64,000 bases of DNA from Lepidodermella squamata (Eukaryota; Animalia; Gastrotricha). Positions 1 to 64,000 of this stretch are shown here, in pieces. The first letter of the stretch is position 1, and every line of letters begins with the position of its first letter. The notes under the pieces were generated by a model. The model saw nothing but the letters and a program-made list of their open reading frames with translations, was not told the origin of the DNA and did no database searches. Location: assembly GCA_047495785.1 (NCBI GenBank), contig JBLDXI010000011.1, positions 1,488,001 through 1,552,000 of the forward strand. The letters are read 5' to 3'. The translations under genes were made by a program, and so were the position numbers.

Positions 1-2118
1 TCTGATTCCAGCAGACGAAGGACTCTAGACGAGAATCCCGGGAAAAAGAGTTTGCCGCCTATCGTCCGCCCGCAAACCGAGACGCGTTGCTGAGCAACAA
101 AAAATGTAAAATTACACGCATTGCATTTTGCTTTAATAATATCATAAGACTTTAACAGCCTAAATAATATAAGTAGAAACCATTTTTCAAATGCCGCGCC
201 AAATTCCACGCCGCGAGACCGTTCGAAAAGCTGCGCTCCACGCTGCTCCATACTCCACGCGGTGACAGGCCTCACTTTTCAATCCAATCCCTGTTAAATC
301 ACCCGAATTGGTGTCAGGGTCCAACATCCATCCATCCATCCACACTGTACCAACCTTGGAAGCTCGAAGCTCGTCAAGTTTCGCGCTTCGTGCTGCTAGC
401 AGTGGAATGATTTATCACGGGTTACAAATGTTCTGGAAAACCAAAGACCCTCAACTTCTGAAGTTCACAAGTACTAAGTACTATTGACATCAGAATAATT
501 ATGTTGCTTTCCTCGGTGCGCTCGGTGCTTTCCTCGGTCAGAATCTAACAAAAAATGCTACTCTGCTGTCATTCGGTCTATATTAGCGCAAGAGATAGCC
601 GAAATAGAAAATATGCTTTAGTAGATCCAAGCACCATTTGCGAGGTGTGTTTCTGGCTTAGCTTTTACATATATTCTGAATGGAGCCTTTTAGGAGCTAA
701 CCCACCTTCTTTGTGCCCTCACGTTTATTGTATTTCGATCATATTACCGGATCGGGGATCAGCACTGAGATCCGACTGAGCTAGATTTGCGTCATTACCG
801 TCATAGCTGATTTAATACTGAGCGATTTCGTTGAGTATTGTCATGTTTCCCTCTACCATATCTGCTGGGATGTTATCGAATGCTACACGTCTCTCAAGAC
901 CAGTACCATCGCTTTCTTTGGCGAATACTGTGTTCTCTTTAATATGTTTTTATTTCTATCATTTCATTCGGTAATTGCTGATGCATGACACCCGTATGGG
1001 CGATCTTCCTCTGACCCCTGAATACGATTGGACTATTGAATATGCATGATATATACATATTATTGGCTGCAATAGTTATTGATATTTCTTTATTGTTTCC
1101 GATTCTCGATAGGTATAAATGTTTTCATCTCATTTACCATCCTGATAGCTACTTGAAATGCCTGGAGAAAGCAATTTACTGCGGCCATGGATAATGAAAA
1201 TCATCATCGAGTCAAAGTCAGCCATTTCTCCAAATCCACCTGCGGATAACTATCTGGGCATCACTTTCAGACGTCATGAGGTGAGTTCGTTTTTTTAATG
1301 TCAAATTTAGTTTTTATCATTCGTGAAACCCCGCCATTTTCAGTACTTATCAGTAATCAGTATTTTATTTCGTGTTAAAAATTCGAAATATAAAAATACT
1401 TGGATTCGTTTTGTTTGGTGTAGTTTGTAGTTTCGAGTATAATATGTAGTATGTCTTGCTACAAGTTGAAGGTTAGACCGAGGTCCCAGAGTGCAATAGG
1501 CCGAATGCCTGTTGCCTTTTCATACACGTTTTATATGGGAAGTGAAAAGTCAGATGGGTTAGTTGTTAGATAGTAACAATAAATAAGCAAATGAGGATGG
1601 CATTAGCCGAGCGAAAAGAATAGAAAAACGAGCGAAAACAAACGAAATCGAGCATTTTTAGCATCGTATCAGCCCCAATATGCTCGTATAAAAGTCAAAG
1701 TAAACGAGATAACTTGCAATTCAGCCTTCTCGATTTCAGCACTGATCATAGAGGAAAATGAAATTTCCCCGAAGTCTGATGTTCACAAATATATATTTCT
1801 GAATTTCTAAAAGAGAAAAATATTGATATAATTATCATATATATTTTTCAACTGGACCCCCAGATATGCGACATAAACCCACATGAAGTATACAAATCAA
1901 TAAATCATTATGTTTTATCATCGTTGAGTTGTCGTTTCACTTACATTATACACAACATTATAACCGAGCAATTATACTGCTAAAGCGAAACTGAGTAGAG
2001 CCATCAGAGTCATCACTGAGCCAAAGTCGAGACAAAGACTTCAGCGGCTGGCATCGTCGTCCGCGGCGAGTGGAGCGGACGTTCGGTCGCCCAGCGGAGA
2101 CTGCCTCGGCGAGTTGTT

Positions 2119-2430
2119 GGCGCTCGCCGAATCCATGGCCTCGAGGACCTTCACCAATTGATATCGAATTCAACGATTAAAAAATCAGATGAGTAGCTAT
2201 TGTTAAGCTGGAATGGACTGAAATTGCATCAGCATGTAGATTTTTCCTGTGGTGTGTAAACGGGACAGGAGAGCGACCCGGAGAGTTATGGGCGCACGTC
2301 ATATCGGAAATTTTCAGCCCTTGGGCTCTCGCCGTATCCTGGGCCTCGAGGACTTTTGCCTATTGATGTCGAATTCAACAACTAAAAAAACAGATGGGTA
2401 TTTATTGTTAAGATGGAATGGACTTGCTAA
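2119..2430 (+). repeat. Diverged ~100-bp direct repeat (2119-2220 vs 2322-2425), coding-like; probably part of a decayed gene
   Basis: ggcgctcgccgaatccatggcctcgaggac...gttaagctggaatggact vs ggctctcgccgtatcctgggcctcgaggac...gttaagatggaatggact; they translate as GARRIHGLEDLHQLISNSTIKKSD / GSRRILGLEDFCLLMSNSTTKKTD. Confidence 0.6.
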
Positions 2431-3039
2431 TCTTTTAGATTTTTCCAGTTATCCACTGGAACCTTTCGAGGGCATTAAATCCTTAAAATGTGCGAATATA
2501 ATGTGTAATAATGAGGCAAAGGAAGATTGATTCATGTGGAGATGAGCTCAGTAGAACAATTCTTGAAGATTTTTCGGGAGTTGGCTGATGGAAAAATCGA
2601 GAAATGTATGTACGATACTTCTGCAAACACAGTAATACTCTATCAATTTGGGGATGTTGTGACCTCAACGGACTGCCCGAATGACTTCGATGAAAATACT
2701 CTGTTTGTCAGCAATGTATAAAATAAGATATGCCTTGGATTTTTCACAAATGTGGAATTGAGCTTGGATTTGATAGTAATATTTACTGTTAGTTCCGAGT
2801 TGAAATTTACCAAACCGCTTGATAAATATTTAAATTCTGAAGAAAATTATTAATAAAAATTTAAAATTAATAGCAATATTCTGATTGGCTGAGAGCCGAG
2901 TTACGACCGCATAGATAGAAAATGCGAAATTTAGAATACATTTTTATTCAGTTATTTTAATTTTAAGAAGGAATTTTTTCATAATTATTCTTGAATTTTT
3001 TTCTAGAAAGGCGGTGCTATACCCGAAGGATCGAACAAA

Positions 3040-4344
3040 ATGTTTTTCGGCGACGGCGATGTCACAATAGTCGCTGATTTCTCTGAAGCAAACGCCCTAC
3101 TAACCTGCTCGCTGCCAAACAGCTATGACCCGAATTCATCCCAATGCCCGCCGTCTCACGCCATCGTTCGATTGGCCTCGTTCCGGACAGAATTCTCCGA
3201 ACTACCCACCCCCTTAAAAATCGATGGTCACGAAGTGTTGTACACGGTTGAGTTCAAAGTGGAAGAATTTGCGATTTTACAACCGAATTGGAACATGCCT
3301 CGAGCGAAAATGCCGCTATGCAGCTACAGCCCGGGTATTCAGCGAAAAGCCGCCTTATTTTTGCCGGCGAAAACCAGCAATACTAGTAACAAATCGACAA
3401 TTCAGGGCTCGCAAACGGATTCTAGCATAAATTCGAGTTTAATCCGCCTCGTGGCTCGAACGATTGAGAGTGAGGAGACGCGATTTCTGACGCAAGTCCC
3501 GCCGTCTCAGCAGGAAATTGAAATTACCGAATATTTCACTCGCCGGCGGAAAATTCGAAAAATTACGAATTGCGTGGAAATCGAGTGCCAAACTGAGAAT
3601 TTCGACGAAAATTCCCAGCAGCAATTGTTGCACCTGGACAGCGAAAACAGCGTTGAACCAGTCGCGAGTTTCTTCGCTGGCCCGACAATTTTTGCCGAGG
3701 TCCCGTCCAGCGCGCCGCAATTCGAAAATTCCGACACTCAATCGCTGAAAAAAACTTCGGTTTCGTTCTCGAACTCGTTTTTAGCCGTGAATTCGAAGAC
3801 CCCTAGATCGCCTATGTTGGTTTTAACGTCGCTGTGTCGAGCGAAATCTGTGGCGAATTCGAGCCCGAGGCCTAGGAATTTGTTGCAGGACGATAGCCCG
3901 GGTCGAAGGTCGTTGGTTTCGTCCTTCAGCGCAGGTCGAAAGGGCAAAAAATTGCCGGAAAAAGAGAAACCGAAAATTACGGAAAAACCATGCGAAGTTC
4001 GGCTGGATCGATGCGATTTTATGTTGAATAGAAAAATTCTACTAAGAGCTGGGTTGATTACCCGGAGGCCCGGTCCGAAATCTCGGCGAAGCATGAAACG
4101 AAAGGGCGATGAAGATTTGGAATCTTCGAGAAAAATTCTGCGAAAAACGCCGGAAATTCCTGTTGTTGAGGAAATTGGTCGTCAGGCGATGGAAATTTCG
4201 TCTCAGGTTGTTGTGGTCGAGCAAATGGTGACTGCGTCGCAGTTGGGGCTGATCGAGCCGCCGAGTGACGAGTGGTTCCAGCGGCTTGGTTCGCTGTCCG
4301 AATCGATGTTTCACAGCTTTTGGGGCGCCTTTGGTGCTAACTGA
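3040..4344 (+). CDS. Uncharacterised 434-aa protein; probably nuclear (Ser/basic low-complexity C-terminal half)
   Basis: Long uninterrupted ORF, GC-richer than its AT-rich flanks; ttctag acceptor at 3001-3006; AATAAA after the stop; basic clusters RRRKIRK, RRPGPKSRR, KRK; no family recognised. Confidence 0.6.
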   Translation: MFFGDGDVTIVADFSEANALLTCSLPNSYDPNSSQCPPSHAIVRLASFRTEFSELPTPLKIDGHEVLYTVEFKVEEFAILQPNWNMPRAKMPLCSYSPGIQRKAALFLPAKTSNTSNKSTIQGSQTDSSINSSLIRLVARTIESEETRFLTQVPPSQQEIEITEYFTRRRKIRKITNCVEIECQTENFDENSQQQLLHLDSENSVEPVASFFAGPTIFAEVPSSAPQFENSDTQSLKKTSVSFSNSFLAVNSKTPRSPMLVLTSLCRAKSVANSSPRPRNLLQDDSPGRRSLVSSFSAGRKGKKLPEKEKPKITEKPCEVRLDRCDFMLNRKILLRAGLITRRPGPKSRRSMKRKGDEDLESSRKILRKTPEIPVVEEIGRQAMEISSQVVVVEQMVTASQLGLIEPPSDEWFQRLGSLSESMFHSFWGAFGAN

Positions 4345-6534
4345 TTTCATAATAAATTTTCCACATTTTATCAATAATTTTTGAAATTTTGATGACGCAG
4401 CACGAATGCAATAATAAATGGACATGACTCGTAAAAAATGTGTTGATTTTTTCTTTAATTTCACCGTGTTGCTAATTGATTTTCGCATTGATATTCGAAA
4501 TTCATTTTTCGAATATTTTGTGGGCGTTTCCGCATATTTTTCCGCAATTTTGCTGTAGGAATGTGCAAAAAGTGGGCGATTCGTTAAAAGCGTGACAAAT
4601 TTTTAATCATTTTACCGACGAAAATCCGAAGAATGCCCAATGCTAAGTGATTCGTAATTTTTAACTGTCTAAAATAAATGCCTCCGGATTTTTCGCAAGT
4701 GTCATGACGGTAGAATATTCACAGATTTTCGCAGATGGAAAATTGCCTGAATTTTTACAAAGACAGCCTGATTAGAGCTGATTTATGAAAAATTTTTTAT
4801 AATTATTATAAAAATTATATAAATATTTTGTTTATAGAATCGCCATTTTTCTCATTTTTTCTTAAATTTTCTTTTTATTTCAAAGTTAACACAAGTGCCA
4901 AGCTCCATCTCCGAATTTTGATGGAAATTTAATATTAATTTAATAAATATATTATTTTTCCTCCGCTAGATTCTTCGATGCCACGTGGTCTTGAGTGAAA
5001 TCGAGCGAAGAAACGTCGAGACGCGTAGGTAATTAAAAGCTTTTTTGAGGAATAATATCGGCGGCACTTGATTGCTCTTCTAATGTCACTCTTTTTTAAA
5101 GTGTTACCTTGAAGCACTTTGGTTGAAGTGTTCGGGAAGACAGGATAATTATTCATTACCTAATGATTCATATTGCTCATGACGCCTGATTTCAATTGAT
5201 AAGGGCAATTAAAAAACCCGGACAAGGGTTTTTTCACATTATATAAAACGCTCGAAGTTGAGTGGTACCACACCGCAAAACTGAAATACGGAACATTACG
5301 ATGGGCGAATGAACCAGTTGAATGGAGGACATAAATCAATTACACGTCCGGTTTTTAAACAAATTAAATAAACAATTTATTGCGTGCCTGCGTTTTTTAG
5401 CGTGACCTCATTCTCATGTCCCACTTATATTGCTGTTACCTTTAATTGATCTTTTGATATTCAGAACGTTTGTTTACCGAATTTCGCCGAGTAAATTAAT
5501 TTCTGCTGATTAAGAAAATAATTAAGCTAATTATATGGAATAAAACGTTGGAGGCTATTAAAAGTTTCGAATAAGCGATGGATACATCAGGTCTGCTGCA
5601 GCGGCTTTTTCTGTCATTTGGAAGAAAAATATGAAAAAATGAGAAAATATCTTTGAATGTACGAAACACGGCAAAACTATGGTATTTTGGCCATAATTAT
5701 TTCCTCAAAACCAAGAAATTAGGCGAGGGAATCGATTGGAATGAAAATCACCTCTATCCTCAAACACCTGAAGATGATAATGACTGTTGAGGGGAAATAA
5801 TAGCGGCGCGTAAAACCGGTTCTCAGCGACAAATTTTGCATAATAATTTACCGGAAAAATTCGGTGGAAAAATTAAAAAATTCCCCAAAGCCAATCGTTT
5901 TGTTTGATGTTATACCTCTGGTTTAATAGTCGTAGATAGAATTTTTTCACATTTTCTCCCATTATTATCGGCCACAGGTGAATTGGAAAATGTTATACTA
6001 AAGAATTTATCTCGCTCATTTAATCGAATTATCAAAAATAAAAAACCTGTATTTTTATATTTTAATCGATTATTGTCACATTTGAGTTTAAAATATCGAG
6101 CATATTTTCCCCCTTAGCTGCTGAACCTTTGGCTCAGTTAACCTTATTCTTGGATTGCCTCTTGGAAAATGCTTATTGGGCAATTTTTTCAGGCCGAAGA
6201 CTGATGTCAGAGATAATGATAATTACTTAACATCAAGGGCTTTTTTCGATAAAATCACTTGCGCGAAGAAACGTGAGCGTTGTTTTGACGCCATCATTTT
6301 CAAGAGGAATTCTGATTTTTCCACCCAGCATTTCGAGGACCGCCGCTCAGGGTGAATAAAAGGACACCCCAACGCCCTAAAATTTTTATTACCCTCAATA
6401 ATTTCCCAGAGATTTTAAATCCTTAAAATTTTAGAATTTTTTGAAAAAATGTGCAAAAATTGTTTAAATTTAAATTTACTTTTTTTTTAATTTCAGCTGA
6501 ATTTTTAACAAATTTTTGCCAACAATCTGAAGCA

Positions 6535-7490
6535 ATGAGGCTGCCGAAAATCATCGTATGGGAGCCAATAAATACGGCTAAATTTTGGCGCGCAGTCATT
6601 GGCGAATTCACTGCAATCGCCGTCATCGTTTTCATCGGCTGCGGCACGATTTGCCTGCAAAAAAACGGCCAACACGAGTCGACCCCAGCCATCCTGCAGA
6701 CCATGCAAATCGCCCTAGCATTCGGCCTCACTCAAATGATGCTAGAAAAAACGTTCGGACCCGTTTGCGGGTGCCAAATCAACCCGGCTATCAGCATTGC
6801 CTTCGCTCTAGTCGGCAAAATTTCGCTAATTCGAGCTCTGTTTCTGTGCATTGCGCAACTGTTAGGCGCGATTTTAGCCTCGGGGCTGCTTTACGGCTTT
6901 TTGACGCCGGAATTGAGGGGCAACCTTGGCTCGACCCATTTATCGAGCATGACGTCGATCGAACAGGGCTGGGGCATCGAATGTGTGTTGACCTTCATTT
7001 TCACGCTTCAAAAAGCAAACCCGGGTGTTGGAATTGCGCCGCTAATTGGCGGCGTCACGACTATTGCGCTGTGCTTTTTCGGGGTAAGAATTCTTTTTAA
7101 TTAAAAATAAAAAATTAATTATTTAATTATTTAAAAATTAATTAATTTTTTAATTTTTTTCAGATCCCGTTTACCGGGTCGAGTTTGAACCCAGCCCGGT
7201 CGTTTGGACCTGCCCTGATTTCCGGAACCTGGTCAAACCACTGGATCTACTGGGTTGGACCAATCAGCGGCGCCTGTATCGGAATTTTCGTTCACTTCTA
7301 CCTGATTTCGGAAGATTCGATGGCCGATGATTCTATGATGATTGAAAATGGCTCTGTTCTACAATCTTCGCCATCGACCACTAGTGATGTCAGCATTGAA
7401 AGCAACAGCCCGAAGAATAAAATTTCTCCGAATCTTGAATGGAAAGATCGCAACCCTGCGAATAAGGATATTCCGATTGCTGGTCCTTGA
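6535..7490 (+). CDS. Aquaporin (MIP family) paralogue A; exons 6535-7083 and 7164-7490
   Basis: EF in TM1, ALAFGL, first NPA box (GCQINPA), second box [22 protein letters not shown]; GT-AG intron 7084-7163 joins the two ORFs in frame. Confidence 0.95.
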
Positions 7491-7733
7491 AACACGATCT
7501 AAATTGATACGGAGAAAAGAAACTGTTTTCTTGTCTGAAATCTCGGTTTTAACATTAATTTTGGTGAAAATAAAATATATATTGTTTTATTATTGCGTCC
7601 ATAATCGACATCCCAAGTTGGAACATTCAGAAGTTCATAGGCGCCTCACTGGTCTAGTAATAAATATTTAATTAAAAGCAAAATAAAGCGATCAGCAATC
7701 AGCGGATAAGTTGTCGTGGTTGAAGCTCATCTT

Positions 7734-8668
7734 CTAACTGGGATTGTTGCCACCGTTGCATTTCTCTATTGTCAGTCCGTACAGAGATATAGTCGTGGGC
7801 GAGCCAGCAATAGTGCCGTAACCAATTGAATAGCAGCAGGTAGCAAATGTTGAATACGCAAATCCTGCGAGTTTTTTGGTCTGTTGAAGTGGAACATACC
7901 GGTAAAATCTTTTCCTATAAACGGCTCAAAATCATCTTACCAGAGCATTGTTTGAGACAAGGTTATCGCCTGGTGCTGCAGCTGTGTTTGGGAAGCGTAC
8001 GCAGTTGACAGCTGTAGCCGAGCCACCAGGAGAACTGGACGTTATCAAAAACGGGGTTAGGGACGTCGATCCGACGCAGATGGTTGTGTAAGTCAGAGGA
8101 GATCCTGTGATAACAGCTATGTCGTAGAAGGTATTAGCCCCAGTTTGCCCGCAGCATGAAGCGAACGAGGAAAACGTGTTGGTTCCCGTTGAAACTTGCT
8201 GGAACATAATATCAAATGAAACAGAGCCATAGTATAATCAAGTGCTTTTACCGTGCCACCGGTCAATTGGTTGCAGGCTCCTGCGTTGCCGAGGCAATAC
8301 TTTGTACCCGGCGAACTAACACCTGGACCGCCGATCGTATCGATTTGGCATAGATTGTAAACGGGCTGCATTGTAAGAATTAGGATTTTCAATTCACATC
8401 ACGCAGTCATACTTACCGTAGTCGAGCAAGATTTAGTCGAATCGGTGCAGGCCTGGGCCGAGGTGACACACACGTTTGGCGATGTGCAAGTGTTTGCTGT
8501 GGTGACGCAGCTCGAACCTTGGGAGCACGTTGGCGACGACGAAGAGCTAGATGCTGACGTAGTCGGGCATGGTGTTGTAGCTACTGCTGATAATGCGGTC
8601 GATGATGCTGGGCAAGCATTGCCCGCCGTCAGCATTGCCAGAAAAATGGCGCCACTAAGGATGAACAT
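7734..8668 (-). CDS. Secreted Cys/Thr/Ser-rich protein, family member 1; exons 8668-8417, 8365-8252, 8198-7941, 7880-7734
   Basis: Signal peptide (MFILSGAIFLAMLTAGNA|CP); three phase-0 GT-AG introns give a continuous ORF ending YGLTIEKCNGGNNPS*; exon-by-exon paralogy with 62605-63536. Confidence 0.85.
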
Positions 8669-8723
8669 GAAGTGATTTCAAGTTTCAAGAGTTGATAGTG
8701 AAAAGCAGGAGCAGCTTTTCTGC

Positions 8724-8730
8724 TTTTATA
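8724..8730 (-). promoter_or_regulatory. TATA box (TATAAAA) of Cys-rich gene 1
   Basis: cctataaaagcag ~56 nt upstream of the ATG; same context (cctataaaaggag) upstream of the paralogue at 62541. Confidence 0.7.
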
Positions 8731-9455
8731 GGCTTGTTTTGATTGACCTGTTACCGTGCTGTCTATTCGAAGGCATTACCTCGAGGCTTTGATTCATTCC
8801 TATAGAGCGCTTCGAAGTAGCAGCGAGTTGCAGCTTTCCCAATGTGAGGATTCCCCTTCCCCCGACTGGAAATCGATAGTTTGCTTCGACTCAAACCTTT
8901 TCATCCCTTTAGATCTTATCGAGTTGATACGACGAAAATATCTTAAACATTTGACATCACGTTTTTTGCACCACATATCAGTGCAATTCAAAGCAATTAG
9001 CAACTTGGAATGCCGTAGTTGCGCATGCAACCAGCGCATCCAAGGAATGCCATTGTAAAAACGTGCACGTTCATAATAATTAGAAGAATAATTATCCATG
9101 TAAAACATGATCTCTCAAATTCCTTCTTAACAATAAGTAGGTGTTTGCACTTGACCCAGCGTGACAGTTCTGATCGCGTAATAATGCCCCCCTTTTTTAT
9201 TTTTTTGGCAAGTCAAGTTTCAAGTTTTGAGTTTTCATCATGTCATGAAGCACACATCGAGTAAACTGCGCAGATTAAGGCTTCAAATAACTGCATATCA
9301 ACACGAAAAGGCCTACCGTTGATAGAATTCGATCTGGCACCGTATGACGTCGACAAGAACCCTGGAAAAACTCAAGGATTTTTGGTACAGTTGCGTGAAG
9401 CTGGCGAATTGAACCCGCTGATTCGTTGAAATCATTCCCTGCCATCATAAGAATA

Positions 9456-9627
9456 CAGTAAAACCTGTTATCTCGAACTCTGTGAAGGTCGAAAATCTGT
9501 CATGTCGAACACTTTTCGTAGAATCGTCTATAGTTCACATAAGCTACATTTTTCTCTCCAAGTCGAAACTCTGTATGTCGAATGCATTTTTCGGAATCGT
9601 AGCCCTGCGAGATAACAGGTTTCACTG
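9456..9627. mobile_element. Tc1/mariner (Tigger/pogo-like) MITE, 172 bp
   Basis: TIR cagtaaaacctgttatctcg ... cgagataacaggtttcactg with TA on both sides. Confidence 0.85.
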
Positions 9628-10924
9628 TATCACGATTAAATATTTCATGTTCCAAAATCAACTATAAAGGCGGGCTAGCTCATGAGCTAACTGCAGTTAC
9701 CACTTTGGAAGAATTTGAAATTCTTAGCGTTTCAGCTTATAGCTGTTTGATGGAACACCAGCCTTTGCTAATGTTTGATTCTTCGAAGAATCAAGTGAAA
9801 GCTCTGTACCAATCAAAGCTGCCGCCTGCCGCTCTATTGTCGCAGATCTATTGGCTCTAGCCTATTGCATGGTGGTGCCATGTTGGTGCCGATGAGAAAA
9901 ATGCATTTGCCAGTGTACGCAGAGAGATTTAGGGTCGTTGGAAACCTGAAAAGTAGGAATTATGGTCATTTCAATGCGAAAGGGGCATTTTTCATGTTCC
10001 GAAAGATGTCGGCGTATGTAGTCATATTCTTCCATTGGAACCTAAACAATTATGACGTTACTTTCTTACTCATTCTGAGTTTCGGACATTCTGAGATCTG
10101 AGGTAAGAAATCTTGCCAGATAAAAATAAATCGCAAGCGTTTCCGTTTTATTCTGAAAAGGTTAGACTTTCCGGCGACCTTGTGGATTTTCCAGGGTACG
10201 ATGACAAAACACTTGGCAGAACAGCGAATGCGACGAAATGGCAAATTTTTCATTTTGCGACAGAAAAGCAAAACTTACCATGTAAAATACCCATCTTTTC
10301 CGGTGTTATGTCGCAAATTGACAAAGTTGATGTTTTGTCGCGTTTGCTGTTTTGGGTATTTACTGTTATGACGGTCTGCCGTTTCCCGTGATTCAACTTC
10401 TTACCATTTTCCGAACTATTTCCGAACGGGTATTTGGTTAAAGTTACAGAGGGAAACATTCGGGGTTCGTTGGACCCGCTTGATGGTTGGAATTGTTTAC
10501 GCCAGCGCGTTTTGTCTGAAAGAGTGGCCCATTTTATAGTACCTATTATATGATCATTCCTTGGAAAATTAGGAATAATTCTATGGCAGGCATATTCTGA
10601 ACCTTATTTAATCTTCAAATAGGGGAAAATAGGTGAAAATCGCTTGAGCGTGACGTAGATAGTCAAGATGCGGCGGTGCGTGTCGGAAATGCGAAATAGC
10701 AAGACAGTTAGATCTAGATACGAGTGGCCCAAATGATCAGAAGCACATCTCAGCCCCCGGTTCGATTATTTTGAAGAATTCCGCACCTACGTATCAAACG
10801 CACAGAGGACAGAAAAAATCGTCTCAGACATATTAATCTCAAAACTAGACCAATATAGCCAACCTATATTTTATTAGGAATATTTTATGTAAAAATGGGA
10901 AAACTTCAATTGGTTTGTAGTAAA

Positions 10925-11899
10925 ATGCGACTACCCACCTTAATCTTATGGGAGCCTTTGAACACCTTTCGATTTTGGCGGTCGATAGCCTGCGAATTCA
11001 TTGCTACGGCAATTTACGTATTCATCGGCTGTGGAACGATTTGTCTCAGCAAAAACGGTGATCGAACTAACAACACGCTTCAAATCGCGTTAGCTTTTGG
11101 CCTCGCTCAAATTACGGTCGAAAAATGCGTGGGACCTATCAGCGGGGCTCATATCAACCCAGCTGTTAGTCTCGCCTTCGCGATATGCGGCAAAATTTCA
11201 GCGATTCGATCAGCAATTTACAGCCTTGCCCAAGTTTTGGGGTCGATTGTCGCCTCGGGTGTTCTCTACGCATTATTACCTGAGAATTTTCGGGGGAATC
11301 TGGGTTCGACTCAGTTATCGGACGATTTATTGATCGAGCAAGGCTGGGGCATCGAATGCGTTCTCACACTCATTTTCATCATTCAAAAATCAAGCTCGGG
11401 CTTTGGAAAATATTCGGCAATTCATGGAATGAACCCTGTGGCGATTGGTCTCACTACCGTCGCGCTTCACTTATTCGGGGTAAAAATTAATTTCAAAAAT
11501 TTCAATTTTCAAATTTCAAATTTTCAGATTTCATTTACTGGGTCAAGTTTGAATCCTGCTCGGTCTTTCGGTCCAGCTCTAATATCCGGAACCTGGGACA
11601 ACCACTGGATTTATTGGGTCGGGCCAATCAGTGGCGCGTGCATCGGAATTTGCGCCCACCGTGTCCTGATTTCGGACAGTTTCGCGGCTCACCACGACTT
11701 CACGCTCCTACAATCGATTTCATCTGCTTCAGGGGCGCATTCTGATGACCACAAGGTGCTGGCTAATAGGACCGGCCTTGAGCGGCATGTCGCCCTGGTT
11801 AGTGGGGAACCGACTGATATCTCACTGGCTCTGGCGCTACCGCAATATTTCGACCGCAAACAGCTATGTCGCCAGCATGTCCCACCTAGAAAATTCTAA
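10925..11899 (+). CDS. Aquaporin (MIP family) paralogue B; exons 10925-11479 and 11528-11899
   Basis: SGAHINPAVS and [14 protein letters not shown] boxes, HWIYWVGP; 48-nt intron 11480-11527 at the same codon position as in paralogue A. Confidence 0.95.
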   Translation: MRLPTLILWEPLNTFRFWRSIACEFIATAIYVFIGCGTICLSKNGDRTNNTLQIALAFGLAQITVEKCVGPISGAHINPAVSLAFAICGKISAIRSAIYSLAQVLGSIVASGVLYALLPENFRGNLGSTQLSDDLLIEQGWGIECVLTLIFIIQKSSSGFGKYSAIHGMNPVAIGLTTVALHLFGVKINFKNFNFQISNFQISFTGSSLNPARSFGPALISGTWDNHWIYWVGPISGACIGICAHRVLISDSFAAHHDFTLLQSISSASGAHSDDHKVLANRTGLERHVALVSGEPTDISLALALPQYFDRKQLCRQHVPPRKF

Positions 11900-12539
11900 A
11901 TAAAAATGGGACATCACACTTTTTTAACAAAAATCAAAATATTCTCATTAATTGAAAAAAATTGTGAAAATAAATATTTTCGTTTATTATGATTCCTTGG
12001 ACCGATATCGATTTTGCAAGAAATCGCAAAAATTTTAAAGTCAAATTTTAAGCTGGATTAATTAATTAAAATTATGAAACAATTATTTTTTCGACTCCGA
12101 AAATCGTAGATAAAAATTGAAAAAAACCCAGAAATTAGTTTACAGTTTGAATTTGATTGTTTTATTGTTTTCTCGACGTAAAATCGTCATTGTTCACGGA
12201 CATTTCAGAATGAAAGACAGTAAAAAATTCGAAGATGAACACACATACACACAGTATAACACACGAAATGCATTGATTGCAATATAAATCGATACAATCG
12301 CAAAATTTTTACAGGTAATTAATCAAAAATTATTCATCGTGTTAAAATTATAGTGCAAGAAATCGTGCGAAAAACCGAACCCCACAGGAAAATAATAATA
12401 CAAGGCAAGGCAGTCCCGATAATCACCTTAATTAAAATTAATTCAAGGCGTTAAAAAAACACAGACAACAAAATATATTATAATATTATCACTAATTAAA
12501 TTTAAAACCACTTTTTATCGACGAAAGTTTTTTCCCCGT

Positions 12540-14058
12540 TTATTCGATAAGGGCATCGTCGCTAGCTGACCGGCGAATGTCCTCGTGATTTTTGAGCTGC
12601 AGATTGGCTAGATGGGCCCGTAAATCTGAAATGAAGCGCTTTATCGCGTATTGCATAGCTTTATTCACGATTGACGATGGAAGACCGCCTTTAACATCCG
12701 AGCTGACTATCCAAACGAATCGCGATAACGGCAAAGTTGAAGCTGGCTGGGGTCTAAATTAAGAAAAAATTCTGGAAAATTCTGGAAAAAATGAGATGAC
12801 TCACATTATTTGACTGAGATAAGGAGAATTTTGAGAAATCAACATGTAAGAACACGGACCAGTTTCACCTCTCACATAACCTTCACGGGGCTAAAATAAA
12901 ATAAATAAAATTCAAGAAAAATGAAGAAAAAATTCGACTTACAGGACTCTTTTTATGGGATGTGCCAATTGATGCCGAGTAAATTACTCCATCTCGAAAT
13001 CCGGTATGCCTCAAATTCACAAAATCTCGAGCTGATACAAAGCCTCCTAATGCTGGTTGAGAAGTTTGGTAAGTAACTTCAATAACCGGCTGTCTGGGCA
13101 ATTTCTTGGTATCAAACCGCTCGATAAGCCGCGATTCGGGTACAAACGGGTGCCACTCGGGCATTTTCGCCATTTCGTCGAATAAAACCTGCCGAAGCCG
13201 TTCGAATCTTGCATTCAAATCGAGAACGACCCGGAAAATCGGCGCGCTTATCCGAAATTCAGGCGCGACAACATTAGAATCAGCCACGCTAACTAGCGTG
13301 CAGTCGTCGAATCCGCTCAACTGCTTCCATTTGACTTTCGGATCGAAAGCCAGGCGGAATATTTCGTCGGTTAGTTTTGTGCAGGTATCGCAGTATGATA
13401 GCAAGGCCTTTTGTTCTTCCGTTAGTATTTCGTCGTCATCTTCCAATACTGCATGCAGTTTATTAGCACGGTTAACGCTGACTTCAGTACCTTCATCACT
13501 GCCAGCTGCTGAGAAGAACCTTTCAGATGCAACAGCACCGTATCTCCTAATCCTAGGGTCCATAACATCCTCGGCAGCAACGACGACAAAGCTAGAATCG
13601 TGTCTACTTCTTGTGACTGAGTTGAGTCTTTGCAATAGCTTGTGAGGATTGTGGATCAATGCCACAAAAAGCCATAGCTCGACCCAAGCAACGAGAAGAT
13701 TAGCGAAGATGAGAACATAGACGAAAGCGGCATTTCCTTCATCGGGATGAGGGTATCTGTATAAGAATACTTTGACGATGGTGAAAGCTGTAGTGATGAC
13801 TGTGGTCATGGCGACGGCAAGGATGCTTGTGGAGCGATATACAGAATGAACGAACAGCAGTTCGAACATGCGAAATGCAGCATTGATCACGCAATCGAAC
13901 AGTGAGCCGTTAAATGAGTAATTTACAACGTCATGAACTATGGAATCGCGGATATCTGCGCCCGTTAGCTGCAGGCATATGACGTAAACGGCAAATACTC
14001 CAATGAGATCAAACGCTGCAAACAGCGCAAATAAACCGAAGGCAGGCTGAGTTGTCAT
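12540..14058 (-). CDS. STARD3: STARD3/MLN64-like cholesterol transfer protein (MENTAL + START); exons 14058-12943, 12890-12805, ~12753-12540
   Basis: Four-TM MENTAL region (FDL, SLFD, AAFR, AWVELW), FFAT-like ERFFSA, START motifs PEWHP, SARDFVNLR, GYVRGETGP, DVKGGLPSSIV; canonical introns keep the frame. Confidence 0.9.
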
Positions 14059-14558
14059 TGTACTCTGGAGATCAGACCTCTAATCAGAGTTATTTAGCCA
14101 TCAGAAATCGTAAACTTGAAGTTTTTCCTGGCAGAATCAATAATCAATGAATCTAAACGATAGAAAAAACTCAATGATGGGGCTTCTGGTTTTGAGACAA
14201 AATGGGTCAAACTAAGATACACATGTTTTAGTGATTAAGAGCCACAGCAGTGGACGATGCGACCCTGATTAATTGCATTTCAAGAGATAAATGGGCGGAA
14301 CGTGAAAGAAAGGTGCACACGAACAAAGAAGCAAAGAAGCAAAGAGCTCTTGGACTCTCGCTTATCTCCGTTCTTCGCTCGTTCGACTTCTGGCACACAA
14401 CACGCAACGTACACCACAACTTCTTTTCAGCGAAAAACAAAGTGGCGCCATTAAATTTCCTGCGGCAAAATAAAATTCTAAAAAATCCAGGAAAATAAAT
14501 ATACAAGGTCATTAAACAGTTTATTTTTTATTTCTGTCAAGTTGTATCTATAGACGCG

Positions 14559-15544
14559 TTGCGAATCAGACCTTGTGACACCGGCCCGTCAGTCCTTTAA
14601 GACTGTGCTTGCTGGACGAGATTGTTCGGGAATCATGAAACCAAGGGCTCTATTACTTGCCTTATTCTGCTGCATAGCGGGAAGGTTTGCTTTGGCGAAC
14701 TTCCCCGAGGAAGGAAGCACACTGCTCTTGGACGATCAAACTGTCGAAGCCGCGGTGCGAACATTTGGGAAATTGTTCGTTATGTTTCACTCCCCGAAAT
14801 GTGAGCACTGTCAAAGTAAGTCACCTAAAATTAGTACTAGTCTCCGATTAAAACCACGTATTTATAGAGGCCTTGCCAGAGTTCGACAAAGCGGCTAGAA
14901 AGCTGCACAAGGACGGATTCGGCGCTATTCGTTTGGCTCGTATAGATACAAGCGTTAGTACAGGCCCACGCAATACCAAAAAGTTTAATTTCAAATCTGT
15001 GCCGGCATTTTACTACATGAATGGACCGGACATAATCACAACCTACCATGGAGAAAGGAAAGCTGCTGATTTCATCTCATACCTGAAAAAGAAGGCTGGA
15101 TTTGCTTGGGATACTATCAACTCAGTTGCTGAAATAAGTAAATTTACGGCCGACGATGATGCTGTCATCTTGGGTCTATTCAAGGACACGGCAATCCACC
15201 AGGCTGAACTATTCAAAACCGTCGCTACAGATGTTGACGGAGTGCCATTTGGAATGTCATCAGAGCAGGAGTTATTTGATCATTATAAAGTGAACGGCTC
15301 TTTCGCAATTATCGCGCTGAAGAAATTCGATGAGAGAATAAATTTCTTCGACGAAGAGTGGGATTACGACGATTTATCTACCTGGGCAAAGCGCCAACGT
15401 CTTCCCTTGGTGATTGAATTCGATAGAAAGTACGCTAATAGCATGTTGGAAGGCGAAAACCGTCGACATGTGTTGTTCTTCATGAAAAAGTATTCCCTCG
15501 ATTTCATTGACAAATTCACAATTTTCAAGAAAGTAGCTGCGAAA
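14559..15544 (+). repeat. 986-bp direct duplication, left copy (matches 20063-21048)
   Basis: Near-identical at offset +5504; identity starts at ttgcgaatcagacc and stops at gtagctgcgaaa. Confidence 0.95.
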
Positions 15545-15595
15545 GCTGTCTCATCTACGTTGCAGCAGAGACGCACGGCCTCGCGCCGCATCTGA
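14635..15595 (+). pseudogene. 3'-truncated copy of the PDI-family gene, fused to LINE sequence
   Basis: Same signal peptide, CEHC site and intron (14816-14867) as the copy at 20139, but after KKVAAK it runs into 16 LINE-derived codons and stops; no a' domain, no HTEL. Confidence 0.85.
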
Positions 15596-15794
15596 CGATA
15601 GAAGACTACGACAAATACGAAGCCGATGGCATTCGCCTAGTCGGAGGCCGCAAATCTGGCGGCATGAACGCGTTCATCTCGAAGAAAATTAAAAATTTGG
15701 TGACAGTTATTATGATCAACCATTACACCTGCATTGTTGCCTTGCCACGGCAATCTCAGCCCACAATATATTTTGTTTTTGCCTATGTCCCCAC

Positions 15795-16833
15795 CAGGGG
15801 CGTAACCAGAAATTTTTTTTGGTAGTTGTTATGGATCTGAGGCAGGGGCGTGACCAGCCTTTCACGGTTGGGGGAGGGGGAGGGGGCAGGGTCATATATT
15901 CAGGGTGAGCTCAAGGATCCAAAAGAGCTATCAGTGATGGAAAAGAATTGTTTGCTTTCTTAAAATGAATTGTAATTTGAACCAAAGCTGGAGCGAAGCG
16001 AGAAGATTTTGAAGATTTGTCTCTCAGAAATACTCCTAAAACTCTTAAAACTATGGGATTTTCCAGTAGCCAACCTGCCAGCTAAATTAAAAGCTAAATT
16101 GCTGAATATGCGAGCGAAGCGAGCTTTAGCTAACGGTATTTCTTAACAATTCGTGCTGAAAATAGTGTAAAAATGGCAGGCTTGTCTAAAATTTCTTTGA
16201 AATGTTATGATTTTTTCCTGCGGTTTTTAAACTTCCGCGGTAGTATTTATTCCAAGCGACCCGCGATCCACAAATTTCAGAGACCCCACTGCCAATAAAG
16301 CTCAAGTTGTAACATATTCTCATCAAACTATATCAAGATTCAATGACGAATCGGCCACTCGCGAGCGAAGCGAGCTTTAGCTAACGGTTTTCATTTCATT
16401 TTCGCCTCAGAATTAGCCTGAAAATGCTTCAAAATTCAGCGAAAAATCATATTTGACATCAAATTTTACACCCCCTAGTTTGAAAGACAGCGATTTCGAG
16501 ATGTACGAAGTGCACAACATTTCATTTTTTGGCAATTTTCCGGATGGTGGTGGGCCCCCGGGCCCCGGCTAGTTACGCCCCTGATCTCAAGGTGGAAAAT
16601 TGATCTTCCCCGGGACAATCCAATGTCGAAGAGTGCCTGTTTTCACTACGAAATATGGACACTATCGGGATTTCGAGCGCAGCGAGAAAATTTTGTGCAA
16701 TTTTGCAAACATTTCCTCCATTTTGTAAGAAATTTTAGGCATTTTCTAGAGAAAATAGGCCGAAGAGGGGTTTTTGAGTTTTCATTTTGGTAGTTGTTTG
16801 AACAACCAAAACAACCAGCTGGTTACGCCACTG
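15795..16833. mobile_element. Non-autonomous hAT element inserted in the LINE endonuclease
   Basis: TIR caggggcgtaaccag / ctggttacgccactg; perfect 8-bp TSD gtccccac (15787-15794, 16834-16841); removal restores AYVPTDST. Confidence 0.92.
15843..16583. mobile_element. Second hAT-like element nested inside the first
   Basis: TIR caggggcgtgaccag / ctagttacgcccctg; flanks atctgagg / atctcaag (6/8, eroded TSD); internal gcgagcgaagcgagctttagctaacggt repeats. Confidence 0.7.
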
Positions 16834-16955
16834 GTCCCCACGGATTCAACTTCACAGTCTCATAGCGATGCATTCTCAAACCTCAACGACCTAATCGAAA
16901 ACAAGATCTGCTCATCCGGTGAAAAGTACGAATTGGTGCTACTTGGTGATCTGAA

Positions 16956-19925
16956 TTGCCGCCTTGGTCAGCTCTCCGACGTGGATTCAAGCTGTGTCCC
17001 CCCCCCCCCCCCCCCCGGTGCAGCGTTGATGCGAAGTCGCACGACGAAGCCTTGCTGCTATCGCTAATCGAGCAACAAAATCTTTATGTCTTGAATGGGC
17101 GTTACCCTCCCGACGTCCGAGGCGAACTGACTCATTTCTCTGTCCATGGCGACTCGCTCATCGACTACGGCCTTGCCTCTCTGAGCCTCGCCCAATCAAT
17201 CCGCTCTTTCGAAGTGAAAAGGTGTTCTACGAGCTCCGATCACGCCCGTATAACTGCTAATATTGCAGTTGGGCATAGCTCTCAGACCCTAAGTAGACTT
17301 CGCATGAAAACAGATAAGCTTAAAGATATGTTGTTACATGAACTTAATTCGGTACCATTGACTACAGCGCAAGATATGGCTAATCATTTGGAGAGAATCA
17401 CGCAGTCCTGCACTAAGCCACCGTCTCGAAAATTGCCAGCAGGGATCAAAGCTGCGAACTATCGGCCGAAAAACTTCGAGCTGAGGCAACTGGGTGAAGC
17501 GAACCCAGTTACTAAGGAAGACCAGGCGACCTTCGACGAGCTGGTGAAACACCCGACAAAAATTTGGAAGTTAAAAGCTCGCGAACCCGATGGCTCCGGT
17601 CCCCCGGCCAACGACTATCGGGCCCATCTAATCAACCTATTCTCCCAGAACGCCATAGCGCAAATGCCTCCGATTACCAGCAACGCGAAACCTACAGTCA
17701 TTCATCCCCTGATACCGCTATGGGCATCTGCTGTTGGTGGTCTGTTTAAATACAAGCTTGGGCAAGACGATATGGCAATGCGCTGGCGTGCTCTCTCCGG
17801 GGAGACCCCGGTGAAATTGAGCTCCCTCCGTGATATGAGATATTGGGAAACTTGGTTGTGCCCGCCGCGATACTACACTTCCGATACCGACGATTACTTC
17901 CGGTGGCGTTCCCTACGCTCAGAACCTCCGGCCAAATCATCTGCTGCGCCGTCTCGAGACGGGCTCCTGACTAGCGCCGTTACGGTCGAAGAAATCCGAG
18001 ACTGCATCGATAACTGCAACCCCCGCTCAGCTGCCGGCCCAGATGGCATGTCCTTCCGCGACATCAAAGATAATCTTGAGGTTCTAGCACCCTACCTATC
18101 GATATTATTCACTCGTGTGTTGCTCGAGGGTAAATTCCCGGAAAACTGGAAAAGTGCCATAATATGCCCTATCTTCAAAAAGGGCGATAGGAACGATGTC
18201 TCCAATTTCAGGCCCATATGTTTACAAAACTGCGTAGCAAAGGCCTTCTCCCGGTTACTAGAACGCCGACTCCGACGGTGGCTATCTGCCTTCTCACCAC
18301 TTCGCCAAGAGCAATTTGGATTCAAGCCTGGGTCTTCCACACTGGACGCCACGGTAGTCCTTCACATGGCAGCTTCCTACGCGATGGAGCGTCTATCTCG
18401 AGGTGTCTACTGCGCCTTCGTAGATTTTAGTTCAGCGTTTGATACCGTTAACCATGGTCTTCTCATCTCCAAGTTACGTAAAAGAGGAGTACCCGAATCG
18501 TTCCTTGCAGTCGTCAAAGATATGTATACCGGTTGCAATGCTAAAGTCTTTTCTAACGGTGAATTTAGTGAGGAATTTCCGGTGACAAATGGAGTCAAAC
18601 AGGGCGACCCGCTCTCTCCGCTTCTCTTCAGTATATTTATCGACGATCTCGTCGAGGTCCTGGAAAAAACCGGCGGTCGAGGCCTGCAGCTTGGTCATAA
18701 GATACTGCGTGCTATTCTATATGCCGACGATGTGGCCATTGTTGCAGAATCAGCTAACGAACTGCAGGGCTACCTAAATGCACTGGAGGTTTTTTCTCGT
18801 GAAAATGGGCTGAAAGTCAACACAAGTAAAACCAAGATCATCTGTTTTGAAAAAACCCCCAGTATCTCCCACCCGGATTTCTTCTTTGAAGGTGAAAAGC
18901 TGGAGCAAGTCAGTGAATTTAAATATCTGGGAGTATGGCTTGACTCACGTTTGTTGTACAAGAAGGCGGTGAAGGAAGCGAAGACCCGACTTCGCCGAAC
19001 GATCGGCGCTCTGCCTACCCTCTTCAACAATATTAGCTCATTCCCGCTGAGTGCTCTACGCTCCTTATACAATGGCTGCGCTCTTGGAGCCTATGTGTAT
19101 GGGGCTGAGATCTGGGGCCTATTCGCCAATGAAACCGACCTGCAGGACCACGCCAGGTTCGCCAAACGCTGTCTTGGTCTACCAACAGCAACCAAACACA
19201 CGTTACTGTTGCACGACTTCAAGCTTCTCTCACCAAAATTGGCACACGAACAGGCTGCGATCCGTTTTCACTATCGCATGGCGGAAGCGCCATCGGAATC
19301 ATTACTCGGGAACGCGTTCACTGCTTCTCAGTGGATGAAAAACGTCCCGCGTAATCTGTCCTTTCGCGCAAGGGAACTGATTGACAAATTGCACCTGAGC
19401 GATGTCAGTGAAATCGATGTTCCGGCCCACGTCAAGATCGTGCTGGCGAAGCGGCAATCCTTGCTGGCTGCGGACAAGCTGATCGCGATGGAAATTGTTA
19501 GTCACTACCCTAAACACCCGTTCTACGGTCAGCGTGGCGCGGCAAATATGGCCGAAAATTACTTCCTGGCTCTTCCACTCGATCTGGCCAAGGCACTTCT
19601 GCTCATAAGGTGCGACGCTCTCTTTAAACCGGCCCAACTTAGGCATCCGAACATTTGCCTGCTCTGCGGCGTCGATCTGCCCATCGCAGGAAAAGGTATG
19701 GGTTGGCGACAAGTATTACATCTCATCCTGCAATGCTCACGCACCACGACCAAGATGGCGCCGTTTCGCTCGAGTACCCACAAAGGTTTCGACGAGGCGC
19801 GTCTGGCCTGCCTGTTCAATCTGATGGATACCGGCCACCCCGACCAACCGGCACTGCTATCCTACGCTCTAAAAGAGCTCAGAGAGCTGAGTCTTAGTAA
19901 AATTGTTATTGAATCTAATGAATAA
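16956..19925 (+). CDS. LINE ORF2 (C-terminal part of APE, reverse transcriptase), frameshifted from the upstream APE part at a 19-C run
   Basis: 989-aa ORF with RT motifs; the GDLN motif lies in a different frame upstream of poly-C 16998-17016. Confidence 0.9.
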   Translation: MPPWSALRRGFKLCPPPPPPRCSVDAKSHDEALLLSLIEQQNLYVLNGRYPPDVRGELTHFSVHGDSLIDYGLASLSLAQSIRSFEVKRCSTSSDHARITANIAVGHSSQTLSRLRMKTDKLKDMLLHELNSVPLTTAQDMANHLERITQSCTKPPSRKLPAGIKAANYRPKNFELRQLGEANPVTKEDQATFDELVKHPTKIWKLKAREPDGSGPPANDYRAHLINLFSQNAIAQMPPITSNAKPTVIHPLIPLWASAVGGLFKYKLGQDDMAMRWRALSGETPVKLSSLRDMRYWETWLCPPRYYTSDTDDYFRWRSLRSEPPAKSSAAPSRDGLLTSAVTVEEIRDCIDNCNPRSAAGPDGMSFRDIKDNLEVLAPYLSILFTRVLLEGKFPENWKSAIICPIFKKGDRNDVSNFRPICLQNCVAKAFSRLLERRLRRWLSAFSPLRQEQFGFKPGSSTLDATVVLHMAASYAMERLSRGVYCAFVDFSSAFDTVNHGLLISKLRKRGVPESFLAVVKDMYTGCNAKVFSNGEFSEEFPVTNGVKQGDPLSPLLFSIFIDDLVEVLEKTGGRGLQLGHKILRAILYADDVAIVAESANELQGYLNALEVFSRENGLKVNTSKTKIICFEKTPSISHPDFFFEGEKLEQVSEFKYLGVWLDSRLLYKKAVKEAKTRLRRTIGALPTLFNNISSFPLSALRSLYNGCALGAYVYGAEIWGLFANETDLQDHARFAKRCLGLPTATKHTLLLHDFKLLSPKLAHEQAAIRFHYRMAEAPSESLLGNAFTASQWMKNVPRNLSFRARELIDKLHLSDVSEIDVPAHVKIVLAKRQSLLAADKLIAMEIVSHYPKHPFYGQRGAANMAENYFLALPLDLAKALLLIRCDALFKPAQLRHPNICLLCGVDLPIAGKGMGWRQVLHLILQCSRTTTKMAPFRSSTHKGFDEARLACLFNLMDTGHPDQPALLSYALKELRELSLSKIVIESNE

Positions 19926-20138
19926 CTGCGAGCTGCTATGGCCTTACGGTAATATTATTACTCATCTAACCGTTTTGTGTTTCTTTTTTCTATATTGTTA
20001 ATATGAAATATTGTCTGTCAATTGTCTGGCGTCGACAATAAATCCATTCCATTCCATTCCATTTGCGAATCAGACCTTGTGACACCGGCCCGTCAGTCCT
20101 TTAAGACTGTGCTTGCTGGACGAGATTGTTCGGGAATC

Positions 20139-21693
20139 ATGAAACCAAGGGCTCTATTACTTGCCTTATTCTGCTGCATAGCGGGAAGGTTTGCTTTGGC
20201 GAACTTCCCCGAGGAAGGAAGCACACTGCTCTTGGACGATCAAACTGTCGAAGCCGCGGTGCGAACATTTGGGAAATTGTTCGTTATGTTTCACTCCCCG
20301 AAATGTGAGCACTGTCAAAGTAAGTCACCTAAAATTAGTACTAGTCTCCGATTAAAACCACGTATTTATAGAGGCCTTGCCAGAGTTCGACAAAGCGGCT
20401 AGAAAGCTGCACAAGGACGGATTCGGCGCTATTCGTTTGGCTCGTATAGATACAAGCGTTAGTACAGGCCCACGCAATACCAAAAAGTTTAATTTCAAAT
20501 CTGTGCCGGCATTTTACTACATGAATGGACCGGACATAATCACAACCTACCATGGAGAAAGGAAAGCTGCTGATTTCATCTCATACCTGAAAAAGAAGGC
20601 TGGATTTGCTTGGGATACTATCAACTCAGTTGCTGAAATAAGTAAATTTACGGCCGACGATGATGCTGTCATCTTGGGTCTATTCAAGGACACGGCAATC
20701 CACCAGGCTGAGCTATTCAAAACCGTCGCTACTGATGTTGACGGAGTGCCATTTGGAATGTCATCAGAGCAGGAGTTATTTGATCATTATAAAGTGAATG
20801 GCTCTTTCGCAATTATCGCGCTGAAGAAATTCGATGAGAGAATAAATTTCTTCGACGACGAGTGGGATTACGACGATTTATCTACCTGGGCAAAGCGCCA
20901 ACGTCTTCCCTTGGTGATTGAATTCGATAGAAAGTACGCTAATAGCATGTTGGAAGGTGAAAACCGTCGACATGTGTTGTTCTTCATGAAAAAGTCTTCC
21001 CTCGATTTCATTGATAAATTTACGATTTTCAAAAAAGTAGCTGCGAAATTCCGATATCAATTTTTGTTTATCTTCATCGATGCTGACGTGAAAGATCACG
21101 AAAGAACGATTACTTTCTTCCAAGTTGGGCCGCGTGACTACCCAACAGTTCGAGCTATTGGCATGGAAACAGATCCAAATAAAGTTCTAAAACCTGAGGA
21201 TACTTCATTCACTGAAGAAGCCATCACTCAATTTGTTACTGATTTCGGAAACGGCCGTTTAGTCAAAAGGCGCGGTAAGAAGTCGCAGGAAGAGCCAAAA
21301 GATTGGGATAGCAAGCCACTGAAAGTTTTGACTGCTGATACCTTTCATACTCGAACAAAGGACCATCACGCCCTGGTTTTGTTCTACAAGGAGAAGCAAT
21401 TGTGCCAGAAATGCGAAGATTCCCTTCAGCTATTCCAAGATCTAGCCGAGGAATTCGGCTATCAAAACAATAATCACGTTATGATTGCCAAAATTGATGG
21501 CAGTCTCAACCAAATGCCGAAGGTTGAAGTCACGAAGTACCCGACTATTAAATTTCTACCCCGAGGACTCGATGTTGTCCTCGATTATAAAGGCGAGCCA
21601 ACATTCGACGCCATTGTTCGTTACATCAATTCTTACGCTACGCCCGTTGATCAGCCGAAACCTGAAGAAACTGAAAATCATACCGAATTGTGA
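20139..21693 (+). CDS. Protein disulfide isomerase family member (a-b-b'-a'), full length; intron 20320-20371
   Basis: Signal peptide, thioredoxin sites CEHC and CQKC, LPLVIEF, KSQEEPKDWD..PLKVL, IAKIDGSLN, YPTIKF, C-terminal HTEL ER-retention signal. Confidence 0.92.
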
Positions 21694-21832
21694 TTTCATA
21701 GAAATTCTTTCAAATATTTTTGCACCGATTTTACAGCACCTGTGATTTTTTCGAATCTCAAGCTGCCTCACTGCTTCCAATAAATTATACTGCATGAATT
21801 TCTCTGTGATTTTTAGATTTATTCTGAAAATA

Positions 21833-22506
21833 ATGAATCGATCCATCCCAAGAGGTTACGAAAGTGTGGACAGCTCCGATCAGAGAACTGTGAATGAAGA
21901 CCAAGCGGCGCATGAAAAACTCGAGCTAGATCTAGCTGATGAACTCGAAATGAAAGCCTGCTTAGACAACTCGCTAAAACAGCTAGATTTAAGCATTCAA
22001 GAGATCGAAAAACGCCTCGATGGCATCGCCGATGAGAGCAATGAGTGGAAAACGCGATTTGAGACGCAATCGGATATGAACAAATTTTTGGACCACAAAA
22101 TCGTCGAAATGCAGAGCAAAGCCGATGCGATGCGAAAAACGCTTCGTAAGCAATTTCATTGAAAATTTTTGAATATTTTCAAAATCTCAAATTTCTAGGT
22201 ACTGGATCTCTTTATGAGAATACAAGCGATGCAGCGTATTACAACGAACTGGCCGAGCGGCTCGAGGTTGAAAAATCGCAATTGGAAGCTCAACTAACCG
22301 ATCTAAATTGGAAACTGGATAAGGAAACCAAGGCCTTTATAAAAGCGAATGATGAACGAAAACAATACTACCTGGAAATTTCAACGTGTTCGTCAGTTAT
22401 CGAAGATTTGAAGGCGAAATTACGGTCACATCGTAAAGGCGCTGATAGTAACGCAGCTGGTTTGCTCAACCACGCTCCTAATTTACAGTCAAAATTAACT
22501 AAATAG
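21833..22506 (+). CDS. CCDC169: Coiled-coil domain-containing protein 169-like; intron 22146-22198
   Basis: EKRLD...DESNEWKTRFETQ..N signature and LE.EK..LE.QL.DL.WKLDKETKA; the intron joins the two ORFs in frame. Confidence 0.75.
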
Positions 22507-22776
22507 GTATTTATTATTTATTTTCTCAATAATTTTGCTGTGATCTTTCATCGCGTGATTTATTAAGTTTAAAACCCATTATGAGAAAATTAATTTAATT
22601 TCACGGGAGATGGCTGTGATGATATAATGATGATGAGTTGTAGTAGTAAAAAAAAATTGAATGATCATGTCACCTACGCGTTTTGTTTGCGTGTTTTTCT
22701 AAAAACTTGAAAAGGCCATCAAAGAGAACACCGCTCGTTTCTTAACATCATCGCCACTATTACTACTCATTTTTTG

Positions 22777-24319
22777 ATGAAAGCGTTTATTATCAACTCA
22801 TTTTTCATCATCATCATCGTTGCGACGTGCGGCGGCGCTATTTTGACGCTGGCGTGTAATTTGAATAGCGACACCGGGCCGCCTACACCGTCTGTTAAAT
22901 CAGCGCCAAAGTCGAGAAAATTCGTCGTTAAATCATCGGCCGTCAATGAGGTGGTGGCTAATTCTACGTGCGGATATTTCGCGACTTCGCGACGCATTTT
23001 CGAACGGAATTACATATATGGCAGCCGTATAGCACTGCAAAACGAGTAAATATTTTGGAAAAAAAATCGAAGAAAAATTCGAAATTTTGCATTCTTGGTA
23101 CCGTAGCGAGGAGTAATTCGGGATTTCAAGGATAAATATTCAGCTTTCGCTCGAAAAATTTGAGGATTTGAATCAAGATGACTTTTCATGATTTTTTAGA
23201 ATTTTTCTAATTTTACCTGATTTTTTGGAAAAATTTAAAACGTTTTCAGCTGAAGGAATTTTCAAATTTGAGGAAGCGCCTAATTTTTCAAAAAATAGTC
23301 TTCAGCTTTATAATTGAAACTGGAATTGAGCTTTTATTTTAAGATTTAGGATACCTTTCACTCCAGTAGCTCAGATTTAAATTATTATTATTTTTAAATC
23401 ATTTTGGGCCATCTTGGCATCATTCCCATAGGCCTATACTTTTGAAAGTGAGAGTGAATTTTAAGAAATTTAAATTTCAAATTTTAAATTTAGCCTCGAT
23501 TTATTAAGAAATTCTTGAAAATTCAAATTTGAAAAAATTTAATTTCGAACAATTTTCAATTTAATTAATTTCAATTTTTTCAAACTTAAATTTTCAAGAA
23601 TTTTTTTTCACAATTCCAGGCTACCTTGGATCGTTCAACTCGTTGCACTGAAAAGCGACTATTCATACGACTTTTTGTGCTCAGCGCTGGTTGTCCAGCA
23701 ATCCTGGCTTCTCACCTCAACGCCATGTGTCACCCTGTCAAACTTCACCAGCCGTAACTATGACAATTCAACCCTGATCGCGGCTAAAATCGGCGAATCG
23801 ATAATCGAAATCACGCGGCGAGTCAGTCATGTGAAGCGTAACGTGACCCTCCTTAAATTAGCAATTAGCTCGAAAATCGACCCGATTTGCTGGCCGAGGA
23901 CTTGTGTTGAAGACCCGTGTTCCCTCGGCGATCCAACCCAAGTTCGAATCATTCGATCCACCGCCTTGAATTCGACAAGTGAAAAATTTCGAGCAATTTT
24001 AAACGCAAATCCGGCTCAATTAGTCAACCGTGTCGAATGCTTCGAAGAACTGCCGAATATAACTGATTCGATAACATGCGCAAGGCAGATGGGCGGGGGT
24101 CAATCGCCGCTGGATGGCTGCAAATTCAGCGATGGCGGGTCGGTTTTGGTCGCGACGCAATCAACGTTGGATAAATCGGTTTATCTGTGCGGCTTCAGCT
24201 CAAATTTACAGCCGACTGAATGCGGCGATACTGGGATGAATGATGAAATTATGACTTTTAGCCGAGTTTGTATGCTAGCGACGTGGATTAACAACGTTAC
24301 TTCAAGATTTCGTGGTTGA
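22777..24319 (+). CDS. Secreted trypsin-fold serine protease homologue (non-catalytic); exons 22777-23045 and 23620-24319
   Basis: Hydrophobic N-terminus, CG..IYGSRIA activation-like site, LPWIV, CSALV..WLLTS, PICWP, FSRV..LATWI; all three triad residues substituted. Confidence 0.8.
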
Positions 24320-24443
24320 ATTTCGCAAACCTGGAATTTTTATGAAATAAAGAATTGTTGTAATATTTTTAAATTTTATTAAATTGAAAAATATTTCAAG
24401 TTTTAAATATTTTTTTATTGATCACGATTTTGAAAGATCTAAT

Positions 24444-24895
24444 TTAGTCGAAACCAGACATAATTTTGGCCAATTCCAAGCCATCGTCCCATTCGGAAAC
24501 TTTGCATTTCAGCTGAACTCGACCAGGCTAGCCCGAATCACTCTTTATCAAGGTATCGAAACCGAAATTTCGCCGAGCGAAAACCCGATGCCGATTTGAG
24601 GGCAGAGCTAGAACAGCACAGTAGTCGTTTGTACCGTCGCCAATGTACCAAATTTCGGGTTCTTGACCTTCTCCGTATTTTTCGATAATTTTCTTCATTT
24701 CAGATCCTGAAATTTAGAATTTTAGAATTTGCGAATTAAAGCGAAGTTGATTAAAAAAATTCACCTTTGCAAATATGGCGCGGACATAGCTCTGAGTAAC
24801 AACTCCCTGATTTAGCCCGCTCAGCTTGCTCCGGGACAGGCTCCATTCTCAAGCAGCCGTTTAATCCGCGGAGGTTGTTTGCGCGCACGAGTCAC
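24444..24895 (-). pseudogene. Decayed PHOSPHO1/PHOSPHO2-like HAD phosphatase (3' part)
   Basis: Manual translation ...CYSELCPRHICK|GSEMKKII..WYIGDGTNDYC..VFARRNF..W; intron 24764-24707; in-frame TAG at 24530-24528; upstream region stop-ridden. Confidence 0.75.
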
Positions 24896-25897
24896 TATGT
24901 GCGCAGCTTAGTGGCGCAACAGTGGCTCAGTGAGCCAAAATGAGCGAAGGATTTATATAGTGATAAATGAATACACGATATCAGCCTTCAGCTCTCAGTA
25001 TCTGTAGATTTGATCGTTGATAGGTACTAAAGTTTGCGAAATTTTTAGGCGGTTCAAAAGCAAAGGGCTTGTAATTTCTTGAATGTCTCTTTTGATCGCT
25101 CTTTTATTGAATAGCCATTCACCTTATACCGGCAGCTTTTTATGTGACAGTAAAAAAACGAATCAGGCGAGTATTTGGAATAGTTTTGAAAAAGCATGAG
25201 AATAGCTATGCTAAGAAGCCGGTCGTCGAAGTTTCAAATGCGATTCAGAATTTCATGGTTTCAGATCAACGTGATGCTCCAAGCTCCAATTACGATTACG
25301 GCTGAAAATTGAATTCTTTGAAATTTTCCCCTTGAAGGAAAGTGGAAATTTCAGCGCTAAAAGATGACCCAGTTTGATAATTTTATTCCAAATCTCAGCA
25401 AAGTATCAAACCTAACCCTGAAGATCAAAACTCACAAAAATCGTTGTTCTTCATACTTTTCCAATTTTATTGTCAGTTCCTTCTAAATCACAGTCACAAG
25501 TCACGGTCACAAGATGCGCAAAAAACTACGTAGAAAAATTATACCGAGTAATAAATAGAAGATTCTTTAATTTTCTTTGAACTCAAAGAGTGTTCAAATT
25601 TGTTTGAATGAAGGATTAAACAAACGACGATAACAATGACAGGAAAAGTAAGATTTTCATTTAATGCGATGAAAATAGCATTTGAAAAAAATCAAAGAAA
25701 TTCACTTGAAAATCGGAAAAATCTGAAACCAGAATTTTTCTTGGAAATATATTGATATTTTAAAAATCAAATCAAAATCAAATTTTTTTGAATTTCTTGA
25801 ATTTAAATTTTCATTTGTTGGTTTCAGATTTCTTCGAATTGTTTTCAAAAAATTATGGAAGTCCGTTGTGCAGGTTGCATTATATTTCCAATATTTT

Positions 25898-28800
25898 TTA
25901 TTTCCTCGCACTGCCCGGCCGGGCGGATAGCTCAGCATCATCCGTCAGAGACTCGCCGCCATCATCATCATCATCGCCACTATCGCCATCACTCAAGACG
26001 CCCGAGTACAAGGCGCTAGAACCCGGCCGAGGCACAGGCGACCCCAAGGCCGATGATTGCCTAACAGCCCGTTTCGCAGACGACGACCTCGGCGTGAGAG
26101 CGGCCGAAATCGCATCGCCCGGCTTGCGGCTCTGAAGCCACGACTGCATAGCCCGGCATTGCTTCAAGCAATTCTGACCCTGCTCCATCTCCTTTTCGAG
26201 CAGCTTCACGTCAGACTCGGCTAATTTCTTCCAACCAGCCCGGTCCAACGCCGGAATTAATTCCGATCGGTACCGCCGGAACGGCACGGGCTCGTGCGGC
26301 TTCAACGGGTTCAAACTCCGCCGGTCTCGCTCTTCAATAGCCCGCCACGCCAGGCGAGATGTGTGCTTTTCGATTTTATCACACGCTTTCACGAGGTCAT
26401 TTTCGTACCTTCGCAGCGAATCGGCGAGAGAGTCGATATCGATTTCGTCATCGCCCGCCCCGGATAGGTACCGAGCCGAGCCGCTAGGCATGACTTCGTC
26501 GAGAATTTTCGCTAGCTCGTCGAACTGGTGGCCGTGGTTGCTACGCGCCGAGTCGGGTGTTACGATGTTATTTGCGACTTTTCGCTGCAGGGCGAACATG
26601 AGAGGCGCTAGGACGTCGAGGGCGAGGAGGCGTTTTGCGGCTAGGCCGTGGCGGGCTAGCCACCTCGTGACGGTTCGGCCGTCCAAATTGCTGGATGAGG
26701 TGGTTGATTTTCGAGTTGTAGAAACAACCCGGGCGGACTGGGCTCGTTTTTTGACCGATCGGCTAGGAGTCTGAAACATCGAAAAATATAAAAAAAATCA
26801 GGGAATTGAAGAAAAATATCACACTATCACAAGCAATTTATTAATTTTTTGAATAACCGGTTCATATTTAGTTCAATTTTAAATTAACATTTAATCCTTT
26901 TTTGATCATTTGATCTGATCAATTTTGAATTTGGATTAGCTCTTACAGATTCGCATATTTTCTTTTTCATGAAGTATATTTTTCGAGAATCCTTGAACCG
27001 GCTTATATGACACCGCATTTCGAGTATATTAAGCCCAGTGCTAAATTATCCTATTTTCCCATTAACATATTTAACAACAAAAGCCTTACATTTACAATGG
27101 CCACACTTGTGGGTTAACATAAGAGCCACAACTAGACAAAAAACAATGCCACCTTCATTAATTTTCGCGCATAAAATGCTGCTTAAATTAAAACTTCTTC
27201 AGTTATCAAATTTAAGGCAATTGTTAGCGATTTTAGCAATTTTAGCCATCATCATCGTATCAATTCTCGCGATAATTTTTACAGTGCAAAAATCTACGAA
27301 TTTACAACGGATCAAAGATGGCATGGTTAATTACGGCGAATTTTTGGACTTCAGCAACGCGACAATCAGCAATCCAGTTCAAAAATCAACGGCTAAAAAA
27401 TCAAAATTTGATCAACTCGATCAATCTCTGCTTCAACTAAACGAGAATTTCATACCAAAAATTCTGCATCAAACTTGGAAACGCGAAAAATTACCGGAAA
27501 ATTACGAAAAATATCGCGAAACATGGCTGAAATTTCACGGCGAAAATTGGACTCATCACCTATGGACTGATCAAGAAAATACGGAGCTGATTCGAAATTT
27601 CTACTCGTGGCTGTTGCCAATTTACGAAAATCTACCCATCGGAGTTATGCGGGCTGATCTTATGCGTTATGTCTATATGCATCGATACGGCGGGATTTAC
27701 GCTGATTTAGACATGGAACCCCTGAAACCGCTCGATTTTCTTCTGGATAACGCAGAATATCCCGTTATTTTAGGCTACATGTCCCGATCAAGTACGGATC
27801 AGCACAATATCCCGGCGAGTTTGATCATTTCTCAGCCTGGCCACATGTTATGGTCTATTGTTTTAGGCAAAATAATGGAGAATGTTAAAAAATATCCGAA
27901 AAATACGAGGCCTGAGTACATAACTGGGCCGTTTGCATTTCATAAATCGATAGTTAGCTACCTTGAATTGAGCCCATTTTACAACAATTCAATGCAACCT
28001 GGCGAAGCGCTGGGGAATTTGACGGAAATTGTAGCTGATTTGCAAATGTTGGCGCCTGGTCTTATTTTTCCGTACAATTGGGCGATGAAAGATACACATG
28101 TCGGGAAGCTGTGTTCGGCCGAGTCGACGGATCACAATTCGGAGAGGTGTAAGAAATTTTTCCCCGATGCATATACGATTCAATATTCTGGCTATTCGTG
28201 GAAGGAAGAATGGGAAGAGTTTATTAATGACAATTTTGATGGCGCATTTAGTATTGCAATTGACTGATATTAATACAATTCAATAGAAATCAATTTGACA
28301 AAATAAAAAATATTGAAACTGATTATTTTTCAAATTTCTACGGTTTTTTATTCAGAAAAAAAGTCTCTAAATATTCAAATTATTTGATCATAAAATAATC
28401 ACGGGTCGAGTAGGGTAAAGTGACCTAATTTTGCAAAAAACTGGTCACAGATGTTTGAAGCCATCGATATCGAAGGCCCTCGGTCATAGAGAGCTCTTCT
28501 TTTGCCAGTAGGTGCCTTGGGTATGGAACTAAATAGCCCCAAAAGGAAATTTTCAAAAAGCTCACTATTGTGGCGCAACACCTGTCGCAAACAATCGCGC
28601 CAACGGTTTTGTAATTAAGGGCAATTGCCCCAATTATGCAACGCATTTCGATTTTTCGTCCTACAGGGTGGCCGAAAAATTGGGCAGAGCGGGAATTCAC
28701 TGCGCATCAATTTAATGAGGAGTTTTAAGAAGTTGAAGAATTTCAAGCATTCTTTTGCCAAGGGAACTCCTCAATTTCTTGAAACTCCTCATTAAATTGA

Positions 28801-31800
28801 TGCGCAGCGAATTCCCGCTATGCGGAATTTGTTGGCCACCCTGTATACTGCAAACGTGGGCAAATTTCAGACAATTTTTCTGGAATCAAAAATTTGACTG
28901 AAGTAGTGAAAATTAATTTCTAACCAGTTTTTTTACTAACAAGCAATGAATTTAAACATGACCAACGTATTCTGCGGCCTTTGTTTGACCATAAATTTTT
29001 TGATTCCAGAAAAATTGGCTGAAATTGGACCACGTTTGCAGTATAGGACGAAAAATCGAAATGCGTTGCATAATTGGGGCAATTGCCATTAATTACAAAA
29101 CCGTTGGCGCGAGATTGTTTGCGACAGGTGTTGCGCCACAATGGTGAGCTTTTTAGTTGCGTTTTTCAAAAAAATTGACTTAAAATAAATTTCAAAATTA
29201 AATTTTATCCTGAGCTCATAAAATATTCCGATGGGCTCATTCGATGGTGATTCAAGCTATGGATCAAGTAATTACACCAGCAAGTTTTGAAATGGAATGT
29301 TAGCTTTTCTTCATGGCTTCATGGCAAAAAGGTTATGAACCGCAAACTTTTTCCCATTTTTTTTACCTTAAAATTAATTTCAAAATTACTTATTTAGCAT
29401 AATCATATTTCGATGGGCGAGAGATGGTGGTGATTCAAGGACTTACATACTATGCAAATTTTGGAAAATACTGACTAACTTTTGACCGACTCTTAATTTT
29501 TATTTATCAATGGATTAATTAAATATAAAAAATAAGAGATTCATGGCCTAATTTATTTGTGGGCAGTTTAAATCCTAAGCATTAAAGATTCGGTAACAAA
29601 AATAATTTCCCTCGCTCTCTAAATTTCGCCAGTTTTAAGGAATTTCGCCAGCGTATTATAACATAATTATAATTTCCGTAAAAAAATAGCGGCGAATACG
29701 TCGATAAATAATATTACGATACCAAACTTGTTTTGGAACCACACGTTCATGCATACGTTAGGCCTCAACCTTTGCCCTTCAATTAGATGCGAATTCAGCA
29801 CTTTCGACGTGACCTCGGTACATTGCATTATGTAGACATAATAATACTTGGGCCTTTTTTAAGAGTCAAATTTCGATAAAAAATGGTCGAAATAGCTCAT
29901 GCCTTTAACAGACAGTAAATGGTGTCGATGCTACGCAAAACTAAGAATTACTGCGAAAAATAAATAATTTTGATCAAAATTCGCTTCCACCGCATCGGTA
30001 GCGTAAAATGGTTAATTTCGAAGTGATTGTGTAACTCTCCTTACGCAACAGAGCTTCATGGCCCTCGTTTAAGAACTAGTAATTAAGCGAAAAGAACATT
30101 CGTCGCATTTACACGAGCTACTTCGTAATTATCGATGTTAAATACTTCAATTGTTGCGTCATCATTTTTACTTCAACTCAAACGAGTTTTGTGTGAAATT
30201 TTTATGGGCACTGTTAGCAAGTTTAACACTCAAATTTTGCGGTATCAAGTAATCACATCGTCGGCTGGCACTTGATCTATACAATTCTCCCGCTTGTAAA
30301 TAGAAATGATCGATTTCGCAAATGTATAAAAATTCTTAAATGCTGCCAAAATCCTCCTAAAATGAAGTATGCAACGAATCGCGTCACTGCGGCAGTTTCA
30401 AGTCACCCTGTATTGAACAGCGTGTCCCATGAGTAAGAATACACGAAAACGGGTTCAGAAACTCTAGAATGCCAGATGAAGTCCCATCTCATGGCCAGAA
30501 ACATTTTAGAAAAATTCGAAAAATCACGAGAATAGTAATCAAGTATGCCACTTGTCAATGGGATTAAAAATGCCACCCGGAAAAATGTTGTCCAATCGGG
30601 TAAAATACTAAAAATTACCGAACCAGATACCATCGGGGGTTTCCGGGTTTTCTTCGGAAAATTTAATTTATGATTTTTATACTTTTCGGTTAAATCGCGG
30701 ATAAAACATGGAATATTCTCTCGGTAGGCTTAATTTAATAAAATTGGTTGAATTTCCTGCGAAAAGTTGCGAGATGACAAAACAGTTGCGCAACCTCTGG
30801 GCTCTAGGACACGATGTAATTCGAAAAAATACCTGGAAAAATGTAAAAATCGGAAATATTGATAATTTCGAGATTTTCCAATGATTTTCAAGGGTTTCGT
30901 TGACCGTTCCATTTTACATTCCAAGCAGGAGCTACATTGAATTTTCTAATATTCATGAGAAAGTTCTCCCTAAATTATTTGAATAATATTGGAATAACCA
31001 TAGCCACTGCTATTCAATCAATTTTGATTCGCTTCGATCTAGATGTATCGGATTTAGATAATATTTTTCAAGCTTTCAAATTATTTATACTCTTTCTCGG
31101 AAAATTCGTAAATAAATTCGTATTTCTTTTCATAGCAAGCTAGAAGCGAGGTGTTAGGCATAGAACTCAGTCGAGCTAATTTTGAGATATTTCTTCACGA
31201 CCAAGAGCCAAATATTTTGAATTTGTTAATGAAAAATGAACAAAACCACGCATTCAGTCTTTCGTGAAAATGATTGCGCAACAGTTAAAGTAATTAACTT
31301 GGACAACTATGGGTAGCCTAGTGTAAATGCGACGATTGACGTCGTTTTTACACGACGGAGGGGTACGGAGGCGTTCGTTAACGCCATTGGTTACTATGCT
31401 CTATTTAGAGGCTCTGTTAAGACAAATTTCGATTACGCAACTAAGGAATTTCGGAAATTTGATGTCGATTTTTTTGCAAAGAGTCAAGAAAGCGATTTCG
31501 AAAACGAATTTTTAAAGTAAAATTTTTTCTTTATTGGTACTTGAAAGTTATTTTTACTTGTAGCCTCAATTGGTCGAATATTTATACACGCCGAATTTCT
31601 TCAATAATTTAATTATCTAATTAAACTTCCTAATTTTTAAATCGGAAATTTGATGAGCAAAGAAATATTTGACTGTCAACCCGAACGTCAACCCGTCGAT
31701 TATTTTTTTAAAATCGGTTCACCTGATTTAGATGGTCACGGATTGAGAATTTCGTGATCTACAACAAATAAAGCTTGTCCCATAATTTACGCGACCATTT

Positions 31801-34800
31801 TTTAATTTTGCAAATTTTTGGAATAAAAAATCCGAGGAAAATATTGGATCCTTTTTATCTGCGATGGCCACGTGGCCGAAAGAAATTCAGCTTGTTCCAT
31901 GAGTTATCGTTATTGATTTTTGCTATCACGTTTTCAGAGGAAATTTAACTGAATTTCTTCAAAATCAAACCTACCTATGGGAAGAATCTTCCAGCATCCG
32001 CGATTTACCAAAGAAATAATTGAAAATTTACGGGGAAAACCTGGAAAACTCCTCGGTCATTTTGGATATTTCACACGAACAGAAGATTTATGATAATTTT
32101 TAATTTTTAGTCGTCCCCCATATCGACCTCTAAAATATATAAAACACATCGCCGCGGCACTTGCTTGAGGAGCGACATGTGTAATAAAAATACAACAAAT
32201 TTTGATGACACATTCGACATCAAAATATTCTTCACAGCAGTGAAATATGAGTGAAATTCAGCGAAATGATTTCAGACATAACCACGAAAATTAATTTGCT
32301 GGCAGCTTCAGCCCAGCCTAAACATAATTTCCTTTGGCTAAAACTCATTTTTCAGTTACAAAAATTACTCAGGGCATTTTCATTCTGAAAACCAATTAAA
32401 AGTTGAAATTCAATTTTTTCGTGAGAGCGCAGTTGCGTAATCAAAACAGAGCGTCTGGCAACTGATGGCATTAACGAACGCCTCCGTAACCCTCCGCTAG
32501 TCTAAAAACGACGTGAAAAACGCGACTTTGAAAATTTCCTTTTTGGGGCTATTTAAGCCCCTTTTACACTACACCATTCGAATGGTAAATGATGGTAATT
32601 ACTCCATTGTTAGATAACAGTGATTTGCTTGCTTTTATTTGATTTTAACGTTTTTTTTCGTTGCTTTGAGAGAACTAAAAAGAATAATTAGAAACATTTT
32701 GATTTTTTGTGACTGATTTCATAAGGTGTTGCAGCATGCCCATTTTCCCGTGAAACTGATATGAATCCTGGGCTTTATTCAGCACTCAAACAAAGATTTC
32801 TCGCCTTTGCATAATCGAACAAAATCCGCCAAGTTTTTTGTAAAAATTATTTTGGTAACATAATTTCCTTTGCTTCATCACAGCGATCTCGAGCATTTTC
32901 GCGTCAGAAAATTGTCTGTAAGACAACTTTTGAAGATTTTTTAAGGTGTTCATTGCCATAGAATTTGCCGTAAAATTATTCTCAAGAGGGTCTTACTTTT
33001 AGTCGCATGTTGAGGAACCAAATTAATTTTTAAAATTCACGATCAATTTCGAGAAAATATTGGTCGCAAAATTCCCCGTGGTTTTCAGTATAAGGCACGA
33101 TTTGTTTGCGATTTGTTTTTTAAATTTAAAAATTGAAAACAAATTTAACCTGGAAATTAGGCCTCGGTGTTGATTTTAGGCGTATTTTTACCTTCAATAA
33201 TTCGAAAATTATTTCTTGATGCGCCAAGATTTTTAAGCGATCAATTAATAACCAGATTATCTTTTAGCAAAGCCAAATTCGTCAGTGGCGGAACCAAAAT
33301 TGGCTGTAGCGGACCCAAATTTCAAGACTTTATTTTTCTGATCATTTACTTCGATTTTTTTATCTTTTTAAATTAATCTGGAAATTTCAGAAAATTCGGA
33401 AAATGCTTTTTAGGCGAATTAATCACTCAAATTACCGTATTGCTGCAAATACTAACCCGGGCTTATGCAAAGTTGGAAGGCCGAAAATCTCGCAAAACTG
33501 GGCTTCTATTCGAGGGTTATTAAACGAGCGTGGGTCAGTATTTGCAGCAATACGTAGTTTCCGTTTCCGGCCAAATTTTGTTCCGCAACAGGCATTTTTG
33601 GTTCCGCTAAATTTAAGACCCATTAATAATTATACAGCAATTTTGCGTCAAGAAATACCTTGAAAAATAATTGGAATACCCAAAATTGGCATCTCGACAA
33701 TTCCCGACGTGGAGAAGCCGCGAGTTCATCGCGAGGTGAAGAAACAAGGAAATTTGGTCCAACAAATTTACAGTAACGCTTCGCGGAATCGTGGAAAATT
33801 CGCGGAATTTACACGATAATTTCTTAAATTCATTAAATTCGGCTAGGTAGCGAATAAAGCTCAGGCATCCTATCCGGTTTGACGGAAAATTAATCAGGTG
33901 TTGTAAATGAGTCGCAGAAATACCCACGTTAACTGGTTTTAATTATGTTTAGTTCTCTCAAAATCACGATAAAAGCGTGAAAATTAGCAAAAACAAGCTA
34001 ATCCTTGTTATTCAACACACGAGTAATTACCATCAATTACCATCATTTACCATTCGCATAGTAGTCGTGTAAAAGGGGCTTTAGTTCAATACCCAAAGCA
34101 CCTACTGGCAAAAGAAGAGCTCTCTATGACCGAGGGCCTTCGATATCGATGGCTTCAAACATCTGTGACCAGTTTTTTGCAAAATTAGGTCACTTTACCC
34201 TAAATTGATCAAAAGAGGGCGCAAAGTGGGCATTATAAATTGTGGGTTTCTGAACTAAATTCAAGGCTACAGCTATTGATTTACCAAAAATGATCAATTT
34301 CCCCCATTTTCCCAGTAATTTTGTTCTTGTAATTTGTTCACATCATTCCTTTGGAAAAAGGATGGAATATGACTGGATCTAATTTTGATCATAAGTCTAG
34401 GAGCCTCTAGATCAATGATTTTGAATCAAATCGAATGATTTTTTCTTCAACCATTTTCTTCAAATGACAAGATTTCGTATTAAGATTCGGATTCTCTGAG
34501 ACTCGAGGGCAAAAATGATAAATTTATGAGTTGTATTGGTCTATTTCTTGCCTGAAAACTTGAACCAAGTGTAAATCAAAACAGCTAGATCAAATTCAGA
34601 TAAGACCCAATGACGAAAAATGATGTCAAATCAAATTTAAATCTATTTCACTTGAAAATCAAACAATCATACCGAATAGCGTTGATCAGAATCGTAATCG
34701 CCCGGTGACTCATCGCCAGAGTAATACGCCGGCCGCATGCCGAGTACAACAGAATTACGGCCAGCTAAACCCGGCGAAAATCCGCGATCTTCTCGCACCA

Positions 34801-37515
34801 ATCTAACAGCAGACCGTAAAATAGACGTTTTCGTATGGCGCGCAACATTCGGCCGACCGGCTGGTTTTTTCACCAGGTAAACCATACGATCAGGCTGGGC
34901 TTTAAACGCGTAGTCCGGCGGGGCGCCAGAACTTCTCGGCAGCGGTTTATTGAAAAACGAATTCGCCGATGAAACGTTAGCGCGTTCTCTTTGACTCAAC
35001 ATAGCTCCGATAATTGTCGGGCGATACGCGCCTTTCTTCTCAGGCTTCGAGTCGTGGTTATCGCGATTCCACGCTAGGGCGATACATTCCTTCCGCAGGG
35101 CAGTCATAGTATCAGCGAATTCTCTAGCAACGGCTAATTCTTGGCGTAGAACTCGAACGTCCTCACTCTCCCACGGCTCGGGCTCGTCTGAGAACGGGTC
35201 GACAATAATTTCACCCGAGGACGAAAACGCGTGGAATCGGCCGTTTGTAACCCGCGCCAACTCGGCTAGAAACTGATTCGCCTCAGCGTCATGGCAGTTG
35301 AACGAAATCGTGTGAACAGGTAGCAGTCTGCGGTGCGTCGCCTGGGCAATCACAGCTGAACCCGGCTGGTCAGGCCGACCGTCGGTTAACAGATAAACAG
35401 CCTCAGTTTCAGGATCTCCCAAGGCGTAATCCAACGCCGCCATTGTATTAGTCGAACCGGTGCATTCGAGCGACCTAACCCAGGCCCAGGCTGTTCGAAG
35501 GGTTTCCTCGCAAACCGGAGCTAGCCGCGTTTTCCACGCATGGACTTTCGTATTGAACGCAACGATGTTAAATTTCGTCTTATGCCTCAGTTGTTCTTGC
35601 ATCAACTGAAAAATTTTGTCCTTCACGAATTTGATCGACGGAGCCATTGAAGCTGATAGATCAAGCACAATGTAGACCTGGTTCTCTAAGATCGACCCGA
35701 ATAACTCGCGAGAGCCGCTTTTCAGCCACGCGATTCGCTTTTCAATCGCGTCGACTGCGACTCGAAGTGATTCGGTGAACTGGCGGTGAATTTCGCCAGT
35801 AACTTGAACGTGGACTAAACTGCCGTCTCGCCATCGTAAATGCGCGAATTTATGGCAGTAACGGGCGTTTACCATTTTTTGACGAATTACGGCGTCGGTT
35901 TGAAACGCGCTGCCGCCAGGGCTGTGCGGCACATCGACAACGCCGTCGCAGTGGCGAAACGCCACCCCGGCTAGCACGTCGTATAAATCCAATTTTCGAG
36001 CCCTAACACCGTATTTCATCAACCACTCGCGCGATGATAGGTACTCCTCCGCAGTTTCAAACATAGCCTCGGATTTAGCTTTCGCTTGAGCTCTACTTCG
36101 CTCTTTTTCAATCGCCTGCTGCGCAAGTTGACTTTCGGGTAAATCTTTCAGAATTGTCTGAACAATCGCAAGATTGTTTCTTGCAACTTCAATTTCTTCG
36201 TAAAGCTTGAAAACATCCTCACGAACGCCAGCGCCCGGTGGGACTCCTCCGTATAAATATCGTTTGCTAATTACAGGATTGTTAAGCATCGCTGGGGTAG
36301 GCTTTTGTGTCGTGAGTAGCGCTGGATTTATGTCGAAATCCTCGACGCACCAGTTGATAGTATAAGCGTGAAAGCGGCCTCGAGCTGTTGCGGCTAGTTC
36401 CCGCAAGAAACCGAGAGATTCTTCCTCGAATACGTTAAATGCGACGATATTGATTGGCACGTTCATTAGACGGGCTTGTTGTAGCAAGATCTCTCGAGCT
36501 GAGACAGGATCATCACCTCCAGTGAATAAATAAATCGCATCTAATCTCTTGTCACTGCTTGCTTTTAGCAATGCCTCCGCCACTGCTGTTGCCGATGAAA
36601 ACGATCCACTTTCAAGAGTATCAAGCCAGGCAATCGCTGCTTCAAGCGAATCTTTCGTAATAGGAACAGTACACGGTCGCCAGCAATCAACAGTATCAGA
36701 TGATCGGATGAGATTGAGTCGATTTTTCGAGGCAACCTGCTGCCGAAGAACAGCTCGAACAATTGCGAGGTAGTGGCTGAACAGCGATGCATTAGAAGTG
36801 CATAGATTGAGAACGAGGCAGACGTTTTGCTCGGTAACAACTCCAAAAGTCCTCCGGCTTTCGGTCGTCAACCACTCAAGTCGACGCGTGTAGAGACCAA
36901 TCACGCTAACCAGACGTGACTCAAACTGTTGAAGTTTGTCTCGAGTTGCAATGACCTAATTTTAAAACAATTGTACAACAATTTCATAATAATTGGGGGC
37001 ATTTACGTTGTATGACTTCCCGTCGGCAGTGGTAAATCTAGCAAACATTCCGTCAGCGTACCGCGAGCAAATGGGCTTTCCCATCATTTTATCGTAATCT
37101 AAACATTTTAAACGCACATATCGTCAGATGAATGTGAGTAATTATTCTTAACTAACCTGATGAGTGGCGAAAACCAATAGTCCCGAGAATGCAATCGAGA
37201 TCAAGTCGATAATGCCGCAGTGAGTATTTCTTCAACCATTGAGCTGTGGTGCATTGCTCGCCGATATCAGCTTCCCACGCCCGTCCAACTCCATGCGAGT
37301 CCATGTCAGCAAAAATAGCGACATCTTCGCTACCGAGAAGTTGGGGACTGTACTTTCGGAGGGCTTTATCATAATCGAATTGAGGTTCACCTATAAGATT
37401 CAAATAAGCATTCGTAATTGGACAATTCGCTCAGGCTGGAGAACATACCCTCCACGTAGGCAGCCTTACGAACAACATCCAAAGGACCAGTAATTGTTGT
37501 GACAGCTCTTGACAT
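25898..37515 (-). CDS. VWA3B: von Willebrand factor A domain-containing protein 3B-like; exons ~37515-37449, 37390-37157, 37098-37007, 36956-34673, 26770-25898
   Basis: WLKKYSL..L.L..ILGTIGF, SRYADGMF, RRLEWLT.ESR..FG, VWA MIDAS DLSASM..GSTNT..LLTDGRPD, recurring 'WL..G....L' module; phase-0 join 34673/26770 across a ~7.9-kb intron (last exon assignment is inferred). Confidence 0.85.
27146..28267 (+). CDS. Intronless type II membrane GT32 (Gly_transf_sug, DXD) glycosyltransferase, SUR1/CSH1/OCH1-like, nested antisense in the VWA3B intron
   Basis: N-terminal TM helix, IPKILHQTWK, LWTD, RADLMRY..M..YGGIYADLD, TGP, SW. Confidence 0.9.
   Translation: MPPSLIFAHKMLLKLKLLQLSNLRQLLAILAILAIIIVSILAIIFTVQKSTNLQRIKDGMVNYGEFLDFSNATISNPVQKSTAKKSKFDQLDQSLLQLNENFIPKILHQTWKREKLPENYEKYRETWLKFHGENWTHHLWTDQENTELIRNFYSWLLPIYENLPIGVMRADLMRYVYMHRYGGIYADLDMEPLKPLDFLLDNAEYPVILGYMSRSSTDQHNIPASLIISQPGHMLWSIVLGKIMENVKKYPKNTRPEYITGPFAFHKSIVSYLELSPFYNNSMQPGEALGNLTEIVADLQMLAPGLIFPYNWAMKDTHVGKLCSAESTDHNSERCKKFFPDAYTIQYSGYSWKEEWEEFINDNFDGAFSIAID
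28555..29154. mobile_element. Foldback MITE with ~150-bp arms interrupting the left TIR of the large element
   Basis: gctcactattgtggcgcaacacctgtcgcaaacaat... inverted at ...attgtttgcgacaggtgttgcgccacaatggtgagc; no clear TSD. Confidence 0.75.
28664..28843. mobile_element. Tc1/mariner-type palindromic MITE, 180 bp
   Basis: ta|cagggtggcc ... ggccaccctg|ta; removal restores the arm symmetry of the host foldback element. Confidence 0.88.
31339..32514. mobile_element. Element bounded by ~50-bp imperfect inverted repeats
   Basis: acgtcgtttttacacgacggaggggtacggaggcgttcgttaa vs ttaacgaacgcctccgtaaccctccgctagtctaaaaacgacgt; TSD not resolved. Confidence 0.55.
32556..34080. mobile_element. PIF/Harbinger-type non-autonomous element splitting the right TIR of the large element
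   Basis: tta|agccccttttacac ... gtgtaaaaggggct|tta (3-bp TTA TSD); subterminal atggtaa repeats. Confidence 0.88.
33435..33554. mobile_element. Small Tc1/pogo-like (CCGTA-ended) MITE
   Basis: ta|ccgtattgctgcaaatactaaccc ... gggtcagtatttgcagcaatacg|ta. Confidence 0.75.
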
Positions 37516-38685
37516 TTTACTTCCTGTTTTCAGCGCCTAAATAAAGCCTTAAATCACTCGGAGCTAAGACTTATTGACAGAGACCTGGCAAGGCTGACAT
37601 CATGGCTATTTCGTCGATTTTCCGATTAAAGGATTTACTAGCAACGCTTCCTTAGTTACATTTTAATTTCGAGCTTTGTTTAAAATTAGTATTGAATAAA
37701 TTTTATTTAAGTATTGTTAATAAAAGTGAAATATTTTGGCGGCGAACTTTTGAAAGCAAAAACTACAAACTTGATCGCGTAACGCGTAACAACTCAACAT
37801 GGCGGAGGATCCATCGGCGCGTGCCGCGGGAACGGGTGTTAGAGCGGGAAGATGGATGAAGTTTTGTGTTTTACGACTAAGGAACTGCCATTGTCATTGT
37901 CACTGCCATTGTCATGTAGACAGCGAAATACTTGAACGTTTATGTAACGTTCGAAATTGCGTTGTCTAACACAAATCAGTATTGATCATTCATCAACTCA
38001 GCGCGAGAAATAGGCCTGATAATTCTTATGCTTGTTATCCTACTGATTGCTACTAAATCGCACCTATAAGAGTTACTCATCACCATCGAAAGAACCATAA
38101 ATAAAGGATCATCCCTCGTCATAACCAATCTCACTTTTTCTGTAATCGTCGTTTATGGTCATTATTAAGGAAAGTTGTCTTCAGTTTTCAATGATACGTT
38201 GCTACACATATGCCCGAGTGTTCTTAAGATGACCGTTCTATATTAGATAAACTGCTATCCTCAGAAATAGTAATCGTGGCCAGCTCGCCCCCTTTGTCTC
38301 CTGACTCCTGACCGTGGTACCCTTGCGCCGTCCTTTCACAGCTGCGAATTATGCCGCACTCTTTGCATTAATCCCATAATCTCCCAAGCTCAGTTCCTTT
38401 GCTAGACTTCCAACTTTTAACGCCGTTCTTAGGGCTTCTCCAAGAGACCACTTGACTTTCTTTTTCTCCTTCAATTGGATCAATTTCGGTTTGTGGAATG
38501 CATTAACCAAGAGCATATTACCCACTTGAAGAACACGGAGCCTTTGGTTTGAACCAGAAATAATGACAATCTGATGCTCATTTTGTCACTTATCCGGAAG
38601 CCAATAGAAAGTCTTAGATAGCCGTAAATATTACAATTTTTGTGGTAGAACTTCTTTTGCTACATTTTATTTGTTTAACCATTCG

Positions 38686-39501
38686 ATGGCCAACGCTCCA
38701 ACAGACAACGGTTAGTTACCTTGAACTTCTGGTGATTTCTTAAATTCACTGGTGGCATTTCAAGAGATTTTTACTTCGGATCCCCTTAGGCCACAAGACG
38801 AATTTCAATTAAGACTCACTGAGTTGCTTTGTTTGCCTCACTGAGTTTATTGGTTGAGATCTGGTGTAATTAAATGATCGTTACAAGTCACTTGAATTGT
38901 TCATGCACTGTTTTCATTGTTTGCCTGTGCTTATTTCTTATACAGGTGAAATCATTCAAATGTTGCGGGTGATACTGGAAGGTCAGGCCGCTCTCAAGGC
39001 GGAGCTGGCTGAATTAAGGCTTGCTACTCAAGCCACTGCCCAGGCCGCCGCCAAAGCCGCTGAAGCTGCTGCCCAAGCAGCTCAAGCCGCTGCAAAAGCC
39101 GCCGAAGCAGCAGCAAGAGCCGCCACCTCGAGACCCACCGTGAGTTTTATCATGATTTTTGTAGTTGAGTAATCTCGTGGTGAATTTCAATTGAAATCTG
39201 TTTTTTCTAATTTTCCAGAAGTACAACGAGAAATTTGGGAAAATAGGGAAATTTTTCAAAATTAGCACGAAAATCAGGGATCACCTTTCCAAAATTGCAT
39301 TCCTAAACCTAGAATGATAACTGATCCATATTTGATTTGTCATTCCACTATGAGAAATTAGGTCGGGGCGGTTAATTTTGTGATAAATACACACGGATTG
39401 TAATTGCCAATATTTTGACGTGATAATGATAATGGACTACTGTAATTTTCCTGTTCCCCTAACAGGATCTGCTCGTATCGAAATGTCGTCTTCAGAAATG
39501 A
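38686..39501 (+). CDS. Ala-rich coiled-coil microprotein, copy 1 (~84 aa); exons 38686-38710, 38946-39139, 39466-39501
   Basis: Phase-1 then phase-0 GT-AG introns give MANAPTDNG-EIIQML...SRPT-DLLVSKCRLQK*; structure shared with copies 3 and 4 (first exon is the least certain). Confidence 0.65.
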
Positions 39502-40026
39502 TTGGCATGCGCTGGTTCACTGTGATTTGTTTCTCAATCTCAGACTTTCGTGACAATTTCTCTTCTAGTTTCAGTGTTTGTGATGCTGATTGCTTTTATG
39601 AAATTTAGCGTTTAAAGTATTCATTGATCGGTTCTTTTGTTTCTCGGCTATAACGTTGAAAAAAACGAATAAATTTTCCGGCCGCTGTCAGCTCATTTCA
39701 ATGTCGCTTTCAAGGATCGGTTATGAAAGCAGAATTACTTTTATTCTAGAAATTTCCGTAAATTTTTGAAAATCAAGAATAATGTCGGACCCATCCTTTA
39801 ACGGTCGAATAACGAATGAGAAGTTAGCAAACTCGTGGGTTGAAATATTTTTTTTTCATTCTCCCTCATTGTTTTTCACCAGCTGTACAGTGATCTTGCA
39901 TGATAATTGAATATTTTATTTATTTTTAGAACACATTTCACTTGATTTAGCCACATGAATATAGCCGAAAATAAGGGTAAGCTATCTTGAAATTCTGATG
40001 AATGGCTTTTTAACTGATCCTTGTAG

Positions 40027-40256
40027 ACATTGCTGAACTGGCCAAGGCCATTTTGGCCGAGCTGGCCGTCGTCTAGCGGGCCGCCGAAGCCGCGCAAGCG
40101 GCCGCCGAAGCAGCCCAAACGTCCGCCAAAGCCACCGAAGTCAGAGCTGCCGCCCAAGCCGACGAAATGGCCGCCGTACGGCTGGAATTGGCCGCGGTGA
40201 GGCGGGCGGCTGAAGCCGCACAAGATGCCGTCCAAGCTCAGGCTGCCGAAATATGA
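40027..40256 (+). pseudogene. Ala-rich microprotein copy 2, disabled
   Basis: Acceptor ttgtag then IAELAKAILAELAVV*RAAEAAQAAAE...QAQAAEI*; TAG at 40074, no donor or third exon found. Confidence 0.7.
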
Positions 40257-40646
40257 TCAAAGTGGGACGTGTTCGAAGCGCGCTTTAGCCAACGCTATTT
40301 TTTATGATTTATTTTTGAAATTTGGCCGAAAATGAAGTTTTGGCAATTTTCATGTTTTATGTTAGTCATCAGGCGACCTTGTGACTAATACCACAATTAG
40401 TCACAAGCAGGCGACCCCCTTGACCCCTAGTTTGAAAAGCACTGCTTTAACGTTTTTAAAATTCATGCGAAATTATTTCAAGATTCGGTTCGAACCCAGC
40501 GAATAACAATTCTTTAGCTGTCTGTTTAGGAATGCAGTCGTGGAATATGCTAATTTATTAATTAATTATTATTTATTTATTTATTTATTATTAGAACACG
40601 TCCGGTTTAATTTATTGCTGTAATAAATTGCTGTTTAATTGCTCCA

Positions 40647-41752
40647 ATGGCCGAGAATCGAGACAACGCACAGCTCAACAACAGCTCAACTGCGCAAATG
40701 TGTAAGCTATCGTTTACTGCTTAGTCTGAGAAAGTTTTTAATTTTCCTTCTAATTCTTCTAATTCGGTTGAATGGCTTGTTTTACTGATGATTGAAGACA
40801 TTGCAAGAGTTCTTGTACATTCATTCTGTTTCAATGCTGCTTTGAAGTTGTCCTGAAAGAAATATGGTTAACTACTAAGGGTTTAGCATCAAATTTAGTT
40901 GGGTTTTATTTGCTTAATTCTTGGTACTTGTGGGATTTGCTGTAATTTCATGACCCAAGTTACTCATGCATTGTTTTCATTGTTTTCTTGTGCTTCTCAG
41001 CTATACAAGATTTCATGCGCACTGTGCTGGCTGAGTTGGCCGCGGCGAGGGAGGAGCGGGCGGAGTTGCGGGCTGTCGCTCGAGCGCAGGCTGCGGAGAT
41101 CAGCGAGTTGCGGGCTGCCGTCCGTCGCCTCGAGGGGACGTCTCGTCCAAACGTAAGTTACTTAATAATAATAAACAAGGCTATTGCATCTCTTGCTGCA
41201 ACTTCTCTCGAGTATCGGGGCGATAGATAACATCGGATACATTGGGCTGTCAACTAAGGGTCAAACGTTCCACCACGCCTCCTCAGCCTTGTTTTGTCAT
41301 TGAATTTCAGAAAAAAATCTCCTGTATGATGCGATTTGCCTAAGTATCAGGCAAAATTTGTAAATTTTCTTTATTGTTCACGAAATTCGATTTCAGGGGC
41401 AATTCTTTTTAGTCGTGAAATGAGCAAAATCTCAGGGTTCAGGGTAGTGAAATTCATAAGAAATGTCAACAATTTAGTAAAATCCTCTTATGAGAACTCT
41501 GGTTTAGTTAATGAATATAATGATGAATATTAAATGGGTTCCATCATTACTTGGCACACCCTGTTAAAATGAATGGCGTCTACAGCACTTTTCGGCCGAC
41601 CGGCTCTCGCCGATTTGCTATTGATACTGCACATTTTCTGATTCAATAACAAGAATAACGCTTTTACAACATCGATGCAATTTTCCTGTTTCCCCCCACT
41701 ATAGAAGGATCTGCGGCGGATCGTGTTGTCGAAATCTCGTCTTCCGAAATGA
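40647..41752 (+). CDS. Ala-rich coiled-coil microprotein, copy 3 (~83 aa); exons 40647-40701, 41001-41152, 41705/41708-41752
   Basis: gtaagc and gtaagt donors; frame-consistent MAENRDN...-IQDFMRTVLAEL...SRPN-(K)DLRRIVLSKSRLPK*. Confidence 0.75.
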
Positions 41753-42262
41753 TGCATCTGCGTGCGAGGATTTATTATGGTTGCTTTGTTGAATTACTAT
41801 GATATCTGCTAATTCTTTTGTTGTTGTTGAAATTTCTTGTTCGAACTCGGAAAATTCAAACGATTAACTGCTGGATTGTTGTCCATAAAAGCACGGGTGT
41901 AAGAATTGATTACGGACTAGCTGAGCGTTTTTATCTAATCTCGATCGGCATTCTTCCGCGATCGGTCGAACATCCTAATTTGTTGGCTTGATTGAAGGTA
42001 CGATTTGTGATCTGTTATCGATTTTTCAGAATTGAATCATAATTTAATAATATCGCCTTAGGATGAATTTTGCCATATCCCATAAAACTGCAAGATTGTT
42101 ATCCCTAAATTGCGTTGTTTATGGCAATGATTTGACATAATATAAATAAATCCATTCTTCTTGAAAAATCGTTGTATATCCACAAAACCTTTTTTCATCT
42201 GTTAGAAAAATTATCTGTTACACATTTTTTTGGCATCGAAAAAGCGATTTCTTACGTACAAA

Positions 42263-44378
42263 ATGGAGAATACTGCTGCTACCACTGCTGCGTCTGCTAC
42301 GAGCGCAACAACCGAGATCAGTAAGCTATCTTTCTATACGTTTACCAGTGCTTTGGATTTGATTTGATTTGATTTGATTTACCGAGAGGGATGCAATCGA
42401 AAAACTTGAAATTTTGGATGTCGTTATACTAAGATATTTCCGCCTGTTTTGCTGAAAATTCGCTTGGGAGAGGGACGTTAGTTTCAAATTCGCGTTATTT
42501 TATTCATTACTTGAATTTTCAAAGCCCCCAGATTGGTGAAAATCCTGATGTTTCGTGATTTATTGTGATTTATGAGTATCAATGATTCGATTTGATTGAT
42601 TTGGTTCCGTAAAAGTGGGGCATTGATTGATTTTGATTGATTGAATGAGGCCCGTGATTTAAGCCGTAATTCAACTCAAATCAAATCCAAAGCTCTGACG
42701 TTTCCTCTGAGAAACTAGAACAACGGCAAATGATTGTTCATCAATGAAACTATCATAATTTGTCCGGAAAAAGTTCGATGAAAACCTGAATTGTCCTGCT
42801 TTGTCGGGTTTTGTTGATAATTTTTATATACATTTCGGTACCCAGAAATTCGAGGCAGTTTAATGATCGATAAAAGTAAAGAACGATTGTAATTGTTTGC
42901 CTGTAATTACTGATGATTGAAGACATCGCAAGAGTTCTTGTACATTCATTCTGAGTGATGTCCTATGTTTAAAGTTTAAATGCTGCTTTGAAATTTTCGT
43001 GAAAGAAATATTGTTATCAAATGTAGTTGGGTTTTATTTGGTTAATTCTCGGATATGAGATCCGCTGTAATTTAATGACCCAAGTTTTTCATGCATTGTT
43101 TTCTTGTGACTAATAGCTATGCAAGACTTCATGGTCAGCGTGCTGGCGGAATTGGCCGCGACGAGGCGGGCAGCGGAAGCCGCTCAAGCTGCCGCGGAAG
43201 CCGGCCAAGCCGTCGCCCGAGCTCAGGCGGCGGAGATCGGCGAGCTGCGGGCTGCCGTCCAAGCGCAGGCTGCCGAAATCGGCGAGGTGCGGGCTGCCGT
43301 CCGTCGCCTTGAGGGGACGTCTCATCCAAACGTAAGTTACCTAATCGCGTTGAACAAGGCTATGGAATCTTTATTGAATTGCGTCTCTCCTTGCAACTTC
43401 TCTCGAGTTCTCATATCGGGGCGATTGATAACATCGGAAACATTTAAGGGTCAAACGTTCCAACTTGCATGCAATTCTACGCCTCGCCATGTATTGTCAT
43501 GGTGACTAGTGGAAAAATCGGTTTTCGGAAAAACGTGTCCTGTATGATGCGCTTTGCCTAAATATCAAGCTGAATTTGTAGATTTTCTTCATTTTTCACG
43601 TAATTCGAATTCAGGGGCGAATCGTGAGCAATATCTCAGGGTTCAGGGTAGCAAAACATATAAGAAATGTCAACAATTTAGTAAATGCTCAAATCCTCTT
43701 ATGAGAACTTGGGTTTCGTTGCTGATGATTATAAAATGGATCCAAACATTCGCACCACTAAAATGAAGTTCCAGCACTAAATTTAACGTCTTTGTACACA
43801 TTTTTCATATTAGGTATTTGATATTTCGGGTTTTCTTTTTTGGATGGATACTCTTGCGCCAACTGAACCTAGCATTTTTTGTTCAAGCTACCTGGCGCCC
43901 TAAGCTTCGTAGAAAATTTTCGCTGGTGGGTTCCACGACGGCTGTTATCGGAAAAATCACTAATTAGCAATATCGATACTTGAAATCGATATCTGCTGTA
44001 TATGCTGAAGTATAACTCATAAACTGACCGCTTATAGCCCAAAATAAGCGTCTATTAGTTGGGCATGATCTTGAAAAATTGAGGATACATGAAACGCGAA
44101 AAAAAATATCTAAGGGAAATCTCGTGCTAGAGTCTCAAATTTGGTGCTGGAACCCTACATTAAGGTTACGCAATTGGCACACCCTGTTAAAATGAATAGC
44201 GTCTACAGCACTTTCCGGCAATCCGGCTCTCGCCGATTTGCTATTGATAGGCTACTGCACATTTTCTGATTTAATAACAAAAATAACGCTTTTACAATAT
44301 CAATGCAATTTTCCTGTTTCCCCTCGCTAGAAGGATCTGCGGCGGATCGTCTTGTCGAAATCTCGTCTTCCGAAATGA
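42263..44378 (+). CDS. Ala-rich coiled-coil microprotein, copy 4 (~105 aa); exons 42263-42320, 43117-43331, 44331/44334-44378
   Basis: Same donors, acceptors and phases as copy 3; the introns are alignable paralogues of 40775-41770. Confidence 0.75.
42346..42697. mobile_element. hAT-type MITE in intron 1 of microgene copy 4
   Basis: TIR cagtgctttggatttgatttga / tcaaatcaaatccaaagctctg; 8-bp flanks acgtttac / acgtttcc. Confidence 0.82.
43766..44157. mobile_element. Probable MITE in intron 2 of copy 4 (absent from copy 3)
   Basis: gttccagcactaaattt / aaatttggtgctggaac inverted ends; a similar end occurs near 48990; TSD unclear. Confidence 0.55.
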
Positions 44379-45103
44379 TTCATCTGCGTGCGAGGATTCA
44401 TTGTGATTCGTTTGTTCGAAGTCTGTAAAATGCATCGATTGCTTGATTACTGTAACACCGGCAACTTGGGATGTAAAAATTGACTGCGGACTGGCTCAAC
44501 GTTTAACTACATTGTCGCGTGATCAACCAATTTTTATTAATTGACGGCTGAGTTTAATTGCTTCAATAAATGATTAAAAGTAAATGGATCACCGAATATT
44601 GTCAAATTTCTCTAGAATTTTCATTAACCTTGAGATGTCGCGTGAAGTTGTATGATTGTTATGGTTTTTTGATGAAATGTATTATTTGTTGTTGAGATTT
44701 CGAAATTAGGTATAACCAAGATGATGCGGTAATGAATTTACGGCAATTCAGCTCTCGCCGATTTGCTATGTCATCGTTTGCAATGATTTTTTCAATTCCG
44801 AATTATAAAATAGCATTGTATATTGTAACTGAGAAAAATTATAATTTAATTGAAGCAGAAAAATAATAAAGCATGGAAGTAAAAACATTGTGGTTTAATA
44901 TGTTGCATATATAAAAATTAATGAAAAATGCCCCAAAACGTTCTCTAACATACTGCTATTTCATAAATGACCGCTGCAAAGTGAAACGTGATCTTAGCGA
45001 TTTTTCAATAATTTGATAATTATATCAATATTTTTCTTATTTTTAGAAATTAAAAAGTATATATTTGTGAACATTGGACTCGTCTCTGCTCGACTCAATA
45101 GAA

Positions 45104-45949
45104 ATGTCTCAAGTTCAGTGTGGTCCGAACGTCTCTCGCTGCTTGGAAAATCTCCCTCCTGATATTTGGCTGGCAATATTTTCCAAACTTGACCTTATCG
45201 ATTGGTCTAATTGCGCTCAAACCTGCCGGCAATGGCGCGAAGTCATTCAAAGCGACTCGAATCTCATCGCGAAATTGCGAAACGAATTTTTAGACTTGAA
45301 ATTGCCAATCGACCATGAAGAGCTTTCAAAAATTCGAAAAATTCTCACGGCTCAAGACTCAATTTTCTCGAGAAAAGGTCTGAATTTCGCGGCTAAAAAT
45401 TGGTCCGCACAATTTATAGATTTGGGAGAAATCGAAAATTTCAGTCCATCTTCTGACGATATAATTAACATTTTGCTGAAACTCGATAGCAAATCTTGGC
45501 TCGAGAATTCTGTCACGTTTTTTATTTACGAAAATCACGAATTTACGCTAATCGATTTTGACAAAATTTTCGACTGTGGATCGATTTTCACTCGAATTAT
45601 GTCGAATTTCGGCTTTCCTATCGTTATTGGACCCTACAGCCGTGCACCAATCGATGGAAATTTCTTCATTCTGGACTCAAATTTGCGCAAAGTCGAAGTT
45701 GAAGTTCAAATTGCGAGATCTTTCAGCGTTATCAATCGATTTCCGGTCGGATTTCGTTACGTTCTCATGCGAAATATGCAGTATTTCAAGCGAATTCGAT
45801 CAATGTGGCCTTGTCAGTTGCGCAAATCGCTGGTTAAATTGAACGATCTCAATAATCGAAGATCGGCGATGGCTGCTCGCAATTTCGCGTCTGGAGATGA
45901 GTTTGTTCATGACGAGGGCAATTCGGATGAAAATGACAGCTTGATTTGA
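45104..45949 (+). CDS. F-box protein, subfamily A copy 1
   Basis: LENLPPDIWLAIFSKLDLIDWSNCAQTCRQWR F-box; novel C-terminal domain with IRSMWPCQ; acidic tail. Confidence 0.88.
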   Translation: MSQVQCGPNVSRCLENLPPDIWLAIFSKLDLIDWSNCAQTCRQWREVIQSDSNLIAKLRNEFLDLKLPIDHEELSKIRKILTAQDSIFSRKGLNFAAKNWSAQFIDLGEIENFSPSSDDIINILLKLDSKSWLENSVTFFIYENHEFTLIDFDKIFDCGSIFTRIMSNFGFPIVIGPYSRAPIDGNFFILDSNLRKVEVEVQIARSFSVINRFPVGFRYVLMRNMQYFKRIRSMWPCQLRKSLVKLNDLNNRRSAMAARNFASGDEFVHDEGNSDENDSLI

Positions 45950-46717
45950 CCTTTTCACTTCCTCAATATTTCTCCCTTTAATTATTCACGCTCAGAAAGA
46001 TCTCAATCATATTGTGTCATATAAAATTGATTTTTAAGGCAGAAATAAAATTGAATGTTTTAGCTCAATTTGTGCAATTTTAAGCTGGATAAGAGCGATT
46101 TTTGTAGTCATTTTTTAAAAAATTTTGAATGGGGTTTTTAAAGTGAAATATTATCTAGTAGTGCGGGAAACAAAGTCGAGAAAATAACACAATTTTAGTG
46201 CGCGAAAGTTCGGAAAAAATGGTTTAGGGTGATCCGGAAATCGTTTGGGGTCTGCGAAACTTGTGAATTTACCATGCCTCTGTTGGAAGTTGAGAAATAC
46301 AATTAAATATGTTTTCATTTTTGTCAACGATTTGAGAGGATAATTTTCGAATAAAAGTTCAAATTTCTAATTTTTGCTATCATCGAGGAATTTTTCGCAG
46401 TCCAATATAAAATGTGAGCATAGAAAATGCAGGAAAAATTATTTTGATCCAACCCGGTTAAACACCAAAAATTACAAAAAATGTTGTACCATCGGGATTT
46501 TCTGCGGTGGATGTAAAAAATTTAGACCGAAATTTTTCAAAAATATTTATTGCAAAAAAACATGCGAAACCCCTTAAAAATTCGTTCGGTAAATTTTGCT
46601 AGGCCGCAAATGGTAAGTTTAATTTTTTTAAATTGACGAATTCCGAAATATAGTAGCCAGAGACATTTGAATATAATTATTTCTGATTTTTCAATAGATT
46701 AATTTTTGAGATATAAA

Positions 46718-47665
46718 ATGAAACGAGCCCTGCGAAGTTCTTCAGCAGCTGAAGCTAAGTTATCAAAAGTGGAAGTTGACGATCCCAGCAGTCCAACCCC
46801 CGATTTCGCGAATTTACCGCCAGAAATTCTTCACCTAATTTTCTCGCAATTTTCCAGCAATTTCTACTATCTCGGAAAATGTGCTCAGGTCTGCCGAAAT
46901 TGGCGAAACATCATCGATACGAACGCCATGATTTTCGAAATTTGGAAACAAGAATTCAAGCCGAAATCAGTGGCTTCGTTTGACCCTGAGAAAATTGCCG
47001 AATTGCGGAAAATCCTGAAATTACCTGACAATTTGTTCGGAAGAAACGGATATTATTTCTCTGAAGAAATCATGGAGCGACCTGCAATTGATCTAGGACG
47101 ACTGCGGCACGTACTTTCCATGCCTAAATTGGACCTAATTGCTATCGTTGTGGGCCATAGATATGAATCAACCGAGTTCCGCGGCGTTGTAACGAACTTC
47201 AAAAGTGGATCAAAAAAGTATCAACTGATCAATCTCGGATCAATTTTGCCGAATTTTACGGCTTTGTCCACCCTGGGGTTTTCCATTGTATTCGGCCCGT
47301 CGGACAACTTTCCCCGCCCATCGGAATGGGGTGAATTTCGTTGCCTGGACGCGGATTTTTTCGTGATTAAGGCGGATTTTGAGGTCCAGGAGACTTACTG
47401 CGTGCTACAGCGATTGCCGGCCAATTGCCGTTACATTTTAGCGACAAATTTATGGCGATATGAAAATATTCGATCGATGTGGCCGAGTCAGTTGGCTGAG
47501 TTCACTGAAACTGCGGATTTGCAAGCTGAGGGTTACCACGAGATCTACGACGGTGAGAACTGCTCGGAATTTGACGACCAGGAGAGCTGTGAGAGTGAAA
47601 GTGGAAGCGAGGATTCTGACGACGATGACCCGTTCGGCTTTTTTCCGTGCTGCGGCGGCTGCTGA
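46718..47665 (+). CDS. F-box protein, subfamily B copy 1
   Basis: FANLPPEILHLIFSQF...CAQVCRNWR; ends with an acidic tract then PFGFFPCCGGC; 5'-UTR intron ~46613-46697. Confidence 0.88.
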   Translation: MKRALRSSSAAEAKLSKVEVDDPSSPTPDFANLPPEILHLIFSQFSSNFYYLGKCAQVCRNWRNIIDTNAMIFEIWKQEFKPKSVASFDPEKIAELRKILKLPDNLFGRNGYYFSEEIMERPAIDLGRLRHVLSMPKLDLIAIVVGHRYESTEFRGVVTNFKSGSKKYQLINLGSILPNFTALSTLGFSIVFGPSDNFPRPSEWGEFRCLDADFFVIKADFEVQETYCVLQRLPANCRYILATNLWRYENIRSMWPSQLAEFTETADLQAEGYHEIYDGENCSEFDDQESCESESGSEDSDDDDPFGFFPCCGGC

Positions 47666-48462
47666 TTGGCGTGAAAAATCACGAAAAAATAAAGACAAGA
47701 AATTTGTTTTCCAATTTACGTAATTTTGCTAATTTTTTAAAATGTGTTGTTGACTCTGGAAAAATGTTGAAAATAGCTTGAATATTTTATATATTAAATT
47801 TTGTAAACTTTTTATCGAAACGGATTAAGAATAATCTTCGATGCTGATCAAATGAAAGTCGCCGTTGCTATACATTCTAATTTTTCCGGTTTTTATCTGC
47901 TAATATGTTCTAATTTTCTATTTAATTTTCGGTTTCTTAAAAAAATCACTTGACTGATGCAATGCTTCCTTAAAAATGAGCTTGGTGTAATTTTCCTAAT
48001 TTTCATTATTTATCCTTGCTCAATTTCGTTCCTATATTTAATATTCGATAAAATTAAAGTTTTGTGACTGAACTGGTAATTTTTCCGGTAATTTTGATGC
48101 TGTAGATTTTACCAGATAAATTCGAGTCGCAATGAATAAATATGTTGATTGTTGCCTTGGTTTCGGTTCTATTTGATAATAAAATCGCGGTTTTAACAAT
48201 CGGATTTACTCTCTATATTATACGAAAAAAATATTTTTTTTAGATCGCGTAATTCGAATATTGAACCGTATTCTGAAATATCGAAAGTGATGCTGGACTG
48301 GAAAACAGTGACATTTTTTAGAAATTTCCGATCGATTTTCCAGAGTTTTTATTACCTTAACTGACCCTACGATTGGTGAGTTTCGTACCTGGCACCCTCA
48401 GGTATGTAATATAATTTTCGATTCTGGCTTCGTAAGCTGCTGGAAAAATTATAAATTTGATA

Positions 48463-48653
48463 TAGTGGAACCCCGATTTCTCGTCACCTGATTTTCCGTC
48501 TGACTATATGTCTGAATATATGTAAATATTTAGGAACGGTCTTGAACCCGCAGAGGGCAATTAACTGCAAAACTACCGGGATTTCCCGCCAATTCGGATT
48601 TCCCGTCAGGATTTTCGTGGAACCGTAGAAGACGGGGAATCGGGGTTCCACTG
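48463..48653. mobile_element. Tigger/pogo-like MITE, ~190 bp
   Basis: ta|tagtggaaccccgatttctcgtc ... gacggggaatcggggttccactg|ta. Confidence 0.82.
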
Positions 48654-49071
48654 TATTGGAAATTGATATCGGCTACACAGGCTATGTGTAACTCGACCGA
48701 TATCGCAAAACACGCATAAGTTTAAGATCTATCGGCTGGGCTTGATTAACAAAATCGAAACTGAAAACCATATTTTGTTGGATCGAGCAGAGACGCCTTT
48801 TAAATTAACTGGCGATTTTCGAGTCGCAGTTCGGGCCCAAAAATGATTTTGCACAGCTGATTGTCAATCGTTGAAATGACCCCTTTCAAGTCTCATTAGC
48901 TCAATTACTGTCGACTTGTCAAGATATCGCAATTTTTCGGTCGAAGGAAGAAGTATTTCTTATAATTCTTATAAAGAATGAGCCAAAATTAGGGTTCCAG
49001 CGCTTAATTTGAGGCTCTGATTTTTTAATTATTTCTGATTTTTCAACAGGGGTAGATTTTTTGAGATTGAA

Positions 49072-50004
49072 ATGAAACGAGTCCTGCGAAGTTCTTCGGC
49101 AGCTGAAGCTAAATTATCAAAAGTCGAAGCTGGAAAACTGAGTTCAACACCTGATTTCGCAAATTTACCGCCGGAAATTCTTCATCAAATTTTTTCGCAA
49201 TTTTTTCGTGACTTCATCCACCTTGGACGATGTGCTCAGGTGTGCCGAAATTGGCGGAACATCATCGACTCGAACGCCGTAATTTTGGAAATCTGGAAAA
49301 AGGAATTTAAGCCAAAATCAGTGGCATCATTCGACCTTGAAAACATTGCTGAATTGCGAAAAATCCTGAAAATACCTGATAATTTGTTCGGAAGTGGTGG
49401 ATTTTATTTCTCTGAAAAATCCTTGGAAGGACCTGCAATCGATTTAGGACGACTTCGCAATATTCCGACCCTGCCTATCTTGGATCTAATTTCAATCATT
49501 TTGGGCGGTAGATACGATTCGACCGACTTCCCTGATTTTTTAACTAATTTCAAAAGTGGATCAAAAGCGTATCAACTGATCAATCTCGGAGCAATAACGC
49601 CCAGTTTTAGGATGTTGTCCACGCTCGGCTTTTCTATTGTCATCGGACCACCGGAAAGTTTTCCTTACGGATCGGAATGGGGCGAATTTCGGTGCTTAGA
49701 CGGTGATTTCCGCGTGATTAAGGCGGATTTTCAGATCGCTGAGACTTACTGCGTTTTGCAGCGATTGCCGGCTAATTGCCGTTATATTTTAGCGAGCCAT
49801 TTGTCGAGGCATCAACATATCAGATGCATGTGGCCGAGTCAGTTGAAAGATTTCACGCAGAAAGAAGATTATCAAGTTGAGACCTTCCACGACGTCTATG
49901 GTTACGGTTCGGATTTAGGAGAAGAGGAGAGCCGCGGGAGTGACAGCAGTGAAGATTCTGATGACGACCCTTTCGGATGGTTCCCATGCTGTAGCGGCTG
50001 TTGA
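49072..50004 (+). CDS. F-box protein, subfamily B copy 2
   Basis: Close paralogue of 46718; ends PFGWFPCCSGC. Confidence 0.88.
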   Translation: MKRVLRSSSAAEAKLSKVEAGKLSSTPDFANLPPEILHQIFSQFFRDFIHLGRCAQVCRNWRNIIDSNAVILEIWKKEFKPKSVASFDLENIAELRKILKIPDNLFGSGGFYFSEKSLEGPAIDLGRLRNIPTLPILDLISIILGGRYDSTDFPDFLTNFKSGSKAYQLINLGAITPSFRMLSTLGFSIVIGPPESFPYGSEWGEFRCLDGDFRVIKADFQIAETYCVLQRLPANCRYILASHLSRHQHIRCMWPSQLKDFTQKEDYQVETFHDVYGYGSDLGEEESRGSDSSEDSDDDPFGWFPCCSGC

Positions 50005-50578
50005 TTGGCCGGGAAAAATTCGAAGAAATAATGGCAAACAAATTTTTTGTATTCGAATTTACGTAATTTTCAAAATCGATCGTTGAATATCGATTAATTT
50101 TATCTGTTATATTGTTTGAATAATTTTTTCATATTTAATTCTTGAAAATTTGACCTGTTTTTGTGAAATTATTTTAATAAAAATTTGAAATAATAATTTT
50201 TTGAATTTTGATCAAAAAATAAAATCTCCGATGCTATCAATCATATTTTCCGGTTTTGATCTGCTAAAAAAATTCACTACTGAGTTTGTCGAATTTCTTC
50301 GCGTTTCTGGATGAAATAAATGTCAAAATTTCTATTTGCTCAATTTTTTTCTATATTTTTAATTTTTCATCAACAAGCATTTTAGCCTGCGAATTTTATG
50401 ACTTGAACGATCATTTTTATGAAATTAAATCTTGCATATTGTTAATGAATCTTTTATTTACCCGCTGAAATATTAACTCGATAAATCTGCCTCACGACCG
50501 CGTGAACTAATAATCACTTTGCTTTGCTTCTAAATTTGACAATAAAATTATGTATCATAAAAGAGCCATTTTCGATAA

Positions 50579-52029
50579 GAGGAATTTATAAAGCGCAGCA
50601 CAGATATGACCATTTGTAGCACAGCTGCGCAAAGTGTAGCACAAATTAAATCCAAATTGTAGCACAGTTTTCGCATTTTGTAGCACACCTTAATTTTACC
50701 CAAATTCAACAAAAAATTGGTTATATATGAATTCTTGCGATTACAACTGCCATGATTGGTGCCGAGCGACGTCTGCCTACGGTCGCCGCTGCAATTGCAG
50801 CTCACAGCCATACCGGCTTCAGGCTTTTCGACGACTGGATCCGCCGGGGCGTTTTGTGGCACGGTTTCAGCCACCAGCTCTGAGTTGAATTTAATCGCTT
50901 GTTTCATCTCATCACATTAAGCAGAATCATACGGAAAACGGACCAAGGCCTTCTTATCATCACAAGTTCGCCCACGTTTTTGTGATTTTTGGCGAAATTG
51001 CGCACGCCTGTCCAGAAAACCCTGACGTCGCCTCGGCCCTTGCTCTTTGTTATTATCGACAATGCAATTAGATGATTGTCGACAGTGCAATTTTTTGAAA
51101 AGACGGGAAGTGTGTAACACAAAAACGCCCCACACCGCTAGTTGTAGGTAACAGCCGCAGTTAACGCGCAGCGTGCATGTCCGCTCTCCATCCGCTCTCA
51201 CTCAGCACTCCTGCGCGCGGCTTAGTCACAAGGCGCGCAGCCGGTATCGCTGTACTAGCGTCCCATTCGTGCACAGCGCCACACGGTCGCACAAAATCGC
51301 TACCGGTTGCACGCCTAGGTGAGATTAAGGGGGATTATCCTCATATTACACTGGACGCGCGCTTTATAACCGTGGCCTTGGTGCAGTCGTTGTTGTAAAG
51401 CGCGAGAGGTCCGAATTCGATTTACCAGGTGTGGCTGCAATAATTGGCAGTATGCAATGCTTGTACTCAGCTAATCGAATCCAGTGGGAGCCAATCGCTG
51501 ATGATCGCTGAATGATAGCTAATGGAGGTGGAAAAGTGTCGGTGGTTGAGCCTTGGGGTTGAACGTGTGGTGCCGCGCGGCAAGCGTTGGTTCTGCTTCA
51601 AAATCGCAGTAGCAACGCATGTTCCGCTTCATTGGCGCGCGAGGAACCCAGTTGCCCATGAATCATCTCGGTATTGTCGGCATTGCCGATGTAGCAAAAC
51701 ACCCAGTGGCTGCCCAATTTTCATCAGCCATAGGTCACCGTTCATGGCTGATAAAAACCCCACCGTTCAACCCCATTCAACGGTAAGATATTCAGATGGT
51801 GGTGTTTTGGGGGTCTTGCTTCGAGTTGGAAGTTATTTTGAATCCAAATCGGAATTCGGAATCAAATTCGGTGAAATATCGCTTGTGCTACAAATTTAAT
51901 TTTAATTGTGCTACAATTTGCGCAGCTGAGCCACAATATTTACTTTGTGCTACAAATTGCGCAGGTGTGCTACGCGCGCACACACTGTGCTACAAATGGT
52001 CACAGGTGTGCTACAATTTTCCGAGCCTC
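50579..52029. mobile_element. Non-autonomous Mutator-like element (1.45 kb) with a GC-rich interior
   Basis: 9-bp TSD tttcgataa (50570-50578, 52030-52038); GAGG...CCTC ends; tgtagcac repeats on the left, gtgctaca repeats on the right. Confidence 0.82.
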
Positions 52030-52228
52030 TTTCGATAAATATTCGATTATTTTTAGATCGTTTAATGATCAATCAATCGTTCAAATCAATATCAATTTGG
52101 TATTTGGTCTGCTTTTGATCTCGTAAAATGCTGGTTTCGCAGGCGTTGGCCGTAATTTGATCACTGTAGGCTGATTTTATTTTAATGTTGAAAATTTGAA
52201 ATATATGAAATTTTTTTCTAGGAAAAAT

Positions 52229-53098
52229 ATGGAAACTGAAGGACAAATTATTTCCGAGACGGAACCATGCATCTTGCTTAGCCTTCCCCTCGAGATATGG
52301 CATCGAATTTTTCTGAAATTGGACTTGACCGATTGGCTCAACTGCGCACTGACCTGCCGAAAATGGCGCGAAATCATCGAAAGCGACGATTTGTTAATCC
52401 AACGTTTACAACTCGAATTCCCCGACAAGAAATCAGCCCAATTCAACAAGGAGAAAATCGCAAATATTCGAAAAGTTTTAACCGTCGAAAATTCGTTGTT
52501 CCGCAAACAAGGTTTCATTTTCGCGGCTCAAAATTGGCAGAAAAATTGCGTTGTTTTGGAGACAAAATACGAGCAAACCGATGACGAATTGCTGTCGTAT
52601 GTCGATGAAGTCTTGGTTACTATTCAACGCCTGGAGGATAAATCTTGGCTCGAAAATCCCGTTAATTATTTTTCGTGCGAATCTATAGAATATGTGCTGG
52701 TTGATCTACAGGCCGTATTCAATTTCGGTTCAATTTTCACTGAATTTGCCTTTCCAATTTTCATCGGACCGACCTCGCGATATCAATACGACGCGATTTT
52801 TATACTCGTTGACTCGAATTTTAAAGCTATTCCGAAATTCCGAGTGCCTTTTTTACACGCTTTCGGAATTTTGAACCAGTTGCCAGATGGCGCTCGTTAT
52901 CTGTTTACTGCGAATTTATCGGAAAATTACAAGAAATTGCGAGCTGTTTGGCCGAGCCAGTACGAAAAATTTTGGAAGAAAATTTTCGAGTTGAACAACA
53001 AGCGGCTGGCGGTAATGATGCAAGGCTTCGACTCGTCGGATTCAGAGGAACTTTTTCATGGCGAAGGCGATTCTGATGAAATGGCCGATCTCATTTAG
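52229..53098 (+). CDS. F-box protein, subfamily A copy 2
   Basis: LLSLPLEIWHRIFLKLDLTDWLNCALTCRKWR; paralogue of 45104 (KSWLEN, WPSQ, HxEGxSDE..LI). Confidence 0.88.
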   Translation: METEGQIISETEPCILLSLPLEIWHRIFLKLDLTDWLNCALTCRKWREIIESDDLLIQRLQLEFPDKKSAQFNKEKIANIRKVLTVENSLFRKQGFIFAAQNWQKNCVVLETKYEQTDDELLSYVDEVLVTIQRLEDKSWLENPVNYFSCESIEYVLVDLQAVFNFGSIFTEFAFPIFIGPTSRYQYDAIFILVDSNFKAIPKFRVPFLHAFGILNQLPDGARYLFTANLSENYKKLRAVWPSQYEKFWKKIFELNNKRLAVMMQGFDSSDSEELFHGEGDSDEMADLI

Positions 53099-53465
53099 AT
53101 TCTGCTCAGATGAATCATCATGGGACAAATTTAACTGTTTTCAATGCTCTTTTCTATGTATTTCATCTGAAACATCATGCCTCGAGTTGTAATTTTCGCA
53201 GTTTTCATCTATTATTTGTTATCAATGGTAGAAATCCTCAAAATCTTGTGTTGTGCAAAATGTTGTTGGAAATGTTGAAAACATGATTTTATTAATAAAT
53301 TTTATCATTTTAAATTTATCGCTGTTCGACTGCTGGCATCGCAGATTTTATCTGATTTTTTAATAATTTTCAACTTTGACCTATCGATTTTCAACGATTT
53401 CAGGAAAGATTCAAGCGTTTTGGTTGTGATTTTTGAATTCTCCGCGCCATTTTGACATTAAATAT

Positions 53466-56400
53466 GGACGTGGCTATGTGAACCCAGTAAAGTGTGTGTC
53501 ACGCAATGGCTATGCGTACCCAATGTGTGTGGCGTAATGGCTACTTGAACACAGTGTGTTTGCGTGATTGGCTACTTGAACACACCCACTGTGTGTGCGG
53601 AAACGGCTAAGCGTACCGACCCCGGTAACTACAGGTTTTTCACTTAATCGGTAATAATGAGGTGATTATTGAAAGCGGAAGACAGAATTCAGTCATTGTG
53701 GACCATAGGCTATAAATGCTGGTAAAACAGGGTCATGTTAACCATAAAACTTACCATGTCCGAGTCAGTTATTACCAGTCAGTCCGATATTATCAAGGAT
53801 ATTAAGGTGGGCGACCGTTTTCAGTCGCGCCACGACCTCGTTTATAAGCATTTGCTTACATTTCGAGACGAAGTACGTGAGCCCTATGTCTGCCGCAGTT
53901 CCGACACCAACTCGGTGAGAATCCTCTGCACTCATGGCTACCGTCACAAGGAAAACATCACGTCAGGCGATCGGCCGAATCAACACTTGGGCTTCACCGG
54001 CTGCCCAGCGAAAATCCTCGGCACCGTCAACAAGTCGGGCGTCGTCAAGATCACGCAAGTCGTGCGGTTCCATAACCACGACCTGACCGACGAGCGATGG
54101 GCCATGTATTCCTTCAATCGCCGCCTCGACCCGCAGCAGGAAGCTGAAGTCCTGTCCCATTTGCACAACAACGCCAAGGTGTCGACCGTTGCACACCATC
54201 TGAGCAATGCGACTAACAAGGTGATTACTGCAAAGCAACTTCACAATTTAGCCCAGGTAATTAGACTTTGTTATTACCCATTTTACCGATTATCTGACCG
54301 CGGTTCGTTTTTTCGCAGAAACACCGGCTCAGCCCCGAGGAGAACGCGCGTGTCCTCGACGAGACCCTGGCCGCCGTTAACGAGGGCGATGGCGTTGTGC
54401 GCACCGCCCGGGACGACAAGGGCAACGTCGACATGTTGTTCATTGCTACAAATCAGATGATTAACGACGTCAACAAGTTCAAGCCGTCATGTATTTTGCT
54501 CGACACCACCTTTAAGACCAACGTCGAGAAGTATAAGTTGTGCACTTTTGTCTGCCTCTGCCCGCTGACCGGAAGCACCCGGGTTGCGGCCGTCTCTCTC
54601 CTCGCCGACGAACGCCAGCACAACGTCAAGGCAATGTTGCAGGAGTTCAAGGCGATTTACGGCGCCGGCCCGTGGTTCTTCATGGTAGACAAGGACTTCG
54701 ACCAAATCGATCTCTTGCGCGAGTTGTTCCCCGGCTGCGTCATCCTGTTGTGCATCTTTCACGTGCTAAAGTATATGCGGAACGTCATCGCCACAATTCG
54801 CAACAACGACGCCGTCGATCTAGTCGAATACAAGACCCAGGTGTTTGATGCGTTAAAAGCACTGATTAAGGCGCGGCGGGAAGAGGCCTTTAAGGAGGCT
54901 GTTGAGGCCTGGCGCGCACTAGTTCCGCAGCACGTGACGGTGAAAATCGCACGCACGCAGGAGCAATCACTCGCCGATTATTTCGAGCGTAATTGGCTTA
55001 ATTGCGTCGAGATGTGGGCACTGTACGCTCGTCGTGCCTACCCGATTTTGCTGACCAATACAACAGGTCGAGTTGAGCGATTTTTCGGCTCCATCAAGGG
55101 CGAGATGTGCGCGCAGTTTTCGACTAAGCCGCCGATGCCTGTCTTCGTTCCCTTCCTTCTCTCTTCCATTGCGCGCCGCCGGGCCGAGAAGACCGTTGTC
55201 AAACGCGCCGTTCGCCGCGGCGATGAGTTCGAGAAGCTACTGGACGAGGCATCGTACCACATTTCCGAGTAAGTTGAATCTCCCAGTTGGATTTTTAAGT
55301 TGGATTTTTAACTTTTTCGCATTTCAGCTTCGCCCTCGAGCACTTTCATGGCTCGCTCAAGCGATTCAAAACACGCGCCCTCTCTCTGGTTCACGGCGTG
55401 GGAGTGCGCGAAAAATTTGATCAAGACGACGTCGACTATAGCACGACGCCGGCGAGCTGTAATTGTTCTTTTTTCGCTCAACTCGCGCTGCCTTGTCATC
55501 ACATTGTTTTCTTGCGCTCGAAGTTCGAACTGCCGCTATTCGAGAAGGGGCTCTTTCACAGCCGTTACTTCAACGACTTCATTCGCCTCAACAACGCCCA
55601 GGCCACTGAGGACAAGACGCCCGGAAGTTTCGTTGAAGCGGATTTCGAAGAGCAGTTTGCGGCCTACAAGTTTACTGAAAATTTCGCCGTGAAGTCGAGG
55701 AAGCCGGCCGACAACGCCGCTCGTTATCGCAAAATTTCGCAACTTACCCTGGTCCTCGCTGATCTCGCTTCTCAGCATCCTAACCGCGTTTTTGAAGGCT
55801 ACTACAAGCAGCTCGAAAAGCTGGCTGATATCATCCGAGCTGGGAAGGCGTTCGAAATAATCGAAAAGGTCGGTTTTTCCGTTAAAATTGAATTTTGAAT
55901 TTATTAGAATTCTGAATTCTGTTTTGTTAGGATCAGCCGATGCAGCCTCTGGAGACACAACCGGCTTTGCGGCAAGAGCAGCCACTACCGCAGCAACTAC
56001 CCGAGCCACTGCCGCAACAACAGCCGCAACAACAGCCCGAGCCACTGCCGCAACAACAGCAGCAACAACAGCCGCAGCCGCTACCGCAGCAACAAGCTAT
56101 TATCGCACCGATTATCGAGTCACCCGCCTCCGCGCCCATCTCTCTATCACCACCGCTTCCGGTCGCCTCGGTGCCTGGTGACGTCGAGTGCGCGGTTACG
56201 GACGAGCTCGGCATGCGCCCGGCCGACTACGACGAGTTGCTCACTACTGCGTACCTCACTGACATTCACATGCACGCTGCGAACAAGCTGTTTGACATGA
56301 TGCGTCCCACGGGCGTTAATGCCGAGTCGCCTCTCCTGTCACAGCTTGAATTTTCACCGGCCACAACACCGACGGTTCAGCTGCACCACTGCGGAAGTGA

Positions 56401-57152
56401 CCATTGGGTCGCAACTTCAACCATCACAGTCGGTCAATTACCACACGGCGTCAAGTTAATGAACAGCCTTGCAGGGCCCATCACCGAGTCGCTTCGAAGA
56501 CAAATTACCGAGCGCTATTCAACGTCGGCCGTCAATGGCGAAATTCCGGTGCACATCTTACCGGTGAGCCAACAAGTCAACGGCTACGATTGCGGTGTAT
56601 ACGCGATCGCCTATTGCGTCGAGTTGTTAACTGGCAACGATCCCCGGCGCGCACAGTTCGAGGCGTCGCGGATGCGCGGTCATCTTCTACAATGCCTGAA
56701 AAATCGCTTGCTCACTACGTTTCCATCAGCGCCACGTCGTGGCCGGTTGCCGGCGGTCAAAACTGAACTCCTGGAAGTCGAGCGGGTGACGACGTTTATC
56801 CCCGGCGAGCCGCTTGTATTCAAACAAGGCAAGGACTCTGGCCGGATGAAGGGCAAGCCGCAGAAAGTCTTCAATCGCAAAAACTAGTTTTTTACTGCTT
56901 TCCTACTTTGGTGTTGTTCTGTTTATATGTCTTACCTTTTTCTAAACAAAATCAGCGGAAAATTTGGAATAAAGAAGGTTCGTTTCCGCTGTTAATATAG
57001 TGTTATCCGGTTAAAAATGAGTGTGTTTACATAGCCAATAGCGCATACCCAGGTATTAACGCCCGCTGTGTTCAAGTAGCCAATCACGCAAACACAGTGT
57101 GTACGCATAGCCATTGCGTGATACACAATCCTGGGTTCACATAGCCACGTCC
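53466..57152 (+). mobile_element. Full-length Mutator (MULE) transposon, 3687 bp
   Basis: TIR ggacgtggctatgtgaacccag / ctgggttcacatagccacgtcc with internal tggcta repeats; perfect 9-bp TSD attaaatat (53457-53465, 57153-57161). Confidence 0.96.
53756..56887 (+). CDS. MULE transposase-SWIM-Ulp1-like protease fusion (~982 aa); exons 53756-54256, 54319-55268, 55328-55868, 55931-56887
   Basis: FAR1/WRKY-like C..C..HNH; DDE residues in LDTTFKTN, VDKD and TTGRVE with CIFH; SWIM CNC..PCHH; PQ linker; C48-like HW..NSL..QQVNGYDCG; three GT-AG introns join all frames without stops. Confidence 0.92.
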
Positions 57153-57880
57153 ATTAAATATGGCCATTCGATTAATACCGCGAAAATCGCGTGAAAAATA
57201 AATCGCTCTATATTTTGAAGAAAACCTGCGTAAATAATGATGCACATCAAATCCTGATTCATCGATTTTGATTTGTTGCTCAAAGTTTTACATTCGGTGT
57301 AGATTGGTTCTTTCGCACGTTAGGGCGAAGAATTACCTACTTTTTTGCTTTGCGCGCAGGTCTGCCAATATTGGCGTAACACTATCGATTCAACAGCGCT
57401 GATTTTCGAGAGATGGAAGCAAGAATTCAAAGCAAAACCTTTTTCGCCTGTTGCCTGTTTGACGGTCGTTATGATGTATAAGGGTCTGATTTAATCCGAG
57501 TATGAGGTCCTGAGCTAAATAATCAGGTAAATCAGGGAAATGAAGAAATCATTGCGGAACCTGCCACCGATGTCGTGAACGATGCGGCGGGTTCTCACTG
57601 CTCGCTACATAAGCGAAGGATTTTTAAGCCAAAATCAGCTAAAACCCAACGGGCAAAATGCAAGAGCTAAAGATGCTAACATTAACGGGTTTCCAGACAT
57701 AATTAAAGATTTTCAGTTTTTATCACGATAGACTTGTTAGACTAGTCGTTATCATGATAATTGTTTGTATATTACATTCAAAGCTGCTCAATTGTATGAA
57801 ACAAAAAAAAACTAGTAGGCCGCATCTACAGACGACAATTCACGGCAGTGCTAATAACTATCCATGCATAAACAAATAAT

Positions 57881-59807
57881 ATGTTGTCCAGCAATCGCAA
57901 CCATTTGATTGTTTTTATCTCATCAGTGCTTTTTGGAACTGGCGACACTTGTCCTTCGCCGTCGACGCCGTCAAAATTCGAGCCATTTACCAACCCGCCT
58001 ATATATGCTTGCCCGAGCAGTCAGTTATGCGCGCCAGTCGGCAATCCGTGCTTAGAAGCATCAAAATCTTGTCAGCCAACAGCTACTGTACGTCAAATTT
58101 GAAGTTCAACAAATAGCAGGTGATTAGCACTAGGATTTTAATGCAAATTTCTGTCCCAGTTTGGGGCACGATAGTTTTAAGCAGCAAACTAGTTAGTAGC
58201 AAGCAAAACGGGCTAATTCAACCCTTGTTTATCCCTCTAAAGCTAGGTTCACGGACTCTGCGACTGCGCGACAAGTGTCGCGCGCGACAACGCGACTGTC
58301 GCGGGTGTGTCGCACCAAACCAGCGACGCGACACACACAGATAGTCACGCTTGAAAATTCTGTCGCGCGCGACAAACTGTTGTTGTGGCTCAACTGGGTT
58401 CCGTCCGACCCCAAACGTCGGTCGCGCAATTACGGGTAAAAGCGAAATAAATTATGAAAAATTAGAAATAATTTTCAAAATATTATTGGCCGCGCGCATG
58501 TCAAAGGGCTACTTTACAATTTCACGGCGGTTTTTGTTCTGAAATAAAATCTACAAAATTCGTTATTGAATGAATACAGGTTTCTCGCGCGAAAAAAATA
58601 AAATTAAAGCCTATACACCTTGTATCGAGTCCGAATAAACCTGAGTTTTGCGTGGTTGGCATTTTATTTTGTGCGAGCGGGCGGTTTATTGTTATTATTA
58701 TTATTATTACTATGGCATTTGATCTTTGCGGGCGGGCGGTTTATCGTTATTATTATTACTATTATTATTGCCTACTTGCCTCCAACTTGTCGCGTTGTCG
58801 CGTTGTCGCGCCCAAAACAGGCTATTTTCCCCTTCGCGACGCGACAAGCGACAAAATCCATTGTTCTTTCTATCGCTCGCTGTTACGCAACGGCCGTCCA
58901 TCCCTATTGTTCGCGCGCCTGTCGCGTCGCTGAGTCCGTGAACACCCGAGCGTTTTGTCGCGCGCAACACTGATGCGACACCCGCGACACGCGCGACACC
59001 GCCGAGTCCGTGAACAAGTGCGCGACTGTCGCGCGCGACACCGGATTTGTCGCGCCGCTCAGTTGTCGCGCGCGACAAATCGCGAGTCCGTGAACCCAGC
59101 TTAACTCTCGTACTTATCAGCCAGCCTTTCAACTATGCACCGGCGCGACCTTCGGCGGCGCGAGCATTAGCCAGAATGTCAAGTTATGCACCTCGAACGG
59201 TCTGCCCTGCACAGCAGTTTTCGGCAACACATTCACGGTAAGAACAACGTTAAGAATTATAGGTAGTCATTTATCGGAAGTTTTGCCTAGCAAGCCGCGG
59301 CAACACCAACTGTGCCGAACTCTTTCATCTCATTCACCGACTGCTGCAACGCCGCAGCCCCAGCTAGCCCGAATGCCGCCAATATTCGCTACGAACTGAT
59401 TCCGGGCATTACGCCATTTGTTGTGCCATCTATGGCCTGCATCGGAACGGCTGATGCCACACCGTACAAGATAACAACGCTTATTGATAACATGAAAGCT
59501 TCCCACTGCGTCCGCTTTCCGCATACGGCGAACGCATTAACGGATACCCCTGCCTATCGCTGGGTGGTGAGAGTATTTTTGTATAAATCAGTAAGGAAAC
59601 CAACCTTTCACTCCATTTCAGCCACCTTACACTCCATCTACTTATGCGTACTCTTCGTTCAGAGACTGCTGCACTGCTCTTGCTACCACATATTGCTGTG
59701 GCGATGCGAACTATCCGAATCCCGCGAACTTTCCTGTCCTTTTGGTTCCGGCTGTGACTGCGGCTTACGGTCTCACCTTGGAGCGATGTTCTTTAAAAGT
59801 TAATTAG
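57881..59807 (+). CDS. Secreted Cys-rich protein, divergent family member 3; exons 57881-58087, 59121-59237, 59291-59566, 59622-59807
   Basis: Same four phase-0 exons; conserved KSC, LC..GG..K.C, F.SF..CC, CIG, CVRFP, AYSSF..CC, YGLTLERC. Confidence 0.8.
58241..59101. mobile_element. PIF/Harbinger-type MITE (861 bp) in intron 1 of Cys-rich gene 3
   Basis: taa|agctaggttcacggactc ... gagtccgtgaacccagct|taa; many tgtcgcg/cgcgaca motifs. Confidence 0.9.
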
Positions 59808-60387
59808 CCAAATATTACTTAACATTTTTCCGTACTGATGTATTTCTAAAAGAAATGTATCAATTTTTCATTAGCCTCGTGTTTCGTGCGTTTTATCCAT
59901 TTTTTGTTCAAATCTTTCTTTCATAATGCAAAGAAAGGTGGTGCTAAAGTAATAAAGTGACCAATACTACTGGCTGTTTTTCTGAAATTCAACTGCTACA
60001 TTTCTGGTTTTAAATCATACCCCCTAATTATTGGAGGAGGTCTGGTATGGATCGAATGTTGTTTCACTTGTGCATAGTTTCCTAAACTCCTAAACATCCG
60101 GGGCTTCTCACGCACCGCAAGCCAAATTTCCTACGCGCCAGCTCGCTCCACTTGTTACTTATTAGGCTACTAATACAACTGTTAGTGATAACTGTTCATG
60201 ATAATCTTTACAAGGGCCATTTGACAATTACTTATTTTTCGATGGCGTTTTTCCAATCGATTTTTCATTGATACCCTAGCCTACTTCGCGTCGGGGTGGT
60301 TAATTAAGAAGTAAACTTTGTAAAAAAGCTTGACGTGAACGTGCAACTTGACCATTTTGTAGTAAACATTTTCCTGTCTGCTCAAGC

Positions 60388-60426
60388 CATAGAGAACAGA
60401 GAACAGAAGTACTTCTGTTCTCTATG
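60388..60426. mobile_element. 39-bp palindromic mini-element, P-element-like ends
   Basis: gctcaagc|catagagaacaga...tctgttctctatg|gctcaagc (8-bp direct repeat). Confidence 0.7.
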
Positions 60427-60779
60427 GCTCAAGCATAATTTTTTCAAACGAATCCAGTAGCTGTCACGTTAAAAGAAATATTCCTTGCAGAGCTGTCAGG
60501 TGGGTTTAGGTCTGCTTTTTCTGAAAGCAATCCGAGGCTGCTACATACTGCCGACACCTTTGCTAACTTTGCTGACTATTGCAACATGGGTGTTACAACG
60601 AATATTAGATATGACCGAGTTACGCTATCATCAGCTCCACCGAAGTACAAATAGTTAAGCGTCATCACTTTCGAACAACGGGTTCAATTTATTCCATCTT
60701 AGTAACGAAGCGGGGTAAAACATGAAACGCAGAGACGTTCAGAAAGCCTTGACAAGAAATTCCCTATATAGCTCAGTCA

Positions 60780-61088
60780 TCAACCAGATATCTTAGAATT
60801 ACGCGAATCCAACTTGTAAATGTTAGCAAAGTGGTGTTTTGGCTCTTTTTCAATCACATCAGGATTACGAAGAGCTTGCCGATTTCGCACGTGTGGTTTC
60901 CTCCATGTTCGTACTGAAGGATCTGGGAAATTGTCATGGTTGCCATGGCGCGTTTCAGTAACCATCAGCGACTTGTGCAGCATCCGATATCTTGGCTGAG
61001 GCCATGATTCGTAGTTCTCAGCTCTGGTCAAGGCTAACACGAAGCTGAAAAGGAGAACAGCAACCTTTCGTAAATGTGATGCGAGCAT
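60780..61088 (-). CDS. Possible small secreted protein or 5' remnant of a decayed gene
   Basis: ATG-started 102-aa ORF with a textbook signal peptide (RKVAVLLFSFVLALTRA|EN); no family recognised. Confidence 0.4.
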   Translation of the reverse strand: MLASHLRKVAVLLFSFVLALTRAENYESWPQPRYRMLHKSLMVTETRHGNHDNFPDPSVRTWRKPHVRNRQALRNPDVIEKEPKHHFANIYKLDSRNSKISG

Positions 61089-61943
61089 CGTGAAAAATCG
61101 CTTTCAAATAAATCACAGCAGTGTTTCATTTCATTTCACAACGTAAAACGGATATTTGATCGTTGGCGTATCAAGTTCGAGCGGATTTCATCTGTGTTTT
61201 TGTTTTGCGAATTTCCTGCTATGACGGAACATGCAATTTCGCCGTTCATTCGTGTAGCTGATCTTTGGAGAGCTGACTTTTTCCAAGCGCATTTTCCAAT
61301 CGATAATCCACCTCCATTTCGTTTGAAATATGAATCTAAATGTTGACCGGTACTCACCAAGAGCGCGCACGAAACTAGCGAAGTAGGACAATATTAGAGG
61401 AGGCCTTGCTAGCGGCCTCGTGGACGGGAACATAAGTATGAGGGTGGCAGACGCGGGATGCGGGATGGTTTACGACCTTCGACGAGGTCTATACGACGCT
61501 CGACATTTGACGAATGACATCCCAGACGCCAATAGCGTGGTGCCTGCAGAAGAGTTCCTCAGCATGGGCTAACTTGCGGGCATCACTTTGATGAGTCTGC
61601 GCTCGAAGGAGACAGGTAGCTTCGCTTAGCAACGGATAAAAATGAGGCTATGAGAATCGCAGAAGTAACATCCCACTTTACCTGAAGATTCGGCAAGGCA
61701 GACAATATGGGGGTCACCGAATTAAGTTAATAAACCACATAAAAGTAGCTAATAATAAGTGCCCAAGAACTTGAGGGGCCCCAGATAGCAGCACTTTAGG
61801 TAAATTCGATATTGAGTCGCTCACTCGGACTTGAGACTTGAAACTTCCTGCCAGACAGAGCGATTAAATTAATGCTAGCCCGTTACGATGTAATTGGGAA
61901 TACCTCATTTTGGATGACCTGATTATTTTTCCATGCACTTTAC

Positions 61944-62140
61944 AAGTAACAGATACAGTCTTTGATACCATCCCCATGATATCGCTGCTGTACTTCAACA
62001 TTCACCATCCACGCCACTGCTCCCTTAAGTACAGTGGTTATTTAAAATAAACAACATATTCAAAGTAACAGATACAGTATTTGTCACTCTCCCTATTATA
62101 TCGCAGCTGTACTTTATCATCTACATCACTGATGCTCCCT
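61944..62140 (+). repeat. Diverged ~120-bp tandem duplication
   Basis: aagtaacagatacagt.tttg...atatcgc.gctgtactt at ~61944 and ~62063. Confidence 0.65.
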
Positions 62141-62540
62141 TTTATGAAGTGTTTTTTTACATTCTAAGCCGCGAGCGATGTAATTAATGCTATTGCCCGT
62201 TATGAGGTAGTTTTGATTGTTTTAACTCAAAATAACGTTAGAGGTGTGGTAAATTGCTGCTACATCTTATTATAGGGTAATAAAACATGATATAAAGTTT
62301 AACCGATTTTTCAATTTGCAATCTTTATCGTATCAACTCGAAAAGATGCCTACAACTGGCGGCCAAAGCGATCTTTTGATTCCCGGTCGAGCGAGAGTGA
62401 CAGCTTCATTGGAGTATGTATAGCTAGCAGATTCTTCGAAGAGTTCGAATTATCGTGAGTTCGCGCCTTGAGATTCTGCATTCCAATCCTAGCTAAACCG
62501 GTGAGGTCGAACCAGTCGCATTATACAGCCTAATTTTCCC

Positions 62541-62547
62541 TATAAAA
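62541..62547 (+). promoter_or_regulatory. TATA box of Cys-rich gene 2
   Basis: cctataaaagg ~58 nt before ATG 62605. Confidence 0.7.
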
Positions 62548-62604
62548 GGAGTCAAATTTTCCATCTCCACATATTTCTGCCTTTCAACATTTCTTCACAG
62601 AATA

Positions 62605-63536
62605 ATGATCATTGCTAATTTCGCCGTTTTCCTTGCCTTATTGATCAGGACCAGCGCTTGCCCAGCATCATCGACCACTGCAACAGCAACTTCAACGCCA
62701 TGCCCGACTACAACAGCTGTTACCGCGGCAACCTGTCCAACTGGTACCAGCTGTGTTTCTACCGCCAACACATGCGCATCGCCGAATCAGTGTGTTAACG
62801 GTGCCCAGGCTTGCACTGACCCACTAAAATCCTGCTCGGCCACTGTGAGTGATTGCACAACTGAAGTTTGCATAGTTCGAAATCTTGAATTTTGCAATGC
62901 AGCCTAGCTACAACCTGTGCCAAATCGATACGTCCGGTGGTTCAGGCGTTGGTCAGACGGGGGTGAAATATTGCCTCGGCAACGCTGGAGCCTGCAACCT
63001 GTTGACTGGCGGCACGGTAGAATCTGTTGCATATATTTAGTTGGCACTGTTTATAATCAGACGTTACAACATAGACTGCTGTGGCGCCTGCCACCACTTT
63101 CTCTACGTTCGCGTTGTGCTGTGCAGCAACAGGCGCCAATGTCTTCTACGATATGGTTACTACTGCAGGATCACCTGCAACTTATGCGACGATCTGCGTC
63201 GGTTCATCGAGCGCAACCCCATACGTTATATCATCGTCTCAGCCTAGTGCTTCAGCTACAACTGGTACTTGTATTCGCTTCCCCTACACGGCTGGAACGT
63301 CAACTGATGCACTTGTCTCGAACGCTGGTTTGGTAATAGGATTTCAACCTGATTCATTTCCCATTATATTAAATTTCATTTACTTTACCTCACAGAACAA
63401 AAGAATTAATCAAGTTGCGTTTTCATCCTTTGCTGTCTGCTGCTATGCGCTTGGCGCCGGTCCAACCGCTGGAACGCCAGCAACTCCTCTTTCTGCCTAC
63501 GGACTGACCATTGAGAAATGCAGCGGTGGCAACTAG
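62605..63536 (+). CDS. Secreted Cys/Thr/Ser-rich protein, family member 2; exons 62605-62844, 62903-63016, 63075-63332, 63396-63536
   Basis: Signal peptide then CPASST; exon 2 is 114 nt exactly as in member 1 (KYCLGNAGACN.LTGGT); ends YGLTIEKCSGGN*. Confidence 0.88.
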
Positions 63537-63809
63537 AAAAAGCATCAATCAACGACTGGAGACTAATTGACTAATTTTAAACGCATTTTAAAGATAAATA
63601 TTAGCTGTATTGTTCCAGTGACATTGTTTATCGTTCATTCCGAACAATAGAATCCATTTTGTGCTGTTCATCATACGTTTATTATTCGTTAATTTCGAAT
63701 CATCGTTTAGATATAGTTGATAAATACTAAATACGTTTAAAGGAACACATATCCTTCGTTTTTTGTTTTTCTTTGGGCGTTACAGGGAAAGGAGTGGGTT
63801 AGCTACATA

Positions 63810-64000
63810 GTGTAATAAAACCTTATATCAAATTACCCATTTTTCAATCTTTTTTAACGTATCAACTCGTCAAAATGTGAACAAGTGGCGTCCAAAGCAT
63901 TCATTCACGGTCTGGCGAGAGGGAATTACTTCAATGGAGCATCTATTGCAAGCTGCTTCTTCCATGACTTCGAATGCGATTGAATTCCTGCCTTAAGATA
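63810..64000 (+). repeat. Paralogue of the upstream region (62275-62470) of Cys-rich gene 2; suggests another family member just beyond the window
   Basis: Shared gtaataaaac, cgtatcaactcg, tggcg.ccaaagc, gcgagag.ga, cttca.tggag blocks in the same order. Confidence 0.7.

Follow-up and report, generated by a model that had tools for sequence, protein, structure and literature searches.

How the front part of a gene comes to stand on both sides of a LINE is the question raised by this locus of Lepidodermella squamata, which lies in a 64-kb stretch of DNA referred to here as the window (the whole 64,000 nucleotides analysed). Two copies of one segment of a PDI-family gene, D1 upstream and D2 downstream, form an ungapped 986-bp direct repeat that is identical at 976 of 986 positions. 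The edges of the repeat are sharp, as the similarity has a backward extension of zero at 14559/20063 and is wholly lost past offset 986 (15544/21048). The sequence-only reading had described a layout of 986 bp of the PDI 5′ part, a 5′-truncated LINE ending in (ATTCC)n, and the same 986 bp followed by the rest of PDI; this layout is matched to the base, and the repeat edges coincide exactly with the LINE ends at 15544/15545 and 20062/20063. Two features went beyond that reading, namely a nested 1039-bp MITE and the confinement of the ten mismatches to the last ~337 bp of the repeat.

The duplicated segment opens with 76 nt of 5′ flank and runs through exon 1 and the 52-nt intron (GT..AG) into exon 2, of which it takes in 677 nt, so that it holds 286 of the 500 PDI codons, including the start (the front 57% of the gene). 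Within D1, exon 1 (14635-14815) and the intron (14816-14867) are followed by the first 677 nt of exon 2, after which the reading frame enters the LINE for 16 codons and ends at a stop at 15593-15595. The intact gene is composed of exon 1 (20139-20319), the intron (20320-20371) and exon 2 (20372-21693). The two exons were searched separately against Pfam, the spliced join serving only to assign codon positions; exon 2 matches Thioredoxin_6 (E 3e-28) and Thioredoxin (E 4e-12), and exon 1 searched alone gave no domain match. The predicted protein possesses the a-b-b′-a′ thioredoxin-fold architecture, CxxC sites (CEHC at the exon 1/exon 2 junction region and CQKC in a′) and a C-terminal ER retention signal, HTEL, that characterize the PDI family. 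The intergenic region between the gene and its divergent STARD3-like neighbor measures 576 bp and is common to both genes (Table 1).

Table 1. Position and orientation of the elements of the duplicated PDI locus, in window coordinates
Feature	Position	Strand	Remarks
STARD3-like gene (MENTAL + START domains), divergent, upstream	12883..14058	-	single 391-codon ORF
D1, upstream copy	14559..15544	+	PDI 5′ part, native upstream region kept
LINE 5′-truncated start, endonuclease part of ORF2	15545..15794	+	first residue ~95 in the C7 frame
Non-autonomous DNA transposon (hAT-like MITE), nested in LINE	15795..16833	.	1039 bp
LINE remainder	16834..20062	+	RVT_1 frame, AATAAA, tail
D2, downstream copy	20063..21048	+	continuous with the remainder of the PDI gene
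PDI-family gene, full length	20139..21693	+	500 codons, ending HTEL-stop

Since the 52-nt intron is present in D1 and D2 alike, the copy was made at the level of DNA, as had been claimed from the sequence. A processed retrocopy of the PDI gene is rejected on the same ground, the intron having been kept and no A-tail being present after the duplicated segment. A reading of the repeats as LTRs or pseudo-LTRs is likewise rejected, because they are PDI sequence confined to this locus and absent from other LINE copies; a DNA search of the 121-Mb assembly found the segment at D1 and D2 only. No further structure of the same type was found within the 64-kb window.

The LINE insert (15545-20062) carries a 989-codon open frame at 16956-19925 with an RVT_1 match (E 3.6e-41). 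Its relative C7, which is 71% identical, has a 1197-residue frame with an Exo_endo_phos_2 plus RVT_1 architecture, in which the Exo_endo_phos_2 match at residues 172-292 scores 27.1 bits against a cut-off of 27.4 (E 4e-6). The window LINE aligns to C7 residues 95-229 as two pieces split by the MITE, neither of which has a Pfam match alone, and its start near residue 95 of the C7 frame shows it to be 5′-truncated; it is a dead element. A poly-C(19) run at 16998-17016 is the site of a frame shift relative to C7. The 3′ end comprises an AATAAA at 20037-20042 and, preceded by TCC, an (ATTCC)3AT tail at 20046-20062. C7, C55 and the window copy have in common an AATAAA-proximal (ATTCC)n terminus and differ at their 5′ ends; the tail is native to the LINE family. 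Both parts of the earlier description, the truncation and the (ATTCC)n end, are thus borne out by the alignment to the C7 frame and by the tail common to C7 and C55. In the assembly the family is very low-copy, with one fragment at 90% nucleotide identity to the window LINE (C1), one at 83% and others at or below 71%. The Pfam domains of the lineage are RVT_1 and Exo_endo_phos_2 only, its matches in the protein atlas fall into generic APE-RT clusters, and a Pfam search of the partial ORF1 of C7 gave no match.

The element nested in the LINE has 15-nt TIRs with one mismatch and an 8-bp TSD, GTCCCCAC, at 15787-15794 and 16834-16841, features by which it may be classed as hAT-like. There is no long ORF in it. 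In C1 the same site is uninterrupted by the MITE, which belongs to a family that is multi-copy in the genome and whose nearest relatives are 84-94% identical.

The argument on origin draws on the structure of the two junctions. A direct repeat of host DNA adjoins the LINE 5′ end on one side and the 3′ tail on the other, and microhomology is found at both. At the tail, the target starts with TT, which extends the tail repeat. At the 5′ junction, upstream of whose truncation point C1 and C7 continue in frame, the C1 sequence ends in GAAAA and the duplicated segment in GAAA, which amounts to a perfect 4-nt microhomology, or 9 of 10 positions with one gap. Both junctions look like the product of TPRT.

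The locus is therefore probably the outcome of a single LINE retrotransposition event by TPRT, in which the breaks in the two target strands lay 986 bp apart. Here, a bottom-strand nick at 14558/14559 of the ancestral locus would have opened the target 76 nt ahead of the PDI ATG. The LINE RNA would have paired by its (ATTCC)n terminus with the target TT to begin reverse transcription, which would have halted within the part of ORF2 that encodes the endonuclease. Through GAAA, the end of the cDNA would then have annealed to a top-strand 3′ end located 986 bp downstream rather than a few bp away, and fill-in of the 986-nt stagger would place the segment on both sides of the insert. In which order the nicks came, and what caused the distal top-strand break, we only infer. 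The pre-insertion state is a reconstruction, because the assembly holds no empty-site allele or haplotig. Among the routes that the sequence-only reading had offered, the best supported is the one in which the second strand breaks or anneals some 1 kb away from the first nick, on the strength of these junction hallmarks and of recurrence at three other loci.

Measurement of the flanks of other LINE copies gave both long and short duplications. In three other LINE lineages the same architecture is encountered, the LINE 5′ end adjoining one target copy and the microsatellite tail the other, with duplications that are 100% identical: 116 bp at L061, with a (TCAA)n tail; 440 bp at L042, including part of a MITE; and 477 bp at L040/L068, with an (ATC)n tail. 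Counting the PDI locus, four independent loci have this precise architecture. TSDs of 5-20 bp were measured at other LINE copies in the genome. It counts against the single-event explanation that C55, the sole other resolvable copy of the exact LINE family, has a TSD of ~5 bp. At three of the four long-TSD sites CGCG lies no more than 1-2 nt from the nick and an AT-rich stretch 25-38 nt upstream, and both are absent at four short-TSD sites. ORF lists and Pfam scans revealed no gene context downstream of L061 and L040/L067.

D1 and D2 are not identical, and on the single-event explanation a second haplotype is needed as an extra step, which counts against it. All ten differences fall in the last ~337 bp (P = 2e-5), nine of them at codon position 3 (P = 3.6e-4); eight are synonymous, and pS is 0.117 versus a pN of 0.007. 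By this synonymous bias the differences are imported allelic polymorphism of a constrained gene and not decay of a dead copy; they predate the event and entered from a second PDI haplotype, whether through meiotic recombination or gene conversion after the event, through homolog-templated synthesis, or through a haplotype or consensus switch in the assembly. Dead-copy decay as their source is rejected, as nine of ten at codon position 3 has P ~0.002 even if only D2 was constrained, and as the pS of 0.117 is incompatible with the bound set by the open LINE frame, in which the lack of a stop in 989 codons limits divergence to at most 2.7% (95% bound). A paralogous donor of gene conversion is also rejected: the DNA search returned D1 and D2 only, and the next PDI paralog in the assembly is only 33% identical in amino acids. 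The first 649 bp of the two copies show no difference (95% upper bound 0.46%), and with these 649 bp identical and the 989 LINE codons open the insertion event is judged to be young. A very young insertion is not easily squared with LINE relatives at 90% or less and MITE relatives at only 84-94%, unless the MITE was already present in the source element or divergent MITE lineages are active.

The same differences bring in the first of the alternatives, that within the same event a double-strand break at 14558/14559, nearly blunt, was followed by break-induced or synthesis-dependent copying, which made the duplication. The left end would invade a homologous duplex, copy ~986 nt and anneal by microhomology to the LINE cDNA; with the homologous chromosome as template for the last third, the distal part of D1 would have been the other allele from the start. 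One step would thereby account for the allelic-type differences in D1 beside the LINE 5′ junction, the GAAA microhomology suits the annealing step, and such a mechanism has been proposed for 1-10-kb L1-associated tandem duplications (bioRxiv 10.1101/2024.12.14.628481). We nevertheless consider it unlikely, since a template switch near offset 649 is an additional assumption and the complete identity of the three other long duplications gives no sign of homolog templating there; from sequence alone, copying is indistinguishable from a distant second nick.

Two insertion events make up a second and clearly less probable alternative. Here, two independent insertions of the same LINE, at 14558/14559 in one allele and at offset 986 in the other and both pointing the same way, would have been joined by a crossover inside the LINE, or else an older insertion at offset 986 would have yielded, by read-through from the PDI promoter, an RNA that re-inserted at that promoter and was resolved by homology (a 5′-transduction version). 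Recombination of nascent cDNA with homologous genomic sequence has been described for L1 (PMC5223499), and both versions would derive D1, or its distal part, from another allele than D2, which is what the synonymous-biased differences call for. To that extent the suggestion, made at first reading, of unequal recombination between two allelic insertions retains some merit. It is rendered less likely because a LINE of very low copy number would have to hit twice independently within 1 kb, with the two hits alike in orientation; moreover, the source or intermediate allele is absent from the assembly, and the single-event architecture with identical copies occurs elsewhere in the genome.

The allelic-type variants could also mean that two haplotypes entered the consensus, that is, that a heterozygous region was mis-joined and the segment displayed twice. 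Such an assembly artefact is very improbable: the junction of offset 986 with the LINE 5′ end and that of the tail with the first base of the segment never occur together in one simple insertion allele, so that merged 'filled' and 'empty' haplotypes cannot yield them, and in addition both junctions bear TPRT signatures, the locus lies 1.5 Mb inside a contig without N, and the precise architecture is found at four independent loci. Least credible of all is an RNA-derived D1, for which the reverse transcriptase, having copied the LINE RNA, would have moved to nascent PDI pre-mRNA before splicing and run to the 5′ end of that template. The LINE lies in the sense of the gene, junction microhomology is typical of template switching, and the first base of the segment lies 76 nt ahead of the ATG and is itself preceded, at 25-38 nt, by an AT-rich, TATA-like stretch, but the start of D1 would have to be the transcription start site and the first nick match it exactly, the intron is retained, and other long duplications hold non-genic or TE sequence (the MITE part in L042).

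The favored explanation, one TPRT event with widely separated breaks, has precedents. The sequence-only reading had taken TSDs to be normally tens of bp at most, but kilobase TSDs have already been published (PMC5223499; PMC9977147; bioRxiv 10.1101/2024.12.14.628481), and the surprise is smaller than was first supposed. Human L1 TSDs in NER-deficient cells reach up to 5.3 kb, with a median of 1495 bp (PMC5223499), and large L1 TSDs had been described earlier (Gilbert 2002/2005 and Symer 2002, as cited in PMC5223499). In these large L1 TSDs (>100 bp to 5.3 kb), as here, the target repeat adjoins the 5′ end of a usually 5′-truncated LINE and its 3′ tail, the kilobase size range is alike, and the L1 authors state outright that duplication can extend to exons (PMC5223499). 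They differ in being somatic and de novo, produced in human cell lines by an engineered L1 whose tail is poly(A), whereas in the present case a LINE with a microsatellite tail, probably of APE type, inserted naturally in the germline of an invertebrate that has XPA, XPC/Rad4 and ERCC1/Rad10 domains. Loss of NER genes as the cause of the long TSDs is not supported, because XPA_C, Rad4 and Rad10 domains all score above cut-off. L1-linked tandem duplications of 1-10 kb in cancer genomes and L1-induced clones have similarly been taken as large TSDs with a LINE at the duplication junction (bioRxiv 10.1101/2024.12.14.628481); these are somatic or tumor events of human L1, and no allelic mosaic in the duplicate is described there.

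Among natural genomes, Dualen-4b in Chlamydomonas mutation-accumulation lines is a non-LTR element with flanking duplications of ~1 kb (median 900 bp; PMC9977147). For Dualen such duplications are habitual and its two endonucleases (RLE and APE) are invoked by the authors as the cause, whereas relatives of the LINE studied here have an APE-type domain only. R9 of bdelloid rotifers is, like the present element, an animal LINE with a long TSD, reproducibly of 126 bp (Gladyshev and Arkhipova 2009, as cited in PMC9977147); R9 is rDNA-specific with this fixed length, while the duplications at the loci sampled here vary from 116 to 986 bp at sites that are not rDNA. Kilobase-long TSDs of LINEs are rare, yet on record, and they recur in this genome.

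A further proposal, which we hold to be doubtful, is that in this animal kilobase LINE duplications are not accidents and arise at active promoters, the first nick falling at or beside the start of transcription and the distal break at the outer limit of a co-transcriptional R-loop or of some other transcription-linked lesion. A nick at the transcription start combined with a distal transcription-linked break would leave the LINE in the orientation of the gene and the 5′ part of the gene copied. The CGCG and AT-rich features of the long-TSD sites, the start of the PDI duplication 76 nt before the ATG and the gene-sense LINE are weak, post hoc hints in this direction. If the proposal is true, LINEs would regularly give rise to partial duplications of the 5′ parts of genes and to promoter capture.

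For the PDI gene itself, the predicted outcome is that the native upstream region drives a truncated product composed of a, b and part of b′ plus 16 LINE-encoded residues, and the intact copy now lies behind the LINE, where 76 nt of its own 5′ flank are left to it downstream of the tail. The allelic-type differences between the copies are a warning against dating such duplications by divergence. A LINE-driven route to partial gene duplication, as first proposed for this locus, finds support in the LINE-end-exact junctions, the retained intron and the recurrence, and the locus provides a natural germline case in which one LINE insertion duplicates ~1 kb of target including the front 57% of a gene, kilobase TSDs having so far been documented mainly from cell-culture assays, tumors and one algal element. 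The findings suggest that placement of the second-strand break is unusually loose in this lineage, and the genome offers a natural system for the step of LINE integration that is least understood, namely cleavage and synthesis of the second strand.

The arrangement proposed by the sequence-only reading, in which 986 bp of a protein disulfide isomerase (PDI) gene precede a truncated LINE that is followed by the same 986 bp and the rest of the gene, was confirmed by direct comparison of the repeat copies, which align without gaps and share 976 identities. Not one further base matches to the left, similarity collapses totally beyond offset 986, and the insert lies directly between the two copies, as claimed. 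The duplicated segment comprises 76 nt 5′ of the ATG, a 181-nt exon 1, 677 nt of exon 2 and, between the exons, the 52-nt GT..AG intron whose inclusion had also been proposed; the genome of this invertebrate (121 Mb in 151 contigs) is intron-poor. The PDI exons were searched one by one, and the spliced join served for codon-position assignment in local scripts. The open frame from the downstream copy onward terminates at 21693 and specifies a PDI-family protein of 500 codons in which the domains Thioredoxin_6 (E 3e-28) and Thioredoxin (E 4e-12) are recognised, and the frame of the upstream copy continues for 16 codons inside the insert before a stop at 15593-15595. The active sites of the PDI-family gene are non-canonical (CEHC and CQKC instead of CGHC), its C-terminus is HTEL, and its nearest genomic paralog is just 33% identical (contig C32:1188304-1189831).

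Coordinates of features in the window and at related loci (positions prefixed with L are in the coordinate systems of other fetched RT-bearing loci)
Feature	Position	Strand	Remarks
STARD3-like gene	12883-14058	minus	intronless, 391 codons, MENTAL and START domains
Upstream copy of direct repeat	14559-15544		
LINE insert	15545-20062		4518 bp
Nested element	15795-16833		1039 bp; insert offsets 251-1289
Downstream copy of direct repeat	20063-21048		
Full-length PDI-family gene	20139-21693		
Diverged direct repeats in window	46674-47727 vs 49026-50070; 40782-41520 vs 42907-43734; 6553-7319 vs 10943-11684		
Locus L061, contig C13	L061:1209-3281		116-bp duplication; (TCAA)n tail
Locus L042, contig C14	L042:794-4112	minus (LINE)	440-bp duplication, partly MITE sequence; tail ends CTACTAC
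Locus L040/L068, contig C9	L068:1501-1977 with L040:347-5281		477-bp duplication; (ATC)n tail
Long-TSD sites with CGCG and AT-rich stretch	window 14519-14558; L061:1169-1208; L068:1461-1500		

The insert carries a 989-codon open frame with an RVT_1 domain (E 3.6e-41). A 71%-identical relative on contig C7 has a 1197-residue frame with Exo_endo_phos_2 and RVT_1 domains, 5′ of which lies an additional open frame, presumably ORF1. Comparison with relatives bore out the description of the LINE as 5′-truncated with an (ATTCC)n end: it begins at about residue 95 of the C7 frame and is therefore truncated, and since a fragment on contig C55 (83% identical) has the same AATAAA-proximal (ATTCC)n terminus as the C7 copy, the tail at 20046-20062 is its true 3′ end. 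The frame departs from that of C7 at a poly-C(19) run at 16998-17016, which is also the exact end point of a same-family fragment on contig C1; the run may be either an assembly error in a homopolymer or a genuine hot spot for insertions. The nested element is a hAT-like MITE with 15-nt terminal inverted repeats starting CAGGGGCGTAACCAG, flanked by an 8-bp target-site duplication (TSD) GTCCCCAC at 15787-15794 and 16834-16841, and its uninterrupted target site is seen in a 90%-identical C1 LINE fragment. The MITE family has dozens of genomic copies, many of them internally deleted forms of about 300 bp that keep the termini alone; the nearest relatives of the nested copy are just 84-94% identical, though the host LINE appears young. 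Because of its truncation, the nested MITE and the frame change at the poly-C run, the LINE copy is dead.

At the 3′ junction the tail finishes AT and the target opens TT, so that the ATTCC register is continued. At the 5′ junction the C1 copy reaches further upstream than the truncation point; its LINE sequence there is in frame and ends GAAAA, and the duplicated segment ends GAAA, a microhomology of 4 nt if perfect or 9/10 with one gap. Target-primed reverse transcription (TPRT) with microhomology-mediated 5′ joining leaves such marks at 5′-truncated L1 elements, and both features are expected traces of this process. The best explanation of the structure, and a reasonably probable one, is a single TPRT event. 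From the observed anatomy we infer in what order the steps occurred and how the distal break arose: the bottom strand would be nicked at 14558/14559, second-strand synthesis would start from a top-strand 3′ end 986 bp downstream, and filling in of the stagger would yield the duplication. A variant of this event that proceeds by break-induced replication, as proposed for 1-10-kb L1-associated tandem duplications "regarded as large TSDs" (bioRxiv 10.1101/2024.12.14.628481), is considered improbable.

All 10 differences between the copies fall at offsets 649-970 (clustering P ~2e-5), and the first 649 bp, 5′ flank and intron included, are identical. Nine of the ten affect third codon positions (P = 3.6e-4), and 8 are synonymous and 2 non-synonymous (E223D, Y269S), giving the distal segment a pS of 0.117 and a pN of 0.007. 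Neutral decay of the upstream copy beside a constrained downstream copy would be expected to produce ~67-71% non-synonymous differences, and was rejected because 2 of 10 were observed (P ~0.001-0.003 for two or fewer). Post-insertion divergence of the LINE is bounded at ≤2.7% (95%) by its 989 open codons, and pairwise divergence of the copies at ≤0.46% by the identical 649 bp; set against a pS of 0.117, these bounds indicate that the distal differences predate the insertion. Their pattern is that of standing polymorphism in a gene under constraint, and they thus derive from a second PDI allele; no second allele or close paralog was found in the 121-Mb assembly. The allele may have entered after the event, by crossover or conversion with an empty-site haplotype, or during it, by synthesis templated on the homolog; a third candidate is a consensus/haplotype switch in a collapsed assembly. 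Two allelic insertions followed by a crossover inside the LINE, also envisaged in the sequence-only reading, would account for the allelic differences, but require two hits within 1 kb of each other by a very low-copy family.

Flanking duplications at other LINE copies, a measurement that the earlier reading had proposed for copies of this LINE, were sought by self-comparison of 29 further RT-bearing loci taken from this genome. Three had the window-type order of target copy, LINE 5′ end, microsatellite tail and second target copy, with duplications of 116, 440 and 477 bp, all 100% identical. Their LINE proteins are just 39-49% identical to that of the window and hence represent different lineages. 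Copies with ordinary TSDs of 20, 15, 13 and ~5 bp are also present. At L068 a 207-codon LINE open frame (L068:1968-2591) takes its ATG from the host, the codon lying in the final 10 nt of the 477-bp duplication, which is host-derived; chance or microhomology may explain this. Elsewhere the window has diverged direct repeats (66-77%, ~0.8-1 kb), none LINE-associated, that probably represent tandem duplicates of genes. That the structure is purely an assembly artefact is unlikely, given that the same precise arrangement recurs at independent loci and that no simple insertion allele contains both junctions, so that a merge of filled and empty haplotypes could not yield the pair. Derivation of the upstream copy from an RNA template switch is disfavoured, as the nick would have to match the transcription start.

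Loss of NER genes, a cause of long TSDs suggested by the literature, is not supported, as the genome has XPA_C, Rad4 and Rad10 domains. Three of the 4 long-TSD sites combine a CGCG at most 1-2 nt from the first nick with a TATA-like, AT-rich stretch 25-38 nt upstream, a pattern that is post hoc with n = 4; both features are absent from all four short-TSD sites, and CGCG occurs at 3.5 per kb in the window. The pattern may reflect an association with promoters or transcription starts, or endonuclease preference, and it motivates a speculative transcription-linked model in which the first nick would lie at or near an active transcription start and the second break at the edge of a transcription-linked lesion.

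In NER-deficient cells the shortest L1 TSDs measure 5 bp and the longest 5.3 kb (median 1495 bp); in complemented cells they reach 1.6 kb, and exon duplication by long TSDs is considered possible (PMC5223499). According to PMC9977147, Dualen insertions in Chlamydomonas carry duplications of median 900 bp; the same paper cites rotifer R9, with a TSD of 126 bp, as the earlier record among natural elements. The mechanism class is thus already known (PMC5223499; bioRxiv 10.1101/2024.12.14.628481; PMC9977147), and the sequence-only interpretation of a LINE-driven partial gene duplication is supported but not its implied rarity, kilobase TSDs having been documented.

The STARD3-like and PDI genes are divergent and share a 576-bp region, directly behind which the truncated upstream copy now lies. 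The intact PDI gene retains 76 nt of native 5′ flank, downstream of the LINE AATAAA and tail; a read-through transcript might, speculatively, be rescued by trans-splicing. What is new here is a natural germline example of such gene duplication in an animal, in a genome where these events are recurrent.
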